The translations under genes were made by a program, and so were the position numbers. Shown piece by piece: positions 1-64,000 of a DNA stretch of 64,000 nucleotides. Source of the stretch: Escherichia phage vB-Eco-KMB38; sequence record OR525701.1; one strand, written 5' to 3'. Below the pieces are notes generated by a model that ran no database searches, had not been told where the DNA came from, and saw nothing but the letters and a program-made list of their open reading frames with translations. How positions within the stretch are numbered: the first letter of the stretch is position 1; every line of letters begins with the position of its first letter.

Positions 1-149
1 TCCAAACCACTGGTCTTTCTAAAGCAAAACGTAGACAAATCGCTCGTAAGGTCGTTAAAGCTAAAAAAGCTAACCCTTCAGGCCAAGTTAAAGGCTTGCG
101 TAAGCGTAAAAAGGCTCTTAAACGTCGTAAAGCATTAGGATTAAGCTAA
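1..149 (+). CDS. 3' end of upstream late gene, very basic C-terminal tail ([16 protein letters not shown]...[16 protein letters not shown]); probably prohead core protein gp68 by synteny
   Basis: Open frame entering the window, stop TAA 147-149 overlapping the gene 21 ATG (TAATG); position immediately upstream of gene 21 as in T4. Confidence 0.45.
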
Positions 150-790
150 TGAATAAACCCGAGTTACTTATTGAAACTTGGGGTCAACCCGGTGAGATTA
201 TTGATGGCGTTCCAATGTTGGAATCTCATGATGGAAAAGATTCTGGCTTAAAACCAGGGCTTTATATAGAAGGTATTTTTCTTCAGGCAGAGGTTGTTAA
301 CCGAAATAAACGTTTATATCCTAAACGCGTTTTGGAAAAAGCAGTAAGTGACTATATTAAAGAACAAGTCGCAACCAAACAAGCCCTTGGAGAATTAAAC
401 CATCCACCTCGTGCAAATGTTGACCCTATGCAAGCCGCTATCATTATTGAAGATATGTGGTGGAAAGGAAACGATGTATATGGACGTGCTAGAATTATTG
501 AAGGCGACCATGGTCCCGGCGATAAATTAGCTGCTAATATACGAGCTGGCTGGATTCCAGGTGTTTCCTCTCGTGGTCTTGGTTCTTTAACCGACACCAA
601 TAAAGGGTACCGTATCGTGAACGAAGGATTTAAATTAACCGTCGGCGTAGATGCCGTATGGGGACCTTCTGCTCCAGATGCTTGGGTTACTCCTAAACAA
701 ATATCAGAATCAGAAAATTCGGTGGAAACCACCAAAAACAGTGCTGATGAAGCATTTAAAGCTCTCGCAGAGAGTTTAAAAGCATTATAA
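149..790 (+). CDS. 21: prohead core protease gp21
   Basis: 213 aa, close to T4 gp21 length; conserved position before gene 22 and 23. Confidence 0.92.
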   Translation: MNKPELLIETWGQPGEIIDGVPMLESHDGKDSGLKPGLYIEGIFLQAEVVNRNKRLYPKRVLEKAVSDYIKEQVATKQALGELNHPPRANVDPMQAAIIIEDMWWKGNDVYGRARIIEGDHGPGDKLAANIRAGWIPGVSSRGLGSLTDTNKGYRIVNEGFKLTVGVDAVWGPSAPDAWVTPKQISESENSVETTKNSADEAFKALAESLKAL

Positions 791-793
791 ATA
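786..793 (+). promoter_or_regulatory. T4-type late promoter TATAAATA upstream of gene 22
   Basis: Exact TATAAATA about 30 nt upstream of the gene 22 ATG at 824. Confidence 0.6.
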
Positions 794-823
794 ATAATGT
801 AATCTAAACCACAGGACACTAAA

Positions 824-1636
824 ATGATCAAAGAACAACTTTTGAAAGAAGCTCAGAATATCGAGACTTCAGTTGCTCTTAATAGTGTTTTCGAATCAGT
901 AGAACTGTCTCCGGACGTTAAAGCTAATTTCAGCACTGTATTCGAAGCCACCGTTAAGCAGGAAGCAGTCAAACTGGCTGAATCTCATATTAAAGCCATC
1001 GCCGAAAAAGCCGAAGAAGAAGTTGAAAAGGCTAAAGAAGATGCTGAAGAGAAAGCTGATAAAAAATTGGCTGAACAAGCTTCTAAATTCCTAGACCATC
1101 TTGCAAAAGAATGGCTCGCAGAAAACCAAATCGCAGTTGATAAAGGCATTAAAGCTGATTTGTTCGAATCCATGCTTGGTGGTCTGAAAGAACTGTTTGT
1201 TGAACATAACGTTGTTGTTCCAGAAGAATCTGTAGATGTTGTAGCAGAAATGGAAGAAGAGCTGGCCGAACATAAAGAAGAAACCGCTCGTTTGTTCGAA
1301 GAAGTTGCCAAACGTGATGCATATATCAATTACGTTCAGCGTGAAACCGCTATTAATGAAAGCGTAAAAGACCTGACTGAATCTCAGAAAGAAAAAGTTA
1401 TTGGCCTGGTTGAAGGTATGGATTATTCTGACGCATTTGGTACTAAGTTAACTGCTATTGTAGAAATGGTTAAAGGTTCTACTAAAGAAGAAGCCGCTAT
1501 TACCGAAAGTATAAATACAGTTGACAATGACGCTGCCGGTCTTAATTTTGTTGCCGAAGCAGTTGACACTACCACAACTCAGGTAGAACAGAATTCTAAT
1601 GTAAGTTTATATGCGAAAGTCGCATCTCGTTTCTAA
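824..1636 (+). CDS. 22: prohead core scaffolding protein gp22
   Basis: 270 aa acidic, Ala/Glu/Lys-rich coiled-coil-like protein between 21 and 23, as T4 gp22 (269 aa). Confidence 0.88.
   Translation: MIKEQLLKEAQNIETSVALNSVFESVELSPDVKANFSTVFEATVKQEAVKLAESHIKAIAEKAEEEVEKAKEDAEEKADKKLAEQASKFLDHLAKEWLAENQIAVDKGIKADLFESMLGGLKELFVEHNVVVPEESVDVVAEMEEELAEHKEETARLFEEVAKRDAYINYVQRETAINESVKDLTESQKEKVIGLVEGMDYSDAFGTKLTAIVEMVKGSTKEEAAITESINTVDNDAAGLNFVAEAVDTTTTQVEQNSNVSLYAKVASRF
1510..1517 (+). promoter_or_regulatory. candidate late promoter TATAAATA inside the 3' part of gene 22, upstream of gene 23
   Basis: Exact TATAAATA on + strand about 140 nt before the gene 23 start. Confidence 0.4.
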
Positions 1637-1653
1637 TTTAAAGGTTAACACAA

Positions 1654-3222
1654 ATGACTACTATCAAAACTAAAGCTCAGCTCGTAGATAAATGGAAAGA
1701 ACTGCTGGAAGGTGAAGGCCTGCCGGAAATCGCTAATAGCAAGCAGGCTATTATCGCTAAAATCTTCGAAAACCAGGAAAAAGATTTCGAAGTATCCCCT
1801 GAATATAAAGACGAGAAAATCGCTCAGGCATTTGGTTCTTTCTTGACCGAAGCTGAAATTGGTGGTGACCACGGTTATAATGCTCAGAACATCGCAGCAG
1901 GTCAAACCTCTGGTGCAGTAACCCAAATTGGGCCAGCAGTTATGGGTATGGTTCGTCGTGCTATTCCTAATCTGATCGCTTTTGATATTTGTGGTGTTCA
2001 GCCTATGAACAGCCCTACCGGTCAGGTATTTGCTCTCCGTGCAGTATATGGTAAAGACCCTATCGCTGCAGGCGCTAAAGAAGCTTTCCATCCGATGTAT
2101 GCCCCAGACGCGATGTTCTCTGGTCAGGGTGCTGCTAAGAAATTCCCAGCTCTGGCTGCTGACACTACTACTGTTGTAGGTGATATCTATACTCACTTCT
2201 TCCAAGAAACTGGTACTGTATATCTGCAAGCTTCTGCTGTCGTAACACTTGATTCTAGTGCGACTGATGCAGCTAAATTAGATGCAGAAGTTAAGAAACA
2301 AATGGAAGCTGGTGCACTGGTAGAAATCGCTGAAGGTATGGCTACTTCTATCGCTGAACTTCAGGAAGGTTTCAACGGTTCTACCGATAACCCATGGAAT
2401 GAAATGGGCTTCCGTATCGATAAACAAGTTATTGAAGCTAAATCTCGCCAGCTGAAAGCTGCTTACTCTATCGAATTAGCACAAGACCTCCGTGCAGTAC
2501 ACGGTATGGATGCTGATGCTGAACTGAGTGGTATTCTGGCTACAGAAATTATGCTAGAAATCAACCGTGAAGTTGTTGATTGGATTAACTACTCTGCACA
2601 GGTTGGTAAATCTGGTATGACCCTGACTCCGGGTTCTAAAGCTGGTGTATTTGACTTCCAGGACCCGATTGATATCCGTGGTGCTCGTTGGGCCGGTGAA
2701 AGCTTTAAATCTCTGTTGTTCCAGATTGATAAAGAAGCAGTTGAAATTGCTCGTCAAACCGGTCGTGGTGAAGGTAACTTCATTATCGCTTCCCGTAACG
2801 TAGTTAACGTACTGGCTTCAGTTGATACTGGTATTTCTTACGCTGCACAGGGTCTGGCTTCTGGTTTTAATACCGACACTACTAAGTCTGTATTTGCCGG
2901 TGTACTTGGTGGTAAATACCGCGTATACATCGACCAGTATGCTAAACAGGATTACTTCACCGTTGGTTACAAAGGCGCTAACGAAATGGATGCAGGTATT
3001 TACTATGCTCCTTACGTTGCACTTACCCCACTGCGTGGTTCCGATCCTAAGAACTTCCAGCCGGTAATGGGCTTTAAAACTCGTTACGGTATCGGTGTTA
3101 ACCCGTTTGCTGAAAGTTCCCTGCAGGCTCCAGGTGCTCGCATCCAGTCCGGTATGCCGTCTATCCTGAACAGCCTTGGTAAGAACGCTTACTTCCGCCG
3201 TGTATATGTAAAAGGCATCTAA
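1654..3222 (+). CDS. 23: major capsid protein gp23
   Basis: 522 aa; T4 gp23 is 521 aa; RBS AAGG before ATG; conserved synteny. Confidence 0.96.
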   Translation: MTTIKTKAQLVDKWKELLEGEGLPEIANSKQAIIAKIFENQEKDFEVSPEYKDEKIAQAFGSFLTEAEIGGDHGYNAQNIAAGQTSGAVTQIGPAVMGMVRRAIPNLIAFDICGVQPMNSPTGQVFALRAVYGKDPIAAGAKEAFHPMYAPDAMFSGQGAAKKFPALAADTTTVVGDIYTHFFQETGTVYLQASAVVTLDSSATDAAKLDAEVKKQMEAGALVEIAEGMATSIAELQEGFNGSTDNPWNEMGFRIDKQVIEAKSRQLKAAYSIELAQDLRAVHGMDADAELSGILATEIMLEINREVVDWINYSAQVGKSGMTLTPGSKAGVFDFQDPIDIRGARWAGESFKSLLFQIDKEAVEIARQTGRGEGNFIIASRNVVNVLASVDTGISYAAQGLASGFNTDTTKSVFAGVLGGKYRVYIDQYAKQDYFTVGYKGANEMDAGIYYAPYVALTPLRGSDPKNFQPVMGFKTRYGIGVNPFAESSLQAPGARIQSGMPSILNSLGKNAYFRRVYVKGI

Positions 3223-3246
3223 TCTTAATTGATTAAATCTTATTTT

Positions 3247-3270
3247 GGGAGACTTCGGTCTCCCATTTTT
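3247..3270 (+). terminator. intrinsic terminator after gene 23
   Basis: Perfect hairpin GGGAGAC-TTCG-GTCTCCC (3247-3264) followed by a T-run. Confidence 0.8.
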
Positions 3271-3274
3271 GGTT

Positions 3275-3544
3275 TTATTTCTGTGCAATTTCGATGTAAG
3301 TTTTCAAAATATTTTGCCAATTAGGCATACCTTCTTGGACATATGCTGGAGAACCGTCTTTGTTTTTGAATGATGCAAGTTTATCAGTGGCCCAATAACC
3401 TTTAGCTCGAGCTTCAGAATCAACTTTCATCCATACTTTGTTGAAGGCATTACCATTAACTTTTGCACCATATTTTTCTACTAACTTAACGGCTTCAGTT
3501 TCCAGAACTTTTAAAGTATCTCGTAAGAAACGTGCTTTAGTCAT
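3275..3544 (-). CDS. hypothetical protein, 89 aa, antisense to the flanking late genes
   Basis: ATG start with GAGGAG RBS; own early-type promoter upstream; no recognisable domain. Confidence 0.55.
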   Translation of the reverse strand: MTKARFLRDTLKVLETEAVKLVEKYGAKVNGNAFNKVWMKVDSEARAKGYWATDKLASFKNKDGSPAYVQEGMPNWQNILKTYIEIAQK

Positions 3545-3574
3545 TTTGTTTACTCCTCTGTAGTTGATAAGTCT

Positions 3575-3604
3575 ATAGTATCACATACCAAATACGTTGT
3601 AAAC
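3575..3604 (-). promoter_or_regulatory. early sigma70-type promoter (GTTTAC -35, TACTAT -10) for the 89-aa ORF
   Basis: rc reads GTTTACAacg...N17/18...TACTAT then AGACTTATCAAC leader, matching the recurrent early-promoter pattern in this window. Confidence 0.55.
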
Positions 3605-3610
3605 AATCTT

Positions 3611-3618
3611 TATAAATA
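3611..3618 (+). promoter_or_regulatory. late promoter TATAAATA for gene 24
   Basis: Exact TATAAATA 28 nt upstream of the gene 24 ATG. Confidence 0.65.
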
Positions 3619-3645
3619 ATCTATATCACATAAGGAAAAAATGCA

Positions 3646-4929
3646 ATGAGTAAAATCCAAAAATTATTGCGTGAATCTACAACGTCTACTAGCAACTCAA
3701 TTGGTCGCCCAAATCTCGTTGCTTTGACTCGCGCTACGACTAAATTAATATATTCTGACATTGTAGCAACACAAAGAACTAATCAACCTGTTGCTGCTTT
3801 TTATGGTATCAAATATCTTAACCCAGATAATGAATTCACATTTAAAACTGGTGCTACTTATGCGGGTGAAGTTGGATATGTAGACCGAGAAAAAATTACT
3901 GAGCTCACAGAAGAATCAAAAGTCACACTAAATAAAGGTGATTTTTTCAAATATAATAATATCGTCTATAAAGTGTTAGAAGATACACCATTTGCAGATA
4001 TTCAAGAAAGTGATCTAGAATTAGCTCTTCAGATTGCAGTCGTTCATTTAAAGGTACGGTTATTTTCAGATGCAGCGGTAACAAGCAAATTTGAAAGCTC
4101 CGATAGCGAAATTTCTGATGCAAGATTCCAGATTAATAAATGGCAAACTTCAGTCAAATCTCGTAAACTTAAAACCGGCCTCACGGTTGAATTAGCGCAA
4201 GATTTGGAAGCGAATGGATTTGATGCCCCTAACTTCTTAGAAGATTTGCTTGCTACTGAAATGGCAGATGAAATTAATAAAGATATTCTTCAGTCTTTAA
4301 TTACTGTATCGAAACGTTATAAAGTTACTGGAATTACTGACACTGGATTTATTGACTTGAGCTATGCATCCGCTCCAGAAGCAGGTCGTTCATTATATCG
4401 AATGGTGTGTGAAATGGTATCGCACATTCAAAAAGAGACAACTTATACTGCAACGTTTTGTGTAGCCTCAGCTCGTGCAGCTGCTATTCTTGCTGCTTCC
4501 GGTTGGTTAAAACATAAGCCAGAAGATGACAAGTATCTTTCACAAAATGCTTATGGATTCTTGGCAAATGGATTACCTCTTTACTGCGATACCAACAGCC
4601 CGTTAGATTATGTTATTGTGGGTGTTGTGGAAAATCTCGGTGAAAAAGAAATTGTAGGGTCCATCTTTTATGCTCCATACACTGAAGGAGTAGATTTAGA
4701 TGACCCGGAACATGTTGGTGCATTTAAAGTTGTAGTTGATCCAGAAAGCTTGCAACCGTCTATCGGATTATTGGTTAGATATGCTTTATCAGCAAATCCT
4801 TACACAGTAGCAAAAGACGAAAAAGAAGCGAGAATAATTGATGGTGGGGACATGGATAAAATGGCAGGACGTTCAGACTTGTCTGTTTTATTAGGTGTTA
4901 AACTACCAAAAATTATCATTGATGAATGA
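3646..4929 (+). CDS. 24: capsid vertex protein gp24
   Basis: 427 aa, identical length to T4 gp24; gp23-like; synteny. Confidence 0.93.
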   Translation: MSKIQKLLRESTTSTSNSIGRPNLVALTRATTKLIYSDIVATQRTNQPVAAFYGIKYLNPDNEFTFKTGATYAGEVGYVDREKITELTEESKVTLNKGDFFKYNNIVYKVLEDTPFADIQESDLELALQIAVVHLKVRLFSDAAVTSKFESSDSEISDARFQINKWQTSVKSRKLKTGLTVELAQDLEANGFDAPNFLEDLLATEMADEINKDILQSLITVSKRYKVTGITDTGFIDLSYASAPEAGRSLYRMVCEMVSHIQKETTYTATFCVASARAAAILAASGWLKHKPEDDKYLSQNAYGFLANGLPLYCDTNSPLDYVIVGVVENLGEKEIVGSIFYAPYTEGVDLDDPEHVGAFKVVVDPESLQPSIGLLVRYALSANPYTVAKDEKEARIIDGGDMDKMAGRSDLSVLLGVKLPKIIIDE

Positions 4930-4930
4930 A

Positions 4931-4960
4931 AAAAAAAAGGGACCTTACGGTCCCTTTTTT
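4931..4960. terminator. bidirectional intrinsic terminator between gene 24 (+) and rnlB (-)
   Basis: A8 - GGGACC-TTAC-GGTCCC - T6: hairpin flanked by A-run and T-run, functional on either strand. Confidence 0.8.
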
Positions 4961-4962
4961 CG

Positions 4963-5961
4963 TTATGATACTAATTCAATCCATGCAGGACGCAGAACAT
5001 CTTGCACCATTCGGACTAATTCTTTCTTAACAAGATTCGGATTATCAGATGATGCTAATACAATACCTTCACGAGAAGTTTCTTCCAGAATATCTTGAAC
5101 AGTCAGTCCCATCACTTTGCCAAAATCTTTTGGCGTTACAACCCCAATCTTAGAAATCACATTATTAACACGATTTAATGTAACATAACAAGCTAGAACA
5201 TCAAGCAAGTTTTTGTCAATTTCGGTTAATGGAACCTGAGTTTTAACAGGTTTATCAGACTTTTTCTTTTCACTGAATTTAGAGTTCTTGCACTTAATAG
5301 CTACACGAGTACCGTTTGGCAGCCATTTAGGGAAACAAGGCTTCAGAACATAACCTTCTGCAGTATTATTACCAATAACATTAGCATCAAATACACAATT
5401 ATTTGCTTCGACAAGGTCTTCTGACGCAGTAGCATTATAAGCGGCTAAGACAGAATCAAGGTCGTTTGGAATCATGATAAGAGCATCAAATGTTCCGCGA
5501 CCAAGCATCGGGGCCATTTTAAAACCGAATTCATTACAGAAATCTTGCATTTCATAATCGGTCAAATACGTATTATCACCACTTTCTGTATTGATAAGGA
5601 TATCGAACACATAAAAATCTTTTTCACCGTAGTCAACACCTTTCTGGATTCCACCACCGGCGAATTCACCGAATACTTGATACGATACGGCTCGAGCTGT
5701 GTACATGAATTCCTGAACAGCTTTAATAGCTTTATCATACTTCTTGAGTACGATTTCATAACCATAAAAATCTTCTGCTGGAAGAATAGGGCCTGTGCGC
5801 TTGGCGCATGTGACGTTGTCACGTTCAATTATTAACGAGAAGTTGGTCCCATGGATTTTCTCACGTGCTACCCAAACACCAGTAGTCAAACCATTAGTGT
5901 AGAGTTTTTCAATAAACTTAGAGTTGTAGTGGTTTTCAAGACTGCTGTATTTCTTAAACAT
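4963..5961 (-). CDS. rnlB: RNA ligase 2 (Rnl2)
   Basis: 332 aa; N-terminus [21 protein letters not shown] and adenylylation motif KIHGTNFS as in T4 Rnl2. Confidence 0.95.
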
Positions 5962-6052
5962 AAATCACCATTATAAATAATAATATCAAAATAATTAGCA
6001 GAGACTCTGTCTCCGACCGGATGTTTAATTTGAATGGATAGAACCTAGATTC

Positions 6053-6078
6053 ATTATACCATCAAAAAATGTAAAGCA
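6053..6078 (-). promoter_or_regulatory. candidate MotA-dependent middle promoter upstream of rnlB
   Basis: rc reads MotA box TGCTTTA then about 13 nt then TATAAT. Confidence 0.4.
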
Positions 6079-6080
6079 TA

Positions 6081-6332
6081 TTAGAACTTGATTTCTATCC
6101 AATGACCATCACGCTGGTCGTGATTAATTTTATACTGAAAGCCATTATCACGTAACCACTGACCGACTTGCTCAGTGATAGTTAAATCATTCTTTGACGG
6201 GTAGTACGTGAATTGTGTCTGACCTTTGTCAGCAGCTTTCTCTGCCATCACAGAGAAGTTAGTAATAAAATCACTCAACAAATTAGCTTTAGTGGCCAGA
6301 GCCCTTTCTCTTAATTCCTGTGCAAAACTCAT
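6081..6332 (-). CDS. hypothetical protein 83 aa (24.2-like position)
   Basis: ATG start, stop overlaps next ORF start; synteny between rnlB and hoc. Confidence 0.5.
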   Translation of the reverse strand: MSFAQELRERALATKANLLSDFITNFSVMAEKAADKGQTQFTYYPSKNDLTITEQVGQWLRDNGFQYKINHDQRDGHWIEIKF

Positions 6333-6535
6333 TTCTTCACCTTTTTGTTAATCAAACGTTTACGGTATACAACTTTTTCTTTTGCTTTAAACTTTGACCG
6401 AGCTGTCTCGGCTTTAGTCCATAGTAATCCAACTTCTTTAGGTTGTAAACCGATTTTTTGAGCAATTTCTACGAATGAAAATCCCGCCTCATGTAATGTA
6501 TAAACTTCAACCTCAGTTCTCATAATCAATCTCAT
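6329..6535 (-). CDS. small basic protein 68 aa with helix-turn-helix-like segment (24.3-like position)
   Basis: Motif LHEAGFSFVEIAQKIGLQPKEV resembles an HTH; lysine-rich C-terminus. Confidence 0.5.
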   Translation of the reverse strand: MRLIMRTEVEVYTLHEAGFSFVEIAQKIGLQPKEVGLLWTKAETARSKFKAKEKVVYRKRLINKKVKK

Positions 6536-6603
6536 GTTATCGAGTTGGTGTCATTATATACATCAATCTCAAGTCGTGTTTTTATGCTTTAAAAACGAAG
6601 AAA

Positions 6604-6617
6604 GGGGCCGAAGCCCC
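6604..6617 (-). terminator. terminator hairpin after hoc
   Basis: GGGGC-CGAA-GCCCC hairpin; rc is followed by a U-rich tract. Confidence 0.6.
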
Positions 6618-6623
6618 TTACGA

Positions 6624-7754
6624 TTATGGATATGTATAGATGATACCAGTTTCTAAAGCAGTTTTATGGATGATATATCCATTACGCGATTCTTGAACAT
6701 CAACTTCTGGATAATCTTTCATCATCTTCTGGAGAGTGTAACGATGCAGGTAGTATTTACTATCTGGGTCGTCAATTTTCCAATCTTTACCTTCTTCAGT
6801 CATTTTTTGGATTTCATCCATAACCCACCAACCGCACCAGATGTAAGCTGAAGTACGATGTGGAAGAGGATGAACATAAGGTAGTTCACCTTCTGGTTCC
6901 GGAGCAACTTTATCAGTTACCTGAACTTGACCCGTCGTTTTAACTGTTTTACTATCATAATCGGTTGCAGTAACAACTGCAGTAACTTCAATAGTTTGAC
7001 TTCCAACAGATGAGGTATCAACTGTATACACATTAGTCGATCCTTCTACAGGAGAAGAATCTTTCTTCCATGAATAAGTAATTTGTGCCGATTCTGGTGC
7101 ACCAGTCACATTAGCAGTAAATGTAGCCGAAGCATCTTGTTGAACACTAATAGAAGGAGGAGTCAATGTAACCTGTGGATTCATTGTCTTCTTATTAACA
7201 GTCAGTGATACTTCATTAGAAGTAACTTCTTTTGCATTATAATCATCAGCAGTTACTTGGGCTACGCATTTAATTCTTTTGACTCCATTTGTAGTTGGAG
7301 TATAGTTAAATGTAGAGTTAGTTTCTCCACTAATTTGAGAATCGTCAACATACCATTGATACGTAGCAGATGCACCTGATGGCTGCGAAGCCAAAGCAGC
7401 AGTAAATTTAACAGCTGTTCCAATTACTCCTGCTGGAGGACTATTGGGAGTTACGGCTAATGTAGTCGTCTGGGTTTTGTTTTTGACTGTAATAGTTGTA
7501 CTAATTTCAGCTGTTTCAGCTTCACTGTCAGGAACTGGATTTGTTGCAACTACTTTAATAGTTTTTTGTCCAGCAGGACCCTTTAATACATAACTAAAAG
7601 TTGCTGACGTTTCTTCCTGTGGAGCATCGTCTACAGTCCAAGCATATGTAATAGGTCCGTCTCCAGTTTGACCGCTGGGCGTAGCAGTAAACTGCTTAGT
7701 CTGATCTATAACTCCGGTAGGCGTTTTAGGAGTTATATCAACTGTAAAAGCCAT
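6624..7754 (-). CDS. hoc: highly immunogenic outer capsid protein Hoc
   Basis: 376 aa as T4 Hoc; three to four Ig-like repeats (TYxW...V...KxxG) and conserved C-terminal capsid-binding domain. Confidence 0.9.
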   Translation of the reverse strand: MAFTVDITPKTPTGVIDQTKQFTATPSGQTGDGPITYAWTVDDAPQEETSATFSYVLKGPAGQKTIKVVATNPVPDSEAETAEISTTITVKNKTQTTTLAVTPNSPPAGVIGTAVKFTAALASQPSGASATYQWYVDDSQISGETNSTFNYTPTTNGVKRIKCVAQVTADDYNAKEVTSNEVSLTVNKKTMNPQVTLTPPSISVQQDASATFTANVTGAPESAQITYSWKKDSSPVEGSTNVYTVDTSSVGSQTIEVTAVVTATDYDSKTVKTTGQVQVTDKVAPEPEGELPYVHPLPHRTSAYIWCGWWVMDEIQKMTEEGKDWKIDDPDSKYYLHRYTLQKMMKDYPEVDVQESRNGYIIHKTALETGIIYTYP

Positions 7755-7763
7755 AAGTTATCC

Positions 7764-8432
7764 TTATTTTAATGTTACGAAAGAAGAATTACGAGTTTCG
7801 CGAATTAGAACTGATCCATCGCGATTAATATAATAAATTAAGCTAAATAATGTTTGGTGTGCCGACGCATGTTCAAAACTGGTTGGGCGAGATTTCCAAT
7901 CAGGTGTTTCGGCTATCCATTGATAAATCCACCAAGGAACAGTAACATACCCTGGGCCTTTGCCTAATTTAATGAGTGTAGGACTAAAATTTTCAGGCAG
8001 AACAAATTTTACTTCTTTATTTACTTCTGGCTCAGGCTCTTTTTCAGATTCAACAACCTGAGTAATTGCTTCTTCAAATTTATCATGGTCGAATTCTATT
8101 TCTTGTTCGACAACTTCTAATACTTCAACTTGTTCTGCCGGAGAATCAAACAACAGAATAGCTTCTTCTTTAACTTCTTCGTTGGTGAAATTAACACCGT
8201 CCACATCATCTGCGGCAGTAATTAAATCGGTGATAGATAATCCATCAGTTTCAGGTAATGGTTCATTAGCCAGTGCGTTAAGAGCTTCTTCGATATCAAT
8301 AACAATATTATCGAATGATTTTGTTTTCTTAACACTAATACCAAATTGTGCCGCATATTCAAACAGTTTAGCTTTGGCTTCCTTTTTATCAGAAAGAGCA
8401 CGTAACTCTTCAATATAGTCTTTATCGATCAT
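7764..8432 (-). CDS. inh: Inh (inhibitor of prohead protease, hoc.1)
   Basis: 222 aa acidic protein at the hoc-uvsW position where T4 has inh (226 aa). Confidence 0.7.
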   Translation of the reverse strand: MIDKDYIEELRALSDKKEAKAKLFEYAAQFGISVKKTKSFDNIVIDIEEALNALANEPLPETDGLSITDLITAADDVDGVNFTNEEVKEEAILLFDSPAEQVEVLEVVEQEIEFDHDKFEEAITQVVESEKEPEPEVNKEVKFVLPENFSPTLIKLGKGPGYVTVPWWIYQWIAETPDWKSRPTSFEHASAHQTLFSLIYYINRDGSVLIRETRNSSFVTLK

Positions 8433-8445
8433 GGTATTTCCTCAT

Positions 8446-8453
8446 TATAAATA
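8446..8453 (+). promoter_or_regulatory. late promoter TATAAATA upstream of the homing endonuclease gene
   Basis: Exact TATAAATA 29 nt before the ATG at 8482. Confidence 0.45.
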
Positions 8454-8481
8454 TAACTATATTTATTACATGGAAAAGAGT

Positions 8482-9213
8482 ATGTATCACTTTGTTTATG
8501 AGACCGTAAATTTAATTAATGGTAAAAAGTACATTGGCAAACATTCTACAGAAAATTTAAATGATTCGTATCTAGGGTCAGGTGTTGCCTTAAATCGCGC
8601 TATCAAAAAATACGGAGAAGAATCATTTAAACGTTCAATAATTAAACAATTTGAAACTTCCGCTGAAGCTTTAGAATACGAAGCTCAGTTAGTAACAGAG
8701 GATTTGGTCAAATCTAACGAGTATTATAATATGCGCCAAGGCGGTGAAGGTGGAAGGTATAAGTACACCGAAGCTGATAAGACTAAAATGTCTAATAGTG
8801 CTAAAGAACGAATAAAGAGGCTTGGTCATAATCTTTTAGGAAAACACAGATCGGAAGAAACAAAAAGAAAACTATCTGAAACAAATAAACGTCGATACTC
8901 TGAAGACCCAACATGCCACGGGCGGTATGGTACAGGAAAGCCAAAGATTGATAAAATTAAAGGTCCTAAAAATCCTACAACTCTAAATAAAATTTGTGTT
9001 AACAACGGTAAAGAAAACAGATTTATATCAGCCGAGGACCCGATGCCTGAAGGATTTGTAAAAGGAATGGTCCAACTTAATAGAAAATCTAGAAAGGGCT
9101 GTGAAGTAAAACCTACGACCACCGGCAGAATATGGGTAAATAACGGGGCTATAAATAAATTAGTAAATCCGTTATCCATCCCAGATGGATATGTTAAAGG
9201 CCGTTTAAGGTAA
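8482..9213 (+). CDS. GIY-YIG homing endonuclease (seg-like, at the T4 segE locus)
   Basis: N-terminal GIY-YIG module (YHFVYETVNLINGKKYIGKHS...YLGSG...R...E...N) plus repeated NUMOD3-like K/R-rich motifs; start chosen at ATG 8482 after GGAAAAGAG RBS (ORF track frame opens at 8431). Confidence 0.85.
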   Translation: MYHFVYETVNLINGKKYIGKHSTENLNDSYLGSGVALNRAIKKYGEESFKRSIIKQFETSAEALEYEAQLVTEDLVKSNEYYNMRQGGEGGRYKYTEADKTKMSNSAKERIKRLGHNLLGKHRSEETKRKLSETNKRRYSEDPTCHGRYGTGKPKIDKIKGPKNPTTLNKICVNNGKENRFISAEDPMPEGFVKGMVQLNRKSRKGCEVKPTTTGRIWVNNGAINKLVNPLSIPDGYVKGRLR

Positions 9214-9218
9214 TTATT

Positions 9219-10733
9219 ATGACAGATATTAAAGTACATTTTCACGATTTTAGCCATGTAAGAATTGAATGCGACGAAAGCGTGTTCTATGAATTACGCG
9301 ACTTTTTTAGCTTTGAAGCCGATGGGTACAAATTCAACCCGCGTTACAAATATGGGAACTGGGATGGTAGAATTCGACTTTTAGATTACAATCGTTTGTT
9401 ACCATATGGGCTTGTAGGACAAATAAAAAAGTTCTGTAACAATATGAGTTATTCTGTATGGATTGACCCTAAAATCTTTGAGACCGAAGACCTTACCAGA
9501 GAAGATTTTGGCGCGTGGCTTTCTAAACAAGAAATTTATTCAGGCAACGCCAAAATCGAACCACATTGGTATCAAAAAGATGCAGTATACGAAGGACTAG
9601 TTAATCGTCGTCGAATTTTAAACCTTCCAACATCGGCAGGTAAATCACTAATCCAAGCACTTTTAGCTCGATATTATCTAGAGAACTATGAAGGTAAAAT
9701 TCTCATTATCGTCCCTACAACAGCATTGACAACCCAGATGGCTAATGATTTTGTTGATTATCGCTTGTTTAGTCATTCGATGATTAAGAAAATTGGCGGT
9801 GGTGCTGATAAAGCGGACAAATCTAAAAACGACGCTCCAATTATTGTTGGCACATGGCAAACGGTAGTTAAGCAGCCTAAAGAATGGTTCTCTCAGTTCG
9901 GTATGATGATGAACGATGAATGCCACTTAGCTACAGGCAAAAGTATTTCTTCAATCATCTCAGGATTAAATAATTGCATGTTTAAATTCGGTTTATCTGG
10001 CTCATTAAGAGACGGAAAAGCCAATGTAATGCAGTACGTAGGTATGTTCGGCGAAATCTTCCGTCCTGTTAGCACATCTAAATTAATGGAAGACGGACAG
10101 GTAACTGAGCTTAAGATTAATAGTATTTTCCTTCGTTATCCGGACGAATTCGCCATTAAATTAAAAGGTAAAACATACCAAGAAGAAGTTAAAATTATTA
10201 CCGGACTAAAACGACGTACAAAGTGGATTGCTCAACTTTCAGTCAAATTAGCTAAGAAAGACGAGAACGCATTTGTAATGTTTAAACATGTTACACATGG
10301 TAAAGAAATATTTGAAGCTATTAAAGAGCTTGGATACGAAAAAGTTTATTACGTATCAGGTGAAGTTGATACCGAAACACGTAACGCGCTTAAAGTCATG
10401 GCAGAAAATGGTAAAGGCATTATTATTGTCGCATCATATGGAGTATTCTCTACTGGTATTTCAGTCAAGAATCTTCATCATGTTATTTTTGCCCATGGTG
10501 TTAAATCAAAAATTATCGTACTTCAAACCGTAGGTCGCGTGCTTCGTAAGCATGGTTCTAAAGCTGTTGCTACAGTTTGGGATCTCATCGATGACGCAGG
10601 TGTAAAACCTAAATCATTAAATACTAAAAAGAAGTATACTCATCTTAATTACTTGTTAAAACACGGTATTGATCGTATCCAACGTTACGCTGATGAGAAA
10701 TTTAACTATGTAATGAAAACAATTAATTTATAA
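9219..10733 (+). CDS. uvsW: UvsW DNA helicase (recombination/repair)
   Basis: 504 aa; Walker A (PTSAGKS), DEAH-like (NDECH) and helicase C motifs; matches T4 UvsW. Confidence 0.95.
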   Translation: MTDIKVHFHDFSHVRIECDESVFYELRDFFSFEADGYKFNPRYKYGNWDGRIRLLDYNRLLPYGLVGQIKKFCNNMSYSVWIDPKIFETEDLTREDFGAWLSKQEIYSGNAKIEPHWYQKDAVYEGLVNRRRILNLPTSAGKSLIQALLARYYLENYEGKILIIVPTTALTTQMANDFVDYRLFSHSMIKKIGGGADKADKSKNDAPIIVGTWQTVVKQPKEWFSQFGMMMNDECHLATGKSISSIISGLNNCMFKFGLSGSLRDGKANVMQYVGMFGEIFRPVSTSKLMEDGQVTELKINSIFLRYPDEFAIKLKGKTYQEEVKIITGLKRRTKWIAQLSVKLAKKDENAFVMFKHVTHGKEIFEAIKELGYEKVYYVSGEVDTETRNALKVMAENGKGIIIVASYGVFSTGISVKNLHHVIFAHGVKSKIIVLQTVGRVLRKHGSKAVATVWDLIDDAGVKPKSLNTKKKYTHLNYLLKHGIDRIQRYADEKFNYVMKTINL

Positions 10734-10747
10734 GGGCTTCGGCCCTT
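10732..10747 (+). other. intercistronic hairpin between uvsW and uvsW.1
   Basis: AAGGGC-TTCG-GCCCTT directly after the uvsW stop, followed by GGAG RBS of uvsW.1. Confidence 0.5.
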
Positions 10748-10758
10748 AGGAGATAAAA

Positions 10759-10992
10759 ATGGTACTTGAATTTAAACAATTTTTATACGAAGCATCTATT
10801 GACGAATTCATGGGTAAAATTGCTAGTTGTCATACCTTAGAAGGGCTTGAAGAATTGGAAGCTTATTATAAGAAACGTATAAAAGAAACGGAATTAAAAG
10901 ATACAGATGATATTTCTGTCAGGGATGCCTTAGCAGGTAAGCGTGCCGAACTTGAAGGCGACGATGATGAGGATGAGGAAGAAGACTTTTAA
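10759..10992 (+). CDS. uvsW.1: UvsW.1 small acidic protein
   Basis: 77 aa, acidic C-terminus (DDDEDEEEDF), immediately downstream of uvsW as in T4. Confidence 0.8.
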   Translation: MVLEFKQFLYEASIDEFMGKIASCHTLEGLEELEAYYKKRIKETELKDTDDISVRDALAGKRAELEGDDDEDEEEDF

Positions 10993-11048
10993 TTAAAAAA
11001 GGCCCGACCTTTTTGGAAGGGCCAAAAACCATAGGCAAAAAGGTAACA

Positions 11049-11216
11049 CTATAGTAAAAGTTGGGTTTCGTTCAATTGCTCTTCTGAACTTTCTGAAACC
11101 GGCAATTGTTGGACATAATTATAACAAGGGCCAGGATGTGCCGGACCTTTGTCTGTTTCAACAACCAATGCAGAATCGATTGGAGTTTTACAGACAACAC
11201 AAATCTTATCTGACAT
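11049..11216 (-). CDS. small Cys-rich protein, 55 aa (uvsY.-2-like), not in the ORF track (<60 aa)
   Basis: Translates MSDKICVVCKTPIDSALVVETDKGPAHPGPCYNY...; CxxC...C pattern suggests a zinc ribbon; synteny. Confidence 0.55.
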   Translation of the reverse strand: MSDKICVVCKTPIDSALVVETDKGPAHPGPCYNYVQQLPVSESSEEQLNETQLLL

Positions 11217-11248
11217 GATTGCCTCCTAAGTTGAAATTACATATCTAT

Positions 11249-11473
11249 TTATACCACTCGCATGCACATATCGATACCCATATCTTTTGTATAAAAATAC
11301 TCGTCGATGTACCCGGCAAACTTCCCTTTAATATAAAGGACGTCTTCGCCACAAGGATGGTCTGCCAGGATACGAATATCCTGACGACGTAGACGATACT
11401 TTTCCATTAAGAATTTAATTTCAGTTTCAAATTCTTCATCATTATTAAAGGCATCTTCAATTGAATAGCGCAT
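11249..11473 (-). CDS. hypothetical protein 74 aa (uvsY.-1-like)
   Basis: ATG start overlapping the uvsY stop; synteny. Confidence 0.6.
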   Translation of the reverse strand: MRYSIEDAFNNDEEFETEIKFLMEKYRLRRQDIRILADHPCGEDVLYIKGKFAGYIDEYFYTKDMGIDMCMRVV

Positions 11474-11886
11474 TATTGCCCCGCTTCAAATTCTCGCATA
11501 TCCTGGATATGTTTAAGTGCAAAACTACGAGACTTAACTGCGTCAAGTGCACCACTACAGAACTCAAGTAAAATTCCCCAGTATTGTAAAGTAGTCTCTA
11601 TTTTAAGCACATCTTTATCTGCGGCCAAGACAGTTTTCATTTCAGATTTCTCGTATCGGTCCATACTGAATTCATCACCATCACCTCGTCCCGAGTAGTA
11701 GTCTAATCTTGCTTTTAGAGCAGTTTTCTTCTGAGTCTCTATACGCAACATTTCTTTACGAATAAATGAGTGCTTACGTAGCCATTTGCTGTATAACTTA
11801 ACATTATTCGCCGTCTCATATTGCAACTTTGTCGTATCAATAGCTAAGTCTGCGTCTAACTCTTCCTGTAAATCTTCCAGCTTCAT
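11473..11886 (-). CDS. uvsY: UvsY recombination mediator
   Basis: 137 aa from the internal ATG 11886 (MKLEDLQEEL...), matching T4 UvsY length and sequence; ORF track frame opens further upstream at 11967. Confidence 0.9.
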   Translation of the reverse strand: MKLEDLQEELDADLAIDTTKLQYETANNVKLYSKWLRKHSFIRKEMLRIETQKKTALKARLDYYSGRGDGDEFSMDRYEKSEMKTVLAADKDVLKIETTLQYWGILLEFCSGALDAVKSRSFALKHIQDMREFEAGQ

Positions 11887-11941
11887 AATATTCTCTCTTT
11901 TAACTAATAATCTCCCGGCTGTATCGGAAGGACCTAAAACC

Positions 11942-11966
11942 ATTATACATAGGTTGCCTTGAAGCA
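11942..11966 (-). promoter_or_regulatory. MotA-dependent middle promoter of uvsY (position of T4 oriF)
   Basis: rc reads TGCTTCA (MotA box), 12 nt, TATAAT; lies between gene 25 stop and uvsY start. Confidence 0.65.
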
Positions 11967-12365
11967 TTACACTCTATTGCTTGATGCTAACTGAAGTTTG
12001 ATCTGTTCGATATCATCAGGGTTATCTACGACCGAAAATCTAATCTCTACTATAACCGTATAGTCGTCATATACTGGCGTTACACTTACAGAAAGTTTGT
12101 CGATGCGTGGCTCATAGTTACGGACGGCTGCCTGGATATTACGCTCAATCGTATCAGCTGTAAGCGGTGTCATGTTCTCGAAAAGTTCGTCGACCAAATC
12201 GCATCCAAATTCAGGGTCGAAGGGGCGTGAGCCTTTTCTAGTTGTCACTATGCCAAGAAGACTATTTTTAATAGAACGAAGTCCTACAGAACGAGCAACG
12301 TCCTTGTTCCAATCCATACGCATTTCTGGGTCGATATCTGAATAAAGTTTATTGATATTAGACAT
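11967..12365 (-). CDS. 25: baseplate wedge protein gp25
   Basis: 132 aa, same length as T4 gp25; synteny. Confidence 0.9.
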   Translation of the reverse strand: MSNINKLYSDIDPEMRMDWNKDVARSVGLRSIKNSLLGIVTTRKGSRPFDPEFGCDLVDELFENMTPLTADTIERNIQAAVRNYEPRIDKLSVSVTPVYDDYTVIVEIRFSVVDNPDDIEQIKLQLASSNRV

Positions 12366-12991
12366 TATAATAACTCAAAGAATTCTTTGAGGCCTCGTAT
12401 TGTGTGAACGTGTGACGCCCCACATTTGGGACATTTAATAGGGGTTGCCAGATAAATTGATGGCGATACCAAAAGATTTTTAATATTGATCATGTCATCT
12501 TCTGTTATAAGGCCGTAAAGGTCGTTTATTTCTGCTTCAGTTAAATCTTCAACAGGGATGGACTCTCCATTAACAAAAACAGCCTCAATACATGAAGCAA
12601 TCATTAATGCGATATTTTTATCATCAAATAATTTAGGTTGACGGAACTTAATTTTAATACCGCTGAACGAATACCAGGGATCGGCCTGTTCATCTAATTG
12701 AGTGTGCAATAAATTCATATAGACTTGAAATGAATGCCCACAGGAACAATTCCAGGTGTGTTCTTGATTCACTTCACCTAACGAATGTGCCCACAGATTT
12801 ACCAACAATAGCTCGGCTTCTTGTTTAGTCAAGTTTTTAGCATTAGAGCAATTAGTGATAATATTGTTCACTGCTGATTCAATAGTACCGGTAGCCCGCG
12901 CACCTATGAGTCCTAAATATTCTTTTAAAGTAAAGGCTCTACAATTCACTTCTTTATCGCCTAAACGTACGGTAAACGTATATTTGTACAT
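12365..12991 (-). CDS. 26: baseplate hub protein gp26
   Basis: 208 aa as T4 gp26; synteny. Confidence 0.85.
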   Translation of the reverse strand: MYKYTFTVRLGDKEVNCRAFTLKEYLGLIGARATGTIESAVNNIITNCSNAKNLTKQEAELLLVNLWAHSLGEVNQEHTWNCSCGHSFQVYMNLLHTQLDEQADPWYSFSGIKIKFRQPKLFDDKNIALMIASCIEAVFVNGESIPVEDLTEAEINDLYGLITEDDMINIKNLLVSPSIYLATPIKCPKCGASHVHTIRGLKEFFELL

Positions 12992-13009
12992 GTTAACTCC
13001 TTTATTGTG

Positions 13010-13017
13010 TATTTATA
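13010..13017 (-). promoter_or_regulatory. late promoter for genes 26/25 (TATAAATA on - strand)
   Basis: TATTTATAAATA palindrome-like element gives overlapping divergent TATAAATA boxes. Confidence 0.6.
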
Positions 13018-13021
13018 AATA
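13014..13021 (+). promoter_or_regulatory. late promoter for gene 51 operon
   Basis: TATAAATA 18 nt upstream of the gene 51 ATG, followed by AGGAG RBS. Confidence 0.65.
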
Positions 13022-13038
13022 ATAGAAAAGGAGTAATT

Positions 13039-13791
13039 ATGGCTAATATAATTCGTTGTAAATTACCGGATGGTGTTCATCGTTTTAAGCCGTTCACTGT
13101 GGCGGATTATAGAGACTTTTTACTAGTTAGAAATGATATCGAACATCGTTCGCCGCAAGAACAAAAAGAAATAATTGCCGATTTGATTGATGATTATTTT
13201 GGCGAGTACCCTAAAACATGGCAACCATTTATATTCCTGCAAGTTTTTGCAGGCTCTATAGGCAAAACAAAAGTTCCCGTTATTTTCACTTGCCCTAAAT
13301 GCTCTAAAGAAAAAACTGCACCATTTGAGATATATCAAAAAGAACTAGTCGAACCTGAACTTGATGTTGCTGGTATAAAAATACGTTTTTCTTTCCCTGA
13401 AAAGTTTTATGACAATAAAGCATTAATGATAAGTGAAAACATAAAAGAAATATATTATAATGATGAATGGTACCCATGGAATGATTTGACTGAAGAGAAC
13501 CAAATCCAAGTAATAGAAGCAATAGACATTGACTCGCTCGAGAAGGTTATTGCTTCTATGAATCCTATTAATTTGACCCTTAGATTAGGTTGTTGTGAAC
13601 GTCATGTTAAAACATATACTGATATCTTAGAGGTTTTTAAATTGTTAGTTAACCCTGATGAGATTTTTACATTCTATCAGATAAACCATTCACTAGTAAA
13701 GAGTCAATACACATTGGATTCTATTATGCAAATGATTCCTGTTGAACGTGGTATTGCTTTAACATTAGTAGAAAAGGACCATAAAAAATGA
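13039..13791 (+). CDS. 51: baseplate hub assembly protein gp51
   Basis: 250 aa (T4 gp51 249 aa); synteny. Confidence 0.85.
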
Positions 13792-14960
13792 CAGTATTCC
13801 AACGTCCAGGATATCCTAACTTAAGCGTTAAATTATACCAAGATTATTCGGCTTGGCAAGAAAATAGATACGTTGAACTCGCAGCAACAATAACAACTTT
13901 AACCATGCGAGATTCGCTATATGGAAGAAATGAAGGGATTCTTCAATTTTATGACACTAAAAACATCCACACTAAAATGGATGGTAGACAGATAGTCCAA
14001 ATCTCTGTTTCAAATTCAAACACACCTCTCCAAGTTAGAACTCGAATTTACGGATGTAGACATTATTCTGTGTCTGTGGACTCAAAAGGTGACAATATTA
14101 TTGCAATTGAGCTTGGAACAATACATTCTATAGAGAACCTTAAATTTGGGCGACCATTCTTCCCAGACGCAGGAGAATCTATACGCGAAATGTTAGGTGT
14201 CATATATAAAGACCGTACATTAATTACTCCGCCAATAAACACTATTAATGCTTATGTTCCTGATATTCCTTGGACAAGCACATTTGATGATTATTTGGCA
14301 TATGTCAGAGAATTAGGACTTGCTACAGCGAGTGATAAGTTCGTATTCGTATGGCAAGATATTTTAGGCGTAAACATGATTGACTACGATACTCTTATTG
14401 GTCAGGAAGGCATTAAGATGATTGTAGGCGAGCCAAATACCGTAGGTCAGTATATTCAAGAGCTTGAGTATCCATTGGTATGGGATTTCACCTGGATGAC
14501 TAAAGCTAACCAATTTACAAGAGACCCTATTAAAAACGCCACGATATTCGCCCATTCATTTTTAGATACATCTATTCCGGTTATTGTTACAGGCGATGGT
14601 GATAATGCTATTGTTGTGTCAAGATCTGGTGGATATTCCGAAATGACTTATCGTAATGGATTTGAAGAAGCAAGTCGTCTTCAGACAATGGCTCAATATG
14701 ACGGATATGCTAAATGCACTACTACAGGTAATTTTAACATAACGCCTGCTACTAAAATTATATTTGTTGACCAAAAGAACCAATTCAAATCTGAATTTTA
14801 CGTAGATGAAGTTATTCATGAGTTATCAAATAACAACTCACAAACTCATCTATACATGTTTACCAACTCAATGGTGTTAGAACCTGTTAACCCAGTTAAG
14901 GTTAAAAATGAACTTAAATCTGATTCTACCTCTAAAGAAAATAATTCTACCACAGTCTAA
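13788..14960 (+). CDS. 27: baseplate hub protein gp27
   Basis: 390 aa (T4 391 aa); synteny. Confidence 0.9.
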
Positions 14961-15441
14961 TAAAAAGATAATGATTCCCAAATTAGGGCTCAAACATTAT
15001 AATCTTTTAAAGGACGTTAAAGGTCCTGACGAAAACATGAAAATCTTAGCCGATTCTATTTGTAAAAATATGAGTCCCGCAGATTTTGATTTTGCATGTC
15101 TACACATATTGGAATTTAATAACAAACTTAAGTCTGAAGTTGAAAAAGATGGATTCACTTATAAACTAGATGACGTCTATGTATGCCAACGAACAGAATT
15201 CCAATTTCAAGGTAATACTTTTTATTTTAGACCCCCAGGCAAATTTGAACAATTCGCTACAATCAGTGAAATGTTATCAAATTGCTTAATAAAAGTTAAT
15301 GACGAAGAGAAAGAAATTTCTTTCCTTGAGATGCCTGCTTTTGTAATCAAATGGGCAGAAGACCTTTCGACAACCATTGCTATTCCGGGCCCCAATGGCC
15401 CTATTAAGGGTATAGCAGAAATTATTGGATTGCTTGAATGA
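14908..15441 (+). CDS. 28: baseplate hub distal subunit gp28
   Basis: 177 aa as in T4; overlaps gene 27 end. Confidence 0.8.
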
Positions 15442-17210
15442 AACCTGAAGAAATGAAATCCATGCGTAGAAATAAGGTCATTGCCGATAATAAACCACAA
15501 AAAGTAGCTGCAACAGCAGCTACCGATTCATTAGAAGCATTGAATAACATTTCATCAAAACTAGACGATGTCCAAGCCGCGTCTGAACTCACATCACAAA
15601 GTGTAGAAGATAAAGGCAATAGAATTATTGAATCAATTGGAGACTTAAAGAATTCGACAGATAATACTGCTGAAGGCACAGAGCTTATCGCAGAAGTTAT
15701 TGAAAAACAAACTGAAGTCACTAAAAGTATAAACGAAGTTTCTAGTGCAATAAGCTCTAAGTTAGACCGATTAGCTACATTGTTAGAGCAAAAATTACAA
15801 ACATCTACCGCTATTCAAAATACAGGAGGCACCTCTCTTGAAGTAATTGAGAACGCTATACCTGTTAAAGTGGTTGAGAATGAAACTTCTGATGAGTTGT
15901 TTAAAGCATTACCTACACCTGAAAAGATTGATAATAAGCCGGACGAAGATTTCTTCCCAGCCCCTGTTCAAGAAAGTGCTAATTCTACTTCTGATTCTAA
16001 AGGCGGAATTAGCTTTAAATTGAGCGATAAAATTGCAATGCTCACCAAAACAGTTCAAACCGGGTTTAATAAATCAATATCAATTTCAGACAGAATTGCT
16101 GGAATGCTTTTCAAATACACTATAACAGCTGCTATTGAAGCCGCAAAAATGGCCGCACTTATTCTTGGTATTGTTATCGGTATTGATTTATTGATAGTCC
16201 ATTTCAAATATTGGACAGACAAGTTCACTTCTGCCTGGGATTTATTTGATGAAAACTTTACTAAATTCTCCGATGAAGCTCAAGAGTGGGGTAAATTCTT
16301 AAGTGATATATTCACTTCTATTGACTCGATAAAACAATTGTGGGAAGCTGGAGACTGGGGTGGTTTAACCGTTGCTATTGTCAAAGGTGTAGGAACAGCA
16401 TTAATGAACTTAGGTGAACTAATTCAATTAGGAATGGCTAAACTCTCCGCGTCTATATTGCGTGCTATAGGTTTTGGTGATACCGCGGACGAAATAGAAG
16501 GACGTGCTTTAGAAGGATTCCAAGAAACTACTGGGAACAAATTAAAGAAAGAAGACCAAGAGAAAGTCGCTAAATATCAAATGAAGCGTGACGACGGGGA
16601 ATTAGGAACCGTTTCTAAAGGTCTTGATATGTTACAACGCGGCAAAACATTCGTTACTAACTGGGTTCGTGGTAATGACAATAAAGAAGAGTTTAGTACA
16701 AGTGATGAGCGTGCTGCGGAATCAGCAAAATTAAAAGAGTTACCTGAAGAGGAACGTAAAGAGGCATATATAAAAGCTAATGAAACTCGTGCGGCACTGG
16801 TTAGATTTGAGGATTATATCGATAAAATCGATATGTCTAATCCGGAAAATGCTAAAAACGTCGAGAAGTCTTATGCTGATTTAAGTAAACTTATTAAAGA
16901 CCCTGAACTTAATAAAACTCCTGTTGTTAAAAAGGAAATAGATGCTAGATTTGAAAAGCTAAATAATAAAATGGCTGAAGCCAAAAAGGCTCAGACAACA
17001 GTTAAGCCTGAATCTTCGTCTAAATCTCCGGAAGCAAAACAAGTTCAGTCAATAGAGAAAGGACGTGCTTCTGAATCTAAACAACAGCAACCGGTAGCGG
17101 CGATTAGTAACACAAATAATGTCGTCAAAAAGAATACCGTAGTCCAGAATATGACCCCTGTAACAAGTACAACGGCTCCTGGAATTTTCCATGCCACCGG
17201 TGTTAATTAA
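15438..17210 (+). CDS. 29: baseplate hub / tail length determinator gp29
   Basis: 590 aa as T4 gp29; synteny. Confidence 0.85.
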   Translation: MKPEEMKSMRRNKVIADNKPQKVAATAATDSLEALNNISSKLDDVQAASELTSQSVEDKGNRIIESIGDLKNSTDNTAEGTELIAEVIEKQTEVTKSINEVSSAISSKLDRLATLLEQKLQTSTAIQNTGGTSLEVIENAIPVKVVENETSDELFKALPTPEKIDNKPDEDFFPAPVQESANSTSDSKGGISFKLSDKIAMLTKTVQTGFNKSISISDRIAGMLFKYTITAAIEAAKMAALILGIVIGIDLLIVHFKYWTDKFTSAWDLFDENFTKFSDEAQEWGKFLSDIFTSIDSIKQLWEAGDWGGLTVAIVKGVGTALMNLGELIQLGMAKLSASILRAIGFGDTADEIEGRALEGFQETTGNKLKKEDQEKVAKYQMKRDDGELGTVSKGLDMLQRGKTFVTNWVRGNDNKEEFSTSDERAAESAKLKELPEEERKEAYIKANETRAALVRFEDYIDKIDMSNPENAKNVEKSYADLSKLIKDPELNKTPVVKKEIDARFEKLNNKMAEAKKAQTTVKPESSSKSPEAKQVQSIEKGRASESKQQQPVAAISNTNNVVKKNTVVQNMTPVTSTTAPGIFHATGVN

Positions 17211-17218
17211 GGATTATT

Positions 17219-18328
17219 ATGATTAGTGTAAAAGAAATAGTAGTAGATGCAAAGGATTTAAATAAAGCAATCCCAGTCTCAGAAAGTGCTGGGCAAAGCA
17301 CTAAAACCGAAACAACTACTAAAACTTATGTTGCTCAATTTCCTACAGGAAGAGCAGCCGGAAATGACTCCACAGGAGACTTCCAGGTAACAGACCTTTA
17401 TAAGAATGGATTATTATTTACCGCGTACAATATGTCTGCACGCGATTCAGGATCCCTCAGGAATTTACGTCCTGCATACGCCGGGACTTCATCCAATGGT
17501 ATCATATCAGATTTAACTGATAATGTGAAAGATGCAGTGACTAAATTCTCAAATGGATTGCTTCCTGCTGGAGCTAATAAATCTACCATAAATAAAACTC
17601 CTGTTGCCAATATCCTGTTGCCACGTTCCAAATCTGACGTTGATACAACTTCACATCGTTTTAATGATATCGGTGATAGTCTTATTACTAAAGGTGGAGG
17701 TACTGCTACGGGTGTTTTAAGTAACATTGCTTCTACTGCAGTCTTTGGTGCATTAGATTCTATTACCCAGGGGCTTATGGCTGATAATAACGAACAGATT
17801 TATACGACTTCTCGTAGTATGTATGGTGGTGCCGAGAACCGTACTAAAGTCTTTACATGGGATTTAACTCCACGTTCAACTGAAGACCTTATGGCTATTA
17901 TAAACATTTACCAGTATTTTAACTATTTCTCATATGGTGAGACCGGTAAATCACAGTACGCCCAAGAGATTAAAAGTTATTTAGACGAATGGTACCGTTC
18001 AACGTTTATTGAGCCTATGACCCCAGACGATGCTGTAAAAAATAAGACATTGTTTGAAAAGATTACTGCGTCATTAACAAACGTATTAGTTGTAAGCAAC
18101 CCTACGATTTGGATGGTTAAAAACTTTGGACACACATCTAAATTTGACGGGTTAACTGATGTATTTGGCCCATGTCAAATTCAAAGCGTACGTTTTGATA
18201 AAACTCCAAATGGACAATTTAATGGTCTTGCTGTTGCTCCTAACTTACCGTCAACATTTACGTTAGAGGTAACAATGCGAGAAATTATTACATTAAACCG
18301 TTCTTCACTTTATGCGGGGACTTTCTAA
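17219..18328 (+). CDS. 48: baseplate tail tube cap gp48
   Basis: 369 aa; synteny. Confidence 0.85.
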   Translation: MISVKEIVVDAKDLNKAIPVSESAGQSTKTETTTKTYVAQFPTGRAAGNDSTGDFQVTDLYKNGLLFTAYNMSARDSGSLRNLRPAYAGTSSNGIISDLTDNVKDAVTKFSNGLLPAGANKSTINKTPVANILLPRSKSDVDTTSHRFNDIGDSLITKGGGTATGVLSNIASTAVFGALDSITQGLMADNNEQIYTTSRSMYGGAENRTKVFTWDLTPRSTEDLMAIINIYQYFNYFSYGETGKSQYAQEIKSYLDEWYRSTFIEPMTPDDAVKNKTLFEKITASLTNVLVVSNPTIWMVKNFGHTSKFDGLTDVFGPCQIQSVRFDKTPNGQFNGLAVAPNLPSTFTLEVTMREIITLNRSSLYAGTF

Positions 18329-19290
18329 TGTACTCTTTAGAAGAATTTAATAACCAAGCTATAAATGCAGATTTCCAACGAAACAATATGTTTAGTTGTG
18401 TATTTGCTACTACACCGTCGACTAAATCATCTTCACTAATTTCGTCAATTGGTAGTTTTGCTTATAATAACTTAGGGTTGGATTCAGATTGGCTAGGATT
18501 GACTCAAGGTGATATCAATCAGGGCGTTACAACCCTGATTACAGCAGGAACACAGAAATTAATTCGAAAATCAGGTGTAAGTAAATATCTGATTGGAGCA
18601 ATGAGTCAACGTACGGTACAAAGCTTGTTAGGTGAGTTCACAGTAGGAGCTTATCTGATAGACTTCTTCAATATGGCATATAATAATACAGGTTTAATGA
18701 TTTATTCTGTAAAAATGCCTGAGAACCGATTATCTTATGAAACGGATTTCAACTATAACTCACCGAACATCCGAATTACCGGTCGAGAAATGGACCCGTT
18801 AGTAATAAGCTTTAGAATGGATTCCGAAGCATCCAACTTTAGAGCAATGCAGGACTGGGTAAACTCAGTCCAAGACCCTGTAACAGGTCTTCGCGCTTTA
18901 CCACAAGACGTCGAAGCAGATATTCAGGTTAATTTACATGCACGAAATGGTTTACCGCATACCGCTGTCATGTTCACCGGATGTATTCCTGTTAGTGTCT
19001 CTTCTCCTGAGTTAACGTATGATGGTGATAATCAGATAACAGTTTTTGACGTAACATTTGCTTATCGCGTTATGCAATCAGGTGCTGTAAATAGACAGGC
19101 TGCTTTAGAGTGGTTGGAATCAGGACTTATTAGTAGTGTTTCAGGAATGTTTGGAAATAATCAGAATGATTCTGGTCTAGGAAGTGCAGTATCAAGACTT
19201 TCTAGATTAGGTGGGACCGCCGGAGGTGTGTCTAATATAAACACATTGACAGGTGTGGTGAATTCTACATCAAGAGTTTTAGGACTATAA
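18328..19290 (+). CDS. 54: baseplate tail tube initiator gp54
   Basis: 320 aa as T4 gp54; synteny. Confidence 0.85.
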   Translation: MYSLEEFNNQAINADFQRNNMFSCVFATTPSTKSSSLISSIGSFAYNNLGLDSDWLGLTQGDINQGVTTLITAGTQKLIRKSGVSKYLIGAMSQRTVQSLLGEFTVGAYLIDFFNMAYNNTGLMIYSVKMPENRLSYETDFNYNSPNIRITGREMDPLVISFRMDSEASNFRAMQDWVNSVQDPVTGLRALPQDVEADIQVNLHARNGLPHTAVMFTGCIPVSVSSPELTYDGDNQITVFDVTFAYRVMQSGAVNRQAALEWLESGLISSVSGMFGNNQNDSGLGSAVSRLSRLGGTAGGVSNINTLTGVVNSTSRVLGL

Positions 19291-19296
19291 GAAAAA

Positions 19297-19316
19297 GGGA
19301 GACGTTGTCTCCCTTT
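19297..19316 (+). terminator. terminator after gene 54
   Basis: GGGAGAC-GTT-GTCTCCC hairpin followed by TTT. Confidence 0.65.
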
Positions 19317-19322
19317 AGGGGT

Positions 19323-19616
19323 TTATTTACGGAATGAAAGGAATGCTGGTGCTCGGAATGGAGTATCATCTTTAGAGTATTTAACTAATACGACCATTGG
19401 TACCTCTGTTTCTAAATGTCCTGTCAATACACCGATAAAAATTTGATCAGTGTGCTCAGGGTCACGAAAGTTTTTAAGAGGTTCCATAGCAATATGGAAT
19501 GCACCTGGGAATACTCGATTCAATTCGTCAATCACAGCTTCGTTAAAAACATCATCCGCTGGGATAACATCTTCAACTACTAGTTCTTGACCATTAAAGC
19601 GAAGCATAGATTTCAT
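19323..19616 (-). CDS. hypothetical protein 97 aa downstream of alt
   Basis: ATG 19616 preceded by GAGGAAAA RBS; the ORF-track start at 19655 is a GTG read as M. Confidence 0.6.
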   Translation of the reverse strand: MKSMLRFNGQELVVEDVIPADDVFNEAVIDELNRVFPGAFHIAMEPLKNFRDPEHTDQIFIGVLTGHLETEVPMVVLVKYSKDDTPFRAPAFLSFRK

Positions 19617-19645
19617 AACGTTTTCCTCATGTTGTTGATAGGATG

Positions 19646-19675
19646 ATAGTATCACACATCCATGTGTTTGTAAAC
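19646..19675 (-). promoter_or_regulatory. early promoter (GTTTAC ... TACTAT) overlapping the alt stop
   Basis: rc GTTTACAaac...N18...TACTAT then CATCCTATCAACAAC leader. Confidence 0.55.
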
Positions 19676-21762
19676 TATCCTTGGAAAAATTTAAACGGAA
19701 CTGATTCTAAATCCATTAAAGATGCTAACAATTCCAAACCTTTAGGTGCACTAGTTTTTTCTACAAATGAGGAGAACGATACCAGCTCATCAGATTCGAT
19801 TTCACCCGTCATAGCGACCACCTCGCCTGTTTCCATGAGAACATCACCATCGTAAATGACAGCTTCATCTAACTGGTCTGAAGACATGACTTCAGCTTGA
19901 ATAAATTTAAGGTTGGATTCTAAACCTGCACCAGTGTCAGATGACGCATCTGTAATTTTATTTATCTGCAAGAGAATGCCTCTAGGCAAAATAATTTCTT
20001 GCTCATTAGGGTGATTACTCAACTGTCCTGGATAAATCACGTTAACTTTATGGGCGCCATCAATAGCCCATCCAACGTTAACACGGATTTGTTCTGGCGC
20101 ATGCATAGCTGTTCTTACTTGACTAGGAGAAATAGTAACACCTTCGTCATTATTGTCAATGTTAAGCTCTTTGCGAACTTCTTCAGGAGCAAGTCCAAGG
20201 GCAACGTTCTCTTTAAACCCACCGAAAATAATAGGAGCTAGTGAAGTGGAAACATAGTTTCTGAAGTAGAATACCTTATTTTTAACCATTGCTTCGTAAA
20301 TAGGCATTCTGATAGACTGAGCTCTATATAACGTTAGACCTTCAGGTAAACGATCTCCATTTAAAAACGCCGAATCAAGACCATCAATAGCGCGTTTAAC
20401 TTCATCTTCATCTGCAACATCGTAAAAATCTGGTTTATAACGACCTAACAACATATTATTGATATCTGTATATGCAGAAGAGGCATATTCACGAATAGCT
20501 CGTTTTTCAGCAACAGAGTATTGTTTAGGGTCACGATTCATTGTTATATTAAAGGTGCCTCTAGCTGATTCTCGTGCATAAGTATACATCACATTAGACA
20601 AGAACGCTGATTTACGTTGTTTCCAAGTTCTTTCAGATACTTCAGCTAAAACGTCGTCAGGCAGTTGGAAATTATCACGTCTAAAATCTTCAAACCATTC
20701 GTCTTTAATAGAGTCTGCAATTTCATTTGCAGCTTCAACAAAAGCAGCTAATGCTTTAACAGATGTTGTTTTTTCGGTTTTAATTTTCTTAGCAAACTTT
20801 TCTAAAGTCGGCTTAATAACACTACCATAAGAAACTTCATCGGCAAATTTAAAGGATTCATCAATACGATTATAAATCTTATTTTCGATATCAGCAACTA
20901 AAGTGCCTTTTGCTGTGGACGATGCTTGGGCTAGTACGATTTCATATGCTTCAGGAAGTAATTCGGCTGTAGCCGGGCCACTAACTTCTTTAGCAGAATT
21001 TTCGTATTTCTGGAATAACTCACCTTCTTGACGGTCAGCTTCTAAAGATTGACTTGCTGCAATAGCACGACGAGAAATTTTAGTGCGAGCAATAACAGGC
21101 TTATCTTTACGTTTTTCTTCTACCGCGGCAATAGAACCAGCGATAGCCGTTTCTTTGGTGACCTTTTCACCGGTCTTTTTACTCACATAAACTTCGCCAA
21201 CATCAGAATCTACTTTCGTGTACAACTCTGTGTTAATGTTAGGGATGCCTTTAATATCTTCAATGTTGGCATTTTTACGAACCATCATCACATAGGTGTG
21301 TTTACCTGTGAATTGATACATTGCCGACAATACTTTAAAACGACCACCGGTTTTAGTAGAAACTAAACGAGCAAGAAGAGTTTGAAGCTGCTGTCCACGT
21401 CCTTTCAATTTCTTGGTAGGGAATCTGAACAGAACCGCATCCATACGAAGAGCTTTAACCTGTTCATATACTGTATTGAAAATGGTGTTGATTGCATCAA
21501 TAGGAGCAGGACCAAGGCCGTTTTTCAATTCAGCGAGATTACCCTTTTCAGACAGACTCATAATAACAACATGGGCATATTTGTCGCCAAGTTTAACTTG
21601 TTTTACAGCATCGCCTTCAGAAAGGTAAGAGAATAAGCGAACTACGATGTTTGTATCGATATCACCAATTTTCCAGACTTGTGGAACTTTAGCTTTAGGG
21701 TTCAAATTGACGACAGGAAGACTGCCTTCAGATTCAAACACTTCATTTAATTGTTCAGACAT
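19675..21762 (-). CDS. alt: Alt ADP-ribosyltransferase (packaged, modifies host RNA polymerase)
   Basis: 695 aa (T4 Alt 682 aa); position between gene 54 and ligase; N-terminus MSEQLNEVFESEGSLP. Confidence 0.88.
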   Translation of the reverse strand: MSEQLNEVFESEGSLPVVNLNPKAKVPQVWKIGDIDTNIVVRLFSYLSEGDAVKQVKLGDKYAHVVIMSLSEKGNLAELKNGLGPAPIDAINTIFNTVYEQVKALRMDAVLFRFPTKKLKGRGQQLQTLLARLVSTKTGGRFKVLSAMYQFTGKHTYVMMVRKNANIEDIKGIPNINTELYTKVDSDVGEVYVSKKTGEKVTKETAIAGSIAAVEEKRKDKPVIARTKISRRAIAASQSLEADRQEGELFQKYENSAKEVSGPATAELLPEAYEIVLAQASSTAKGTLVADIENKIYNRIDESFKFADEVSYGSVIKPTLEKFAKKIKTEKTTSVKALAAFVEAANEIADSIKDEWFEDFRRDNFQLPDDVLAEVSERTWKQRKSAFLSNVMYTYARESARGTFNITMNRDPKQYSVAEKRAIREYASSAYTDINNMLLGRYKPDFYDVADEDEVKRAIDGLDSAFLNGDRLPEGLTLYRAQSIRMPIYEAMVKNKVFYFRNYVSTSLAPIIFGGFKENVALGLAPEEVRKELNIDNNDEGVTISPSQVRTAMHAPEQIRVNVGWAIDGAHKVNVIYPGQLSNHPNEQEIILPRGILLQINKITDASSDTGAGLESNLKFIQAEVMSSDQLDEAVIYDGDVLMETGEVVAMTGEIESDELVSFSSFVEKTSAPKGLELLASLMDLESVPFKFFQG

Positions 21763-21802
21763 AGTGTTTTCCTTTTAGTAATAATTTATATTTATGCCAA
21801 AA

Positions 21803-21818
21803 AGAGCCCGAAGGCTCT
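21803..21818 (-). terminator. terminator hairpin upstream of alt
   Basis: AGAGCC-CGAA-GGCTCT; rc followed by TTTTT. Confidence 0.6.
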
Positions 21819-22006
21819 TAATCCACAATCGGGAGCAAAGTACGATAAACTTCAAAATTAGGGCCTTTTTCATACCCATCAACGTTATCTACGAAAACCC
21901 GATACGAATTTTCATTAGGAAAATCTAATATAATCTGAGAGCAAGAGGTGGAAACATCTCCACCATCCTTCTTAGCTACAATAACTGTTTCTAAATAAGC
22001 TTTCAT
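21818..22006 (-). CDS. hypothetical protein, about 62 aa from ATG 22006
   Basis: ORF track start 22027 is a GTG; the first ATG overlaps the ligase stop. Confidence 0.4.
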   Translation of the reverse strand: MKAYLETVIVAKKDGGDVSTSCSQIILDFPNENSYRVFVDNVDGYEKGPNFEVYRTLLPIVD

Positions 22007-23499
22007 TATAAACCTGTCTGGGACCACGGTCCAAATACATCTTCAAACGAATCCGCTTCTGTTTTATCAAAACGGAACCCTTTAATAATTGGAAGGAAAA
22101 TACCTACAGTACCTTCACGGCCTTTAGAATGAACCCAACCATTACATTCACAATCAGCGATACGTCCAATTAATTTACCTTCACGAGCTTCGGCCATTAA
22201 TCGTTCACGGTCTAAATCATGACGCTCGTCTAAAGGAATAAGAACCTTTACACCGTCAACTGTTTTATGAGTTGTATCTTTAAAACCTGAACCACAATCG
22301 GTTGTAATACGACGACAACGTGATACGAGTTCGACACCACCTAATTTGTTAGGGACTTTAGAGTGTTCATAGTATCCTACAACTTCTAAAGCGATATCAA
22401 TAACTTCTTTAAATTTAATTAAATTCTTAGAGCGTTTGTTTTCCCAATATGAATCACGGTTTTTAAGGATAATACCTTCAAGACCTTGGTCAACATATTT
22501 TTTATAAACCACTTTAGCTTCGTCAAGATTACGAACTAACTGATTTTCAATTGGCTCAATTCGCTTAAAGCCTTCAGCCATATTTTCAAGAGCAGCAAAA
22601 CGAACATCGTATTTCTGACCTTTAATTTTGCCGTCAGAATAGACTTCATCTAAAGGAACATAGTCCCAGGCTTGAAGAACCATACCTTCCGCTTCTTTAG
22701 GAGAAATAGTCCCTTGAAGAGATTTATTTGCTAAACCGTTTGAAGTGCTACGGTCTGCAACTTGTACTTCTTCGGATTCTTCATTATCACCAAATAAGAA
22801 CGACAGGTCATTTCCTGAGCTCACAGCCTTTTTAATATCAAATGAATGATAAACTAATTCACCGTCGATTAAAACCCCATTAGGGTGTCTTTCACGAGCT
22901 TCTTTAGTCATTTCCATTAGTTCATCCGCTAATAGAGTAAGACCGTGGTATTCGTTACCGGCACGAGAAAAGAATTGAACACCATCATCGCGAACTTCAG
23001 CGAAACAACGAGCACCATCGGCTTTTAATTGAGCAAATGCGGGCCATTTAATATTTTTAGTAATCAATTTCTCGTCATATGCAGATGCTAACATCTGTGG
23101 CTGCAATTGAATAAGTCCAGGCCACACCTTATTCGCGATAGACACTGAAGCACCTACTTCAAGGTCGCGCATCATTACACGACGAAGGACTTCTACATCA
23201 TCAGGTTTACCATCAGCGATATAACCCATGAGCTCTTTAATTGCCGCATTACCGGTGAGTTTACGAGTGGCTAATGTGAACTCAATAAAATCCAACATGT
23301 CATCTAATTCAAGAAGACCATATGCTTGAGACCTTTCACCTGGTCCTGGCCATTTCTTAATATAATACTGGATACCACGTGCATATGTTAAACGATACAC
23401 ACGTTCAAGTAATTTGTTGTCCTTATTTTTCTTAAGGATTTCTTGTTTTGTTTTAGTAGAACCGATCGCAGCTATTTGGTTTAAAATATCTAAAATCAT
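22006..23499 (-). CDS. 30: ATP-dependent DNA ligase gp30
   Basis: 497 aa; N-terminus MILDILNQIAAIGSTKTKQEILKKNKDN and adenylylation motif KADGAR as in T4 DNA ligase. Confidence 0.96.
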   Translation of the reverse strand: MILDILNQIAAIGSTKTKQEILKKNKDNKLLERVYRLTYARGIQYYIKKWPGPGERSQAYGLLELDDMLDFIEFTLATRKLTGNAAIKELMGYIADGKPDDVEVLRRVMMRDLEVGASVSIANKVWPGLIQLQPQMLASAYDEKLITKNIKWPAFAQLKADGARCFAEVRDDGVQFFSRAGNEYHGLTLLADELMEMTKEARERHPNGVLIDGELVYHSFDIKKAVSSGNDLSFLFGDNEESEEVQVADRSTSNGLANKSLQGTISPKEAEGMVLQAWDYVPLDEVYSDGKIKGQKYDVRFAALENMAEGFKRIEPIENQLVRNLDEAKVVYKKYVDQGLEGIILKNRDSYWENKRSKNLIKFKEVIDIALEVVGYYEHSKVPNKLGGVELVSRCRRITTDCGSGFKDTTHKTVDGVKVLIPLDERHDLDRERLMAEAREGKLIGRIADCECNGWVHSKGREGTVGIFLPIIKGFRFDKTEADSFEDVFGPWSQTGL

Positions 23500-23765
23500 T
23501 TGATGTCCTCGATTTTGGTTACGGTTCTATTATAAGCCACTTCATCTAGAAGCGATTTCAGCGTTTTCTGATAAGTGGTAATCCGTTTACCGAGTCCTTC
23601 AACGTAGTATTCTGAAATGTAGATGAACCCTTGTTCAACACACTCTTTAAATATTTCTGCGTCTTTTACTGAACGAAACAATGGCCAGTCTCGAAAGAAC
23701 ATGTTAACGTGACCGTAGTCACGCGTTGTGTTTTTACCATCTGTAATATCATGAACTACAAACAT
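23496..23765 (-). CDS. hypothetical protein 89 aa (30.1-like)
   Basis: ATG start, overlaps ligase start by 4 nt; synteny. Confidence 0.6.
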   Translation of the reverse strand: MFVVHDITDGKNTTRDYGHVNMFFRDWPLFRSVKDAEIFKECVEQGFIYISEYYVEGLGKRITTYQKTLKSLLDEVAYNRTVTKIEDIK

Positions 23766-23774
23766 AAGTATCCC

Positions 23775-24590
23775 TTAACAATTTATAGACCAAGTCCATT
23801 TAGACGAATCTAAAGGAAAGTTTTGAATCGTCCACCATGGCCGCATATCAGTTGGTCCTGGGGTTCGCCAGGTATACGGATTCGACGGACCACCAATTTG
23901 ATTAGGCCATGCACCTGGACTTGTTGCACCAGATTCTTTAAGCAAATCCGCCAATCGTTTTAAAAGGTCTTCACGATCTGAATCTGAATTATGCTCGGGT
24001 GGAACCAAACGAGATTCAATATCATCCCACGTGTGTACACGTTGTGCAGTGCGAGGAATATCATCACGTTCACCACGAGCCAACCAATAAATCGGTACAT
24101 TAAGAATTTCTGCCGCATGGTCACAATGATGAGCTAAATCGTCAATGTAACAAATCACGTTATATTTTGTTTTAGCTAGTTCGAATAATTGTTCCTTTGA
24201 AGAATCATGACCACACATCATTACTTCAGAGAAAGCGCCAGGGAACAAAGCGTTCAAATTAAATTGTCTATTCAATCGAGCATCAATTGAATCACCTAGC
24301 GCCGTCACGGCTACAAAATTATAGTCTTCTTTTAGTTTATTGATAACTCGAAGAGCATCCGAATAAGGCGCTAAGTAACGAATAAAATCAGAGCGATTAT
24401 ATTTTTCTATTAATTGTTTACCGAGGTTATCATCGGTATTGAATAGTTTACCAGGAGAAATAAATTTTTCGTCCTGAATCATTTTTAAAATATGTTCTAA
24501 TGGAAGATTATATTTTTGGGCAAAATAAGGAAGTCCAGATTGCCAGCTTAAACATACACCATCAATATCAGTCAAAATAGTAGGCTTCAT
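23775..24590 (-). CDS. HAD-superfamily-like hydrolase (30.2-like) with Pro/Trp-rich C-terminal tail
   Basis: N-terminal ILTDIDGV (HAD motif I DxDG) and later YIDD; 271 aa. Confidence 0.65.
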   Translation of the reverse strand: MKPTILTDIDGVCLSWQSGLPYFAQKYNLPLEHILKMIQDEKFISPGKLFNTDDNLGKQLIEKYNRSDFIRYLAPYSDALRVINKLKEDYNFVAVTALGDSIDARLNRQFNLNALFPGAFSEVMMCGHDSSKEQLFELAKTKYNVICYIDDLAHHCDHAAEILNVPIYWLARGERDDIPRTAQRVHTWDDIESRLVPPEHNSDSDREDLLKRLADLLKESGATSPGAWPNQIGGPSNPYTWRTPGPTDMRPWWTIQNFPLDSSKWTWSINC

Positions 24591-25045
24591 AAAGAGTCTC
24601 TTAATAGGTTTAACACATCAATAAATTCAGCTTCGGTTAATATTGTATCATCTTTTGTTAGGTGGCTGGCCATGCTGTGCTTCAAAATTTTTCCTTTCGA
24701 AGCCTGTAATGCATCACGAAACCCCTTGTTTTGGATCGCTGCTTCAAAATATGCATTTGTGTATAATTCTTTCCACGCTTCAGAGTATCTTGAAAATGGA
24801 ACTCCTAACCAGAAGAGAGTCCCATGGTCCTGAGCTCTTGCATAAGACCTTCCTGCTTGCTGTGCAGCCAATCCAGACAACCCAAATATACGTCTTTGTT
24901 GTTCAACATTTTTCACCTTACATCCTTGGAGAAATCCTTCAAGACCTCCGAATTGAATACCATCCATAACAAAAGGCCATTGAGCAAAGTTACTTAATGC
25001 ACATGACGGCCATCTAAAATTGCTTCTAATCTCTAACTCAGACAT
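24587..25045 (-). CDS. NADAR/YbiA-like (DUF1768) domain protein (30.3-like)
   Basis: LSNFAQWPFVMDGIQF...LEGFLQGCKV resembles the YbiA FSNFAAWPIKVDGKTW...SEHYFQAQKF core; start set at ATG 25045 (track start 25054 is a GTG). Confidence 0.6.
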   Translation of the reverse strand: MSELEIRSNFRWPSCALSNFAQWPFVMDGIQFGGLEGFLQGCKVKNVEQQRRIFGLSGLAAQQAGRSYARAQDHGTLFWLGVPFSRYSEAWKELYTNAYFEAAIQNKGFRDALQASKGKILKHSMASHLTKDDTILTEAEFIDVLNLLRDSL

Positions 25046-25250
25046 CTTTAACACTTATAATTTCAACATCAGCCCAATGTCCATAAGCCGGTAGACGGTC
25101 TTCAATAGATAAACCACCGTCATTTTTAAGCATTTTAATTGTCTTGATATATGGTTCATCTTGTGGATGAATAGGCGAGCAGTCAGTCACACGATAAGTA
25201 ACTTCGACCATTTCTGTACCTAACAATTTCTGAATTAATTTCTTTAACAT
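25038..25250 (-). CDS. hypothetical protein 70 aa
   Basis: ATG start; compact operon arrangement. Confidence 0.5.
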   Translation of the reverse strand: MLKKLIQKLLGTEMVEVTYRVTDCSPIHPQDEPYIKTIKMLKNDGGLSIEDRLPAYGHWADVEIISVKDV

Positions 25251-25251
25251 A

Positions 25252-25446
25252 TTATCCTCGCTTTAAAGATTTGATTACAGACAGTTCACCACCCATGCGA
25301 ACGTCTTCAGTTCCATCGACCCATAGGACGGTGTAGGCTTCTTTAATAGTAGAATTACCTAATTTAAAAGCAGGTAAAACCTTTGAAATCATACCAGGAA
25401 TACCTATACCTTTTAACTGAACGGTTTGTGATAAGAATAGTTGCAT
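25252..25446 (-). CDS. hypothetical protein 64 aa
   Basis: ATG start; 1-nt spacing to neighbours. Confidence 0.5.
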   Translation of the reverse strand: MQLFLSQTVQLKGIGIPGMISKVLPAFKLGNSTIKEAYTVLWVDGTEDVRMGGELSVIKSLKRG

Positions 25447-25766
25447 TAGAACCTCATCTGAAAGCCGTGCGATTTAACATTACCGCCATAAATGTCAGAG
25501 GTATTGACTTCACGTGCGGCGCTAGGGTCGATGTTAATATCATGGCTGAGCTTAGTGATTGCTAAGGTATCACGACCGTTAACAGTACGGAATTCTACCG
25601 GGCACACGACATCAGCATAAGCCTTAATGGATTCACGAGTAGGTTGTTTGTCGACAGGAACGTCTTTACCCGCTTTAGAGAAAACAACTTCACAGAAATT
25701 TTTACGAGTATCAAAATAAGTGGTCATAAACATAATATTTTCCTCAAAGGAGGCCGAAGCCTCCAT
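25446..25766 (-). CDS. hypothetical protein 106 aa (alternative start at 25733 after GAGGAAAA gives 95 aa)
   Basis: ORF in track; GGAGGC-CGAA-GCCTCC hairpin 25749-25764 lies at its 5' end. Confidence 0.5.
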   Translation of the reverse strand: MEASASFEENIMFMTTYFDTRKNFCEVVFSKAGKDVPVDKQPTRESIKAYADVVCPVEFRTVNGRDTLAITKLSHDINIDPSAAREVNTSDIYGGNVKSHGFQMRF

Positions 25767-25774
25767 TTTTAAGA

Positions 25775-26140
25775 TTAGATATCAAATTCGTTAAGAACTA
25801 CATCAAAGATTGCTTCGAGATGTTCAGGTTTAGCTCGGTTACTCAGGATATGACGAATCCAAGTTTTAACCAGAAGTTTACGATTAACACCATTCCAGCA
25901 AGGATGAGTACCTAAATCACGCTGACGGAAATCATCATCTAATGCAATTTTAAAATTTGAACCTTCCATCGTGATTGAAACCGTGATACCATTTTCAAAT
26001 CGCATATAAACGTAATTAGGAGTCATGCACTGTTCGATTTCACAAACTGTACCGTTTTCGTGTTTCCATAAGCAAATAACTTCAGAAGAACCAGCAATAC
26101 CGTTAGAAACATATTTGCGTTCGAAGTTGATGTAGTTCAT
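25775..26140 (-). CDS. hypothetical protein 121 aa, paralog of the adjacent 122-aa ORF
   Basis: Shared CMTP motif and similar length with ORF 26215-26583; own promoter cassette. Confidence 0.6.
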   Translation of the reverse strand: MNYINFERKYVSNGIAGSSEVICLWKHENGTVCEIEQCMTPNYVYMRFENGITVSITMEGSNFKIALDDDFRQRDLGTHPCWNGVNRKLLVKTWIRHILSNRAKPEHLEAIFDVVLNEFDI

Positions 26141-26168
26141 TTTATTCTCCAGATGTTTAAGTTGTTTA

Positions 26169-26210
26169 TTGGTACAGGTCTATAATAACATAACCTGTAC
26201 CAAAGTAAAC
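26169..26210 (-). promoter_or_regulatory. early promoter with stem-loop (PeSL-like cassette)
   Basis: -35 GTTTAC (rc of 26205-26210), -10 TATTAT; 10-bp perfect inverted repeat TTGGTACAGG / CCTGTACCAA brackets the -10. Confidence 0.55.
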
Positions 26211-26214
26211 TGTT

Positions 26215-26583
26215 TTATGCAACTTTAATCCAATTGTCTAAATTTAAAACACCTTTGGCTTTCATTTTTTCGATCAGGTTATCTGCTGTAATGCGTCCAT
26301 TTTGATACCATGTAACATCTTCAGAGTAACCAGTTTCTTCGTCAACATATGTTTCTGAACGAATTTTACCGGTAATAATAGTTTTTAATTCGTATGTGTC
26401 ACCTGTGAAAAAGTTTGCTAACACAATTTTCCAAGAGAAATCATCAGAAGGACCTTCAGGGGTCATACAACTTACGATCTCAAATTGCTCTTTGTATAAC
26501 ATCCACTGGAATTCTTTAATTTCGATAGCTTTATAACCGTCGTGGTCTTTACATTTGATGTATGAGTTCAGATTGATTTTCAT
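26215..26583 (-). CDS. hypothetical protein 122 aa, paralog of ORF 25775-26140
   Basis: ATG start with GGAG RBS; own early promoter upstream. Confidence 0.6.
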   Translation of the reverse strand: MKINLNSYIKCKDHDGYKAIEIKEFQWMLYKEQFEIVSCMTPEGPSDDFSWKIVLANFFTGDTYELKTIITGKIRSETYVDEETGYSEDVTWYQNGRITADNLIEKMKAKGVLNLDNWIKVA

Positions 26584-26625
26584 TTTGTTCTCCAGGTTGT
26601 TTTATTGATTAGGTGGTACAAGTCT

Positions 26626-26654
26626 ATAGTAACACATCCTACAGGAGAGTAAAC
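26626..26654 (-). promoter_or_regulatory. early promoter GTTTAC-N17-TACTAT
   Basis: rc GTTTACtctcctgtaggatgtgtTACTAT upstream of ORF 26215-26583. Confidence 0.55.
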
Positions 26655-26690
26655 ATCTTTTTAAACTTTTTCTGCCCTAAACGCACAAAA

Positions 26691-26708
26691 GGGAGACCGA
26701 AGTCTCCC
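26691..26708 (-). terminator. intrinsic terminator
   Basis: GGGAGAC-CGAA-GTCTCCC; rc followed by UUUU. Confidence 0.75.
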
Positions 26709-26713
26709 TAAAA

Positions 26714-26893
26714 TTATGCAACAACCTTTCCAAAACGAGAAGCATCATCTCGAAGAACTGCACGTGCTCTGCGCATGATCTTCTCAACGGTTTGATTAAT
26801 ACGAGAGTTCGACCCACGCTTGTATCCAGCGCGTTTAGAGGTACCATCAACTTTCTTTTCAACTGCTTTCTTTGCTTTAGCTTGTTTTGCCAT
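26714..26893 (-). CDS. small basic protein 59 aa (MAKQAKAKKAVEKK...), not in the ORF track
   Basis: ATG with AAAGAG RBS, ends 1 nt before the terminator hairpin; Lys/Arg-rich. Confidence 0.45.
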   Translation of the reverse strand: MAKQAKAKKAVEKKVDGTSKRAGYKRGSNSRINQTVEKIMRRARAVLRDDASRFGKVVA

Positions 26894-27212
26894 TATAAAT
26901 TCTCTTTAAATGAAAATGCAGGACTTATTGACATTGCCTGCGCAAGCCCTCAAGGGGAACATAGGTTTTGAATATTTACCGACAGGATAACCATAAACCC
27001 GTCATCATACTTATAACTCTTATCTGTTGCACACCGTTAGCTTAAAGGTTCCGGGTTCGATTTCTCGAGGATAAGATATATACTGATGGATATATAGGCC
27101 TTGAGGCGTACTCCCGATCGGCCATCACCTCGGGGTAGCATGCACTTGCCGCTATAAGAATAACATTCAAGAGGTACACCGTAAAAATTGCCGGGGCGAT
27201 ACTTCAAAAACA

Positions 27213-27232
27213 TATCGATTCGTAAATCGATA
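27213..27232 (-). terminator. terminator hairpin downstream of rIII
   Basis: TATCGATT-CGTA-AATCGATA hairpin; rc followed by UUUUU. Confidence 0.55.
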
Positions 27233-27260
27233 ATCAGACAATTTCGACGGCTCCTCGATT

Positions 27261-27509
27261 TTACTTCAGGGTAATAACAAAATGACGAACTGCTTTACGT
27301 GCGGCAGAAGCCAGAGGCTTAGCATATTTCAATTCATCTTTAGCTTCCAGTTCAGCAGCCAGAGTAGCCTGAGCAGGATTCAGATGTTTGAAATATCGCA
27401 GGATTTCCAGTGCTTCGGCTTCAACATCAATTGACGCACCGTAGTTTTCGTGACCGTTATTCCATGCGTTGCGTTGCAGTTCAAGAGCGTGTTGTAATTG
27501 TTTAATCAT
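27261..27509 (-). CDS. rIII: rIII lysis-inhibition accessory protein
   Basis: 82 aa, MIKQLQHALELQRNAWNNGHENYG..., same length and N-terminus as T4 rIII. Confidence 0.9.
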   Translation of the reverse strand: MIKQLQHALELQRNAWNNGHENYGASIDVEAEALEILRYFKHLNPAQATLAAELEAKDELKYAKPLASAARKAVRHFVITLK

Positions 27510-27633
27510 TTTAAATTCTCAATTCGAGATAATATTTAGTAGCCACGTTCGTCTGAATTTCACCTTCTTTCGACAGGTCTCTCAGTTGTAGGCTACCGCT
27601 TAGAAGAGTGTTCTCTTCATATAGTTATTTATA

Positions 27634-27966
27634 TCACTTATAAAGACACGGAATAGCTTTATAGTGGCATGTTACGAATTTCTGTTTAATTTCTTTAGGT
27701 TGCTTAAGACCTAAAGCCACAAATGGATGTGGAACATTTCGAATTTGTCCAACTGGTAGTGGAGTCAAATCACCGACTTCAACAAAACCTTCAGGAACAT
27801 CAGGACCTACAGAATGAACTACACATAGTTCAGGAACTTCACCTTGAACACGTTTGCCAATCACGAGTCCTGATTCGGTAACTTCTTCATCACCAGCTTG
27901 AGCGGGTTCAGAAACCAGAATGACATATTCACCAACAGCACGAATTGGGAGTTGTACTTCAGACAT
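27634..27966 (-). CDS. 31: co-chaperonin gp31 (GroES analogue)
   Basis: 110 aa (T4 gp31 111 aa); synteny rIII-31-cd. Confidence 0.9.
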
Positions 27967-28023
27967 CTTATTTCCTTGTTGTTTGACGATAGATTAATAA
28001 TACCATACTATTCGTAAAGCATA

Positions 28024-28320
28024 TTACATAAGAAGCAAACGTTCTACCGGAGTACCATCAACCGAAATTACCTTATCAAGGCGGAAAGAACGCCACTGAC
28101 CTAACTCGGTATCGAATGCTCGAACTGATTCACGAGGTTCATAACGAACTTCTGTTGCCGGATTGTTATTTTCATATTTGACTTCAAGTTCATCGCGGGA
28201 GGCAAACATCGTACGAACATCACCGTTAGCCTTTTCAAATACAACACAATGAACGCCTACAGACAGAATAGTTTTAATACGTTCACGAAGAACCATAGTT
28301 TCTTGTTCAGTTAAAATCAT
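28024..28320 (-). CDS. hypothetical protein (31.1-like), 98 aa from ATG 28320
   Basis: Track start 28332 is a GTG; the ATG at 28320 overlaps the cd stop. Confidence 0.55.
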   Translation of the reverse strand: MILTEQETMVLRERIKTILSVGVHCVVFEKANGDVRTMFASRDELEVKYENNNPATEVRYEPRESVRAFDTELGQWRSFRLDKVISVDGTPVERLLLM

Positions 28321-28321
28321 A

Positions 28322-28903
28322 TTATTCACCACAAAAGTTTCGGATTTGTTCCCAATTCAGAGAACGAAGATTATTACGAGAGTACTGAATTACTTCAATA
28401 CCAGCTTGTTTTAGAATGTCGGCCCAATTTTCAGGAGATCTGTCATATAATTCTGCGTATACAACCTTTTTAATACCTGACTGCGTGATAGCTTTAGTGC
28501 AATCAGGGCATGGAGAAAGCGTAGTATATAACGTAGCACCTTCAATAGAATTACCTTTACGAGCTGCAAACAAAATTGCATTCAGTTCCGCATGGATTTC
28601 GTTATTAGCAGACCATGCACTATGAGCGGCCCGATGTTCTTTAGCCAAAACAAAATTATCTGCCCGTCCAAATGCTGTAGTGCCTTCTTTATGTCCAGCA
28701 ACGATGACTGGGATTGGTTTATTCTTCAACCAACCATTTTCAGATGCATGTTCACAACAGTTAACACCGCCTGAAGGAGAGCCATTATATCCAGTAGAGA
28801 TAATGCGTCCATCTTTTTCAATGACGGCACCAACTTTCCATGAACAACATTTTGATTCTTGAGAAATCAAATAAGCAATTTGAAGATATGTGCTAGCTTT
28901 CAT
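28322..28903 (-). CDS. cd: dCMP deaminase
   Basis: 193 aa as T4 Cd; zinc-binding motifs HAE and PCxxC (cytidine/deoxycytidylate deaminase fold). Confidence 0.95.
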   Translation of the reverse strand: MKASTYLQIAYLISQESKCCSWKVGAVIEKDGRIISTGYNGSPSGGVNCCEHASENGWLKNKPIPVIVAGHKEGTTAFGRADNFVLAKEHRAAHSAWSANNEIHAELNAILFAARKGNSIEGATLYTTLSPCPDCTKAITQSGIKKVVYAELYDRSPENWADILKQAGIEVIQYSRNNLRSLNWEQIRNFCGE

Positions 28904-29895
28904 TATTGAACCTTATTAATATAAGTTAACAGCTCTTTAGTTTGTTCCCAACTGATGCACGCATCGGTAATGGAAACGCCATATGACATATTATCAGAAA
29001 TTTTTTGATTTCCTTCATGTAGGAATGATTCTATCATAATTCCTTTGACCAAATCATTAGCTGCTAAATTTTTACCAATACCAATTTGATTACTATAATG
29101 CCCATCAGCGTTTGCATGGCTACAGTCAACCATTACATAATGATTCAGACCTACTGCCCTTGCTTTGTTAGAAGCTTCTTGAATATCAGAAGAATGATAG
29201 TTCGGGCCGTTGGTCCCGCCACGCAATACGATATGCGTATTCTGATTACCTTCAGCTTCAACAATGCCTACAGTACCATCGACGTCCATACCCATATACC
29301 GATGAGGCCAGGAGGCACTATACATCGCGTCTGTAGCTACTTTAATAGAACCATTGGTTGCGTTCTTGAAGCCTACGCACATCGGTAGACCTGAAGCAAT
29401 TTCACGATGTGTCTGACTTTCAGTCGTACGGGCGCCAATAGCAACCCATGAGAAAATACCAGAAAGATACTTAATCGTGAATGGGTCCAATACTTCAGTT
29501 GCTAATGGAAGTCCCATACGTAGAAGTTTACGACACAATGTTCGTGCAACTATAAGACCGTGGTTCATATCAAAACTTCCGTCAAGATATGGATCATTTA
29601 CAAGACCTTTCCAACCTACGGTAGTTCGAGGCTTTTCAAAATAAACGCGCATCACTAACAGAACATTAGGAAGACGAGTTTGAAGTTCAGCCAGACGTTT
29701 GCCGTATTCAACAGCAGCAATAGGGTCATGAATTGAACAAGGACCTACAACAATAAGTTTGCGTGGGTCTTCACCGTTCATAATCGAATTAACTTGTTCG
29801 CGATGAGAAGCCACTTGTGATGCGTAAGCTTCCGACAAAGGAATAATCTCAGCCAGTTCTTTTGGAGAAATAAGTTTTCCGACGATAGGTAACAT
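28903..29895 (-). CDS. 3-deoxy-D-arabino-heptulosonate-7-phosphate (DAHP) synthase, class I (AroF/AroG/AroH-like)
   Basis: 330 aa with LIVVGPCSIHDP, VMRVYFEKPRTTVGWKGL, AIGARTTESQTHRE, VGFKN, MVDCSHAN, SITDACISWE motifs of E. coli DAHP synthases; AAGGA RBS; stop overlaps the cd ATG. Confidence 0.9.
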   Translation of the reverse strand: MLPIVGKLISPKELAEIIPLSEAYASQVASHREQVNSIMNGEDPRKLIVVGPCSIHDPIAAVEYGKRLAELQTRLPNVLLVMRVYFEKPRTTVGWKGLVNDPYLDGSFDMNHGLIVARTLCRKLLRMGLPLATEVLDPFTIKYLSGIFSWVAIGARTTESQTHREIASGLPMCVGFKNATNGSIKVATDAMYSASWPHRYMGMDVDGTVGIVEAEGNQNTHIVLRGGTNGPNYHSSDIQEASNKARAVGLNHYVMVDCSHANADGHYSNQIGIGKNLAANDLVKGIMIESFLHEGNQKISDNMSYGVSITDACISWEQTKELLTYINKVQ

Positions 29896-30015
29896 AACAA
29901 TCCTTAGGAGATATAAACAGATTCTGATTCAACAATACCTTTAACCGGATTAGACAGGCTAAGTTGGTAGTGCTCAGATTTATGACCATTCTCGATAGTA
30001 ATGAGATAGCTCTCA

Positions 30016-30252
30016 TTATAGTGTTCCATATACTCGAGTTGCTTCAACAAGACCATCACTGCCTAATTTAAGATTAGTAATTTGGTCACCATCTTTAGGA
30101 TTAACGATTATGAGAAAAGAACGTGGAGATTCTTGAATAACTCGTAATGTTGCATCCTGGAAACGTTCAGACACTTTATTGATGAGTGCTTGAGCAAATT
30201 CTTTTACTTTAATCTGAAATTCGTGTACTGTAATTGGGGTTTCACTTAGCAT
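30016..30252 (-). CDS. hypothetical protein 78 aa
   Basis: ATG with GAGGAAA RBS and early promoter upstream. Confidence 0.55.
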   Translation of the reverse strand: MLSETPITVHEFQIKVKEFAQALINKVSERFQDATLRVIQESPRSFLIIVNPKDGDQITNLKLGSDGLVEATRVYGTL

Positions 30253-30281
30253 TTCGATTTCCTCATTGTGTTGGTAGAGTT

Positions 30282-30311
30282 ATAGTATCACAACTCCACC
30301 ATGTTGTAAAC
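30282..30311 (-). promoter_or_regulatory. early promoter GTTTAC ... TACTAT
   Basis: rc GTTTACaacatggtggagttgtgaTACTAT then CTCTACCAACAC leader. Confidence 0.55.
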
Positions 30312-30587
30312 TTAAATTGCAAAACATTTAATTTCTTGTGAATCGAAATCAACTTCGCACTGAATTACTAGTTCAGCATCAAGTCCAAACACAACAATCA
30401 CGTGAGCCGAGCTGGGCAACAGTGTAACAGACACAGAATCCACTTGGTCAGGCACCAGCGTATTCAAAACGTAGAGTAGTTCAGAGTGGATCTTAAGCTC
30501 GGTAGCCGTGTCCAGCTTATCAAAGAAATGATTTGCGATAATCTGACTAAAAACGACCTTTACAATTTCAGAATATTTAGGGAACAT
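30312..30587 (-). CDS. hypothetical protein 91 aa
   Basis: ATG with GAGG RBS. Confidence 0.55.
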   Translation of the reverse strand: MFPKYSEIVKVVFSQIIANHFFDKLDTATELKIHSELLYVLNTLVPDQVDSVSVTLLPSSAHVIVVFGLDAELVIQCEVDFDSQEIKCFAI

Positions 30588-30594
30588 AATTACC

Positions 30595-30819
30595 TCAGTG
30601 TACAGTATTTACTTTAACTCGAACAACAAATTGCTCGGTCGGTTCGCCTACAGGAACAAACTCTACATGATATTCGCCTTTGTAACGAGTATTCAGGTCG
30701 TTACGAATTTCGGTAAGCTTGTTGATTAATGTAGAACTCATATTAAGTCCCACTAGTTTACGAAGCATTTTGTATGCTTCATCTTCGATTTCACGATGTT
30801 TATCGTACATAGTTTTCAT
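30595..30819 (-). CDS. hypothetical protein 74 aa
   Basis: ATG start; operon context. Confidence 0.5.
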   Translation of the reverse strand: MKTMYDKHREIEDEAYKMLRKLVGLNMSSTLINKLTEIRNDLNTRYKGEYHVEFVPVGEPTEQFVVRVKVNTVH

Positions 30820-30990
30820 TTAACCATTCAATTGCCTGGTCGACGTTATCAAATATACCACCGTCCAAACGTTCTTCATGCTCATAGTCCAGCACATCAA
30901 TACCGAACTGTCCATTTACTAAAGGCCAGGCTACAAACAAATATTCTTTATGCTGTTCGATGGCCTCAATCACTTCATATAATCGTTTCA

Positions 30991-30991
<1 letters not shown>
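30800..30991 (-). CDS. possible small ORF 63 aa (GTG start only, overlaps neighbour by 20 nt)
   Basis: No ATG in frame; weak. Confidence 0.25.
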
Positions 30992-32077
<1,086 letters not shown>

Positions 32078-32078
<1 letters not shown>

Positions 32079-32377
32079 TATTTTATTCCTAAGAAAGTTT
32101 CAAGAATACGAATGTTATGCTCGCGGCGGTCTTTATTAATTTCAGCAACGTTTTTATTAATTGACGTACTTCTAACGTTTGAAGAAATAAATTTAATCAT
32201 ATGACTTTTGAGTTGTTGCAAATCCAACCCCTTTTCTTTAGCAGCTTTACGAAGAGCTTTACCTGCTTCATCTAGGGCCTTTGCTGCATCTTTATCATAG
32301 TTGCCAAGTGACATTCCACGGCAGATATCAATATACTCATCAGACCGTTTGATGTAATTCTCTAGTAATGTTTTCAT
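32078..32377 (-). CDS. hypothetical protein 99 aa
   Basis: ATG with GAGGAAA RBS and PeSL-like promoter upstream. Confidence 0.55.
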
Positions 32378-32399
32378 TTAGATTTCCTCAATTATCCAT

Positions 32400-32435
32400 A
32401 GGAGCATTATACTCTGCTCCTGAGAGTTTGTAAAC
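32400..32435 (-). promoter_or_regulatory. early promoter with stem-loop (PeSL-like), family A
   Basis: 7-bp inverted repeat AGGAGCA/TGCTCCT around loop TTATACTC carrying the -10; -35 GTTTAC; near-identical to the cassette at 61421-61456. Confidence 0.55.
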
Positions 32436-32659
32436 TATTTTACTAAAGATTCAATATACTCATGAAGAGCTTTAGTCGCTACTGCCCACTTATTCTGATA
32501 TTCATTTTTCAGATTAGCACGAGACTGAACTAACAAGCGGTCATTAGTCGGAGACAAAGATTCTAATCGTTGAATCTGGCGCCCATAAATCATAGCTGCC
32601 ATTTCAGATTCATAGATAAGCCCTTTAATGTATTCATGTTGTTCTTTAGTCATTGGCAT
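32435..32659 (-). CDS. hypothetical protein 74 aa (pseT.1-like position)
   Basis: ATG with AAAGAGGAAAAA RBS. Confidence 0.5.
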   Translation of the reverse strand: MPMTKEQHEYIKGLIYESEMAAMIYGRQIQRLESLSPTNDRLLVQSRANLKNEYQNKWAVATKALHEYIESLVK

Positions 32660-32940
32660 TTTTCCTCTTTTAAACCACTACGATAATAACATATCATAGT
32701 CTTCTGGTCATGTACATATCTTTTTACGTCGTTTAACCAGATACGAAATTCTTGAGAGTCTTCAAATGGCATTCCAACCCATGGATTACCATCAATAACC
32801 TTTACTTGCCATTTCTGGTTATATTCAACAATAGATTCAGGCCATGACGGATGTAAAGTTTCTTTAGGGCTTAAGGGCACATCCTGGGCACATCCAGCCA
32901 AAATGCCAATAGATAATACAACTGCGGTTAATTTAATCAT
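32650..32940 (-). CDS. outer-membrane spanin (o-spanin) lipoprotein, pseT.2-like
   Basis: Signal peptide with lipobox LAGC (MIKLTAVVLSIGILAGCAQ); overlaps the i-spanin gene end; T4 spanins are pseT.3/pseT.2. Confidence 0.7.
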   Translation of the reverse strand: MIKLTAVVLSIGILAGCAQDVPLSPKETLHPSWPESIVEYNQKWQVKVIDGNPWVGMPFEDSQEFRIWLNDVKRYVHDQKTMICYYRSGLKEEKCQ

Positions 32941-33293
32941 TCTGAGAGCTTCCTGAGGTCTTCTGCAAAGGAATCGAAGGACCTGTTGATTTGTTTTTCG
33001 ACCAATCCCGGTTTACTTGCCACCACATTCTTCTTCTTCGAATCCTTACGGAGCTTTTCATTTTCGGCCTTAAGTTGGTCAACTAAAACACGGTTCTTAT
33101 AGGTCATTTCTTCGATTGACTGATATTGAGCTTTGAAGTCGTCTAATACTTTAGCATTGTTTTTAGCGGTCTTTTTAACAGAAGCTAATTCAGTATTCAA
33201 CGAATCAACTTTGTTGTTTAAGACAACTATTGTTACCGTAGAAACTAGAGCAAAAGCTGCTACTATAGCATAAATCGGATTTACTTTAAGCAT
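32937..33293 (-). CDS. inner-membrane spanin (i-spanin), pseT.3-like
   Basis: N-terminal transmembrane helix (IYAIVAAFALVSTVTIVVL) followed by coiled-coil-like periplasmic region. Confidence 0.7.
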   Translation of the reverse strand: MLKVNPIYAIVAAFALVSTVTIVVLNNKVDSLNTELASVKKTAKNNAKVLDDFKAQYQSIEEMTYKNRVLVDQLKAENEKLRKDSKKKNVVASKPGLVEKQINRSFDSFAEDLRKLSE

Positions 33294-33781
33294 GTTTTAA
33301 TAATCTCAATGATTTCATCTCGGGATAATCCATTGATAAGAACGATTTTCAAACCATCACACTGGATTTTGTACGATTCAAACAATACACACAACTCTTC
33401 TGCTGTATGATATGGACTTGAAATTCCGAGGCGGTTGAATTTGTCGGTAAGAGGGTCGCAAATAATGTAGAATTTTATACCTGCGATATGTACGTTTGGT
33501 TGACTAATATTAATGAACACATTAGCGTCGTATTTAGTCAAATTGTTTTGAAGAAATTCTACCATGGCATTAACTGCTTCCGGCATTGCTTCACGTTTCT
33601 CTTCAGCGTATCGGGTGGAATACTCTTTTTGTTTTACTTTCTTTTTAAGATTTTTGGCCAGTGTAACACGTAGGTCAGTAAGATAACCAACTGGACGTCC
33701 TTTCTTAAAGACCCGGATTCCGTCAGTTGTATCTCCAAAAGCGGTTACGACCATATCGTTAGTAATCAATTGCATATTCAT
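33281..33781 (-). CDS. alc: Alc (inhibitor of host transcription)
   Basis: 166 aa from ATG 33781 (MNMQLITNDM...), after GAGGAG RBS; T4 Alc is 167 aa. Confidence 0.8.
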   Translation of the reverse strand: MNMQLITNDMVVTAFGDTTDGIRVFKKGRPVGYLTDLRVTLAKNLKKKVKQKEYSTRYAEEKREAMPEAVNAMVEFLQNNLTKYDANVFINISQPNVHIAGIKFYIICDPLTDKFNRLGISSPYHTAEELCVLFESYKIQCDGLKIVLINGLSRDEIIEIIKTCLK

Positions 33782-33811
33782 AATTTTCTCCTCGTGTTGT
33801 TGATAAAAGCC

Positions 33812-33841
33812 ATAGTAACACCTTCCTTGGTGTTTGTAAAC
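33812..33841 (-). promoter_or_regulatory. early promoter GTTTAC ... TACTAT upstream of alc
   Basis: rc TTTACAaacaccaaggaaggtgtTACTAT then TATCAACAACACGAGGAG leader. Confidence 0.55.
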
Positions 33842-33843
33842 CA

Positions 33844-34977
<1,134 letters not shown>

Positions 34978-35023
34978 TCAGTTAGTTTTTTTAAATTGTA
35001 CCACAATCCTTGTGGTGTGTAAA

Positions 35024-35434
35024 CTACTTTTTCTTATGTTGGATATTCCAAGGCGGGTTGAACTTTTTGATAAAAAGTGGTTCTTCAAGGTCCATTGTTG
35101 CGATGGTCATTGAACCAAGTTCGTTGGTGACTGAAAGATCAAAACATTGGCGGGCCCAGAATTCAACCTTTTTGCCTTGCATTAAGGCATCCAAAATCAT
35201 AAGTGATTTTCTTGAATCTGAAGTCTGGTCTTTTCGATTTATGGCTGTTCGATAATAGTTAATGCGTTTCTTTAAATTCTTGGTTTTACCAATATACACA
35301 AGTTCGTCATCTATAGCAATAGCGTATATGACATTTTTCTTATTAGGGACATCAACTGTTTTAATTGTTGCATCTTCTAATAGCTCCAATTCTGTATATT
35401 TAATAAAGGAATATTCGGCGGCGATATCTTTCAT
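35024..35434 (-). CDS. denA: endonuclease II
   Basis: 136 aa as T4 EndoII; GIY-YIG-like motif VYIGKTKNLKKRINYY. Confidence 0.9.
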   Translation of the reverse strand: MKDIAAEYSFIKYTELELLEDATIKTVDVPNKKNVIYAIAIDDELVYIGKTKNLKKRINYYRTAINRKDQTSDSRKSLMILDALMQGKKVEFWARQCFDLSVTNELGSMTIATMDLEEPLFIKKFNPPWNIQHKKK

Positions 35435-35442
35435 AATAAAGT

Positions 35443-35456
35443 GGGACCGAAGTCCC
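35443..35456 (-). terminator. hairpin between nrdB and denA
   Basis: GGGAC-CGAA-GTCCC. Confidence 0.45.
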
Positions 35457-35460
35457 GTCC

Positions 35461-36639
35461 TTAGAAATATTTTTTGTATGAATTGATTACATTTTGGTCT
35501 ACATCATTATCAATTTGTGCGACAAGATAAGAACTGATTTCAACTTCCTGAGGAGCTGCTTGAACTAAATCAGAGTTCAGATATTCACGAATCCAAGGAT
35601 ACGGATGTTTGGTCGGAGCATCAGTGATTGGGCATGGCAAACCACACTGTTTCATACGAGACACAGTCAAGTAATCAACAAAAGCACACATACTCTGCGT
35701 ATTGATACCTGGACATGTACCGTCTTTAAAGAGGTGTGCAGCCCATTCCTTCTCTTGTCTATTTACTTCCATAAAAATGTCAACTGCTTCTTGTTCACAT
35801 TCTTTAGCAATTTGAACCCACTCATCACCATCAGTACCAGATTGAAGTTGACGGATAATGTACTGAGTACCCTTGAGGTGGAGTTGTTCGTCACGAGCAA
35901 TGAACTTCATAATCTTTGCATTACCTTCCATAATTTCCATATTTTTATGGAAGTTGAAAGTACATGCAAATGATACGTAAAAACGAATAGCTTCTAAGGC
36001 GTTGATAACATGCAAACAGAGATAAAGAGACTTCATTAAATCACGCTTAGCAGCGGCTTCTTGCTTAATAGCACGTTCTAATTGAAGGTCTGCACCAATT
36101 GACGCTTTGGCTAGTTCCGTGAATTCTTTCTGGTTTTCCCAATGACGAGTCTTGACTAGAACATCATCGTAATATTTACCTATTGATTCAGCTCGTTTCA
36201 TGATTGCTTCGTCTAATACAATCTCATCAAATACTTTGGATGGATCGGTATAAAGATTTCGCATGATATGAGTATATGAACGACTGTGAATAGTTTCACT
36301 GAAAGTCCATGTAGCAACCCATGTATCTAATGAAGGGTCTGAAAGCAATGACATAAGTACCGCAGATGGTGCCCTGCCTTGGATAGAATCTAATAATGAT
36401 TGATACTTAAGGTTGTTTGTAAAGATGTCCTGTTGGAACTGAGGAAGCTTATTGAACTGCGCAGAGTCCAACATCAAGTTTACCTCTTCAGGGCGCCAGA
36501 AAAATGACAATTGCTTTTCGGTCAAATCTTCAAAAACTTTATGGCGTTGAATATCATAACGCGCAATACCAAGTCCAGAACCAAAGAACATCGGTTCGTT
36601 CAAAACATCGACTTGTTGTGTATTAAAAACTGTACTCAT
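35461..36639 (-). CDS. nrdB: ribonucleotide reductase small subunit
   Basis: 392 aa, uninterrupted (no intron); diiron motifs typical of class Ia R2. Confidence 0.95.
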   Translation of the reverse strand: MSTVFNTQQVDVLNEPMFFGSGLGIARYDIQRHKVFEDLTEKQLSFFWRPEEVNLMLDSAQFNKLPQFQQDIFTNNLKYQSLLDSIQGRAPSAVLMSLLSDPSLDTWVATWTFSETIHSRSYTHIMRNLYTDPSKVFDEIVLDEAIMKRAESIGKYYDDVLVKTRHWENQKEFTELAKASIGADLQLERAIKQEAAAKRDLMKSLYLCLHVINALEAIRFYVSFACTFNFHKNMEIMEGNAKIMKFIARDEQLHLKGTQYIIRQLQSGTDGDEWVQIAKECEQEAVDIFMEVNRQEKEWAAHLFKDGTCPGINTQSMCAFVDYLTVSRMKQCGLPCPITDAPTKHPYPWIREYLNSDLVQAAPQEVEISSYLVAQIDNDVDQNVINSYKKYF

Positions 36640-36693
36640 TATATTTTCTCACTTAGTTTTAACTCATCCATGAGTAAATTATAATCAAAAGTC

Positions 36694-38949
36694 TTAAAGC
36701 TTACAAGCAGAACAATCTTCAGCTTTAGGTGTTTCTAATTCATAGTCATCTGTACCTGACCCATCACGAGTGTTATGATAGTAGAGGTTTTTTCCGCCAA
36801 AGTACCAGAAGTAAAGCAGATCGTCAAGCATTACTGACATTGGCACTTTACCTTTCTCAAATACCGCAGGGTCATAGTAAGTATTAGCAGAAGCAGATTG
36901 GCACACCCATTTCAACATGATAGCAACTTGGGTCAAATAAGGTTTATTACCTTTCTTAGCAAGTTTCCACGCGTAGTCGTAAAGACTCATGTTATGTTCG
37001 ATATTAGGAACAACCTGTCGGAAGTTGCCTTCTTTAGATTCTTTAATACTTACTGGACCGCGCGGGGGCTCAATCCCATTTGTAGAGTTCGATACTTGAC
37101 TGCTTGACTCACAAGGCATGAGTGCAGACAACGTTGAGTTACGAATTCCATGTTCTTTGAGTTCAGCTCGAAGTTCTTCCCAGTTACAGACGTAGTTCGG
37201 GGCTGCGATTTGGTCAATCTTTTTATTGTACCAGTCGATAGGTAATTCGCCTCTAGACCATTTAGTGTCTGAATAATACTCACAAGGTCCTTTTTCTTTG
37301 GCGAGTTTGATTGAAGCTTTGATAAGGCCATATTGCAATCTCTCAAACAATTCATGAGTCAAATCGTTAGCATCTTCATATGAAGCAAAGTTAGAAGCTA
37401 ACCATGCAGCATAGTTCGTCACACCAACGCCGAGGTTTCGACGCTTTTTAGCTTTTAAAGCTTCTGGAACCGGATAATCTTGATAGTCTAACAGGTTATC
37501 AAGTGCACGTACTTGTACTTCAGCAAGTTCATTAATTTTATCTTGGTCTTGCCAATCAAATTTATCTAATACAAAAGCAGATAACGTGCATAAACCAATT
37601 TCAGCATCAGGACCATTCACATCATTAGTTGGAATAGCGATTTCACAACATAAGTTACTCTGACGAATTGGAGCTTTTTCACGAATAAACGGAGTGTAGT
37701 TATTCGTGTTATCAACAAACTGTGGATAAATTCGAGCAGTACCAGAACGTTCAGTCATGAACAATTCAAAGAGTTCTAGTGCTTTGATTCTTTTCTTTCT
37801 GATTGTTGGGTCTTTTTCAGCTTTCTCATAAAGCTCACGGAATTTATCTTGATCTTCAAAGAACGAGTAGTATAGTTCGCCTGACATTTCGTGAGGGCTA
37901 AATAAAGTAATATAATCATTTTTACCAAGGCGTTCCATCATAAGGTCATTAATCTGAATTCCGTAGTCCATATGTCGAATACGGTTTTCATCCACGCCTT
38001 TGTTATTTTTCAGAACTAATAGGTTCTCTACTTCTAAGTGCCACATCGGATAATACGCTGTAGCAGCACCGCCACGAATACCACCTTGAGAACAAGATTT
38101 TACTGCAGTTTGGAAATGTTTCCAGAATGGAATAACACCCGTATGTCGAACTTCACCCATACCGATCTTAGAACCTTCTGCACGAAGCATGCCAACGTTG
38201 ATACCGATACCAGCTCGTTTAGAAATATATTCAATAATTGATGCTGAAGTTTTGTTAATAGATTTTAACGAATCACCGGCTTCAATAACTACACAACTAG
38301 AGAACTGGCGAGTCGGAGTACGAGCACCTGCCATAATTGGGGTTGGCAATGAAACTTGATGAGTAGAAACAGCATCATAAAAACGAATAATATGTTTCAA
38401 ACGGTCATGAGTTTCGTCTTGATGTAAGGCCATACCAATAGCCATGATAGCAAACTGGGGAGTTTCATAAATCTTACCAGTTGTTTTATCTTTAACCAGG
38501 TATTTTTCTTTAAGCTGCATAGCACCAGCATAAGTCAGGTCAAAATCTCGCTCATGTTTAATCCGAGAATCAAGATAAATGATTTCTTCTGCAGAATATC
38601 TAGACAACAACTCAGGATCGTATTTGCCTTCATTAACACAGTAAGAAATATGGTCGATAAAAGCAGGTGGTTCAAACTGCCCATATACATCTTTACGAAG
38701 TGCAAACATTAATCCTTTAGCAGCAACATATTGATAATCAGGTTCTTCGACAGAAATCGAGTTAGCTGCAACTTTAATACAAATCTTCTGAATATCTTTG
38801 GTGCTCATCCCATCGACAAGATGGGTCTTAATTTCTTCATACAATTCATACGGGTCGATTTGTGTTCCTTCACATTGCCAAGTTAAGACTTGAATAATTT
38901 TCTGTGCATCAAAATTTTGGGATACACCACTGCTCTTAGTTACTTGCAT
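36694..38949 (-). CDS. nrdA: ribonucleotide reductase large subunit
   Basis: 751 aa; ATP-cone N-terminus and catalytic Cys/Asn/Glu motifs; T4 NrdA 754 aa. Confidence 0.96.
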   Translation of the reverse strand: MQVTKSSGVSQNFDAQKIIQVLTWQCEGTQIDPYELYEEIKTHLVDGMSTKDIQKICIKVAANSISVEEPDYQYVAAKGLMFALRKDVYGQFEPPAFIDHISYCVNEGKYDPELLSRYSAEEIIYLDSRIKHERDFDLTYAGAMQLKEKYLVKDKTTGKIYETPQFAIMAIGMALHQDETHDRLKHIIRFYDAVSTHQVSLPTPIMAGARTPTRQFSSCVVIEAGDSLKSINKTSASIIEYISKRAGIGINVGMLRAEGSKIGMGEVRHTGVIPFWKHFQTAVKSCSQGGIRGGAATAYYPMWHLEVENLLVLKNNKGVDENRIRHMDYGIQINDLMMERLGKNDYITLFSPHEMSGELYYSFFEDQDKFRELYEKAEKDPTIRKKRIKALELFELFMTERSGTARIYPQFVDNTNNYTPFIREKAPIRQSNLCCEIAIPTNDVNGPDAEIGLCTLSAFVLDKFDWQDQDKINELAEVQVRALDNLLDYQDYPVPEALKAKKRRNLGVGVTNYAAWLASNFASYEDANDLTHELFERLQYGLIKASIKLAKEKGPCEYYSDTKWSRGELPIDWYNKKIDQIAAPNYVCNWEELRAELKEHGIRNSTLSALMPCESSSQVSNSTNGIEPPRGPVSIKESKEGNFRQVVPNIEHNMSLYDYAWKLAKKGNKPYLTQVAIMLKWVCQSASANTYYDPAVFEKGKVPMSVMLDDLLYFWYFGGKNLYYHNTRDGSGTDDYELETPKAEDCSACKL

Positions 38950-39036
38950 ATATTCCTCAGTATAGGTTGATAGACATTACTCCAAACGGGATAGTATTTA
39001 TCCCGTTAATTTATTATACACTTTTAAACTGAAGCG

Positions 39037-39291
39037 TTAATTATTCTTAGCAATAATTTCTTTGTATTCTTTAGGAGTCAAGACTGTGATATCAAAATAA
39101 ACCAATGGTTCTTTTTCCATACCGTAACCACCACAAAATTCACGATATTCATAAATTCGTTCGTGTGAATGGCAAATGAATCGTTCACCTTTAACTGTGA
39201 TTTCACTATTTGGTGAAGGGATATCTAGTTCGGTAGGATTTTTCATTTCAAAAATTGTGGTGCCATATGAATTAATAAAACGTAAAATCAT
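39037..39291 (-). CDS. hypothetical protein 84 aa (nrdA.1-like position)
   Basis: ATG start 1 nt after the td stop. Confidence 0.5.
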   Translation of the reverse strand: MILRFINSYGTTIFEMKNPTELDIPSPNSEITVKGERFICHSHERIYEYREFCGGYGMEKEPLVYFDITVLTPKEYKEIIAKNN

Positions 39292-39292
39292 T

Positions 39293-40153
39293 TTATACCG
39301 CCATTTTAGCTTTGATAGCTGGATGTGATTCGTAATTTTTAAGAACGAAATCAGAATGTGTCATTGTTCCAGTAACCCAGTCCATTTGGATTTTTGTAGG
39401 CCAATTCTCAAAATTACTAGGCCAATTAATTTCAAGAGAACATAACTCTTTAGGTTCACGACGAAGAACTTCTTTGCATTGTTCTACATGATTGCTGTAG
39501 ATATGCGTGTTGCCGCCTGAGAACACTAAATCACCTGGGATAAGATTACACATCTTCGCTACAATATGCGTCAAGGCAGCGTACGAGGCAATGTTGAATG
39601 GCAGGCCCAAGAAAACATCTACACTGCGTTGATACCATTGTAAATCAAGGTGACCATTACGCACATTAAATTGATAGAACATATGACAAGGAGGAAGAGC
39701 CATTTGGTCAATTTCTGCAGGGTTCCATGCAGAAACTATTTGTCGACGATCATTAGGAAGAGCTTTAATACGGTCAATAGTTTTGACCAATTGGTCTACA
39801 CCACCAAAATCACGCCATTGCTTACCGTAAATAGGACCAAGTTCACCACTATGATAACCAAGGTCTTTTGCCTGATTTTCATAGTTGTCGTCCCAAATAG
39901 TTTTGCCTTCAATTAGACTACCATGAGTACGAATACGCAAATCATTAACATTGGTAGAACCAGACATGAACCACAGTAGTTCGGCAATACAAGCTTTCCA
40001 TGCTAATTTCTTAGTTGTTACTGCAGGGAATCCTTTAGTCAGGTCCCAACGTAATTTAGTTCCGAACAGGGCAATAGTGCCGATACCTGTACGGTCATCT
40101 GTTTCGTAGCCGTTTTCAAGGATATTTTTAATTAAATCTTGGTATTGTTTCAT
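39293..40153 (-). CDS. td: thymidylate synthase
   Basis: 286 aa as T4 Td, uninterrupted (no intron); motifs LPPCH and DRRQIV. Confidence 0.96.
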   Translation of the reverse strand: MKQYQDLIKNILENGYETDDRTGIGTIALFGTKLRWDLTKGFPAVTTKKLAWKACIAELLWFMSGSTNVNDLRIRTHGSLIEGKTIWDDNYENQAKDLGYHSGELGPIYGKQWRDFGGVDQLVKTIDRIKALPNDRRQIVSAWNPAEIDQMALPPCHMFYQFNVRNGHLDLQWYQRSVDVFLGLPFNIASYAALTHIVAKMCNLIPGDLVFSGGNTHIYSNHVEQCKEVLRREPKELCSLEINWPSNFENWPTKIQMDWVTGTMTHSDFVLKNYESHPAIKAKMAV

Positions 40154-40166
40154 TTAGCACCTATAA

Positions 40167-41124
<958 letters not shown>

Positions 41125-41367
41125 TCAAAACCCCTTTTCAATAAACCATTCAGTGGCTTTATTAGCGTCAAAGAAAACTTCTTCATATGTCTTTTCTTTG
41201 TTTTCAAAAACTGTCACACAAACACGTTGACATTCTCCACAGTATTCTTCTGACATACTCAAAGCGTCAGAAAACATTTCATTAAATTCACTTAAATCGG
41301 GATTATGCAATGCGTTAAAAATTGCATAATCGAATTCGTCATTCATAAATTCAAATACAAAAATCAT
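41125..41367 (-). CDS. hypothetical acidic protein (frd.1-like), 80 aa from ATG 41367
   Basis: Track start 41406 is a TTG; the ATG at 41367 follows GAGGAAAAA RBS. Confidence 0.5.
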   Translation of the reverse strand: MIFVFEFMNDEFDYAIFNALHNPDLSEFNEMFSDALSMSEEYCGECQRVCVTVFENKEKTYEEVFFDANKATEWFIEKGF

Positions 41368-41378
41368 ATTATTTTTCC

Positions 41379-41621
41379 TCAAACAGACTTTTTCACAATT
41401 TTCCAATCAGCTTTAAACGATTCAACATCAGAGTGGTGAATCCAGAATCCTGCACTTTCACCATCTTCATAGAGTGGACATCCATCGCATTCATCTTCCC
41501 AACCCATATCGCGTAAAAGATGTTCAGCTTTTTCAACAAGTTCAGCGTCTTTACCGACGATGTTGAAGTACCATTTACCTCTAACTTCAGAATCTTTGAT
41601 GCTCTGACGTTGCAATCTCAT
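41379..41621 (-). CDS. hypothetical protein (frd.2-like), 80 aa from ATG 41621
   Basis: Track start 41636 is a GTG; the ATG at 41621 follows GAAGGAG RBS. Confidence 0.5.
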   Translation of the reverse strand: MRLQRQSIKDSEVRGKWYFNIVGKDAELVEKAEHLLRDMGWEDECDGCPLYEDGESAGFWIHHSDVESFKADWKIVKKSV

Positions 41622-41645
41622 TTTATTCTCCTTCACTTTTATTTG

Positions 41646-41683
41646 ATAGGGCTACTATAACATAGCCCTATCTTATTATAAAC
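41646..41683 (-). promoter_or_regulatory. early promoter with stem-loop (PeSL-like), family B
   Basis: 9-bp inverted repeat ATAGGGCTA/TAGCCCTAT around loop CTATAACA; -35-like GTTTAT; homologous to the cassette at 62193-62229. Confidence 0.5.
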
Positions 41684-42069
41684 TACTTTTTAAAAGTTTT
41701 TTGCAAAAGTTCGATGATTTCGTCGACGTTGGTTTCATCTACGATACAATGGATTTTTGTTACACCTAAAGTTATACCTTCGTTAGTAGGTTGAGGCTTT
41801 TCTAAAGTTACCTCAGTAAAGTATTTGAATTCTTCAGAGTAAATCTCAAAATACGTCTCAAGTGGGCCACCAGCCGTGTATTCAGTGCCATCTTCCATAG
41901 TTACACGTACCACACAATCACCAGCACAATCATCACTTTCCATTTCATCTACAACAAAACTAGGTCCGTGCTTCTCTATTAAATTTAGCATCATTACATT
42001 GCAACGGCACTCGTTAGCAAAGTCATTTTTAAATAAAGGGTTAATGATATAAGATTTTCCGATTTCCAT
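41683..42069 (-). CDS. hypothetical protein 128 aa (frd.3-like), Cys-rich N-terminus
   Basis: ATG with GAGGAAATC RBS and early promoter upstream. Confidence 0.55.
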   Translation of the reverse strand: MEIGKSYIINPLFKNDFANECRCNVMMLNLIEKHGPSFVVDEMESDDCAGDCVVRVTMEDGTEYTAGGPLETYFEIYSEEFKYFTEVTLEKPQPTNEGITLGVTKIHCIVDETNVDEIIELLQKTFKK

Positions 42070-42098
42070 TTTGATTTCCTCATGTTGTTGATAGGTCT

Positions 42099-42127
42099 AT
42101 ACTAACACATCTATGGAAGAAGTAAAC
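42099..42127 (-). promoter_or_regulatory. early promoter GTTTAC-N17-TAGTAT
   Basis: rc GTTTACttcttccatagatgtgtTAGTAT then AGACCTATCAACAAC leader. Confidence 0.55.
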
Positions 42128-42158
42128 AACTTTTTCGGTAATTTACAGATACTCAAAA

Positions 42159-42176
42159 GGGAGACCGAAGTCTCCC
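42159..42176 (-). terminator. intrinsic terminator after gene 32
   Basis: GGGAGAC-CGAA-GTCTCCC; rc followed by UUUU. Confidence 0.75.
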
Positions 42177-42182
42177 AATTTA

Positions 42183-43085
42183 TTATAGACCAGCTAACAG
42201 GTCATCGAGGTCGCCATCATCAGAGGATGAGGTAGAGCTCATGAAGTCATCTTCAGTTTTTGCAGAACTAAAGGCTTCCATGTCTTTATCAAAATCGTCA
42301 AGGTCAGAAGCAACTTTATCTGCAACAGAAGCTGCTGCGGCTGCTGCACCACCAAGAGCGGCGGTACCAAGAACCTTAGCGAAAGATTCATTTAATTTTT
42401 CAAAGGATTTGAACTGGTCTTTAGCCGTCAAAGTAGTAAGGTCTACCATCTGGTCATACAGTTCTTTCTGGAATGCTTCGTCATTAATACGAGGAATTTC
42501 AGATTGACCCAAGAATTTAGATTCGTCATAGTTGCTAAAACCTGAAACCTGCTTAGCTTTCAGAACAAAGTTAGCACCTTCAAACGGACAAGTAACGTCA
42601 ACTGGAGTTTCACCCATTTCGGTATCAACAGCAATCATTGCATTGATTTTGTCCCAAATCTTTTTACCGAAACGATATTTAAATACTTTACCTTCGTTAT
42701 CTGGAGCTTGAGGGTCTTTAACAACCAGAATATTAGCCCAATAAGAAGTTTTACGTTTCAGTTGAGAATATTCAGCTTTGTTGGTATTGTACAGGTCATT
42801 TTTACTAATGTACTGACATACAGGACAAGAGTCATAATCACCATGTGTAGAAGAGCAATTTTCAATATACCATTTACCATTTTTCTTGAAACCGTGGTTA
42901 ACAAGAATTGCAAATGGTAGTGCATCATCAGTTTTTGCTGGCAAGAAACGAATTACCGCTTGACCATTACCGGATGCATCTAGCTTCAGCTTCCATTCGC
43001 CTTTATCTTCTGAAGAGAAACCTTTGTTACCGTTCAGTTTAGCCATTTGAGCAGCGAGGTCAGCAGTAGATTTACGTTTAAACAT
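42183..43085 (-). CDS. 32: single-stranded DNA-binding protein gp32
   Basis: 300 aa; [36 protein letters not shown]... and zinc-binding Cys/His cluster as T4 gp32; acidic C-terminus. Confidence 0.96.
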
Positions 43086-43125
43086 TATATTTACCTTTAT
43101 TTAGATTATTTAATTTATTTACAGT
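43086..43125 (-). promoter_or_regulatory. A/U-rich 5' leader of gene 32, candidate autogenous translational operator
   Basis: rc reads ...AAATAAATTAAATAATCTAAATAAAGGTAAATATA-ATG, repeated UAAAU-like units as in the T4 gene 32 operator. Confidence 0.45.
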
Positions 43126-43201
43126 TGGTTGCTACGACACTTATACCTCGTAGCTGGTATGATTTATTTATAAAGTAATTTTAACACACAAGAAATAAAG
43201 C

Positions 43202-43855
43202 TTAATACTTACATGATTTTATTGTTTCTATGAACAATTTCTTAGCAGCATTTCCATCGATTTGAAGTATTTTTCGATATGCCTTTAATTTGGTAGAATA
43301 ATTTTGCCAGACTAAATTGTCAGTAAGTTCATCATGCTTATCTATAATATTCAAGAATGAATCCAACAACAAGAAGGTTTCAAACGAAATTATATTGCTT
43401 TGTAGCAATTTAAATATGTAGCTCGACTGAACTTTATTATTATAATCAAATATCTCTTGAAGCGCACTAACTTCCACTTTCTTACTGAAATAGTAGATGT
43501 TACGTACATCTTCAGCAAACGTCTCCTTGGCTTGTTTGAGACGTCCAATATATTCCCTATAGAAAACTAATGCATCAGCGTCTGAGATCTCACCAATCCA
43601 TGCATCTTGGTTAGCAACTAAGTTACTTATGAATATCAAGGTGAGTTCCTTCAATTTATATTTCTCTGCTAGTTTTTCAAAGAAATATTTATCTCGGCGT
43701 TTTTGATACGCATTATCCGAAACACGCATGCACCAGTTATATTTGATTACGTCATACCGACCATTAAAATGTTGTTTGCACATCAAGTATAGTTTGTATA
43801 CCGATTTTCCATTAATATAACGTTCTCCGTCAGGAGGCATGCGTATTTTAATCAT
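43202..43855 (-). CDS. 59: helicase loader gp59
   Basis: 217 aa as T4 gp59; synteny 32-59-33. Confidence 0.93.
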   Translation of the reverse strand: MIKIRMPPDGERYINGKSVYKLYLMCKQHFNGRYDVIKYNWCMRVSDNAYQKRRDKYFFEKLAEKYKLKELTLIFISNLVANQDAWIGEISDADALVFYREYIGRLKQAKETFAEDVRNIYYFSKKVEVSALQEIFDYNNKVQSSYIFKLLQSNIISFETFLLLDSFLNIIDKHDELTDNLVWQNYSTKLKAYRKILQIDGNAAKKLFIETIKSCKY

Positions 43856-44190
43856 AATAAGAAATCTAACGTATTAGTTTTTTCACCACGAGCAACTGAT
43901 GGGCGAAGCATGTTTTCGTCAATTGCTTCGCTTGTAATTTTTTCAACAATTCCTGTAGGAATAAATTTAGCAAATTGTGTTTCTGGAATAGAATTTTCTT
44001 CCAAGAAAGCAGTTGTTGCTTCTAAATAAGTCATACCAAATTGCTCAACCATGGATTCGATAATGAATCCGTTTTCTTGACGGTCAAGCAATTTAGCGAT
44101 ATCATCTTTATCATGTTTTACTGCTAATTCTTGTTCAGATAAACCGGTCTCATCAACCGGTTTAATATCACTTAGTGAAAACTGTGTCAT
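43852..44190 (-). CDS. 33: late transcription co-activator gp33
   Basis: 112 aa as T4 gp33. Confidence 0.9.
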   Translation of the reverse strand: MTQFSLSDIKPVDETGLSEQELAVKHDKDDIAKLLDRQENGFIIESMVEQFGMTYLEATTAFLEENSIPETQFAKFIPTGIVEKITSEAIDENMLRPSVARGEKTNTLDFLL

Positions 44191-44437
44191 AAAGCTCGAC
44201 TACCTCTTCGTTTTCAGCTTCAAATTGGTCACGAGCATCTTTATGATAAAGAGCTAACAAACGATTAAACATTTTTCCATCAACGCCAAGCTCTTCTTTA
44301 GCACGAGTACGAATGTCTTTAATCAGTTCATTATAACCAGAAATTTTAAGTTTGTTATCGGAAGCTTCCTTGACTAGTTTAGCCAGTTCTTCACCATGCA
44401 CATCTTGATTAAATTCAACTGCTTCTTTCTTAGCCAT
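44168..44437 (-). CDS. dsbA: double-stranded DNA-binding protein DsbA
   Basis: 89 aa from ATG 44437 (MAKKEAVEF...), T4 DsbA is 89 aa; ORF track opens at 44455. Confidence 0.75.
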   Translation of the reverse strand: MAKKEAVEFNQDVHGEELAKLVKEASDNKLKISGYNELIKDIRTRAKEELGVDGKMFNRLLALYHKDARDQFEAENEEVVELYDTVFTK

Positions 44438-44444
44438 GTTTACC

Positions 44445-45362
44445 TCAGAATTCATTAATTACACTTGTTAATTTAGAAAGACCGGATTTTACAAAGTATG
44501 AATAAATCTTGCCTTTAGGTTGTGGTTTATATGAGTTATAATACTCTATAATGGTTGAAGCAATATTATCAGGGATATAATCAAAATCAATGAGAACCAA
44601 ATTTTCTTGATACCGTTTATATTCTTCTGCACTTAATAATACTTCAGCTTGAGAACGGTCATTGGCAATTGCTTCAATAATTGATGTTTTCATGCTTGGA
44701 GTTCGTTCACCATCAACTCTGGTAAACCAGAAGTCGCCACGAACTCGAACAGATGCAACGCCATCTTTACGGTCGCCTTTAAGAATTTTAGTCATGCAAT
44801 CAATTTCAGCAGAACCGTTCTTAATTTTAACCCATTTTTTCTGTGGTGGTGACCACTGTTTAACGTTAGGATATTTGTGTAATTGTGTAAAGTCACCATC
44901 TGATGCAACAATACATACCTTATGACCAGCTAATGACAAATATTTAGTTAATACACCGATATGGTCATCCGCTTCATATTTGTCAATATCCATTACAACG
45001 TATGGCATGTATTTCTTAATCTCATCAACAACTTGACGGAGTGCAGTAAAATATCCTTCCCAATCCCACTTTGAAGCTTCACGATCAGTTTTACGATTTT
45101 TCTTGTAATAGTAAGCAAAGTCACGTCGCCAATAACCTGAAGTAGCATTATCCATACACAATACAAATTTTGTATAGCCTTGCTTACGGAACATCACTAC
45201 GTTTTTACGAATTGAATTCAAGATTACATGGCGAACCATCGGAACAGTAATTTTATCGCCGTCTTCAAAGTTGTTTAATGCGGCTGCCAATGCAATGTTA
45301 CTAAAGTCGGCAAGTGCAATACCTTCTTTGTAATCTTCATCCAACATCATTTCTAAATCCAT
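44445..45362 (-). CDS. rnh: RNase H (5'-3' exonuclease, FEN family)
   Basis: 305 aa as T4 RNase H. Confidence 0.92.
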   Translation of the reverse strand: MDLEMMLDEDYKEGIALADFSNIALAAALNNFEDGDKITVPMVRHVILNSIRKNVVMFRKQGYTKFVLCMDNATSGYWRRDFAYYYKKNRKTDREASKWDWEGYFTALRQVVDEIKKYMPYVVMDIDKYEADDHIGVLTKYLSLAGHKVCIVASDGDFTQLHKYPNVKQWSPPQKKWVKIKNGSAEIDCMTKILKGDRKDGVASVRVRGDFWFTRVDGERTPSMKTSIIEAIANDRSQAEVLLSAEEYKRYQENLVLIDFDYIPDNIASTIIEYYNSYKPQPKGKIYSYFVKSGLSKLTSVINEF

Positions 45363-45395
45363 ATGAACCTCTTGTTCAGTTAGTCAACTTAGACC

Positions 45396-45425
45396 ATAGT
45401 AACATACTAGTTCGAAAGCGTAAAT
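45396..45425 (-). promoter_or_regulatory. early promoter ATTTAC ... TACTAT upstream of rnh
   Basis: rc ATTTACgctttcgaactagtatgtTACTAT. Confidence 0.5.
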
Positions 45426-45440
45426 AGTCTTTTACTCATT

Positions 45441-45448
45441 TATAAATA
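45441..45448 (+). promoter_or_regulatory. late promoter TATAAATA for gene 34
   Basis: Exact TATAAATA 35 nt upstream of ATG 45483, GAGGA RBS. Confidence 0.65.
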
Positions 45449-45482
45449 GTAAAATAGAACACATAATGATAAGAGGACTACC

Positions 45483-48400
45483 ATGGTTGACATCAAACGT
45501 AAGTTCAGGGCCGAAGATGGTCTTGACGCAGGCGGTGATAAGATAGTTAACGTTGCGCTTGCTGACCGCACAGTTGGCACCGATGGCGTGAACGTTGACT
45601 TTTTGGTGCAAGAAAACACCGTACAGAATTATGACGATACGCGCGCGTATACAAAAGATTTTATTGTTCTTTATGATAATCGTTTTTATCAAGCTTTAAA
45701 CGATATTCCAGCTCCGGCAGGCCCTTTCTCTTTGGCTAAATGGAAGGCAACTCGTACAGATGCAGAATGGATTACAGTTCAAGGCGGAGATTTCCAATTA
45801 TCAGTAGGTAACTCTATTGCGGTTGATACTTCAGCTGGCACTGATATTAATTTCACTTTGCCTCAAAATCCTTTAGATGGCGATACAGTTATTTTGTCTG
45901 ATATTGGTGGTAGAGTAGGCTATGTAAAAGTTCAAATTACTGCAGAGGCTCAAAGTATTGTAAACTTTAGAGGACAACAGGTTCGTTCAGTTTTAATGAC
46001 GCACCCAAAATCTAAAATGGTCTTCATTTTTAGCAACCGCCTATGGCAAATGTATGTTTCTGATTACGAACGTAATGCAGTCACAGTAACTCCTGCTAAG
46101 CCATATCAGGCGCAACCTAATGATTTTATCATTCGACGTTTTACATCAGCCGCTCCTATTAATATTACATTGCCTCGTAATGCTAATAATGGCGATATTA
46201 TTAATTTAGTGGATTTAGACAAATTAAACCCATTATATCACACAATTGTCAAAACTTACGATGAAACAACTTCTATACGAGAAGCTGGTGTTCATGTAGC
46301 AGAAGGACGTAATACTGCGGAAGCATTCTTTGTTTATGATTCTGCCAATAGTTTATGGCGTGTTTGGGAAGGTGACCAGAAATCTCGTTTACGTATAGTT
46401 CGTAATGATACTGATTTACGCCCTAATGAAGAAGTTCTTGTTTTTGGAACTAATAATGATACAATCTCGACGGTAAATCTTACTTTGCCTACAGATATTT
46501 TGTCTGGCGATACTGTTAAAATATCGTTGAATTATATGCGTAAAGGGCAAACTGTAAAAATTAAAGCTGCTGAAGGCGATACAATTGCTAGCAGTATTTC
46601 TTTATTACAGTTCCCAAAACGTTCGGAGTATCCACCTGATGCACAATGGGTTTCTGTTAGTGAGTTGGAATTTAATGGTGATACTTCGTATGTACCTGTA
46701 CTTGAGTTAGCTTATATAGAAGATTATTCATCTGAAACAAAATATTGGGTAGTTCAACAAAACACCGTAACCGTCGAACGAGTCGATGCATCGAGCAATA
46801 CCACTCGAGCTCGTTTAGGTGTTATTGCTCTTGCTTCTCAAGCGCAAGCAAATGTCGATTTAGAAAATGCTCCTGGTAAAGAACTGGCTATTACTCCGGA
46901 AACATTAGCAAATCGTACAGCAACTGAAACTCGTCGTGGTATTGCTCGTATTGCAACAACTGCACAAGTTAACCAGAATACCGATTTTGCATTCCAAGAC
47001 GACTTGATTATTTCTCCTAAGAAATTGAACGAACGTACAGCAACTGAAACCCGTAGAGGTGTTGCTGAAGTTGCAACTCAGGCTGAAACTAATGCCGGAA
47101 CAGATGATACCACTATTATTACTCCTAAGAAATTGGATGCCCGTCAAGGTTCTGAAGTTTTATCTGGTATTGTAAAATACACATCTACGACTGGTACTAC
47201 AGCTGCTACTATTCGTGGTAATGCTGGGACTAACGTTTATAACAAAGCCGTAGATAATTTAACTATTTCTCCAAAGGCTCTTGACCAGTATAAAGCTACC
47301 CCTACTCAGCAGGGTGCAGTAATTCTTGCTATTGAAAGTGAAGTTATCGCTGGCGAATCACAAGCCGGTTGGGCTAATGCTGTAGTGACCCCTGAAACTC
47401 TGCATAAGAAAACTTCTACTGATGGACGTATTGGTTTAATTGAAATTGCTACGCAAGCAGAAACTAACACTGGAACTGATTATACTAGAGCAGTAACGCC
47501 TAAGACGTTAAATGATAGGAAAGCTACGGAAGGATTATCTGGCATAGCCGAAATTGCTACGCAAGTTGAATTTGATACTGGAACTGACGATACTCGTATC
47601 TCGACTCCACTGAAAATTAAAACTCATTTTGATTCTTCTGACCGTACCAGTGTTAATTCTGATTCCGGACTTATTGAAGAAGGAACCTTGTGGAACCATT
47701 ATACTCTTGATATTTCTAAAGCAAATGAAACACAACGTGGTACACTTCGCGTAGCGACCCAGGCAGAATCTAATGCAGGAACTTTAGATGATGTTCTTAT
47801 TACTCCTAAAAAGCTTTTAGGGACTAAGTCCACTGAAACGTCTGAAGGCGTAATTAAGGTTGCTACTCAGGCTGAAACTGTAACAGGAACTTCTGCTAAT
47901 ACTGCTGTATCACCTAAGAATTTAAAATGGATTGTTCAATCAGAACCATCATGGACTGCTACTACGGCGATTCGTGGATTCGTTAAAACTTCATCCGGTT
48001 CTATTACATTCGTTGGTAATGATACGGTTGGTTCAACACAATCTTTAGAATCATATGAGAAAAATAGCTATGCGGTATCACCATATGAATTAAACCGTGT
48101 ACTTGCTAACTACTTACCGTTGAAAGCTAAAGCAGCTGATAGTAATTTGTTAGATGGTCTAGATTCTCTTCAGTTCATCCGTAGAGACATCGACCAGACG
48201 GTTAATGGTTCTTTAAGTCTTACTAAACAGACCAACCTGAGTGCTCCTTTAGTATCTACAAGCACTGCTTCTTTTGGTTCCGAAGCATCTGTTACTCGTA
48301 GATTAACTCTTAACGATTCTAGCGGTTCCGAAATAGTTTTCACTAAAGGAACCCAATCTCTTAGTAATAAAGAGAATTTCGTTGTTAGAGCATGGGGTAA

Positions 48401-49316
48401 TAGCGCTACAGATGGTGCCCGCGATACAGTATTTGAAGCGGGTGACGAAACAGGATACCATTTCTATTCTCAGCGCGCTGCTGATAATAGAGTATCATTT
48501 AATATTAATGGAACACTTTATTCAACAGGTATTGTTTCTACAAATGGATTAAATGTTACAGGTGTTTCTACCTTTACAGGGCCTATTAGTGCTACAGGCG
48601 AAATTGTTTCTAGTTCTCCTATTGCATTCAGAGCTATTAATGGTAACTATGGTGTTATGCTTTATAATGCTGGTAACAGTTCTTATATTGCATTAACTAA
48701 CTCAGGTGACCAGACCGGGACGTTTAATAACTTACGCCCTATCACGATTAACAACGCCACAGGCTTAGTTCGTCTTGACAATGGTGTTCAAATCACGAGT
48801 GGTGCAACAATAACTACTGGTGGGTTAACTGTAAATAACAGAATTATTTCTAACGGCGTTAAAACTGCTACTGTTTATACCGATAAACCAACAGCTTCTA
48901 CTGTAGGTTTTTGGTCTATTGACATTAACGATTCTGCTGTATATAGCCAATTCCCTGGATACTGGACGCGTGATAACAAAGGTAACCGTGACCAAGAAAT
49001 TAAATATCCTGGTACTTTGACTCAATTCGGCAATAGCTTAGATTCGCTTTATCAGGATTGGATTTGTTATCCTACAGGTGCAAATGGCGGTAGCATTCGA
49101 TATACTCGTACCTGGCAGAAAAATAAAGATGCTTGGACTTCATTTGCAATGGTATTTGATAGTGGCAACCCACCTTCACCTAGCGATGTCGGTGCTATCC
49201 CATCTGATAATGCTGTTATTGGAAACCTTACTATTCGAGACTTCTTACAATTAGGAAATGTGAGAATTGTTCCAGACCCGGTTAACAAAACAGTTAAATT
49301 TATATGGGTTGAATAA
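45483..49316 (+). CDS. 34: long tail fibre proximal subunit gp34
   Basis: 1277 aa (T4 gp34 1289 aa); repeated ATExxRG/IAxxAxT motifs. Confidence 0.95.
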   Translation: MVDIKRKFRAEDGLDAGGDKIVNVALADRTVGTDGVNVDFLVQENTVQNYDDTRAYTKDFIVLYDNRFYQALNDIPAPAGPFSLAKWKATRTDAEWITVQGGDFQLSVGNSIAVDTSAGTDINFTLPQNPLDGDTVILSDIGGRVGYVKVQITAEAQSIVNFRGQQVRSVLMTHPKSKMVFIFSNRLWQMYVSDYERNAVTVTPAKPYQAQPNDFIIRRFTSAAPINITLPRNANNGDIINLVDLDKLNPLYHTIVKTYDETTSIREAGVHVAEGRNTAEAFFVYDSANSLWRVWEGDQKSRLRIVRNDTDLRPNEEVLVFGTNNDTISTVNLTLPTDILSGDTVKISLNYMRKGQTVKIKAAEGDTIASSISLLQFPKRSEYPPDAQWVSVSELEFNGDTSYVPVLELAYIEDYSSETKYWVVQQNTVTVERVDASSNTTRARLGVIALASQAQANVDLENAPGKELAITPETLANRTATETRRGIARIATTAQVNQNTDFAFQDDLIISPKKLNERTATETRRGVAEVATQAETNAGTDDTTIITPKKLDARQGSEVLSGIVKYTSTTGTTAATIRGNAGTNVYNKAVDNLTISPKALDQYKATPTQQGAVILAIESEVIAGESQAGWANAVVTPETLHKKTSTDGRIGLIEIATQAETNTGTDYTRAVTPKTLNDRKATEGLSGIAEIATQVEFDTGTDDTRISTPLKIKTHFDSSDRTSVNSDSGLIEEGTLWNHYTLDISKANETQRGTLRVATQAESNAGTLDDVLITPKKLLGTKSTETSEGVIKVATQAETVTGTSANTAVSPKNLKWIVQSEPSWTATTAIRGFVKTSSGSITFVGNDTVGSTQSLESYEKNSYAVSPYELNRVLANYLPLKAKAADSNLLDGLDSLQFIRRDIDQTVNGSLSLTKQTNLSAPLVSTSTASFGSEASVTRRLTLNDSSGSEIVFTKGTQSLSNKENFVVRAWGNSATDGARDTVFEAGDETGYHFYSQRAADNRVSFNINGTLYSTGIVSTNGLNVTGVSTFTGPISATGEIVSSSPIAFRAINGNYGVMLYNAGNSSYIALTNSGDQTGTFNNLRPITINNATGLVRLDNGVQITSGATITTGGLTVNNRIISNGVKTATVYTDKPTASTVGFWSIDINDSAVYSQFPGYWTRDNKGNRDQEIKYPGTLTQFGNSLDSLYQDWICYPTGANGGSIRYTRTWQKNKDAWTSFAMVFDSGNPPSPSDVGAIPSDNAVIGNLTIRDFLQLGNVRIVPDPVNKTVKFIWVE

Positions 49317-49324
49317 GAGGTTAT

Positions 49325-50449
49325 ATGGAAAAATTTATGGCAAGGTTTGGACAGGGATACGTCCAAACGCCGTTTTTATCGGAAAGCAATTCAGTTAGAT
49401 TTAAGCTAAGTATAGCGGGTTCATGCCCGCTTTCAACAACTAATCCATATATTTTGTTCCAAAACGAGCCTTTAGGGTTGCAGTCTTTTGGTATTGGACT
49501 AAATGTTAGGGTGATAAATCCGGAAAATGGAACTATAGTTGATAGTAAATTATACAATTTTGCGCCTACAAATAATGCAACTTCAGCTGCATTTATTTCG
49601 TTTGTTAATACATACGCAGATAATTTCATTTTCGCATTTATTTCTAATAACAAATTTAATTTGCCACCAGAAATAATTGAATGGTTTAAAGCTGCTGGGA
49701 GTTCAGTTATACCGTCAATTGAAGTTGCTAGTCTTGTTGATATTTCATATTCAGCGTTTTATGTTTCAGGTAAAAATACTATTGCATTAGAACACATAAA
49801 ATACAGTAATAAGAAAACAATTTCTGATTACGCAACTCCATTAGATATTGTATATGACTCTATTGCTGATATAGGTGCTACCGGCTATCCTAGACGTACA
49901 TATGAAGCTCTAGAAACGTTTTTATCTCCTGTTGGAGGAACTAACAATGAAATAAAAAGGATGCCTACATCATCCCTTGTTACTCCTATCGCAAACTATG
50001 GATTAAAGCCTACAGATTTTCTTTATTTGAAATTTCAATTAATGGCTGATGAAGAATTATTAGAGGAAGGAACCACAAGACTTTCAATTCGTTTCTTTAA
50101 GTCTCCATCTAGCTCTCCTATATCATCTAAAGATATAAACTTTGATGGAACTGCCGGGGAGTGGAAGCTATATGAAGAATACGTTGAAATACCAGCTGAA
50201 GCTGATGGCTTTACAGTATATTGTTACCGTACGGCCTCAGTCGGTCAAGGTGGACTAAGAAATGTTATTTTCACTGAAGTATCATGTAACGGAAGTATAG
50301 CAAAACCCGCCGAGTTTGGTATAAACGGTATTCGTGCTAATTACATTGATGAATCATTAACCGGTAATGATATAATGGACTTGCCTACTCAGTTATCTAA
50401 CGACACAGGTAAGGTATTTGGGCAGGAATTTAAAGAGTACACAGAATAA
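49325..50449 (+). CDS. 35: long tail fibre hinge protein gp35
   Basis: 374 aa (T4 gp35 372 aa). Confidence 0.85.
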   Translation: MEKFMARFGQGYVQTPFLSESNSVRFKLSIAGSCPLSTTNPYILFQNEPLGLQSFGIGLNVRVINPENGTIVDSKLYNFAPTNNATSAAFISFVNTYADNFIFAFISNNKFNLPPEIIEWFKAAGSSVIPSIEVASLVDISYSAFYVSGKNTIALEHIKYSNKKTISDYATPLDIVYDSIADIGATGYPRRTYEALETFLSPVGGTNNEIKRMPTSSLVTPIANYGLKPTDFLYLKFQLMADEELLEEGTTRLSIRFFKSPSSSPISSKDINFDGTAGEWKLYEEYVEIPAEADGFTVYCYRTASVGQGGLRNVIFTEVSCNGSIAKPAEFGINGIRANYIDESLTGNDIMDLPTQLSNDTGKVFGQEFKEYTE

Positions 50450-50470
50450 AGGAGACTTCGGTCTCCTTTT
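50450..50470 (+). terminator. terminator after gene 35
   Basis: AGGAGAC-TTCG-GTCTCCT followed by TTTT. Confidence 0.7.
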
Positions 50471-50474
50471 CGCG

Positions 50475-50482
50475 TATAAATA
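50475..50482 (+). promoter_or_regulatory. late promoter TATAAATA for genes 36-37
   Basis: Exact TATAAATA 27 nt upstream of ATG 50509, AAGGAG RBS. Confidence 0.65.
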
Positions 50483-50508
50483 CTTTAATATTAATAAGGA
50501 GACACGAA

Positions 50509-51165
50509 ATGGCCGATTTAAAAGCCGGAAGTACAGTTGGTGGTTCCGTCATATGGCATCAAGGCAATTTTCCTTTAATGCCAGCTGGCGATGACATCCT
50601 ATATAAAACATTTAAATTATACACCGAATATAACAAGCCAAAAGCGGCTGATAACGATTTCGTATCTAAAGCAAATGGCGGGACATATCTCAAAAAGGTA
50701 ATCTTTAACGAAGGTATTGCAGTCAAAACAGCAGATGACCAAACGAATGGTATTTTTTCTGGTGGTGGTGACGCCGCGACATTCGACCAAACAAACATGG
50801 ATATTGTTTCGTGGTATGGTGTTGGGTTTAAATCATCTCAAGGTACAGGTGAAAGAACTGTTGTAATTGATACTCGCACCGGTAATATAAGTTCTAAAGG
50901 CGTTATTGAAGCATCTCAATTCAGAGCCACAACGTTAGCACCTTTAAATAATTACGACCTTACTCGCAAAGATTATGTTGATAGTCAAATAAATACAGTT
51001 AATGCTAATGCAAACAGTCGTGTACTCCGTTCAGGAGATACGATGACCGGCGCGCTAACAGCCCCAAACTTTTTCTCACAGAATCCTGCATCTCAACCCT
51101 CGCATGTTCCACGATTTGACCAAATTGTTATTAAGGATTCTGTTCAAGATTTCGGCTATTATTAA
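50509..51165 (+). CDS. 36: long tail fibre distal connector gp36
   Basis: 218 aa (T4 gp36 221 aa). Confidence 0.85.
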
Positions 51166-51173
51166 GAGGACTT

Positions 51174-54100
51174 ATGGCTACTTTAAAACAAATACAATTT
51201 AAAAGAAGCAAAACTGCAGGAGCACGTCCTGCCGCTTCAGTATTAGCCGAAGGTGAATTGGCTATAAACTTAAAAGACCGTGTACTTTTTACTAAAGATG
51301 ACCAAGGAAATATTATTGATCTGGGTTTTGCTAAAGGTGGTAGTATTGACGGGAATGTTATTCATACAGGCAATTATAACCAAACTGGCGATTATACTTT
51401 AAATGGCGAATGTTATTCATACAGGCAATTATAACCAAACTGGCGATTATACTTTAAATGGCACCTTCACTCAAATTGGCGATTTCAATCTCAAGGGTAT
51501 TGCTCGCGTAACTCGTGATATTATTGCTGCGGGTCAGATAATGACCCATGGTGGCGAACTTATTACAAAAAGTTCAGGTACAGCACATGTTCGTTTTCAT
51601 GATTTAGCTGACCGTGAACGTGGAATCATTTTTTCTCCTGCTAATGATGGATTAACTACACAAGTTCTTAATATTAGAGTTCAAGATTACAAAGCTGGTT
51701 CAGAAAGCACTTTCGCTTTTAATGGAAATGGTTTGTTTTCTTCACCAGAAGTTTTTGGGTGGAAATCTGTATCAACTCCGGTAATTTATACCAATAAAGT
51801 TATCACCAATAAAAAAGTTAAAGATGATTATGACATCTATTCGATGGCAGACAATGTCCCATTGTCTGAAAGCACTACTGCTATTAATCATCTACGTGTC
51901 ATGCGCAATGCAGTCGGTTCTGGTATTTTCCATGAAGTTAAAGATAATGATGGAATAACTTGGTATAGTGGAGATGGATTAGATGCTTATCTTTGGTCAT
52001 TTACCTGGAGCGGCGGAATTAAATCAAGTCACTCAATTTCTATCGGTTTAACACCCGGTAATAAAGATTATTCAATATTAGGACCATCTAGCATTGCTTT
52101 AGGAGATAATGACACCGGGTTTAAATGGCATCAGGATGGATATTTTTTTACGGTAAACAACGGTACAAAAACTTTCCTTTCTGGTCCGGCGGAAACCACT
52201 AGCCTTAGAAAAATGGTTATGGGTTATTCTGTAAATGGTACTGATTTGACTACTCCTCCAACTGAAAACTATGCTCTTGCTACTGTTGTGACATATCACG
52301 ATAATAACGCGTTTGGAGATGGTCAGACTCTTTTGGGATATTATCAAGGCGGTAACTATCATCATTATTTCCGCGGCAAGGGTACCACAAACATTAATAC
52401 TCATGGCGGTTTGTTAGTTACTCCAGGTAATATTGATGTTGTTGGCGGTTCGGTTAATATCGATGGTAGAAATAATGCTTCTACGCTGATGTTTAGAGGT
52501 AACACGACCGGAGCTAGTTCAGTTGATAATATGACAATTTCCGTGTGGGGTAACACGTTTACTAATCCTAGTGTAGGTAATCGTAAAAACGTCATGGAAA
52601 TTTCTGATGCAACTAGTTGGATGAGCTATATTCAAAGACTTACTACTGGTGAAGTAGAAATGAACGTTAACGGTTCATTTGAATCATCTGGTGTTACTGC
52701 TGGAAATAGAGGAGTTCACACAACAGGCGAAATTTCATCTGGAGCAGTGAATGCTCTTCGTATTTGGAATGCAGATTATGGAGTCATTTTTAGACGTTCG
52801 GAAGGTAGTCTTCATATTATTCCAACTGCTTATGGCGAAGGCAAAGATGGCGATATCGGTCCACTTCGTCCGTTTAGTATGTCTTTAGATACAGGTAAGG
52901 TCGTTATTCCTGACCTAGATTTGAGTCATACAACTTTTGCTGAAAATGGTTTTATTAAATTCGGTGGGCATGGTGCTGGTGCCGGTGGTTATGATATTCA
53001 ATACGGCCAAGCAGCTCCTGTTTTCCAAGAAATTGATGATGACGCGGTAAGTAAATATTATCCTATTGTTAAGCAGAAATTCTTACAAGGAAAAGCTGTT
53101 TGGTCTTTAGGTACTGAAATTAATTCCGGGACTTTTGTTTTACACCATCTTAAAGAAGACGGGACCGGTGGTCATACCTCAAGATTTAATGCTGATGGTA
53201 CAGTTAATTTCCCTGATAATGTCCTGGTTGGCGGTGGTGAAGCTGCTATTGCTCGAAATGGTAATATTTTCTCTGATATTTGGAAAGTATTTACATCTGC
53301 AGGCGACGTAACTAATATTCGCGATGCAATAGCTACTCGTGTTTCTAAAGAAGGCGACAAGATGACTGGCACTCTTTGGATTAATAAAGATGCTGCTGGA
53401 ATAGTTCTTAATCCTCCTTTGGCCAGTGATTCATCATTTATTCGTTCTGATACGGCCGGGGCCAATAATTGGTATATTGGTAAAGGCGGTGCCGACAATG
53501 GTCTAGGTTTTTACAGTTATGTTACACAAGGCGGTGTATACATAACAACTAACGGTGAAATATCGCTTTCTCCTCAAGGCCAAGGAACATTTAATTTTAA
53601 TAGAGACCGCCTCCATATAAACGGTACACAATGGACCGCACACCAGGGTGGTGGTTGGGGAAATCAATGGAATCAAGAAGCACCGGTATTTGTAGATTTT
53701 GGTAATGTTGGTAATGATAGTTATTATCCTATTATTAAAGGAAAATCCGGTATTACTAATGAAGGATACATATCTGGTGTAGATTTTGGTATGCGACGCA
53801 TTACTAATACATGGGCACAAGGTATTATTCGTGTAGGTAATCAGGAAAACGGTTACGACCCACAAGCTGTATATGAATTCCATCATAACGGTACTTTTTA
53901 TGCTCCAAGCTTACTTAAGAGCAGTAGAGTATCAGCTGGTGGTGGTGACCCTGCATGGGGCGGGCCGTGTATTGTACTTGGAGATAACGATACCGGTTTG
54001 CTTTGGGAAGCAGACGGTATTTTCAACGCATATGCAAACGGCCAAGGTGTGTTTAGTTTTAGACCTGGTTTAGCTCAGACATTCGGTGATGTTAACTTCC

Positions 54101-54480
54101 ACTGTAATGCAGGTATGTATGTTCGTGATAACATTGATGTTAACGACGTTTATATTCGTTCTGATATTCGTTGTAAGTCGGAAATTAAGCTTATTAAGAA
54201 CGCTCAAGAGAAATCTAAACTATTGGGCGGTTATACTTATCTGCTTAAAAACTCTGTTACAGACGAAGTTAAACCGTCCGCAGGTTTAATTGCTCAGGAA
54301 GTTCAAGAAGTATTACCTGAACTTGTTTCTGAAGATAAAGAGACCGGACTGCTTCGTTTGAACTATAACGGTATTATTGGTTTAAATACAGCTGCAATAA
54401 ACGAGCATACAGATGAAATCAAGGAATTGAAATCTGAAATTACCGAATTGAAAGCATTAATTAAATCATTGATAAAATAA
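51174..54480 (+). pseudogene. 37: long tail fibre distal subunit gp37, reading frame broken by a 55-bp tandem duplication
   Basis: N-terminal ORF 51174-51434 ([35 protein letters not shown]..., T4 gp37 N-terminus) stops in the second repeat copy; the remainder 51403-54480 is in another frame. Removing one 55-bp copy restores a single 1083-codon ORF. Confidence 0.8.
51353..51462 (+). repeat. perfect direct tandem duplication, 2 x 55 bp
   Basis: 51353-51407 and 51408-51462 are identical (GAATGTTATTCATACAGGCAATTATAACCAAACTGGCGATTATACTTTAAATGGC). Confidence 0.95.
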
Positions 54481-54484
54481 TAAA

Positions 54485-54500
54485 AGGGCCTTCGGGCCCT
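54485..54500 (+). other. intercistronic hairpin between genes 37 and 38
   Basis: AGGGCC-TTCG-GGCCCT followed by GGAGG RBS of gene 38. Confidence 0.5.
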
Positions 54501-54510
54501 GGAGGTTTAT

Positions 54511-55290
54511 ATGGCAGTAGTAGGAATCCCTGGTTGGATTGGGACTTCAGCCGTTGCTGAAACGGGACAAAGATGGATGACGGCTGCTTCAAGGGAACTT
54601 CGTTTAGGAAACCCTTCATGGATGTCCCAATTCGCGGGCCGTTCAAGAGAAATAATTCATACACTTGGTGCAGACCATAACTTTAACGGGCAATGGTTCC
54701 GTGACCGTTGCTTTGAAGCTGGCGGCGCTCCTATAGTGTTTAATATCACCGGAAATTTAGTATCATATAGTAAAGATGTTCCATTATTCTTTATGTATGG
54801 CGATACACCGAATGAATATGTTACTTTGAATATTCATGGTGGAGTTCATATGTGGGGACGAGGTGGTAACGGCACTGTAAACGGAAACCCAGGCACAAAT
54901 GGCGGCGATGTAATCCAAAATGATATCGGCGGAAGACTTCGTATTTGGAACTATGGCGTTATTGCATCAGGCGGTGGCGGTGGCGGTGCAGTGTCATTAC
55001 AGAATAGCTGGGCTCCAAATGCTACAGCAGGTGGCGGTGGTGGTAGACCATTTGGCATCGGCGGAGGTGGCGTTAATTGGCCGGGTGGTAATGCTAGTTA
55101 TGACGCCCCGGGCGGTGCTGGTTACACTTCCCAATTCGGCGGAGGCAATGGCGGTGATGCTGGCGCTCGGGGTGGAGATGGATGGGGTAATCACTTATCT
55201 AGATCTGGCGGTGGTGCTCCTGGCAGAGCAGTATTCGGAAGTTCACCGTCATGGGGTGCTACAGGCACAATCTACGGCTCCTGGATTTAA
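54511..55290 (+). CDS. 38: receptor-recognising adhesin gp38, T2/T6 type with glycine-rich motifs
   Basis: 259 aa; conserved N-terminal gp37-binding region and C-terminal polyglycine stretches (GGGGGG, GGGGG, GGGG) separated by hypervariable segments. Confidence 0.85.
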
Positions 55291-55308
55291 ACGATAATAC
55301 CTCTCAAT

Positions 55309-55316
55309 TATAAATA
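55309..55316 (+). promoter_or_regulatory. late promoter TATAAATA for holin gene t
   Basis: Exact TATAAATA about 20 nt upstream of ATG 55336. Confidence 0.6.
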
Positions 55317-55335
55317 TTGATAAATGGGAGGTAAT

Positions 55336-55995
55336 ATGGCAGCACCAAAAGTATCATTTTCGCCTAGTGATATTTTATTTGGGTTGCTAGACCGCATTTT
55401 CAAAGATAACGCCTCTGGAAATATTCTTATTTCAAGAGTTGCTGTTGTAGTTCTTTTGTTCCTAATGGCACTAATATGGTACAAAGGGAATATTTTTATG
55501 GATTATTACGTGAGGTCGAAATATGATACTTACACAGAAGTAATTCAAAAAGAAAGAAATACACGATTTGAATCTGCGGCTTTAGAACAACTACAAATAG
55601 TCCACGTCACATCAAGGGCGGATTTTAGTTCGGTGTATTCTTTCAGACCTAAAAATCTAAATTATTTCGTCGACCTTATTGCGTATGAAGGTAAGTTACC
55701 TAGCACAGTAACTGAAAAATCTATGGGAGGATTTCCTGTTGATAAAACGACAGCAGAATATTCGGTCCATTTAAGTGGACTTCACTTTACTTCTAAAACA
55801 GATTTTGCTTTCTTACCTACCAAATCAAAAACTCCGGAACTGGCGTATATGTATAGTTGTCCTTACTTCAATTTGGATAACATATATGCGGGAACTGTTT
55901 CTATGTATTGGTATAAGGGGTCGGATGTGTTAAATGAAGAACGCTTGGCTGCAATATGCAACCAAGCAGCAAGGATATTAGGGCGGGCTAAATAA
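55336..55995 (+). CDS. t: holin
   Basis: MAAPKVSFSPSDILFGLLDRIFKDN...; single N-terminal transmembrane segment and large periplasmic domain as T4 holin T; start at ATG 55336 after GGGAGG RBS (track opens at 55324). Confidence 0.9.
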   Translation: MAAPKVSFSPSDILFGLLDRIFKDNASGNILISRVAVVVLLFLMALIWYKGNIFMDYYVRSKYDTYTEVIQKERNTRFESAALEQLQIVHVTSRADFSSVYSFRPKNLNYFVDLIAYEGKLPSTVTEKSMGGFPVDKTTAEYSVHLSGLHFTSKTDFAFLPTKSKTPELAYMYSCPYFNLDNIYAGTVSMYWYKGSDVLNEERLAAICNQAARILGRAK

Positions 55996-56268
55996 TTAGT
56001 TGTTAGAATACATCGTCAAATGGCGATAAATATTTTCAAAACCTTCATTGAATTCACTAATCAGTGTTTTCTTTTCTTCGGCAGTTAAATTTGTAATTAG
56101 TTTTCTGAACGAATTCTGATTTAGCTGCCGACCATCTTTTTTAATTCCAATCTCATTCAAGAATCCGATGAAATTTGCTCGGTCTTCAACAATATCTTCC
56201 CTAGAGAATTTAATCAAAATAGAAGCAATAGTAATAATTTCACGTACGATTTCAATGTCTTTATTCAT
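55996..56268 (-). CDS. asiA: anti-sigma70 factor AsiA
   Basis: 90 aa as T4 AsiA; MNKDIEIVREIITIASILIKFSREDIVEDRANFIGFLNEIG. Confidence 0.92.
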   Translation of the reverse strand: MNKDIEIVREIITIASILIKFSREDIVEDRANFIGFLNEIGIKKDGRQLNQNSFRKLITNLTAEEKKTLISEFNEGFENIYRHLTMYSNN

Positions 56269-56314
56269 AACGTTTTATTCATTCCACTTAATTGATAGGA
56301 GTATAGTACCATTA

Positions 56315-56476
56315 TCAGTGTTGATTGTAAACGGCTTTTTCTACGCTTTTAACGTAATTGATATAGTCTTCCTGTTCGTACGAGTGTAAAGCCAAGAACT
56401 GAACTAATAGTTCATTATAGACTAAAGCCTCACGCTCACGTTCTGCCTCTACTACGTTCTGAAGATTATGGCTCAT
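56315..56476 (-). CDS. possible small ORF, 53 aa from ATG 56476
   Basis: AAGGAA RBS; overlaps the upstream ORF by 11 nt; weak. Confidence 0.3.
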   Translation of the reverse strand: MSHNLQNVVEAEREREALVYNELLVQFLALHSYEQEDYINYVKSVEKAVYNQH

Positions 56477-56765
56477 ATCGTTCCTTATAACTATCAATAT
56501 AGTCCTGTATGTCGAAGAATGACATTTCATATTCTAGGACATTAAGAGCCCGTTCTTCAGTATAGTCAGAACCAAAGACGATAGTGATTTCACCAGGCTT
56601 CATGTGATTGAAATCCACACTAAAAGGAATACGAGAACATACTTCGTCTGCCATATCTGCGACAACACTACGATACACTTCTCGGTTAACCTGATAAAGC
56701 TCTGCGAGTTCTTCACAACGAATAACAAGTTCAGTGGCAGGATTTTCTTTGATTTTAGTAAGCAT
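56466..56765 (-). CDS. hypothetical acidic protein 99 aa, at the position where T4 has arn
   Basis: Position immediately after asiA; acidic composition; sequence identity to Arn not verified. Confidence 0.5.
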   Translation of the reverse strand: MLTKIKENPATELVIRCEELAELYQVNREVYRSVVADMADEVCSRIPFSVDFNHMKPGEITIVFGSDYTEERALNVLEYEMSFFDIQDYIDSYKERYEP

Positions 56766-56839
56766 AGTCTTTACCCTTATGTTTTTGTTTGCGTTTAGAT
56801 TGAAGTTCTGATTTCTTCTTGTCCTTATGGACAGAAGCC

Positions 56840-57067
56840 TTATTGAAATCGTGTTTTGCTACAAGATTGTTCATAATGATTTATAACCTCATTTAAACAT
56901 TTATCGGTAAAAGAAAACTTTTTAGCCACAGAACATTCGATAATGTGTTCTTTCAAATCTTTAGAGTCAGTATAACCCATCTCAGTAATAAAGTGGCGAA
57001 TTAAAGCTTTATTCTTATCATTAACAGAATTAAAATAATCTGCTTTAGAATCAATTATTCTCATCAT
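56840..57067 (-). CDS. hypothetical protein 75 aa
   Basis: ATG start; compact operon. Confidence 0.5.
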   Translation of the reverse strand: MMRIIDSKADYFNSVNDKNKALIRHFITEMGYTDSKDLKEHIIECSVAKKFSFTDKCLNEVINHYEQSCSKTRFQ

Positions 57068-57332
57068 CTAATTTCCTTAACTGATATTGCAACGAGCTAA
57101 TAATTTCTTCGTTCATTTTAATATACATGTCACGCAAGAAAGGTTTTAACCCTTCACGAATAATTGCTAATGTATCACCTTTACATAGATTGACCAAATA
57201 AGGATGATCTAAAGCATCCCAGCCAGGCTGATTAGCATACATACCATAGTTTTCTTCCATCATATGATTAAGACGTTTGATATCTTGGATACGTGATTCA
57301 ATAGCATCTTTCTGGAGTTGTTTAATATTCAT
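57051..57332 (-). CDS. hypothetical protein 93 aa
   Basis: ATG start adjacent to upstream stop. Confidence 0.5.
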   Translation of the reverse strand: MNIKQLQKDAIESRIQDIKRLNHMMEENYGMYANQPGWDALDHPYLVNLCKGDTLAIIREGLKPFLRDMYIKMNEEIISSLQYQLRKLDDENN

Positions 57333-57793
57333 TAATAAAGGTCCTCTGAATAAAGTTCTTTCTCACTTCCGCCACGTTCAATACGTACCTGTCCAGCATA
57401 CGTTGCAATAATCATTGCTTCTTCACGCGTCCAGTAATTAGAGTATTGGTCAATAAAACCTTGGTCGTCACCACAAACTTGTTGCGAGACTAATTGAGGA
57501 CCAACTATATCAAGTACTTCAGCCATATCTTTAGAGTAATGACGAACTCCAGGAATAACCAGAGTTCCACCGCTCTTCAATTTAAACCTATTAGCTGCAC
57601 ATACTATAACACGTTGAACTTTTTGGTCATTGTTCCAATAGCACGTTTGCCAACAGATTTCAGGAACTTCATTCATTATATCATCAGCAGAATAATTATA
57701 ACCGTAGGACTGGAATTTTTCTGCTAGACTTTCAGGAGTCTCACGAGACAAGGCCAAATCTAATAGCTCTAAACGTTCTTTAAATGATTTCAT
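57332..57793 (-). CDS. hypothetical protein 153 aa with conserved-looking core (VIVCAANRF...GG...[10 protein letters not shown]...[20 protein letters not shown])
   Basis: ATG start; motif pattern suggests an enzyme fold but family not identified. Confidence 0.55.
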
Positions 57794-58119
57794 TTAAACC
57801 ATTCCTTAATACGTTGCCAAATAGATTTTTGTGCTTGTTTATTTACACCAATCGAACGAATAACCGGTTGTGACTGCTGATATTCTTTATAATCTTCTTT
57901 ATAGATTTCGTAAGCCGCATCAACAAATGAACTGATCGCTGCCATGTAGTTTTTACGAAGGCCAAATGGCGCGTCATTATTTTCACGAATAACCGTATAT
58001 TGGCCTGCTTTAATCTTTACAATTGTCCCTAAATAAGCCCCATGGTACCAAATATCCCATCCTTCCTGAGTAGGTTCTGCACATTTACGAAGTTCATTAA
58101 TAATATTCAGCTTATTCAT
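57790..58119 (-). CDS. hypothetical protein 109 aa
   Basis: ATG start overlapping upstream stop (ATGA). Confidence 0.55.
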
Positions 58120-58129
58120 TATGTATTCC

Positions 58130-58762
58130 TCACAGTACGTTAGTTACAAGGGTAATGATTTCTTTGGACACATTAGGGAAGTCAATGTAAGTATATTTAC
58201 CACCGATCTTAATCTTAACATCATTTTCAAGAGAAGTAAACAGCTTTGATTCAGTTTCTGACATGTTGTATGCAAAGATTCTAAGAGCGCCATCTCGTCG
58301 AATTTCAATTTGGCGAATGCCTAGAACTCGTTTAGCGAATCGAACTTCTAAGTTACTACGGTTTTCACCAATTTCTTTAACTTCAACTTTATCTTTAATA
58401 TTTTCAAAAACAAAGTTTGCTAATTCATGCATTTCAGGAGTAACTCCACGTGCTTTTCTAGTGTTACGTTTCTGAAGAAGTTCTGGAGCATTTTCTTGGG
58501 CAAAGAGGTCTGCAGCTTTTTGGATAATATCCATTGCTTCGCCTGTTGCTACAAGTCCGTCACCGGATTTTTCGACTAAACCTTTCTTAATCAATACACC
58601 AATGTTAGAGTTAACAACTGATGCGTTGTATTCTGCTTCCAGAGCTTCACGGACATTGGCAGCAGTGGTGAAGTTGTTCTTAATGATATAAACCATTATT
58701 GCAGCAGTTTTTTCATTCAGAGCGTTTTCAGAAGCTTTGATGATGTAAGTAACTTTAGACAT
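58130..58762 (-). CDS. motA: middle transcription activator MotA
   Basis: 210 aa (T4 MotA 211 aa); N-terminus MSKVTYIIKAS... and NSNIGVLIKKGLVEKSGDGL segment. Confidence 0.9.
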   Translation of the reverse strand: MSKVTYIIKASENALNEKTAAIMVYIIKNNFTTAANVREALEAEYNASVVNSNIGVLIKKGLVEKSGDGLVATGEAMDIIQKAADLFAQENAPELLQKRNTRKARGVTPEMHELANFVFENIKDKVEVKEIGENRSNLEVRFAKRVLGIRQIEIRRDGALRIFAYNMSETESKLFTSLENDVKIKIGGKYTYIDFPNVSKEIITLVTNVL

Positions 58763-58799
58763 TTTATTTCTCCAAATTAGTATTTGTTTTGATAGGTCT

Positions 58800-58828
58800 A
58801 TAATATCATGTTTGAAGCAAAAGTAAAC
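58800..58828 (-). promoter_or_regulatory. early promoter GTTTAC-N17-TATTAT upstream of motA
   Basis: rc GTTTACttttgcttcaaacatgaTATTAT then AGACCTATCAAAAC leader; part of a duplicated cassette. Confidence 0.55.
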
Positions 58829-58865
58829 TTTATTTTGGGCTCTTTTTCAAAAGCCCTGGTAAAAT

Positions 58866-59081
58866 TTACAAACTCATTTCTTTAATAAGGCTAATAAGTT
58901 TTGCCTTTTTAGAACGAAGCTTTTCTAAATGATGACCATTTGAACCGCGAACCACTAAAGAATTGATTTCAACTTCTAAGAAATTTAATTCTTCAACAAG
59001 TGCTTTACGGAGAGCATTCATACCAGGTTTGACTTTACCGAAACGAGTAGTTGTGTTTTGGGTTAATTTCATTTTAGACAT
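58866..59081 (-). CDS. hypothetical protein 71 aa sharing promoter/leader with motA
   Basis: Starts MSKM..., same leader and RBS as motA (MSKV...). Confidence 0.55.
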   Translation of the reverse strand: MSKMKLTQNTTTRFGKVKPGMNALRKALVEELNFLEVEINSLVVRGSNGHHLEKLRSKKAKLISLIKEMSL

Positions 59082-59120
59082 TTTATTTCTCCAATTTGGT
59101 TGTTTTGTTTTGATAGGTCT

Positions 59121-59149
59121 ATAATATCATGTTTGAAGCACATGTAAAC
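59121..59149 (-). promoter_or_regulatory. early promoter GTTTAC-N17-TATTAT (duplicate of the motA promoter)
   Basis: Near-identical to 58800-58828. Confidence 0.55.
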
Positions 59150-59174
59150 TGTTTTGTGAGAAAAATGCACAAAA

Positions 59175-59190
59175 GGGAGCCGAAGCTCCC
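59175..59190 (-). terminator. terminator after gene 52
   Basis: GGGAGC-CGAA-GCTCCC; rc followed by UUUU. Confidence 0.7.
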
Positions 59191-59266
59191 TAATCATGAT
59201 TGTCCAACCAATACAGCCAAATCACTAGTGCAGCTATTGCACCGAGAAATCCTAAGGCTAGGGCAC

Positions 59267-60592
59267 TCAAAGTGCCTCCAAGTCTTTAGTGTACTCTGTC
59301 ACAACATCAGTAGACTTCCAATACTCATTTTCTTCTTTCTTAGCTTTAGCTTCTTCTGCTAGTTTACGTGCTTCATCGGAAGTGATATGGAAGATGTTAA
59401 GACCTACCAGTTTATCAACATGTTCTTTATACATTTCGATTTGTGCTAGCTCTTCAGTCAAAGCTTTACGGGTCTTGCCCTGAATCACAATTTCGCCACT
59501 GATAACTTTTTTGATGAAGTGTGCCTTAGCAAAAGCAAGTTTAAATGCTTTTTCAGATTCAAGGATTTTGTTATCAATACGTTTCTGAACGTAAGTCTTA
59601 CGGACTTCAACAAAATCTTTGATTAAGTCCACTACGTTATCGTAGACCGCTAATTTACCCTTTTCATTAATCACTGTGATGTTTTGTGAACGACGTTCGA
59701 TGAGACTAAAATCTTTCATGATTTTTTCATGACGTAGCTCTTCATCATCAGGAAGCGAGTACTCTTTACGGAACTTCACCTTAAACCCAAAGCCGTGTTC
59801 ACCGCAATCATCTTCCCATGAGATTAGACCTTTGTCTTCCAACGGGTCAAGAACCTTACTCACATACGTTTCACGGTCGAATTTATATGGGATTTCAGTT
59901 ATCTGCATTTGAGTGCGAGATGTGAACTTATATGTTCCGTGAATCTCATAACGTCCATCAACTTCATGCACTTCACCACGGAATTCCGGGAATTCAACTT
60001 TTGGTTTAGTGACATTTTTACCTTGAAGAGCTTGTAATACGGCCTTTTTGACTGATTTAAAACTATGAGGCAGAATATTTGTTGCGTAACCGGTTGCAAT
60101 ACCAGAGACGCCATTCAAAAGAACTGTCGGAATAATAGGAAGATAGAATTTTGGTGGAACGTGTTCTTTATCTTCATGTGCTGGAGCATATTCAGTATCT
60201 TTATAGACATTATAGAAATTTTTACTTACACGAGCAAAAATATAACGAGATGCTGCAGCTTTTTGGACTGTTCTAGAACCAAAGTTGCCTTGGCCGTCTA
60301 ACAGTGGATAGTTGTTATTCCACGTATTAGCCATCAATGCACCTGCATCTTGTGCAGAAGATTCGCCATGATGATAACCTAAATCAGCAACACCGCCTGC
60401 AATTGACGCAAGTTTATGAAATTTTTCTTTATTACCACGAGCCAAATCTAACGCACGATGAACCACAAAACGTTGAACCGGCTTAAATCCATCAATCATG
60501 TTTGGGATTGCACGGTTTTCAACGGTGTACATCGCATATGCTAAGGCTTCGTTATCAATAATACTTTTTAGATTACGAGAATTCAATTGCAT
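59267..60592 (-). CDS. 52: DNA topoisomerase II medium subunit gp52
   Basis: 441 aa (T4 gp52 442 aa); GyrA-like N-terminal motifs (AMYTVENRAIPNMIDGFKPVQR) with active-site Tyr region. Confidence 0.95.
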   Translation of the reverse strand: MQLNSRNLKSIIDNEALAYAMYTVENRAIPNMIDGFKPVQRFVVHRALDLARGNKEKFHKLASIAGGVADLGYHHGESSAQDAGALMANTWNNNYPLLDGQGNFGSRTVQKAAASRYIFARVSKNFYNVYKDTEYAPAHEDKEHVPPKFYLPIIPTVLLNGVSGIATGYATNILPHSFKSVKKAVLQALQGKNVTKPKVEFPEFRGEVHEVDGRYEIHGTYKFTSRTQMQITEIPYKFDRETYVSKVLDPLEDKGLISWEDDCGEHGFGFKVKFRKEYSLPDDEELRHEKIMKDFSLIERRSQNITVINEKGKLAVYDNVVDLIKDFVEVRKTYVQKRIDNKILESEKAFKLAFAKAHFIKKVISGEIVIQGKTRKALTEELAQIEMYKEHVDKLVGLNIFHITSDEARKLAEEAKAKKEENEYWKSTDVVTEYTKDLEAL

Positions 60593-60596
60593 ATTT

Positions 60597-60737
60597 TCAC
60601 CATATTAATGAACGAATAACCATTATAACATCTGAAATGAAAAGCACTACTTGGATTAGTCCAAACATCACACCGTAGTACAGAACAGTAAGCAACAACA
60701 AGAGCCCGAAGGCTCCTGCTAAGATTTTCTTAATCAT
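60597..60737 (-). CDS. small hydrophobic membrane protein, 46 aa (not in ORF track)
   Basis: MIKKILAGAFGLLLLLTVLYYGVMFGLIQVVLFISDVIMVIRSLIW; start overlaps the upstream stop (TAATG). Confidence 0.4.
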   Translation of the reverse strand: MIKKILAGAFGLLLLLTVLYYGVMFGLIQVVLFISDVIMVIRSLIW

Positions 60738-60883
60738 TACTCGCCTTTTAACACGTTAAAAAGAGCTAAGACCGCTAAGGTACCTTGTGATACGGCCTGT
60801 TGAAATACTGTTGTTTCGCCTGTAACTAAAGTATTAACGAATAAAAACGACCAACACAACAATGCAATAATCCATGCTACCAT
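60737..60883 (-). CDS. small hydrophobic membrane protein, 48 aa (not in ORF track)
   Basis: MVAWIIALLCWSFLFVNTLVTGETTVFQQAVSQGTLAVLALFNVLKGE; position between ndd and gene 52 where T4 has small membrane genes (ac/stp region). Confidence 0.4.
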   Translation of the reverse strand: MVAWIIALLCWSFLFVNTLVTGETTVFQQAVSQGTLAVLALFNVLKGE

Positions 60884-60935
60884 TTTATTACCTCACAAAT
60901 AAATTAAAGGGCCTATTAAGCTAGGCCTATATAAA

Positions 60936-61382
60936 TTAGTAACTCTGCAGAATGAATTTGAAATTATCTGCCAGAAGACGGTTCATTTCAGTGAGTGTTT
61001 GATATTCTGATGTATGATTGCGAGTGAATGCCAGAGCCAATTGTCCTTTACCATAACCAGTAGTCAGTGGTTTCATGTTCTTAGCTGCAACAAAGATTAC
61101 GTCATATTCAATATTGTTAGTGCCCATGGTACGGGCTAGTTGCGAACGGCCTTGACGAATGTGAGAAAGAATTGCATCCAACCCTTGTTTAGAACGTTGA
61201 CGTCCTACAAAAAATCGTGCTGCTACTTGTCGCCAATCAGATGAACCTTTAACAAAGAAGTAAAAACCTTCACGAGAACGAAACTCTTTAGAAACTTCGG
61301 AACCGTATTCGCCATTACGAACTACTGCAACAACTTCACCGCCAACTGCCAGAAGGTCTTTACGAGTTAAATATTTAGACAT
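60936..61382 (-). CDS. ndd: nucleoid disruption protein Ndd
   Basis: 148 aa; ...[29 protein letters not shown]...[40 protein letters not shown] as T4 Ndd. Confidence 0.85.
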
Positions 61383-61420
61383 GCTAATTTCCTCAATTGA
61401 TTAATGTTTTTGTAATCCGT

Positions 61421-61456
61421 GAGAGCATTATACTCTGCTCTCAAGAGTTTGTACAA
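61421..61456 (-). promoter_or_regulatory. early promoter with stem-loop (PeSL-like), family A, upstream of ndd
   Basis: 7-bp inverted repeat GAGAGCA/TGCTCTC around loop TTATACTC (-10 TATAAT on - strand). Confidence 0.55.
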
Positions 61457-61458
61457 TT

Positions 61459-61659
61459 TTATTCGGCCATATCAGAACGTTCAAAAAGCTCTTCAACAGT
61501 TAAACATTCGGTATCATCCTCAATAAAGAATCGGGACCAACACGTTGGGGTGATGCAGTTATGAGTTTGTCCGGCTATAGAAGCTACACGAATAAGCTGC
61601 TGGCCATTATTCAGGACAAATTTTTCACCAATTTCAACATCTTTAAAAAGCTTAGCCAT
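61459..61659 (-). CDS. hypothetical protein 66 aa
   Basis: ATG with GAGGAACA RBS and early promoter upstream. Confidence 0.5.
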   Translation of the reverse strand: MAKLFKDVEIGEKFVLNNGQQLIRVASIAGQTHNCITPTCWSRFFIEDDTECLTVEELFERSDMAE

Positions 61660-61687
61660 TTTGTGTTCCTCGTGTTTTGATAAGACT

Positions 61688-61717
61688 ACTATACCATAAT
61701 CCTACTGTGTTGTAAAC
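61688..61717 (-). promoter_or_regulatory. early promoter GTTTAC ... TATAGT
   Basis: rc GTTTACaacacagtaggattatggTATAGT then AGTCTTATCAAAAC leader. Confidence 0.5.
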
Positions 61718-61909
61718 AATTAAATTACATTAAAATATGTTAAAGCCAACCATGTTCCAGTGAACGAACATGCGATGTAAAAACCAGTATCACAAATTGT
61801 TCTTAGTACAATAAGAAGTGCATTTTTCATAAGTACCTCAATGCAATTGAAAATATTATACAAATCATAGGGATACTAAGCAACCATATTCCGATCCACA
61901 TTTTAGAGC

Positions 61910-62173
61910 TCATATCTCAACTTCCGCGAGTTCCATATATCCTTTGTTGATAACATCTTTAAGGTCTTTAGAAAGAATGACATTAAAATGGTCGTTCATA
62001 TGTCCATTAACCAGACGAGTTATTTCGGCTTCAGATGACATATAAGGCATGTCTGAGTCCCAATGAGATAGTCCCAAATGGGTATAAACCATCCCTTCGT
62101 CATCTGCAGTGTTGTACATCGAAACAAATTCGCCTGTTACTTTATGTTTTGCGTAGAAAAATTTAAATTTCAT
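61910..62173 (-). CDS. hypothetical protein 87 aa
   Basis: ATG with AGAGGA RBS and PeSL-like promoter upstream. Confidence 0.5.
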   Translation of the reverse strand: MKFKFFYAKHKVTGEFVSMYNTADDEGMVYTHLGLSHWDSDMPYMSSEAEITRLVNGHMNDHFNVILSKDLKDVINKGYMELAEVEI

Positions 62174-62192
62174 GATGTTATCCTCTTTTAGA

Positions 62193-62229
62193 TAGGACTA
62201 CTATAACATAGTCCTACTTAGTTGTAAAC
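62193..62229 (-). promoter_or_regulatory. early promoter with stem-loop (PeSL-like), family B
   Basis: 8-bp inverted repeat TAGGACTA/TAGTCCTA around loop CTATAACA; -35 GTTTAC. Confidence 0.5.
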
Positions 62230-62241
62230 ACTTTTATGAAA

Positions 62242-62799
62242 TTAAAGATGAAGATACCACCCGTTGTAGTTGCTCTTGCGGACGATTTTCTTTAGGTCTT
62301 CATGGTCTCCCACGAACTTTATAGAATAAGAGAAGACGTCAGGTGAGGTTTCTTTGACATCTAATATAATAATGCAATCTGCGACTCGATGGTTCAAGAA
62401 GGGCCCTATATTGATTCCATTACCACCCGGATAATCACCACTGTATCCTGTGGTAACCGAAATCCATTTAGAATCTACCTGGTGCGTCTTGACTTCGACA
62501 CGCAACCCGCAGTATTTAGGATGAGCTAACACGTCCCATGCATACGTGTACGGGTCTTCTACGTCTTCAATACCTTTATTAACATATCCATCTAGCCAAT
62601 TTGCTACCACATACTCTGCAAAGACTGCAACCTTACAACGACGAACTACATCTTCTTTGTTTTGGTCAGGATTTTGGCTCAGGGAATACCGAGCAGTGTC
62701 AGCAATCTTCACCTTCATTTCACTAGTCAAAAACTCATTCGACAGGATAAATGTCGGAAGATTCTTCAGTCTCAACAGTCCCAAGTTCGTCTTTACCAT
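62242..62799 (-). CDS. denB: endonuclease IV
   Basis: 185 aa from ATG 62799 (AGAGG RBS), the T4 DenB length; motif VANWLDG...DPYT.AWDVLAHPKYCGLRVEVKT...GINIGPFLNHRVAD; track ORF opens at 62862. Confidence 0.75.
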   Translation of the reverse strand: MVKTNLGLLRLKNLPTFILSNEFLTSEMKVKIADTARYSLSQNPDQNKEDVVRRCKVAVFAEYVVANWLDGYVNKGIEDVEDPYTYAWDVLAHPKYCGLRVEVKTHQVDSKWISVTTGYSGDYPGGNGINIGPFLNHRVADCIIILDVKETSPDVFSYSIKFVGDHEDLKKIVRKSNYNGWYLHL

Positions 62800-63022
62800 A
62801 GATACCTCTGATGTGTAGTTCGCCAAAATAAATGCGGTCTCCTTCTTCAAGATAGTTAGCATCTACCGGTGGGATTTCAATAACAACTTCGTCGCATTCT
62901 AACCAGCCGTAGTGTGCATCACCAGGATGTTTTACCAATTTAGCACAATAAACTGATTTACACTTATGATGACCGCGAAGATTAGCAATTTTGGATTCTG
63001 ATACGTCAAATGGATGAATCAT
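62735..63022 (-). CDS. hypothetical protein (denB.1-like), 95 aa from ATG 63022
   Basis: Track start 63061 is a TTG; ATG 63022 follows AGGGGT RBS; overlaps the denB start region. Confidence 0.45.
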   Translation of the reverse strand: MIHPFDVSESKIANLRGHHKCKSVYCAKLVKHPGDAHYGWLECDEVVIEIPPVDANYLEEGDRIYFGELHIRGIYGKDELGTVETEESSDIYPVE

Positions 63023-63043
63023 AATTACCCCTAAAGAAAAAAA

Positions 63044-63059
63044 GGGGACCGAAGTCCCC
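63044..63059 (-). terminator. terminator after rIIB
   Basis: GGGGAC-CGAA-GTCCCC; rc followed by UUUUUUU. Confidence 0.7.
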
Positions 63060-63064
63060 AATTA

Positions 63065-63991
63065 TTATTCTGCAAATAATTCAGTAACGTCTGAAATTAC
63101 TTCATAACGACAAGTACGCATCTTAGCATCGCCATAGTCAACTGGGATGGACACAACATCACGCGGATGAACTTTAACCTTAACAACTTTATCTGAGCTA
63201 GAACCAAAGTAACGAATATATGATTTAGCACAAACATGTAGACCACGGGAACAAGTTTGTGTATCATCATCGTTAACACGAGTACGAGGCATTGAAACAA
63301 CTTTACCAGGCGAGTTATCAAATGTGCCACTATAGCAATCTAAATAGTCTTTACGAACTACTTTCCACGCATAGAAATGCCCATCTTTAGTGATTTCAAT
63401 ATCGTTTGCAACCAAGAAGTCGAATAAACGTTGTACAGCTTTTTCGCTTGGGTTTTCTAACAGGTTTTCAAGGAACGGCAGGTAGAATTTAAAGTCTTCG
63501 CCTTTTTCCATGGAATCAATAATACGATTAACCAGCCCTGAACGAATCTCTATACCTTGATAAAATAAACTACCACCTTCAATAGTAACATTACCGTCAA
63601 CAAACTTACTAATAGCTTTCTTGATGTTAATAAGTTCGACAGCTTTACTAAGGTTTCCTGCGACCAAATTAGCTTTAATTTCTTCAAAATTTGCATGACT
63701 TGATGGGGTCGCATTGTATGCTACGCGTCCTTCAATGATTGAAATAAATTTAGATGACGCATTCCATACGATTTCAGGACGATGGCCGCTGATAATAGGT
63801 TCATCATTTTCTGGAACTTCTTCAACTTTCGAAGTCTCATCTTCGGCTTTAAAATTCTTAACAATCTTACGAAGAGTATCTGTTGAAATGTCGAAGTAAT
63901 CAGCAATTTCCCGACGGGTCCATTGACCTGATTCAACCAGTCTGTAAGCTTCTAACTGTTCTTCTTTGGACAAGCATTTGATATTGTACAT
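63065..63991 (-). CDS. rIIB: rIIB membrane-associated rapid-lysis protein
   Basis: 308 aa (T4 rIIB 312 aa); MYNIKCL... and conserved C-terminal block FDFLVANDIEIT...YAWKVVR...MPRT.VNDDDTQTCSRGLHVC.KSYIR.FGSS.D.VVKVKVHPRDVVSIP. Confidence 0.92.
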   Translation of the reverse strand: MYNIKCLSKEEQLEAYRLVESGQWTRREIADYFDISTDTLRKIVKNFKAEDETSKVEEVPENDEPIISGHRPEIVWNASSKFISIIEGRVAYNATPSSHANFEEIKANLVAGNLSKAVELINIKKAISKFVDGNVTIEGGSLFYQGIEIRSGLVNRIIDSMEKGEDFKFYLPFLENLLENPSEKAVQRLFDFLVANDIEITKDGHFYAWKVVRKDYLDCYSGTFDNSPGKVVSMPRTRVNDDDTQTCSRGLHVCAKSYIRYFGSSSDKVVKVKVHPRDVVSIPVDYGDAKMRTCRYEVISDVTELFAE

Positions 63992-64000
63992 AATGTTTCC

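Follow-up and report, generated by a model that had tools for sequence, protein, structure and literature searches.

A short inverted repeat that overlaps a putative promoter at positions 32400-32435 recurs, with altered arms, upstream of the ndd gene at 61421-61456, which raises the question of what kind of element the two copies represent and what their hairpin does. The window in which they lie, that is, the whole 64,000-nucleotide stretch of Escherichia phage vB-Eco-KMB38 analysed here (sequence record OR525701.1), shares 99.8-100% sequence identity with PTK and AlbertHofmann, two Escherichia phages of Mosigvirus phapec2 (Tevenvirinae), and represents DNA of a Mosigvirus phapec2-type T-even phage. 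Promoter-early stem-loop (PeSL) cassettes, to which the elements were assigned in the original prediction, have been proposed as accessory-gene swap sites of T4-type phages, and the role of their stem-loop rested on one reporter assay.

Both elements and the genes at both sites are located on the minus strand. Read in that direction, copy 1 (32437 to 32375) has the structure TAG-TTTACA-AACTCTC-AGGAGCA-GAGTATAA-TGCTCCT-ATGGATAATTGAGGAAATCTAA-ATG and copy 2 (61461 to 61380) the structure TAA-AAT-TGTACA-AACTCTT-GAGAGCA-GAGTATAA-TGCTCTC-ACGGATTACAAAAACATTAATCAATTGAGGAAATTAGC-ATG, the stretch between the -35 hexamer and the stem being AACTCTC in the former and AACTCTT in the latter. Copy 1 starts with the stop codon (32435-32437) of a 74-aa pseT.1-like ORF (32435-32659, phrog_2347), which directly abuts the -35 hexamer TTTACA (32429-32434). 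The hairpin follows at 32400-32421, with the 5′ arm AGGAGCA at 32421-32415, the loop at 32414-32407 and the 3′ arm TGCTCCT at 32406-32400, and the -10 hexamer TATAAT occupies 32411-32406. The leader (32375-32393) consists of AATTGAGGAAAT, with the Shine-Dalgarno (SD) motif GAGG at 32389-32386, then CTAA and the start codon (32377-32375) of a 99-aa ORF (32078-32377), beyond which a 63-aa ORF (31887-32078) and pseT (30991-31890) are found on the same strand. In copy 2, the stop codon (61459-61461) terminates a 66-aa Ndd.1 homologue (61459-61659) and is followed by the -35 hexamer TGTACA (61450-61455) and the hairpin (61421-61442), in which the arms GAGAGCA (61442-61436) and TGCTCTC (61427-61421) enclose the same loop, a flanking T-A pair (61443/61420) extends the stem to 8 bp and the -10 TATAAT is located at 61432-61427. 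The leader AATTGAGGAAAT at 61380-61398, with its SD GAGG at 61394-61391, continues with TAGC and the ATG of ndd (60936-61382, 148 aa; Pfam PF06591, E = 4e-89). The 99-aa ORF downstream of copy 1 has no match above the Pfam threshold, its sole match being PHROG 2364 of unknown function; its homologues include RB32 ORF217c and VR26 gp202 (106 aa), and the label "putative homing endonuclease" given to it in GenBank MZ501047 receives no support from Pfam or PHROGs.

The two elements and their arms are thus confirmed at the predicted coordinates, and the shared loop and leader are likewise real, the 12-mer AATTGAGGAAAT occurring exactly twice in the window, once per copy, with a stem-to-12-mer distance that is 19 nt longer in copy 2. 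Two arm positions distinguish the copies (A-T to G-C and G-C to A-T), and each is changed on both sides, so that complementarity is perfect in both copies, as had been claimed. The -35 motif GTTTAC named in the original prediction is found in copy 1 (32430-32435), but copy 2 reads TTGTAC there, and the element needs to be read on the minus strand, which places the -10 TATAAT within the loop, with its last base common to the 3′ arm. The promoter of copy 1, TTTACA-17-TATAAT, matches TTGACA/TATAAT at 11/12 positions and is the top sigma-70 match within 30.5-35 kb, and that of copy 2, TGTACA-17-TATAAT, matches at 10/12; judged by these hexamers and their spacing, both are near-consensus sigma-70 promoters of the T4 early type. 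The 5′ arm falls within the promoter spacer (-21 to -15) and the 3′ arm covers -6 to +1. The stems are perfect over 7-8 bp with a loop of 8 nt, and the predicted RNA hairpins have energies of -11.4 kcal/mol for copy 1 and -13.9 kcal/mol for copy 2 (z = -4.3), that of copy 1 surviving in both the MFE and the centroid fold of its 116-nt context; overall, the RNA stems of -11 to -14 kcal/mol persist in both kinds of fold in contexts of 116-129 nt. A chance origin is excluded by the count of the pattern TACAAACTCT-N8-GAGTATAAT, which occurs twice in the window against 0.03 expected, a number reached in none of 100 shuffles. Among random 37-nt windows drawn from the same genome, just 2% contain a perfect stem of at least 7 bp, and a search of the whole window against Rfam gave no match at the gathering score.

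The genome holds more copies than the two originally described. Both of these exist, but the near-identical AlbertHofmann genome contains four, the two beyond the window preceding a 197-aa hypothetical gene (arms GAGAGCA/TGCTCTC) and the orthologue of T4 55.2 (arms GAGAGA/TCTCTC, a third compensated position, C-G to A-T), in addition to those before the 99-aa ORF and ndd. A BLAST search located the cassette 1,243 times across 731 phage records, among them JS98 (Dhakavirus), VR26 (Gaprivervirus), CIP9-like Enterobacter phages and Tequatrovirus. Relatives of the cassette thus come from Dhaka-, Gapriver-, Tequatro- and Karamvirus-like phages, and the family spans at least five T-even genera. Besides AGGAGCA, GAGAGCA and GAGAGA in this phage, the arms read GGGACCA, GGGGTCA or GAGGACA elsewhere. 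In Tequatrovirus a single copy is present upstream of motB, where the T4 sequence is TAATAGTTTACAAACTCTTGGGACCAGAGTATAATGGTCCCGTGGAGTATAAAA; based on direct sequence homology, with the same promoter, loop, stem position and post-stem 11-mer, the T4 member of the family is the motB early promoter. It differs from the window copies in carrying GGAG instead of GGAU and the arms GGGACCA/TGGTCCC, and in preceding motB rather than the 99-aa ORF or ndd. Primer-extension stops have been reported at the motB promoter in infected cells (PMC1702504), and the hairpin of the promoter is not discussed in the RegB/motB paper (Durand 2006, PMC1702504).

The assignment to the PeSL class holds, all of its defining sequence features (Arbiol 2010, PMC2839356; Comeau 2014, PMC4122927) being present. 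Each copy is confined to an intergenic region that begins with a stop codon in A/T-rich sequence and ends with an SD motif and a start codon (TAG 32435-32437 to the ATG at 32377 in copy 1, TAA 61459-61461 to the ATG at 61382 in copy 2), and has a strong early promoter that is sigma-70-like by its sequence match (11/12 and 10/12), together with a stable stem-loop of 7-8 bp whose pairing covaries in 24 sequences. The overlap of the stem-loop with the -10 is that of one of the two commonest PeSL subclasses, common in RB49/phi1. PeSLs are further dispersed through their genomes in multiple copies, next to small accessory ORFs and at sites of indels or replacements; here, the four copies lie near small accessory ORFs, and an association with indels or replacements is seen at the pseT and copy-3 loci but not at ndd (152 records). 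There are also differences. The present family is found in Mosigvirus and other T-even genera and its core (TACAAACTCTT-stem-GAGTATAAT-stem-GGAK) is far more conserved, whereas the published stems of the T-even pair PST/T4 are placed just upstream of the promoter; moreover, the covariation, the strand bias of G·U pairs and the adjoining RegB-type site considered below are not described in Arbiol 2010 or Comeau 2014. The elements are therefore best regarded as PeSL-type cassettes, probably an additional and unusually conserved member family of the published class, an assignment that these features support well.

The predicted exchange of ORFs at the cassettes in related phages is observed at the pseT locus but not at ndd. 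The gene order is pseT.2-pseT.1-pseT in T4 and the same with ORF217c added in RB32, both lacking the cassette, and pseT.1-cassette-99 aa-63 aa-pseT in this phage, while JS98 and VR26 have another small ORF, the cassette, a further ORF of two unrelated kinds and the 99-aa homologue; in one Dhakavirus-like contig the cassette immediately precedes the 99-aa homologue. Homology to the window across this locus is reduced to an island of 57-88 nt at the cassette and returns exactly at the ATG of the 99-aa ORF. Upstream of the cassette is either pseT.1 or a small ORF that looks membrane-like, and its immediate downstream neighbour is one of three different ORFs, depending on the phage; the cassette marks a junction at which different genera carry different inserted ORFs. 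One contig likewise has a different gene upstream of the copy-3 cassette, with the break at the -35. No polymorphism was found at the ndd locus, the denB-ndd region being colinear in 152 Mosigvirus records. Since the unit is conserved and its flanks are not, the cassette would double as a homology patch for the insertion or swap of ORFs.

The pairing of the arms, rather than their sequence, is what has been maintained. In a scan of IMG/VR the nine 5′-arm positions were set to N and the 3′ arm was left outside the pattern, which gave 37 loci and 24 distinct 44-mers. Among these 24 sequences, 99.4% of cells are paired compared to 84.5% with shuffled partners (0/500 shuffles reached the observed value) and 40-50% when partners are slid, and five of the seven stem pairs show double-sided changes. 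The shuffle control inflates significance, as the copies share descent, a weakness from which the slid-partner and unrelated-sequence controls are free; likewise, the search patterns partly fixed the arms, loop and flanks, and constancy outside the arms therefore says nothing. A metagenome scan returned mostly unrelated TTGACAAACTC...GAGTATAAT promoters, which were used as the negative control, and added two new arm types. Over the resulting 14 arm types there are 89 Watson-Crick pairs, 8 G·U, no A·C and one other, and the 75 unrelated matches to the same fixed pattern, with 137, 64, 72 and 252, respectively, pair at random. In the orthologous copies at pseT, the closing pair is G-C, G·U or A-U depending on the phage, the classical stepwise path of a compensatory change. 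The arms thus stay paired across related phages when all copies are compared, and selection on the pairing is firmly established.

This result bears directly on two alternatives. The inverted repeat could be an operator at which a dimeric DNA-binding protein turns early promoters off. The mechanism of their shut-off is incompletely understood, and the palindromic symmetry centred on the -10 would agree with such a role. The arm sequence, though, varies freely, even within one genome, and only complementarity is kept, which is the signature of nucleic-acid pairing and not of protein recognition; such an operator is barely credible and was rejected. Secondly, the complementary arms might lack any function and be a mutational by-product of palindrome-templated repair or template switching, or of gene conversion between the copies. 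Correction of quasi-palindromes can create paired changes without selection, and arms are indeed common to copies within one genome, copies 2 and 3 being identical. Against this, stable G·U intermediates persist across numerous genomes and three separate loci, in accordance with the stepwise G-C/G·U/A-U path, the strand bias with no A·C would not be expected from a DNA-templated mechanism, and hairpins over the -10 recur in promoter families of unrelated sequence, perfect stems of at least 7 bp being present over the -10 in five of the nine strong intergenic promoters of the window compared to the 2% background. A by-product origin is accordingly very improbable.

The same pair counts address the level at which the structure acts. 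A G·U pair on the sense strand corresponds to A·C on the other, and the presence of the former together with the absence of the latter supports a structure of the sense strand, and hence of RNA, over a cruciform. Of the selection on secondary structure or cruciform suggested earlier, the first part therefore stands (99.4% of cells, five of seven pairs), but the cruciform is disfavoured (8 G·U, no A·C). A role in DNA would involve a cruciform or ssDNA hairpin that tunes promoter melting or the response to supercoiling, or that stimulates recombination or template switching, as in the PeSL mini-circles. In favour of it, either strand carries the perfect repeat and is predicted to fold into a DNA hairpin of -6 to -7 kcal/mol, the junctions of the RB49 PeSL mini-circles were mapped within the loop in the PeSL literature, and the cassettes are located at gene-content junctions. 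A cruciform, however, needs pairing on both strands, and the 8 G·T on the sense strand, with none of the reverse kind in 14 arm types, count against it. Arms of 7 bp with a loop of 8 nt also extrude poorly, and T4-type DNA enters the cell as a linear, modified duplex, which makes a DNA-level role improbable.

If the structure acts as RNA, the next question is in which transcripts it is present. With the standard spacing from the -10, transcription would start just past the 3′ arm, in copy 1 at an A at about 32399, and the cassette's own transcript would thus lack the hairpin; the complete hairpin would be contained solely in RNA that arrives from promoters further upstream. No T4 start-site or 3′-end maps turned up in the literature searched. 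A comparable arrangement is known from the T4 genes e, soc, 49 and I-TevI (PMC3014915), where the promoter is likewise inside a stem-loop, transcripts from the internal promoter lack the 5′ arm and the whole structure exists in read-through RNA only. In those genes, however, the promoter is late and the 3′ arm sequesters the SD and AUG and blocks translation of early read-through RNA, whereas in the cassettes the promoter is early, the 3′ arm ends at +1 and the SD, which follows it after 10 nt in copy 1 and after 29 nt in copy 2, is free.

One possible function of a hairpin in read-through RNA is termination. According to the proposal of the PeSL authors, the stem-loop terminates or attenuates upstream transcripts, insulating the downstream unit and preventing promoter occlusion, and the adjacency of a RegB site would then be incidental. 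The location just past the upstream stop codon and the RNA-level structure supported by covariation fit this. In the only experiment on a PeSL stem-loop, that of RB49/phi1 PeSL211/210, placing it before lacZ lowered expression to an extent similar to that seen with the rrnB T1 terminator, which was interpreted as termination, but termination and RNA processing are not separable in such an assay. T4-type intrinsic terminators and UUCG intercistronic hairpins are also intergenic RNA hairpins right after a stop codon; the cassettes differ from them in having no U-run, an 8-nt loop that contains the -10 box and an embedded promoter. No T-run follows the stem at either window copy, a U-tract is absent after every copy (tails AUGGAUAAU, ACGGAUUAC and GUGGAGUAUAAAA), and the terminator scan called neither window copy, though it detected UUCG hairpins with T-runs; a strict intrinsic (Rho-independent) terminator can thus be rejected. 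The stems are also just 7-8 bp long with an 8-nt loop, and the genes downstream of copy 1 include pseT, which in T4 is delayed-early and depends on read-through. Termination or attenuation as the main function is therefore rather unlikely, even if it is the principal rival explanation.

A further conserved feature was overlooked in the original prediction. In every member of the family, an 11-mer of the RegB type begins 2-3 nt past the 3′ arm, and in each of the 36 unique contexts it agrees at 8-11 of 11 positions with the consensus of strong RegB/S1 cleavage sites, GGA(G/U)RAYARAA (PMC1702504, PMC3014915). In copy 1 it is GGATAATTGAG at 32387-32397 (minus strand, 9/11; +3 to +13 of the predicted transcript), in copy 2 GGATTACAAAA at 61408-61418 (minus strand, 10/11), and the two other genomic copies score 10 and 11, while only 1.7e-4 of window positions score at least 10. 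The consensus with at most one mismatch is not enriched in the window as a whole (22 matches compared to 21.6 expected), so the signal is positional, following the stem, and not global. This phage type encodes RegB (Pfam REGB_T4, E = 3e-69), and the T4 motB sequence GGAGUAUAAAA is a model RegB/S1 substrate that is cut both in vivo and in vitro (PMC1702504). The window copies carry GGAU, a worse substrate than GGAG (kon 0.025 vs 0.08), and 28 of 30 intergenic GGAU sequences of T4 are resistant to RegB; the 11-mers of the window are accordingly best described as RegB/S1 target sites predicted by consensus. The copy before the 55.2 gene is orthologous to the T4 55.2 leader, which has GGAUAAUAAAA immediately past a UUCG terminator hairpin; just two GGAU sites are cut in T4, and this is one of them. 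In that leader (NC_000866, about 40.79 kb, minus strand) the sequence AAGGGCTTCGGCCTTTTT-GGATAATAAAA comprises the UUCG terminator hairpin and then the RegB-cleaved GGAU, and the orthologous Mosigvirus position has the promoter hairpin of the present family followed by the same 11-mer.

The explanation that we favour, and hold to be fairly likely as a whole, is that of a portable PeSL-type early-gene cassette whose hairpin has a role linked to RegB; its identity as an early-promoter cassette is firm. The unit of about 60-80 bp comprises the upstream stop codon, the promoter, a 7-bp stem over the -10, the RegB/S1-type site, the SD and the ATG. Host RNA polymerase would start right after the 3′ arm and produce an mRNA without the hairpin that opens with the RegB site, and RegB, PNK and RNase E/G would later inactivate this early message. 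RegB products have 3′-phosphate ends open to RNase II/R and 5′-OH ends that are converted by PNK for RNase E/G. The full hairpin would form just in RNA reading through from upstream promoters, where it most likely acts as an intercistronic barrier, protecting the upstream message against 3′ exonucleases at its 3′ end once RegB has cut 4-5 nt downstream, and it may also partly attenuate read-through. We infer this barrier or insulator next to the RegB cut to be the favoured role of the hairpin.

A more specific version, which we regard as tentative, is that promoter, hairpin and RegB site belong together as a single conserved module for RNA fate, with different consequences for two classes of transcripts. 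Messages that originate at the cassette would carry a free RegB site at +3, pass from a 5′-triphosphate to a 5′-OH and a 5′-P end and be destroyed on schedule, while the hairpin of read-through RNA, 2-3 nt ahead of the RegB site, would guard the new 3′ end of the upstream cistron from RNase II/R. Alternatively, a weak outer CUCU:GGAG helix might mask the RegB site in read-through RNA. RNAfold predicts this helix, neither side of which varies; copies with CTCAC lack it, and it was therefore treated as weak.

Several other repeated promoters and hairpins are present in the window. A second promoter-hairpin family (62187-62246, 61675-61734 and 41641-41700, minus strand) has the structure TTTACA-17-TATAGT with a stem TAGGACTA/TAGTCCTA over the -10; its copy at 41682 reads TAGGGCTA/TAGCCCTA, a compensatory A-T to G-C change, and that at 61716 is degenerate and G·T-rich. 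Spaced about 260-510 bp apart, the members of this family and copy 2 border the ORFs of 66 aa (ndd.1) and 87 aa. A third family (26165-26219, 58783-58837, 59104-59158 and 42082-42136, minus strand) is TTTAC-N16-TATTAT-AGACCTATCAAAAC, and has a long stem around the -10 (TTGGTACAGGT...ACCTGTACCAA, 11-12 bp) only at 26209. An SD matching the RegB consensus exactly, GGAGAATAAAA, follows this copy at 26140-26150, and the same 11-mer follows the second-family promoter 41682 at 41621-41631. The fourth family (19612-19695, 30248-30331, 33777-33844 and 3562-3621, minus strand), GTTTAC-N18-TACTAT, has the leader ...CAACAACATGAGGAAA in all copies and in some of them a short spacer palindrome, such as ACACAT-GG-ATGTGT at about 19660. 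Hairpins of the GGGAGAC-TTCG-GTCTCCC type, with a UUCG tetraloop on the minus strand and followed by T-runs, are found at 25743-25765, 26686-26708, 42154-42176 and 63038-63060; they are classical T4-type intrinsic terminators, and two copies 15 kb apart are 100% identical. Unrelated to the cassettes are in-frame direct repeats in large plus-strand genes, probably of the tail-fibre region, at 46887-47920 and 51353-51480, one set consisting of 42-69-nt units at a spacing of 108-375 nt and the other being a perfect 55-nt duplication.

For the Mosigvirus phapec2-type phages, the findings provide the annotation of four putative early transcription units with leader processing sites. More generally, the cassette family offers a comparative test of the PeSL stem-loop, in which the pairing proves to be selected and the structure appears to be strand-specific and hence RNA, and the hairpin is always accompanied by a RegB-type site, one that in T4 motB has been experimentally validated. 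Two topics that have been studied separately, the shuffling of genes at PeSLs and the RegB-driven decay of early mRNA, are thereby joined. If the proposed coupling of promoter, hairpin and RegB site is true, PeSL hairpins would insulate mRNAs against decay instead of terminating transcription, and the unit that is selected and moved between T-even genomes would be the module determining RNA fate.

Follow-up and report, generated by a model that had tools for sequence, protein, structure and literature searches.

Predicted early promoter cassettes with a stem-loop around the -10 box beside small genes of an RB69-like phage

Promoter-early stem-loops and related elements of T4-type phages

PeSL (promoter-early stem-loop) elements were reported from RB49/phi1, and examples in PST/T4 and nt-1/KVP40 were added afterwards (Arbiol et al. 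2010, PMC2839356; Comeau et al. 2014, PMC4122927). Stem-loops that overlap the -10 box are among their commonest subclasses, G-T pairs are marked in the published stems, and recombination between neighbouring copies leads to deletions and mini-circles (PMC2839356, PMC4122927). RB69-like phages are not mentioned in the RB49/phi1 paper (PMC2839356).

We analyzed a stretch of 64,000 nucleotides from Escherichia phage vB-Eco-KMB38 (OR525701.1), hereafter called the window. The phage is of the T4 type and belongs to the RB69-like genus Mosigvirus. The window is 97.5-99.9% identical to Escherichia phage AlbertHofmann, and this near-identical relative was used as a proxy for genome-wide cassette counts. 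The identity is 99.9% at window positions 9219-51407 and only 97.5% at 51408-64000. The change at about 51407 lies within the tail-fibre genes and comes with an offset of 55 bp; it points to a mosaic junction of the two phages.

An earlier note on this DNA had described two homologous promoter/stem-loop cassettes (family B) that precede small genes of variable regions. This description is borne out by the promoter hexamers and their spacing, by predicted RB69 early promoters at orthologous positions and by covariation among 40 cassettes, although the window holds three members of the family rather than two. The family-B cassettes are members of the published PeSL class (PMC2839356, PMC4122927). 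They are real but ordinary, as that class is already in print. Five of the six defining PeSL features were found at them, namely a promoter, a stem-loop upstream of the start, a position in the gap between a stop codon and a Shine-Dalgarno sequence, repetition near small genes, and recombination as seen in genome comparison. The class is hereby extended to RB69-like phages (Mosigvirus). New in this study are a bias of wobble pairs toward the sense strand and, in the related phage JM10, a deletion between two of the window copies.

Like the RB49/phi1 PeSLs (PMC2839356), the window cassettes have a sigma-70-type early promoter, an A/T-rich region upstream of it and a stem-loop before the start. 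They also lie in the stretch from a stop codon to the ribosome site that follows, are repeated in variable regions beside small genes of unknown function, and contain G-T stem pairs, and an intervening gene appears to have been removed by recombination of neighbouring copies. Two differences were found. The stems of RB49 are often polyG/polyC and its promoter is of the TTGACA type, whereas the window stems are A/T-richer (TAGGRCTA) and their -35 box is the T4-type GTTTAC. In addition, the RB49/phi1 PeSLs are known with mini-circle and reporter data, and the window copies from sequence comparison.

The ndd-denB PeSLs of PST/T4 (PMC4122927, Fig. 6A) occupy the same locus as sites 2 and 3 of the window. 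ORF268 of Yersinia phage PST, which is exchanged in that example (PMC4122927), is homologous to the 87-aa ORF downstream of site 2 (67% identity), and the promoter consensus of the PST/T4 PeSLs, TTTACW-N17-TAYWAT (PMC4122927), fits the window cassettes. However, the PST stem-loops stand just upstream of the promoter according to the Fig. 3 legend (PMC4122927), unlike those of the window. We read the stem of the PST denB cassette in the spacer (ACCACA..TGTGGT), not around the -10 box, and its sequence is unrelated to the window stem.

The cassettes also resemble the hairpins of T4 e, soc, 49 and I-TevI (PMC3014915), in which the promoter lies inside the 5' half, such that read-through RNA can fold and internally started RNA cannot. 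Those T4 hairpins pair with the Shine-Dalgarno sequence or the AUG and hold late promoters (PMC3014915), whereas family B holds an early promoter and leaves the ribosome site out of its pairing. In RNA folds of family B, the Shine-Dalgarno sequence was unpaired at sites 1 and 3, and site 2 had only weak outer pairs near the ATG. Intrinsic terminators of the T4 type likewise place a hairpin shortly after a stop codon. Family B differs from them in the lack of a U-tract, in a loop of 6-8 nt instead of a UUCG/GNRA tetraloop, and in a lower G+C content.

Promoters and hairpins at the three sites

Read on the minus strand, each element has the form GTTTAY-N15-TGn-TATAGT, which is the pattern of the T4-type early promoter class (PMC2988021). 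In the sigma-70 frame, all three sites show TTTAYA, a 17-nt spacer, TATAGT and the TG of an extended -10. On these sequence features, each element is a predicted early promoter for the host sigma-70 polymerase. Nolan et al. (2006) predicted early promoters at the RB69 orthologues of site 2 (Pe:165795, score 40.3) and site 3 (Pe:165283, score 37.9) (PMC1524935, Additional file 3). In the RB69 Pe model the start is 7 nt after the -10 box, and C residues at -3 to -1 were remarked for RB69 early promoters; hairpins or inverted repeats are not mentioned by Nolan et al. (PMC1524935). Mapped on the window, this model gives predicted starts at 41647, 62193 and 61681 for sites 1, 2 and 3. Maps of transcript starts or 3' ends in T4 or RB69 were sought in the literature, and nothing usable came to light.

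Around each -10 box there is an inverted repeat of 8-11 bp, with the left arm in the spacer, the -10 box itself in the loop and the right arm (-6 to +1) ending at the predicted +1. The GTTTAC/GTTTAT motif, earlier said to follow the element, is indeed a -35 promoter box, but in the direction of transcription (minus strand) it precedes the hairpin and the -10 box lies in the loop. What had been taken for a conserved leader beginning with CCTATC is really the 3' end of the right arm, with the predicted start inside it. With a predicted start where the right arm ends, the cassette's own transcript would not contain the hairpin. The cassette fills the 61-68 nt from the stop of one small early gene to the ribosome site of the next; the hairpin is located 6-13 nt before that ribosome site and about 10-20 nt past the upstream stop codon. 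Only about 1/4 to 1/3 of the genome's early promoters have such a repeat.

The genes around sites 1 and 2 are all on the minus strand. At site 1, an FRD2-family gene (41683-42069) and a DUF5417 gene (41379-41621) are separated by 61 nt, in which the cassette lies. Its arms ATAGGGCTA / TAGCCCTAT (41646-41654 and 41663-41671) and its loop CTATAACA are as originally described, but the stem has 10 Watson-Crick pairs, not 9. The minus-strand hairpin GATAGGGCTA / TAGCCCTATC (41645-41672) adds a closing U.G to these pairs and has the loop GUUAUA; its RNA fold reaches -18.7 kcal/mol (z = -5.25). The upstream stop codon overlaps the -35 box GTTTAT (41678-41683, minus strand), the G of which is the last base of the TAG of the FRD2-family gene. 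The extended -10, TGT plus TATAGT (41654-41662, minus strand), lies within the loop and the first right-arm pairs, and the start predicted by analogy with the RB69 Pe model is the A at 41647. The downstream unit (41379-41631, minus strand) begins with the Shine-Dalgarno sequence GGAG at 41628-41631 and the ATG at 41619-41621 and encodes an 80-aa DUF5417 protein, a homologue of T4 frd.1. Thus site 1 does not precede an frd.2-like ORF, as had been proposed, but follows the FRD2-family gene and precedes the frd.1-like one.

Site 2 lies in a 68-nt gap between denB (62242-62718 according to the AlbertHofmann annotation) and the 87-aa ORF (61910-62173), which it had rightly been said to precede. Its arms TAGGACTA / TAGTCCTA (62193-62200 and 62209-62216) flank a loop identical to that of site 1, and the G/A difference between the two left arms is matched by C/T in the right arms exactly as the earlier note described. 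The 8-bp arms were correctly delimited, but on the minus strand an outer G.U and a closing U.G extend them to the hairpin (G)TAGGACTA / TAGTCCTA(T) (62192-62217) with 8 Watson-Crick pairs. The RNA fold is -15.4 kcal/mol (z = -2.6). On the minus strand, the -35 box GTTTAC (62224-62229) stands 12 nt past the denB stop codon and the extended -10, TGT plus TATAGT, is at 62200-62208; the predicted start, the A at 62193, is the final base of the right arm. The downstream unit (61910-62185, minus strand) has the Shine-Dalgarno sequence GAGGA at 62181-62185 and the ATG of the 87-aa ORF at 62171-62173. Homology of T4 to the window ends within the -35 box of site 2.

The third copy, site 3 (61680-61717), is 512 bp from site 2. 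The 14-mer CTATGTTATAGTAG, with at most 2 mismatches, had five matches in the window against 0.56 expected, and no shuffle reached five. The match at 33260 is spurious, being inside the i-spanin gene and without a -35 box, and the match at 59632 (plus strand) was set aside as spurious, judged by eye from the matched sequence alone. On the minus strand, site 3 has its -35 box GTTTAC at 61712-61717, its extended -10, TGG plus TATAGT, at 61688-61696, and a predicted start A at 61681. Its hairpin GTAGGATTAT / GTAGTCTTAT (61680-61705, minus strand) comprises 10 pairs, four of them G.U, and the stem TAGGATTA / TAGTCTTA can pair on the minus strand only, through these G.U pairs. The minus-strand RNA folds weakly (z = -1.1), and no fold was obtained from the plus-strand RNA or, under DNA parameters, from either strand. 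The hairpin of site 3 may be decaying. The downstream gene (61459-61659) is a homologue of ndd.1. Seven copies of family B were counted in the AlbertHofmann genome. Every one of them stands immediately behind a stop codon, and the annotation tables place a small ORF downstream of each.

Between site 3 and the 87-aa ORF (61720-61913, minus strand) there are only tiny overlapping ORFs of 26-47 aa. They are annotated in AlbertHofmann and not in RB69, and may have been left by decaying genes or may encode small membrane peptides, as T4 ndd.2-ndd.6 do. On the same strand, the window also contains two canonical intrinsic terminators of the T4 type, one after gene 32 (42159-42176; GGGAGAC-TTCG-GTCTCCC-TTTT) and another at 63044-63059 (GGGGAC-TTCG-GTCCCC-TTTTTTT).

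Covariation of the stem and the role of the hairpin

To collect further cassettes, viral and metagenome contigs were scanned with patterns that fixed the -35 box, the TGn, the -10 box and at most the inner stem. The search anchors left the outer stem free, and 74 distinct cassettes in T4-like context were obtained. An initial scan of IMG/VR with the loop plus TATC gave almost only chance matches and was used as a negative control. No Rfam covariance model matched around site 1 or 2 at E-values up to 1.

Pairing among the 74 T4-like cassettes was bimodal, with 41 nearly fully paired and 33 not. Among 40 distinct cassettes of the paired set, 6 of the 11 stem pairs had changes on both sides. In this set 97% of the cells pair, compared with 32-66% in slid controls, and 0 of 500 shuffles reached the observed values, although these shuffle statistics overstate independence because the set was selected for pairing and its sequences are related. 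In other clades, a stem is found at the same place with different sequences (GTGTAGGAGTA, ACAAGACTA and GTGTAGGGATA).

These data bear on the idea that the stem is functionless, the copies being recent duplicates of one promoter whose right arm is merely the conserved -6 to +1 segment. Promoters without a left-arm complement do have the same right side (TAGTCTTA / TAGTTCTA), and most Mosigvirus copies are very similar. However, pairing is bimodal, not graded; distant clades have kept the stem through double-sided changes, transitions in the stem nearly all preserve pairing, and the T4 frd.2-frd.1 junction has a different stem, AGGGTAGTA / TATTACCCT, at the same place. We therefore regard a functionless stem as highly improbable.

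The T4 frd.2-frd.1 junction (T4 146004-146143) is orthologous to site 1. Its -10 hairpin is followed by an unannotated 22-codon ORF (MFAPYIMAAVMLVCLYLLIKAC) and then by frd.1. Elsewhere in T4, the early promoter before dmd (about 20560-20612, between gene 41 and dmd) has a 15-bp stem, AGCTGACAAGACTAT / GTAGTCTTGTCGGTT, around its TATAGT -10. This dmd promoter is a good case for studying the role of the hairpin in a model phage.

The oppositions in the stem that are not Watson-Crick pairs are informative about the strand. In a tally per locus and position, 21 were G.U on the sense strand and one, in Mizar, was A.C (p = 5e-6 against 0.5; p = 0.004 against a compositional baseline of 0.7). This bias suggests, as mechanistic evidence, that the stem is selected as RNA and not as a DNA palindrome. 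Taken together, the covariation, the sense-strand G.U bias, the fold of site 3 on the minus strand only, and the presence of stems in other clades and in T4 point to an RNA hairpin of the sense strand in read-through transcripts, and speak against both a cruciform and a palindrome that binds a protein.

Could the inverted repeat act in DNA instead, where a cruciform or single-strand hairpin would tune the opening of the -10 box, or would stall replication and so promote recombination between cassettes? The repeat is centred on the -10 box, and in vitro the stem-loops of PeSLs blocked a sequencing polymerase (PMC2839356). As DNA, sites 1 and 2 fold better than shuffles do (-9.1 and about -5 kcal/mol), and JM10 (see below) shows recombination inside a cassette. 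A cruciform, however, requires pairing in both strands, and 21 of the 22 wobble-type oppositions pair on the sense strand only; moreover, site 3 does not fold at all under DNA parameters. Stems of 8-10 bp with a loop of 6-8 nt also extrude poorly as cruciforms, which counts against action in DNA. We consider this explanation unlikely.

A palindrome over the -10 box is also reminiscent of classical operators, and the shut-off of T4 early promoters is not completely understood (PMC3014915). The repeat might accordingly be the binding site of a dimeric protein, for example a factor that shuts off early promoters. Against this, the arms vary by cassette and clade (TAGGGCTA, TAGGACTA, GTGTAGGAGTA, ACAAGACTA, GTGTAGGGATA) and yet stay complementary; no conserved half-site was found, the arms showing compensating changes and G.U pairs. 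Pairing maintained through G.U would be meaningless for a double-stranded site, and the repeat occurs at only about a quarter to a third of the early promoters. An operator appears extremely improbable.

The hairpin might also be a plain intrinsic (Rho-independent) terminator of the upstream gene that overlaps the promoter by chance. It lies about 10-20 nt past a stop codon, and a PeSL stem-loop of RB49/phi1 cut lacZ expression as much as rrnB T1 did (PMC2839356). However, a terminator scan of the minus strand at sites 1 and 2 did not call the hairpin, and across the 40 cassettes the next 7 nt consist of 70% A and 9% T and in no case include more than two T. The transcribed (minus) strand thus has an A-rich tract where a terminator would have a U-tract, and the hairpin is not a canonical intrinsic terminator. 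The plus-strand scan did flag sites 1 and 2 as terminator-like, but no plus-strand genes are nearby to use such a terminator, and the real terminators of this phage are of the different GGGAGAC-TTCG-GTCTCCC-TTTT type. This reading is very unlikely. Given the absence of a U-tract and of a terminator call, the terminator role claimed for PeSLs finds no sequence support here.

Thus we think it highly probable that each element is a PeSL-type cassette, in which a strong early promoter is combined with a hairpin that encloses the -10 box in read-through RNA, and which recombines through its copies. The hairpin of such a cassette would form only in RNA reading through from upstream promoters, and most likely would mark or insulate the end of the upstream unit. 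It might act as a pause site or attenuator, as a structure protecting the 3' end of the upstream message or, ahead of the ribosome site, as a structure that dampens translation of read-through messages. Transcripts begun at the cassette itself would carry a short, unstructured, A-rich leader.

Recombination at cassettes and other promoter hairpins

The proposal that the cassettes are mobile regulatory elements agrees with the gene-sized indels of related phages, which end in cassettes in JM10 and Mizar. Exactly the 512-bp stretch that separates sites 3 and 2 is missing from JM10. The absent window positions, 61735-62191 (minus strand), form a module with the 87-aa ORF and tiny ORFs. JM10 aligns to the window in two parts, whose 55-bp overlap falls precisely within the cassette, and it has a single chimeric cassette, its denB side corresponding to site 2 and its ndd.1 side to site 3. 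JM10 thus offers a clean natural case in which the loss of a gene module is delimited precisely by two copies of the cassette. The JM10 arrangement could also be ancestral instead of a deletion and could, in principle, be an assembly collapse.

In Mizar, an extra 120-aa ORF separates the FRD2 gene from the DUF5417 gene. A family-B cassette flanks this ORF on its upstream side, and a different cassette with a hairpin around the -10 box flanks it downstream; homology to the window breaks after CCTATCAAA and returns at GGAGAATAAAATG. PHB12 also has an extra ORF in the frd region, and this one is not bounded by cassettes. The cassettes are therefore one route of gene exchange but not the only one. 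The alignments of these related phages show apparent losses or gains of small genes through recombination between cassette copies. On this comparison, copies of about 55 bp serve as short homologies, and recombination at them deletes, inserts or swaps the small genes in between. The cassettes can be used in annotating the transcription units and variable modules of therapeutic T4-like phages.

Many other early promoters of the genome have another kind of hairpin, with an anti-Shine-Dalgarno sequence as the spacer that directly follows GTTTAC (e.g. TTCTCCTCTAGTTG ... CAACTAGAGGAGAA). Examples are found at AlbertHofmann 132657, 91306, 78049 and 136185 and at T4 position 8218. Their stem has 8-14 bp, encloses both the -10 box and the +1, and pairs with the next gene's ribosome site. 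They resemble the hairpins of T4 e/soc/49/I-TevI but have early promoters. The duplex between a spacer and its own ribosome site was -6.67 kcal/mol, compared with -5.39 kcal/mol for other pairings (permutation p = 1e-4). In family B, this duplex was about -1 to -2 kcal/mol in each window copy and reached up to -7.4 kcal/mol in one other copy, at AlbertHofmann 140278.

It is possible, though doubtful, that an early promoter inside a hairpin is a general design of Tevenvirinae, by which read-through RNA and locally started RNA are treated differently. The anti-Shine-Dalgarno class would then hide the ribosome site, and the family-B class, a short hairpin around the -10 box that lacks a U-tract, would be a factor-dependent attenuator or a damper of translation. 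Were this rule true, expression of a small gene would come essentially from its own cassette alone, which would explain why promoter and gene move together.

Further promoter hairpins and cassettes were seen in the window, all on the minus strand. A second hairpin family surrounds a TATAAT -10 at 61420-61443 (promoter from 61455) and at 32400-32421 (promoter from 32435), one copy standing before ndd and the other before a homing-endonuclease-like ORF. Its minus-strand loop is GAGTATAA, and its arms, TGAGAGCA / TGCTCTCA versus AGGAGCA / TGCTCCT, show compensating differences. The early promoter at 26169-26210 has a 12-bp stem, TTGGTACAGGTT / GACCTGTACCAA, around the -10 box TATTAT. In addition, two promoter cassettes of about 78 bp (58754-58829 and 59073-59150), 91% identical, form direct repeats 320 bp apart and bracket a small ORF between motA and gene 52. 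The spacers of this pair contain TGCTT, a MotA-box-like motif, adjoining the early -35 box.

Follow-up and report, generated by a model that had tools for sequence, protein, structure and literature searches.

Introduction

In T4, spontaneous frameshift mutations include a known class of small tandem duplications. These usually have endpoints within short direct repeats, and those in the T4 rII and lysozyme spectra were obtained in non-essential genes or by conditional selection. Gene 37 reportedly undergoes tandem duplication as well: in 1996 Tetart et al. are said to have described an extended host range in T4 that results from in-frame duplications within the C-terminal adhesin region of this gene. 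The opposite end of the same protein, gp37, serves in fibre assembly. It is to the N-terminal region of gp37 that trimeric gp36 binds, and an infectious particle requires at least three long fibres (PMC3004832).

Perfect repeats may also be introduced when a genome is assembled. A SPAdes-type assembler reports a circularly closed genome as a linear contig in which the first k bases equal the last k bases, and neighbouring contigs likewise overlap by k. The final default of k is 55 for metaSPAdes and for SPAdes with short reads. Overlaps of 55 bp between SPAdes 3.15.5 contigs have been reported (PMC12697093), and published SPAdes assemblies of phages are known to contain artificial overlaps of both 127 bp and 55 bp (PMC5923482, PMC12697093, PMC7077304).

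Here we describe a perfect 55-bp tandem repeat that interrupts gene 37 of Escherichia phage vB-Eco-KMB38. The repeat lies within a stretch of 64,000 nt, the whole of which was analysed and which we refer to as the window. We conclude that the second 55-nt copy is in all likelihood an untrimmed overlap from de Bruijn-graph assembly and not a mutation of the phage.

Results

The long tail fibre locus

The region encodes the long tail fibres of a Mosigvirus (Tevenvirinae), its genes forming a cluster in the order 34-35-36-37-38-t. Genes 34, 35 and 36 encode proteins of 1277, 374 and 218 aa, the last of which belongs to the Pfam family Phage_T4_gp36. Gene 38 encodes a protein of 259 aa with the Pfam domains GP38 and Gp38_N, and is followed by a holin. 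The two genes that flank gene 37 are both intact. Gene 36 (50509..51165, + strand) encodes the distal hinge connector, the product that binds the N-terminal region of gp37 (PMC3004832), and gene 38 (54511..55290, + strand) encodes a T2/S16-type adhesin tip, a protein found in identical form on 13 public contigs. Gene 37, for the long tail fibre distal subunit, spans 51174..54480 (+ strand) as a whole.

The larger part of gene 37 is an open reading frame of 1025 aa that contains a Gp34_trimer-like domain and, at its C-terminus, the intramolecular chaperone domain Peptidase_S74. The C-terminal 170 residues of an intact gp37 homologue match the gp37 tip of Salmonella phage S16 (PDB 6f45, E = 5e-30), and hence the gene 37 product is a T2/S16-type gp37 that works with a separate gp38 adhesin, not a gp37 of the T4 type. 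The phage is a Mosigvirus and not T4 itself. In gene order, 6f45 homology and the presence of Peptidase_S74, GP38 and Gp38_N, the locus is the same as the S16-type gp37/gp38 system; the sole difference is an extra 55 nt in gene 37.

A perfect 55-nt tandem repeat in gene 37

Positions 51353-51407 and 51408-51462 are identical 55-mers arranged head to tail (100% identity). Tandem Repeats Finder (TRF) describes them as period 55, 2.0 copies, 100% matches and 0 indels, with a score of 220. An exhaustive scan of the 64-kb window for units of 15-399 nt returned 51353-51462 as the sole perfect tandem duplication. The repeat originally predicted from the sequence is thus confirmed by direct comparison, by TRF and by the scan. 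Copy 1 (51353..51407, + strand) is native gene 37 sequence, covering codons 60-78 approximately, and aligns to the single copy in the related phages AlbertHofmann and PTK. Copy 2 (51408..51462, + strand) is identical to copy 1 and constitutes the extra 55 nt relative to all relatives examined. The k-mer across the boundary between the copies reads TTTAAATGGC to the end of copy 1 and GAATGTTATT from the start of copy 2. The junction 20-mer, TTTAAATGGCGAATGTTATT, is absent from any single-copy genome, and the junction 36-mer occurs once in the window as against 0 occurrences expected from shuffles.

The bases flanking the repeat differ on both sides (G at 51352 versus C at 51407; A at 51463 versus G at 51408), so that the repeat is exactly 2 × 55 nt, with no partial third copy. 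Endpoint microhomology is 0 nt at both edges. The duplicated residues amount to three units of a hexapeptide repeat, whose 18-nt coding repeats have local start-to-start spacings of 18, 19, 18 and 18. The 55-nt unit (55 = 3 × 18 + 1, and hence not divisible by 3) is out of register with these repeats, since unequal exchange between them would yield 18, 36 or 54 nt. We also considered a real in-frame duplication of 54 nt combined with a 1-nt sequencing error, and rejected it because the periodicity of 55 nt is perfect, which one indel would not have allowed.

Reading frames of gene 37

As written, gene 37 is not a single uninterrupted open reading frame of about 1080 codons but is split into frames of 86 and 1025 codons. 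The truncated 5′ frame (51174..51434, + strand) keeps its genuine Shine-Dalgarno sequence, AAGAGGA, and consists of 78 native codons and then eight out-of-frame codons (ECYSYRQL) before a TAA at 51432-51434. The 3′ frame (51403..54480, + strand) lies in the +1 frame relative to 51174. Removal of one 55-mer yields a single open reading frame of 3252 nt and 1083 codons, as for gp37 in AlbertHofmann and PTK.

These results agree with much of the original prediction. The list of open reading frames and their translation bear out that the frame opening at 51174 runs into the TAA within the second copy; the remainder of the gene does continue from 51403 to 54480 in another frame, and deletion of one copy does restore a 1083-codon gp37. 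The prediction had assigned the attachment to gp36 to the N-terminal 77 or so residues; the native residues ahead of the junction number 78. It had also described the ATG at 51403 as created within the repeat, which is incorrect: this ATG is native to copy 1, lying wholly within it and directly after an in-frame TAA (51400-51402), and the +1 shift only places it in the downstream frame.

The two frames overlap by 30 nt, with the ATG at 51403 positioned 29 nt upstream of the TAA. The overlap reads AAT GGC GAA TGT TAT TCA TAC AGG CAA TTA TAA, and inspection of 51403-51434 revealed no known +1 slippery motif. Anti-Shine-Dalgarno pairing at the ATG is −1.9 kcal/mol, which equals the median for all 1070 ATGs in the window, compared with −5.8 to −10.0 kcal/mol at the true starts of the tail-fibre genes; this ATG has no Shine-Dalgarno sequence or ribosome-binding site. 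A product starting at 51403 would be without residues 1-59 of gp37.

Comparison with relatives and public sequences

The closest records are those of Escherichia phages AlbertHofmann (MZ501047) and PTK (MW512264). Over the 4808 nt upstream of the junction the window differs from AlbertHofmann by a single mismatch, as it does from PTK over the 3530 nt downstream, and both phages carry one copy of the 55-mer and an uninterrupted gene 37 of 3252 nt. Megablast of 51100-51800 matched 700 phage records, the best 60 of which each aligned in two pieces that together span 646 nt, versus 701 nt in the window, equivalent to one copy. When a 70-nt query centred on the junction was used against the phage collection, only PTK and AlbertHofmann matched at 99% identity or above, both as single-copy sequences.

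Public contigs gave the same picture. Among the loci shown with an identical gp38, all seven that have gene 37 wholly within the contig encode an intact gp37 (1079-1087 aa), and on contigs with a gp34 or RNase H identical to that of the window, gp37 is intact (1027-1093 aa) wherever gene 37 is complete. The 19 loci fetched by exact look-ups of gp38, gp34 and RNase H hold at most one exact 55-mer each. The closest of these are PTK, which differs at 15 positions over 8.3 kb, and a Logan contig, which differs at 94 over 17.9 kb, and no independent assembly of the same phage was found among the 19. The exact 86-aa and 1025-aa products have no record among 153 billion public gene positions. The exact 55-mer has no match in IMG/VR, JGI metagenomes or GTDB genomes, and the junction 36-mer none in IMG/VR.

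Gene 37 is the only broken frame among the 106 open reading frames of at least 70 aa that are common to the window and AlbertHofmann; apart from gene 37, the window sequence is accurate.

Two observations concern the naming of related records. One related contig, NODE_4_length_167569, is metaSPAdes-style, and relatives OLB35 and PHB12 have a gene 37 'distal subunit' annotated twice. We considered OLB35 as a natural case of a split gene 37 and rejected it, the second 'distal subunit' being a misnamed gp36.

The end of the window

The last bases of the window (63981..64000) reach to 9 nt upstream of the start codon of rIIB, which is on the minus strand. The final base is homologous to the terminal base of two records that follow the T4 convention, PhAPEC2 (KF562341.1, which ends at 167318) and Shf125875 (KM407600.1, which ends at 169062), and a phage annotation guide advises that T4-like genomes be opened after rIIB (PMC8785237). 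The end of the window would thus appear to be the record's own end. To judge from this position, the record was very probably re-linearised by hand, through rotation to the T4 convention after assembly, since an assembler would not break a genome at the T4-convention base by chance. A chance cut of the window at this very base might in theory also produce the match, with odds of about 1 in 10^5 per base.

Discussion

Origin of the second copy

The repeat has the features of an untrimmed k-length overlap. Its length is that of a common assembler k (55), its copies are identical and adjacent with no extension beyond k, no relative or independent assembly examined has the extra copy and, if the window end is taken as the record end, the record was very probably re-linearised after assembly. 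It shares with the overlaps described for SPAdes and metaSPAdes a length of 55, perfect copies, a position that is independent of genes and a record whose orientation appears to follow a reference convention. Such overlaps normally sit at contig ends, whereas here the repeat is internal, which would call for an additional step of rotation or joining. We infer the assembler, its k and the rotation step from features of the sequence. The circularly permuted genome of a T4-like phage would assemble as a closed circular path, and the contig break may have fallen by chance within codons 60-78 of gene 37. Were the genome then cut and re-joined at the T4-convention origin (rIIA/rIIB) with the overlap left untrimmed, the two terminal 55-mers would come to lie head to tail inside gene 37, with an apparent +1 frameshift as the consequence. 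We favour this origin because the repeat length equals k, the endpoints have no microhomology, the unit is off the 18-nt register, the repeat is unique, the rest of the sequence is clean and the record appears rotated. The coincidence of 55 with an assembler k was not part of the original prediction.

The consensus sequence would look identical for a genuine 55-bp duplication. That the repeat is a spontaneous tandem duplication, and gene 37 a frameshift null either in the sequenced genotype or in a sub-population picked up by the assembler, is nonetheless unlikely. The duplication is present in the sequence as given and does frameshift gene 37, and nothing in the flanks points to a chimeric join: within 900 nt there is no mismatch to PTK or AlbertHofmann. 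Like the rII and lysozyme duplications of T4 it is short, direct, tandem, of a length not divisible by 3 and gene-inactivating, and reversion would likewise be expected by loss of one copy. It differs from them in affecting an essential adsorption gene, in lacking endpoint homology (its endpoints are not in short direct repeats) and in having the length of an assembler parameter, exactly the default k. The host-range duplications reported for T4 gene 37 are also tandem duplications in gene 37 of a T-even phage, but those are said to be in frame, selected and in the receptor-binding C-terminus, whereas the repeat described here shifts the frame and falls within the N-terminal region that attaches to gp36. 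That location bears directly on viability. Adsorption depends on gp37, an essential protein, and gp36 attaches at the N-terminal region of gp37 (PMC3004832); an allele that loses this attachment therefore cannot be the majority in a stock propagated through plaques. Moreover, two 55-nt direct repeats would quickly be lost by T4-type recombination, and the frequent reversion of such duplications, which the original prediction itself pointed out, speaks together with the essentiality of gp37 against a majority genotype in a plaque-forming stock. A stable majority null of an essential adsorption gene is biologically implausible, which itself counts toward an artefact. A genuine null allele therefore carries little weight: a genotype that cannot be propagated would have to dominate, and the duplication would have to be exactly 55 nt without endpoint homology. 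Nor was such a duplication seen in any relative or public contig examined. The original prediction had left three options, a null allele, a minority genotype or an artefact, under the headline of a biological frameshift allele; it is the artefact that is favoured here, and the headline is not.

A real duplication might also be tolerated, through +1 ribosomal frameshifting at 51403-51431 to give gp37 with an 18-residue insertion, or through reinitiation at the ATG at 51403 to give gp37 in two parts, an N-terminal piece of 86 aa and a body of 1025 aa, which would co-assemble by means of the 18 residues they share. We regard this as very unlikely. The 30-nt overlap of the frames and the 29 nt between the ATG and the TAA would suit it, such a distance being within the range for reinitiation by bacterial ribosomes, and three extra hexapeptide units (18 residues, in frame) might suit a fibre shaft. 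However, the overlap has no known +1 slippery motif, the ATG has no Shine-Dalgarno sequence and pairs far more weakly than the true starts, and the arrangement is conserved in no relative examined, so that nothing suggests selection for a recoding site. The locus thus has neither the slippery motif nor the conserved arrangement that mark programmed frameshifts. We consider it just as improbable that the duplication is real and carried by the majority of viable phage, whether because recombination, by adding or removing a copy, switches the long tail fibre reversibly on and off, or because gp37 is made in split or recoded form. Artefacts of another kind, namely a chimeric or duplicated library molecule, an error of manual editing or the wrong joining of contigs when two related phages were assembled together, are extremely unlikely. 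Any of these would have the same outcome, an extra copy absent from the relatives examined, and gene 37 is a mosaic hot-spot in which the window is AlbertHofmann-like upstream and PTK-like downstream. Against them, AlbertHofmann-like sequence gives way to PTK-like sequence near 52416, roughly 1 kb away from the junction, and exactly 55 nt is not expected from a random chimera or edit; were two contigs joined by way of an overlap of k = 55 left untrimmed, the mechanism would be the same as the one we favour. We rejected the idea that two phages were chimerically joined at the junction itself, because the mismatches to PTK and AlbertHofmann that lie closest to it are at 50443 and 52416.

Implications

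An untrimmed assembly overlap would make the record likely 55 bp too long. The gene for the receptor-binding fibre would then be annotated as two fragments or as a pseudogene, and such a split annotation would lead to errors in predicting host range, in engineering tail fibres and in pan-genome counts. The signature is not peculiar to this record and can be sought cheaply in deposited phage genomes: a perfect tandem repeat with a unit equal to an assembler k (55, 77, 99 or 127) in a genome rotated to a reference start.

For the phage, the repeat is most probably not a real biological feature. Its biological weight is probably none, and the real phage almost certainly has a single copy and a normal, intact gp37 of 1083 residues. 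If the duplication proved real in the reads, it would be an unusual lesion, viable or switchable, in an essential adsorption gene; a split gp37, if true, would comprise an 86-residue gp36-binding adaptor and a 1025-residue shaft that share three hexapeptide repeats and co-assemble.

Mosaic structure of the tail-fibre locus

Comparison with the two closest records, the Escherichia phages AlbertHofmann (MZ501047) and PTK (MW512264), indicates from sequence that the tail-fibre locus (46600–54937) is mosaic. The window and AlbertHofmann are nearly identical from gene 34 to ~52415, with 1 mismatch in 4,808 nt upstream of the junction between the two 55-mers; beyond ~52415 identity falls to ~94%. 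PTK, by contrast, is nearly identical to the window over the whole of gene 37 (1 mismatch in 3,530 nt) and differs from it at 14 positions in genes 34–35. This switch from an AlbertHofmann-like to a PTK-like pattern implies a putative recombination breakpoint within gene 37, near 52416.

Imperfect 18-nt repeats at 51369–51500, each specifying a hexapeptide, encode the N-terminal shaft of gp37, the distal subunit of the long tail fibre, and share ~60% DNA identity with one another. In the UNVERIFIED GenBank record of OLB35 (a relative; MH992122.1, 5695–6351), gene 36 is labelled 'long tail fiber distal subunit', the name also given to gene 37. A split gene in OLB35 was considered and rejected, the second 'long tail fiber distal subunit' being a misnamed gene 36.

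Variation elsewhere in the window

The rIIB start codon lies 9 nt from the end of the window (63981–64000), that end being upstream of the codon. Two phage records oriented by the T4 convention, PhAPEC2 (KF562341.1) and Shf125875 (KM407600.1), terminate on the same homologous base, and the window is therefore probably the final 64 kb of a record in T4 orientation.

The capsid decoration protein Hoc (6624–7754, minus strand) is 376 residues long in the window and 472 in AlbertHofmann. In their alignment, one Ig/PKD-like repeat seems to be absent from, or collapsed in, the window's Hoc; the shorter protein could reflect either natural variation in domain number or collapse of a repeat during assembly.

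A 260-residue GIY-YIG homing-endonuclease-like ORF (8431–9213, plus strand), with Pfam matches to SegE_GIY-YIG and GIY-YIG and a sub-threshold one to NUMOD3, is flanked by the genes for a prohead protease inhibitor and a DNA helicase. A segment of ~745 nt (8474–9218) is missing from AlbertHofmann, where its flanks are only ~10 nt apart. The extra DNA in the window probably represents a mobile insertion of the Seg type.

In the interval between motA and the gene for the topoisomerase medium subunit, two direct repeats of ~85 nt (58754–58837 and 59073–59158; 84–91% identity, ~320 nt apart) flank a 71-residue ORF (58866–59081, minus strand), for which a Pfam search returned no match. Each of them resembles a promoter/RBS cassette plus a gene's opening codons. 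AlbertHofmann and L004 have the small ORF, whereas L003 lacks it (L003 and L004 are both relatives' loci); this distribution is consistent with small genes being gained and lost through such cassettes.

Follow-up and report, generated by a model that had tools for sequence, protein, structure and literature searches.

Paired PeSL-type early promoter cassettes flank the optional gene orf71 upstream of motA in Mosigvirus phages

The window, i.e., the whole stretch of 64,000 nt that was analysed, is the sequence of Escherichia phage AlbertHofmann, which belongs to the genus Mosigvirus. The locus considered here runs from gene 52 to motA and contains two copies of a regulatory cassette:

58130–58762, minus strand: motA, activator of middle transcription, 210 amino acids (record annotation; Pfam MotA_activ 2.4e-39 and MotCF 2.2e-8)
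58754–58837, minus strand: cassette A, 84 nt, with UP-like tract, early promoter, leader, SD and ATG TCT AAA of motA (gapped alignment)
58866–59081, minus strand: orf71, optional cargo gene, 71 amino acids (phrog_6200, function unassigned; predicted helical hairpin)
59073–59158, minus strand: cassette B, 86 nt, with UP-like tract, early promoter, leader, SD and ATG TCT AAA of orf71 (gapped alignment and repeat search)
59267–60592, minus strand: gene 52 (topoisomerase II medium subunit), conserved, which bounds the variable interval on its upstream side

The repeats bracket orf71, not motA; the segment between them consists of orf71 and motA's own copy of the promoter. A previous, sequence-only reading of this DNA had described the 71-aa ORF as lying downstream of motA, but this holds only in plus-strand coordinates, orf71 being transcriptionally upstream. 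Searches for its function placed orf71 in a PHROGs family of unknown function and gave no Pfam match above threshold and no significant match in a sequence search of the PDB. AlphaFold2 predicts a generic helical hairpin, for which the sole significant BFVD match was the protein's own Dhakavirus homologue. Mosigvirus annotations need correcting: orf71 is left unannotated in some records and has a start extended upstream in others, and one annotated motA start, that of IME08, reaches across a promoter.

The near-identical repeat previously noted at 58755–58828 and 59074–59149 is indeed present and is slightly longer than claimed, at 84 nt in copy A and 86 nt in copy B, with 76 identical positions and a single 2-nt gap in a gapped alignment of the minus strand. 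The possibility that the similarity would be limited to the promoter hexamers was checked by this alignment and does not apply, since identity also spans the promoter spacer and continues through the initially transcribed region, leader and SD into codons 1–3. Two blocks, of 37 nt (TGCTTCAAACATGATATTATAGACCTATCAAAACAAA) and 22 nt (TTGGAGAAATAAAATGTCTAAA), are shared exactly:

58754–58775, minus strand: 22-nt exact block, copy A (alignment)
58783–58819, minus strand: 37-nt exact block, copy A (alignment)
59073–59094, minus strand: 22-nt exact block TTGGAGAAATAAAATGTCTAAA, copy B, with SD, spacer and codons 1–3; crossover zone of the class II short forms (see below)
59104–59140, minus strand: 37-nt exact block, copy B, with promoter spacer, −10 and start region; crossover zone of the class I short forms (RB69, PTK, pEK20)

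The local alignment of A and B scores 121, compared with a mean of 18.2 (sd 2.7) and a maximum of 38 in 2000 shuffles. Over the whole window the top score of an unrelated 151-nt tile was 43, and when its 16 early-promoter-like sites were compared pairwise the runner-up pair scored 67. The two-copy layout occurs in ca. 76 independently sequenced genomes, which excludes an assembly artefact.

A promoter scan located the following hexamers:

58800–58805, minus strand: −10 hexamer of cassette A, TATTAT, with TGn in front of it
58823–58828, minus strand: −35 hexamer GTTTAC of cassette A
59121–59126, minus strand: −10 hexamer of cassette B, TATTAT, with TGn in front of it
59144–59149, minus strand: −35 hexamer GTTTAC of cassette B

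In both copies the arrangement is GTTTAC-N17-TATTAT with TGn on the minus strand, which fits the T-even PeSL consensus TTTACW-N17-TAYWAT (PMC4122927). Early promoters of T4 are characterised by an UP-like A-rich tract, GTTTAC at −35, and TGn plus TAnnnT at −10 (PMC1524935; PMC2988021); all these features occur in each copy, 5′ of a gene, and both are accordingly predicted early promoters of the T4 type. The AT-rich tract 5′ of the −35 hexamer measures 25 nt with 72% A+T in copy B and is AAAATAAA, with 100% A+T, in copy A. At their 3′ ends both cassettes carry the SD and start codon in the form TTGGAGAAATAAAATG. The upstream tract and spacer of cassette A (and, less clearly, its leader) are closest to those of the motA cassette of Klebsiella phage Marfa. 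The promoter scan and the alignment bear out the earlier claim that both copies include an early promoter, an RBS (GGAG SD) and the first codons (MSK), as well as, insofar as sequence can tell, the claim that both genes receive the same transcriptional and translational signals.

Other regulatory elements were also considered. RNA folding shows both leaders to be unstructured, and the sole match of an Rfam search was a sub-threshold chance match outside the cassettes, which rules out a structured leader or a known RNA family in the cassettes. A plus-strand promoter based on the TATAAT singled out previously would only be a weak site that scores 9/12 and has no TGn; the sites on the minus strand, at 10/12 and 9/12, possess TGn and face the genes. 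A MotA-dependent middle promoter, in which the MotA box (a/t)(a/t)(a/t)TGCTT(t/c)A is centred at −30 and lies 11–13 nt 5′ of TAnnnT, was likewise rejected: the spacers contain MotA-like boxes (TTTTGCTTCA in copy A, TGTGCTTCA in copy B), but the box lies only 7 nt from TATTAT, and there is no TAnnnT at the required distance.

Each cassette is preceded by a stem-loop:

58837–58856, minus strand: stem-loop GGGCUUUU-GAAA-AAGAGCCC between orf71 and cassette A (fold −12.3 kcal/mol, z −2.7)
59175–59190, minus strand: on the upstream side of cassette B, stem-loop GGGAGC-UUCG-GCUCCC with UUUUGUGCAUUUUU after it (fold −17.1 kcal/mol, z −3.2)

Intrinsic terminators consist of a GC-rich hairpin with a U-run directly behind it. 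The stem-loop 5′ of cassette B is a probable terminator of gene-52 transcripts, and the annotations of SA79RD and WFL6982 list it as rho-independent. That on the side of cassette A is annotated as a terminator in SA79RD, but it has no U-run, which makes an attenuator or stability hairpin more likely; Dhakavirus and EcS1 conserve it in front of their motA promoters. A simple terminator scan called neither of the two.

The SDs of both genes coincide with candidate cleavage sites of the endoribonuclease RegB:

58763–58773, minus strand: GGAGAAATAAA of motA, SD and candidate RegB/S1 cleavage site
59082–59092, minus strand: GGAGAAATAAA of orf71, SD and candidate RegB/S1 cleavage site (9/11 positions of GGAGRAYARAA)

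RegB/S1 sites are single-stranded 11-nt sequences with the consensus GGAGRAYARAA, usually situated in the SD of an early gene, and the motA RNA of T4 is a good RegB substrate (PMC1702504); RB69 also encodes RegB (PMC3014915). The sequence GGAGAAAUAAA agrees with this consensus at only 9 of 11 positions (7 and 8 deviate), which counts against a RegB site; it is located in the SD of an unstructured leader. By analogy with T4 motA, the early expression of both genes would probably be RegB-sensitive.

The gene orf71 is present in 75 Mosigvirus records and in ECCR664 (i.e., ca. 76, about half of the Mosigvirus records). In another 78 Mosigvirus records it is absent, and the gene-52 stem-loop is joined directly to a single cassette and motA. 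A query of 821 nt spans ca. 502 bp in these short-form records, so that exactly one repeat period is missing. The lone cassette of the short forms is chimeric and falls into two junction classes. In class I (RB69, PTK, pEK20) B-type upstream sequence and spacer are combined with an A-type leader, which places the crossover inside the 37-nt core. In class II (WFL6982, JK42, p000v, 348Ecol098PP, mar006P2 and two IMG/VR contigs) the sequence is B-type through the leader and then continues into motA, which places the crossover inside the 22-nt SD-start block. IMG/VR contributed no further motA loci beyond these two. The classes could not be separated by identity or span with a 206-nt BLAST query, and were better separated by short class-specific queries. 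Most short forms belong to class II, whose count is approximate since ca. 10 long forms in which the motA copy has a B-type leader share the same identity band. Class II far outnumbers class I despite its shorter homology block, and a single old deletion that spread later, instead of recurrent loss, could thus explain most short forms. The 155-nt 5′ flank of motA does not track the presence of orf71 (PTK matches AlbertHofmann, RB69 matches p000v, and JK42 matches SA79RD), and these flanks differ at only 0–7 positions, too few for a reliable count of events. Together, these sequences suggest that recombination between the copies has removed orf71 repeatedly and scarlessly among ca. 150 related phages, although one old deletion could account for most cases.

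It had been proposed that the direct repeat could mediate deletion or duplication of motA. Natural variation strongly supports the repeat as a recombination substrate, but it is orf71 that is lost, with motA intact. Since the segment between the repeats consists of orf71 and the motA promoter copy, recombination removes orf71 and leaves motA behind a rebuilt cassette. A duplication product was not seen among 93 orf71-carrying records.

The long forms also vary. A B-type leader occurs at both copies in PHB12, NHEP11 and UGJNEcP1, and an A-type leader at both copies in NHEP29, while ST2 has an A-type leader on the upstream copy (BLAST match only). NHEP11 furthermore carries a private −10 variant, TAGTAT, in both copies, and a 4-nt spacer marker assorts independently (SA79RD, mar006P2). 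Judged from these mosaics, the long forms show gene conversion in both directions. In Dhakavirus, two or three such cassettes are found at the equivalent locus: ABTNLsp5 has the two-cassette layout of the window, and IME08 has a third, chimeric cassette in front of an extra 73-aa ORF. Marfa and HMGUkp2 differ in parallel by one vs. two cassettes, an observation from sequence inspection that we regard as supporting only. The cargo between gene 52 and motA differs among T4, Mosigvirus, Dhakavirus, Kanagawavirus, Kagamiyamavirus, Marfavirus and Moonvirus.

We consider it likely that these PeSL-type cassettes both co-regulate orf71 and motA as early genes and serve as substrates of homologous recombination through which orf71 is gained, lost and its flanks homogenised. 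The anatomy, the polymorphism for orf71, the two junction classes and the conversion mosaics are direct observations, and the functional steps of this mechanism are read from the sequence and from what is known of T4 and RB49. Each cassette would be fired immediately after infection by the unmodified sigma-70 RNA polymerase of the host, and each would supply its gene with the same type of unstructured, A-rich leader with a GGAG SD; the same promoter, leader and SD on both genes would imply their co-regulation. The GGAG of the leader is a likely target for shut-off by RegB and ribosomal protein S1, as in T4 motA. In the long form, transcripts that start at the upstream promoter would probably also read through into motA. 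Homologous recombination of the phage would use the identical blocks of 37 and 22 nt as substrates: an unequal crossover would delete 319 or 321 bp, comprising orf71 with its stem-loop as well as one cassette, and non-reciprocal exchange, i.e., gene conversion, would homogenise the copies. Because the repeat extends from the promoter to codon 3, any crossover point restores a complete promoter, leader and start codon of motA, which would make it safe for an essential regulator to adjoin a plastic cargo slot. If the reaction ran in reverse, a cassette would be inserted together with an ORF, and this may explain the extra cargo at this site in other phages.

The direction of exchange is the point on which a different history deserves most consideration. 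It seems unlikely, on balance, that the short form is ancestral in Mosigvirus and that the long form arose by insertion of a cassette-orf71 module (e.g., from a PeSL mini-circle or by double crossover with a Dhakavirus-like donor), so that the repeat would be an integration footprint and not the source of deletions. The PeSL model permits insertion as the reverse of excision (PMC2839356), IME08 shows the apparent insertion of another ORF via the same core, and T4, which has no orf71, carries cassette-B-like sequence 5′ of its single motA promoter, so that in some lineages the change may have been a gain. However, orf71 and the two-cassette layout are common to Mosigvirus and Dhakavirus, and the divergence of orf71 (72–77% at the amino acid level) is close to that of MotA (70%), as expected under vertical co-inheritance. 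Moreover, the short forms do not have the cassette A stem-loop and UP tract that also precede the motA promoter in Dhakavirus and EcS1, the UP tract and spacer of cassette A resemble those of the Marfa motA cassette, and the two junction classes demand at least two exchanges in either direction.

Recombination between the copies might also be irrelevant, their similarity being kept solely because selection favours the same regulation of both genes. Several genera (Marfa, Dhakavirus, NM4.3) share a motA cassette with conserved DNA sequence, and immediate-early expression is plausibly beneficial for both genes. We nevertheless regard this as very improbable: the leader combinations (B,A), (B,B) and (A,A) all occur, so that neither type is required at a given gene, and these combinations, the identical private −10 change in both copies of NHEP11 and the chimeric short-form cassettes with two distinct breakpoints bear the marks of exchange and not of purifying selection acting on each copy independently. 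T4-like genomes contain many homing endonucleases, and the module has precise boundaries, which might point to a site-specific enzyme (homing endonuclease, integrase or transposase) that moves orf71, with the repeats as target-site duplication or attachment sites. There is hardly any room for this reading, since no nuclease or recombinase gene lies within or adjoining the module, orf71 encodes a predicted 71-aa helical hairpin without enzyme signature, an 84-nt target duplication that forms a complete promoter is implausible, and junctions at two or more places inside the repeat and variable conversion tracts fit homology-dependent exchange. It is just as extremely unlikely that A and B resemble each other only through the generic T4-type early promoter consensus and a common SD. 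Other early promoters of the window do possess GTTTAC, TGn, TAnnAT, start regions like TAGACCTATCAA and GGAG or GAGGA SDs, but their scores (at most 67 for any other pair of the 16, and at most 43 for unrelated tiles) stay far below 121, and the two copies also have non-consensus spacer, leader and three codons in common.

With homologous exchange between cassettes as the preferred reading, the locus documents the natural shuffling of modules by PeSLs with unusually good replication (ca. 150 genomes of one genus), with the two-cassette form, two scarless junctions and bidirectional conversion all at the promoter of motA, the gene of the early-to-middle switch. The site may be regarded as a natural, tolerated place for the insertion of payloads under immediate-early control in therapeutic or model phages of the RB69 type. 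The gene orf71 itself appears to be a dispensable early gene under purifying selection, for which a host-specific role is the question of interest. More speculatively, and with considerable doubt on our part, the cassette pair might be a maintained, self-repairing cargo slot, in which similarity is kept by conversion and orf71 is held on or off at ca. 50:50 by balancing selection, with additional MotA feedback via the conserved spacer motif TGCTT(C/T)A. If so, bidirectional gene conversion would preserve enough similarity between the copies for orf71 to be excised and re-inserted often and scarlessly, orf71 would be a population-level on/off accessory gene (e.g., with a host-dependent benefit vs. 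cost), and the MotA-box-like motif would let MotA act on its own early promoter and on that of orf71.

The cassettes are examples of the published PeSL architecture, which the sequence-only reading had not recognised, and the locus clearly adds a new case of a mechanism that was known before from T4-like phages. The definition of PeSLs, the deletion of ORFans by recombination between flanking PeSLs, chimeric PeSLs and mini-circles have all been reported (PMC2839356; PMC4122927). In the main text of these two papers motA and RB69 have 0 occurrences, and in the literature searched, of which coverage was incomplete, no description of the motA-orf71 locus of RB69-type phages was found.

One close counterpart is the pair of PeSLs at ORFan192 in RB49/phi1 (Arbiol et al., 2010; PMC2839356). 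Both systems comprise a stem-loop, an AT-rich tract, a sigma-70-type early promoter, an SD and a start codon, are directly oriented and lie in a hyperplastic region on either side of a small ORF that is non-essential, and in both a close relative has one chimeric cassette in place of the ORF, with crossovers between the −10 and the SD/ATG. In contrast to RB49/phi1, where the −35 is a perfect TTGACA, the cassettes described here have a T-even-type GTTTAC, their stem-loops lie 5′ of the UP tract without polyG/polyC stems, identity continues 6 nt into the coding sequence, and the downstream gene is the essential regulator motA instead of another ORFan. The present case is known from sequence comparison, that of RB49/phi1 also from mini-circle PCR. 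The PeSLs of PST/T4 and nt-1/KVP40 (Comeau et al., 2014; PMC4122927) agree in their TTTACW-N17-TAYWAT promoter, which fits both cassettes, in the stem-loop just 5′ of it and in the indels between close relatives; whereas those were compared in pairs, ca. 150 genomes are comparable here, which reveals the two junction classes and bidirectional conversion.

T4 motA (PMC1702504; PMC3014915; PMC2988021) likewise has a GTTTAC early promoter, which a stem-loop with T-run precedes, and its SD contains GGAG, after which comes an A-rich tract. It differs in having a single cassette with another spacer and leader and no orf71, and its RegB cleavage is the model from which we infer cleavage in Mosigvirus.

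Finally, segments lost between short direct repeats are also familiar from the classical rII deletions of T4. Those deletions share with the present locus the homology-dependent loss between direct repeats in a highly recombinogenic phage, but here the repeats are functional regulatory cassettes, and the product is viable, fully regulated and a common natural allele.

All genes of the 52-motA region lie on the minus strand and are transcribed in the order gene 52, orf71 (the 71-aa ORF), motA and the arn.4-arn.1 homologues; Escherichia phage AlbertHofmann (genus Mosigvirus, RB69-like) is 100% identical over the region. The features are:

59267-60592, minus strand, gene 52
59190-59270, minus strand, unannotated 26-codon hydrophobic ORF (LSALALGFLGAIAALVIWLYWLDNHD), preceded by GGAGG
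59158->59073, minus strand, copy B of the repeat, before orf71, 86 nt
58866-59081, minus strand, orf71
58837->58754, minus strand, copy A of the repeat, before motA, 84 nt
58130-58762, minus strand, motA (Pfam MotA_activ 2.4e-39, MotCF 2.2e-8)

The TTG start of the 26-codon ORF overlaps the gene-52 stop, its own stop overlaps the first base of the following stem-loop, and a PHROGs search gave no match. Its slot holds an unrelated 34-aa hydrophobic ORF (MSLGVEFLLLCIFAVILGLATGLAIGLIAAHFKK) in 348Ecol098PP and the Dhakaviruses; in T4, motA.1 occupies this position.

The near-identical repeat claimed by the sequence-only reading is present. Both of its pieces were recovered by the repeat search and joined into one by gapped alignment on the coding strand, which gives 76 identical positions, one 2-nt gap and exact common blocks of 37 nt (TGCTTCAAACATGATATTATAGACCTATCAAAACAAA) and 22 nt (TTGGAGAAATAAAATGTCTAAA), so that the similarity extends well past the promoter hexamers. 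The observation is secure because the alignment score of 121 exceeds that of 2000 shuffles (18.2 +/- 2.7, maximum 38), of any unrelated tile of the 64-kb window (at most 43) and of the next most similar pair among its 16 early-promoter-like sites (67). Tandem coding repeats aside, the two copies form the strongest dispersed direct repeat of the window. Those tandem direct repeats (51353-51480 and 46887-47156, plus strand), with a 55-nt unit of internal 18-19-nt periodicity and units 108-120 nt apart, probably encode repeated structural motifs.

Each copy comprises an A/T-rich tract, a GTTTAC -35 element, a 17-nt spacer ending in TGn, a TATTAT -10 element, a leader of ~40 nt, GGAG 9 nt before ATG, and the codons ATG TCT AAA. 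The earlier proposal that orf71 and motA receive shared signals is therefore right in principle, and the repeat appears to be a pair of early regulatory cassettes of the promoter-early stem-loop (PeSL) type that would co-regulate both genes. Almost no structure is predicted for the leaders, which at -0.6 and -1.5 kcal/mol fold no more stably than shuffled sequences, and one stem-loop lies directly upstream of each copy. That after gene 52 (GGGAGC-UUCG-GCUCCC, then a U-rich tail) has -17.1 kcal/mol (z -3.2), and that after orf71 (GGGCUUUU-GAAA-AAGAGCCC, without a U-run) has -12.3 kcal/mol (z -2.7). Both are annotated as terminators in sister-genome records; a simple terminator scan of the window called neither, and an Rfam search matched no family. 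In RB69 (~3230-3250, minus strand, of the fetched locus L019) the gene-52 stem-loop reads GGGAGC-CGAA-GCTCCC, against GGGAGC-TTCG-GCTCCC in every other Mosigvirus examined; the RB69 4-nt loop is thus the reverse complement, as expected of a hairpin or template-switch inversion, and the change alters the UUCG tetraloop in RNA. The spacers of both early promoters contain a MotA-box-like TGCTTCA (58813-58819 and 59134-59140, minus strand), with TGCTTTA in Dhakavirus and TGCTTCA in Marfa. Since it lies only 7 nt from the -10 element, a middle promoter is ruled out; MotA might possibly bind there and feed back on its own promoter.

Natural variation was searched with the 821-nt interval as query. 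About 75 Mosigvirus records contain the entire interval (the long form, with two cassettes and orf71), and in a similar number the same query ends map onto ~502 bp only, so that these records lack one period of the repeat (319-321 bp). Counts made independently are consistent with this. In 78 records, the short forms, the gene-52 stem-loop is joined directly to a single cassette and motA; RB69 is one of these, with an intergenic gap of 185 bp. Among 50,697 phage records, orf71 itself was found only in 75 Mosigvirus records, in ECCR664 (as a divergent allele) and in 17 Dhakavirus records. The segment between the repeats that short forms lack comprises orf71, its stem-loop and one cassette. The suggested potential for recombination through the repeat thus stands in principle, with orf71 and not motA as the gene at stake. 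No product of duplication, which had been named for motA, was seen: no record has two orf71 copies (93 records, 93 places). The ECCR664 allele, a third type of orf71 (locus L020, ~901-1104), has 86.8% identity; its C-terminus diverges and its stop comes earlier (...RSKRQNLLALLKK*), and the layout is otherwise that of an ordinary long form. That record is 134 kb only, with no features annotated in the 2-kb stretch examined. orf71 is left unannotated in ATK47 and ATK48, and in NHEP29 (locus L024, 522-851) it is annotated as 330 nt, reaching upstream over its own promoter.

The copies can be told apart by the upstream tract (ctcacaaaaca vs cccaaaataaa), a 4-nt spacer marker (atgt vs tttt) and the leader (CAAAACAAAACAACCAAATTGGAG in B, CAAAACAAATACTAATTTGGAG in A). 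The cassette of RB69, PTK and pEK20 has a B-type upstream part and an A-type leader, which places the exchange within the 37-nt block (class I). WFL6982, JK42, p000v, 348Ecol098PP, mar006P2 and two IMG/VR contigs are B-type through the leader and continue with motA codon 4, so here the exchange lies within the 22-nt SD-start block (class II). By class-specific BLAST queries, class I comprises 3 phages and class II approximately 70-75 records. In every case a complete promoter-leader-start unit was rebuilt before motA.

Long forms are mosaic as well, probably through gene conversion. The leaders (orf71 copy, then motA copy) are (B,A) in AlbertHofmann, SA79RD and ECCR664, (B,B) in PHB12, NHEP11 and UGJNEcP1, with copies 75/77 identical in the first two, and (A,A) in NHEP29 (72/75 identical); ST2 has an A-type leader in the upstream copy, by BLAST match only. 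In NHEP11 both copies share a -10 variant, TAGTAT, that is private to this phage. The spacer marker assorts independently, tttt being carried by SA79RD copy B and mar006P2. Within Mosigvirus the 22-nt block is identical between paralogues, while ~7/21 positions differ from the orthologous Dhakavirus orf71 cassette, whose protein starts with MNK, not MSK; this pattern points to concerted evolution. The state is not tracked by the first 155 nt of motA, which vary too little to support a firm phylogeny. Recombination between the cassettes would thus have removed orf71 repeatedly and scarlessly, and homogenised the copies in both directions.

As to the direction of change, we consider that in Mosigvirus the long form probably came first and that the short forms arose from it by deletion, because orf71 and MotA have diverged about equally between Mosigvirus and Dhakavirus (72-77% and 70% amino-acid identity), the two-cassette layout is common to both genera, and parts of cassette A precede motA elsewhere: its stem-loop and UP tract in Dhakavirus and EcS1, and a similar UP tract and spacer, with a weaker leader resemblance, in Marfa. 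orf71 is also under purifying selection (35 codons identical, 20 with synonymous changes only, 16 non-synonymous; differences at codon positions 16/12/34). A gain of orf71 in some lineages is nevertheless conceivable, since the single motA promoter of T4 has B-like upstream sequence and the published model permits re-insertion.

The gene 52-motA locus is a general cargo slot, which holds just motA.1 in T4, three ORFs and three promoters in IME523, two ORFs in EcS1, small ORFs for membrane peptides downstream of a second cassette in Marfa, and several ORFs in NM4.3. IME08 (Dhakavirus) has a third cassette driving an extra 73-aa ORF; this cassette combines a stem-loop and -35 element of the motA type on its left with the orf71 cassette (~60 nt identical) on its right, and motA retains only the right part of the old cassette, an arrangement that suggests insertion by way of the same core. 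In the public IME08 record (locus L004) no annotation is given for the 73-aa ORF that follows the second cassette (1138-1426), and the motA CDS (1426-2133) is extended upstream to 1426 over the promoter, the true start being 1501. Among Klebsiella phages, the single motA cassette of HMGUkp2 (L006) joins the Marfa (L013) upstream cassette on the left to the Marfa motA leader on the right, without the 30-aa membrane-peptide ORF of Marfa. This suggests a parallel cassette-bounded indel, as supporting evidence only, the common junction being a few bases.

Early promoters of T4 (UP/-35/TGn/-10) are used by the host polymerase immediately after infection (PMC2988021). T4 motA RNA is a good RegB substrate, with an S1-dependent site GGAGRAYARAA in single-stranded RNA (PMC1702504), and RB69 encodes a RegB (PMC3014915). 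The candidate site GGAGAAAUAAA matches 9/11 positions, and RegB control of the cassettes may therefore reasonably be expected.

PeSLs consist of a stem-loop, an AT-rich tract, an early promoter, an SD and a start codon; they surround small dispensable ORFs in hyperplastic regions, where a relative may have one chimeric cassette replacing the ORF, and their crossovers map between the -10 element and the SD/ATG (PMC2839356, PMC4122927). They were described first in RB49/phi1 and later in PST/T4 and nt-1/KVP40 (PMC2839356, PMC4122927). Other early promoters of the window (41642-41695, 62188-62241, 61676-61729 and 26165-26219, minus strand) have their -10 element flanked on both sides by an inverted repeat of 8-10 bp, e.g., GATAGGGCTA-tgttatag-TAGCCCTATC at 41683; they form moderately similar families (pair scores 65-67) and belong to the subclass of PeSLs whose stem-loop spans the -10 element. 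The main texts of PMC2839356 and PMC4122927 mention neither motA nor RB69, and our literature search otherwise found no description of the RB69-type 52-motA locus. Cassettes A and B both fit the T-even PeSL promoter consensus TTTACW-N17-TAYWAT and show every PeSL feature that can be read from sequence. The locus is, therefore, a new and well-documented example of the already described PeSL mechanism.
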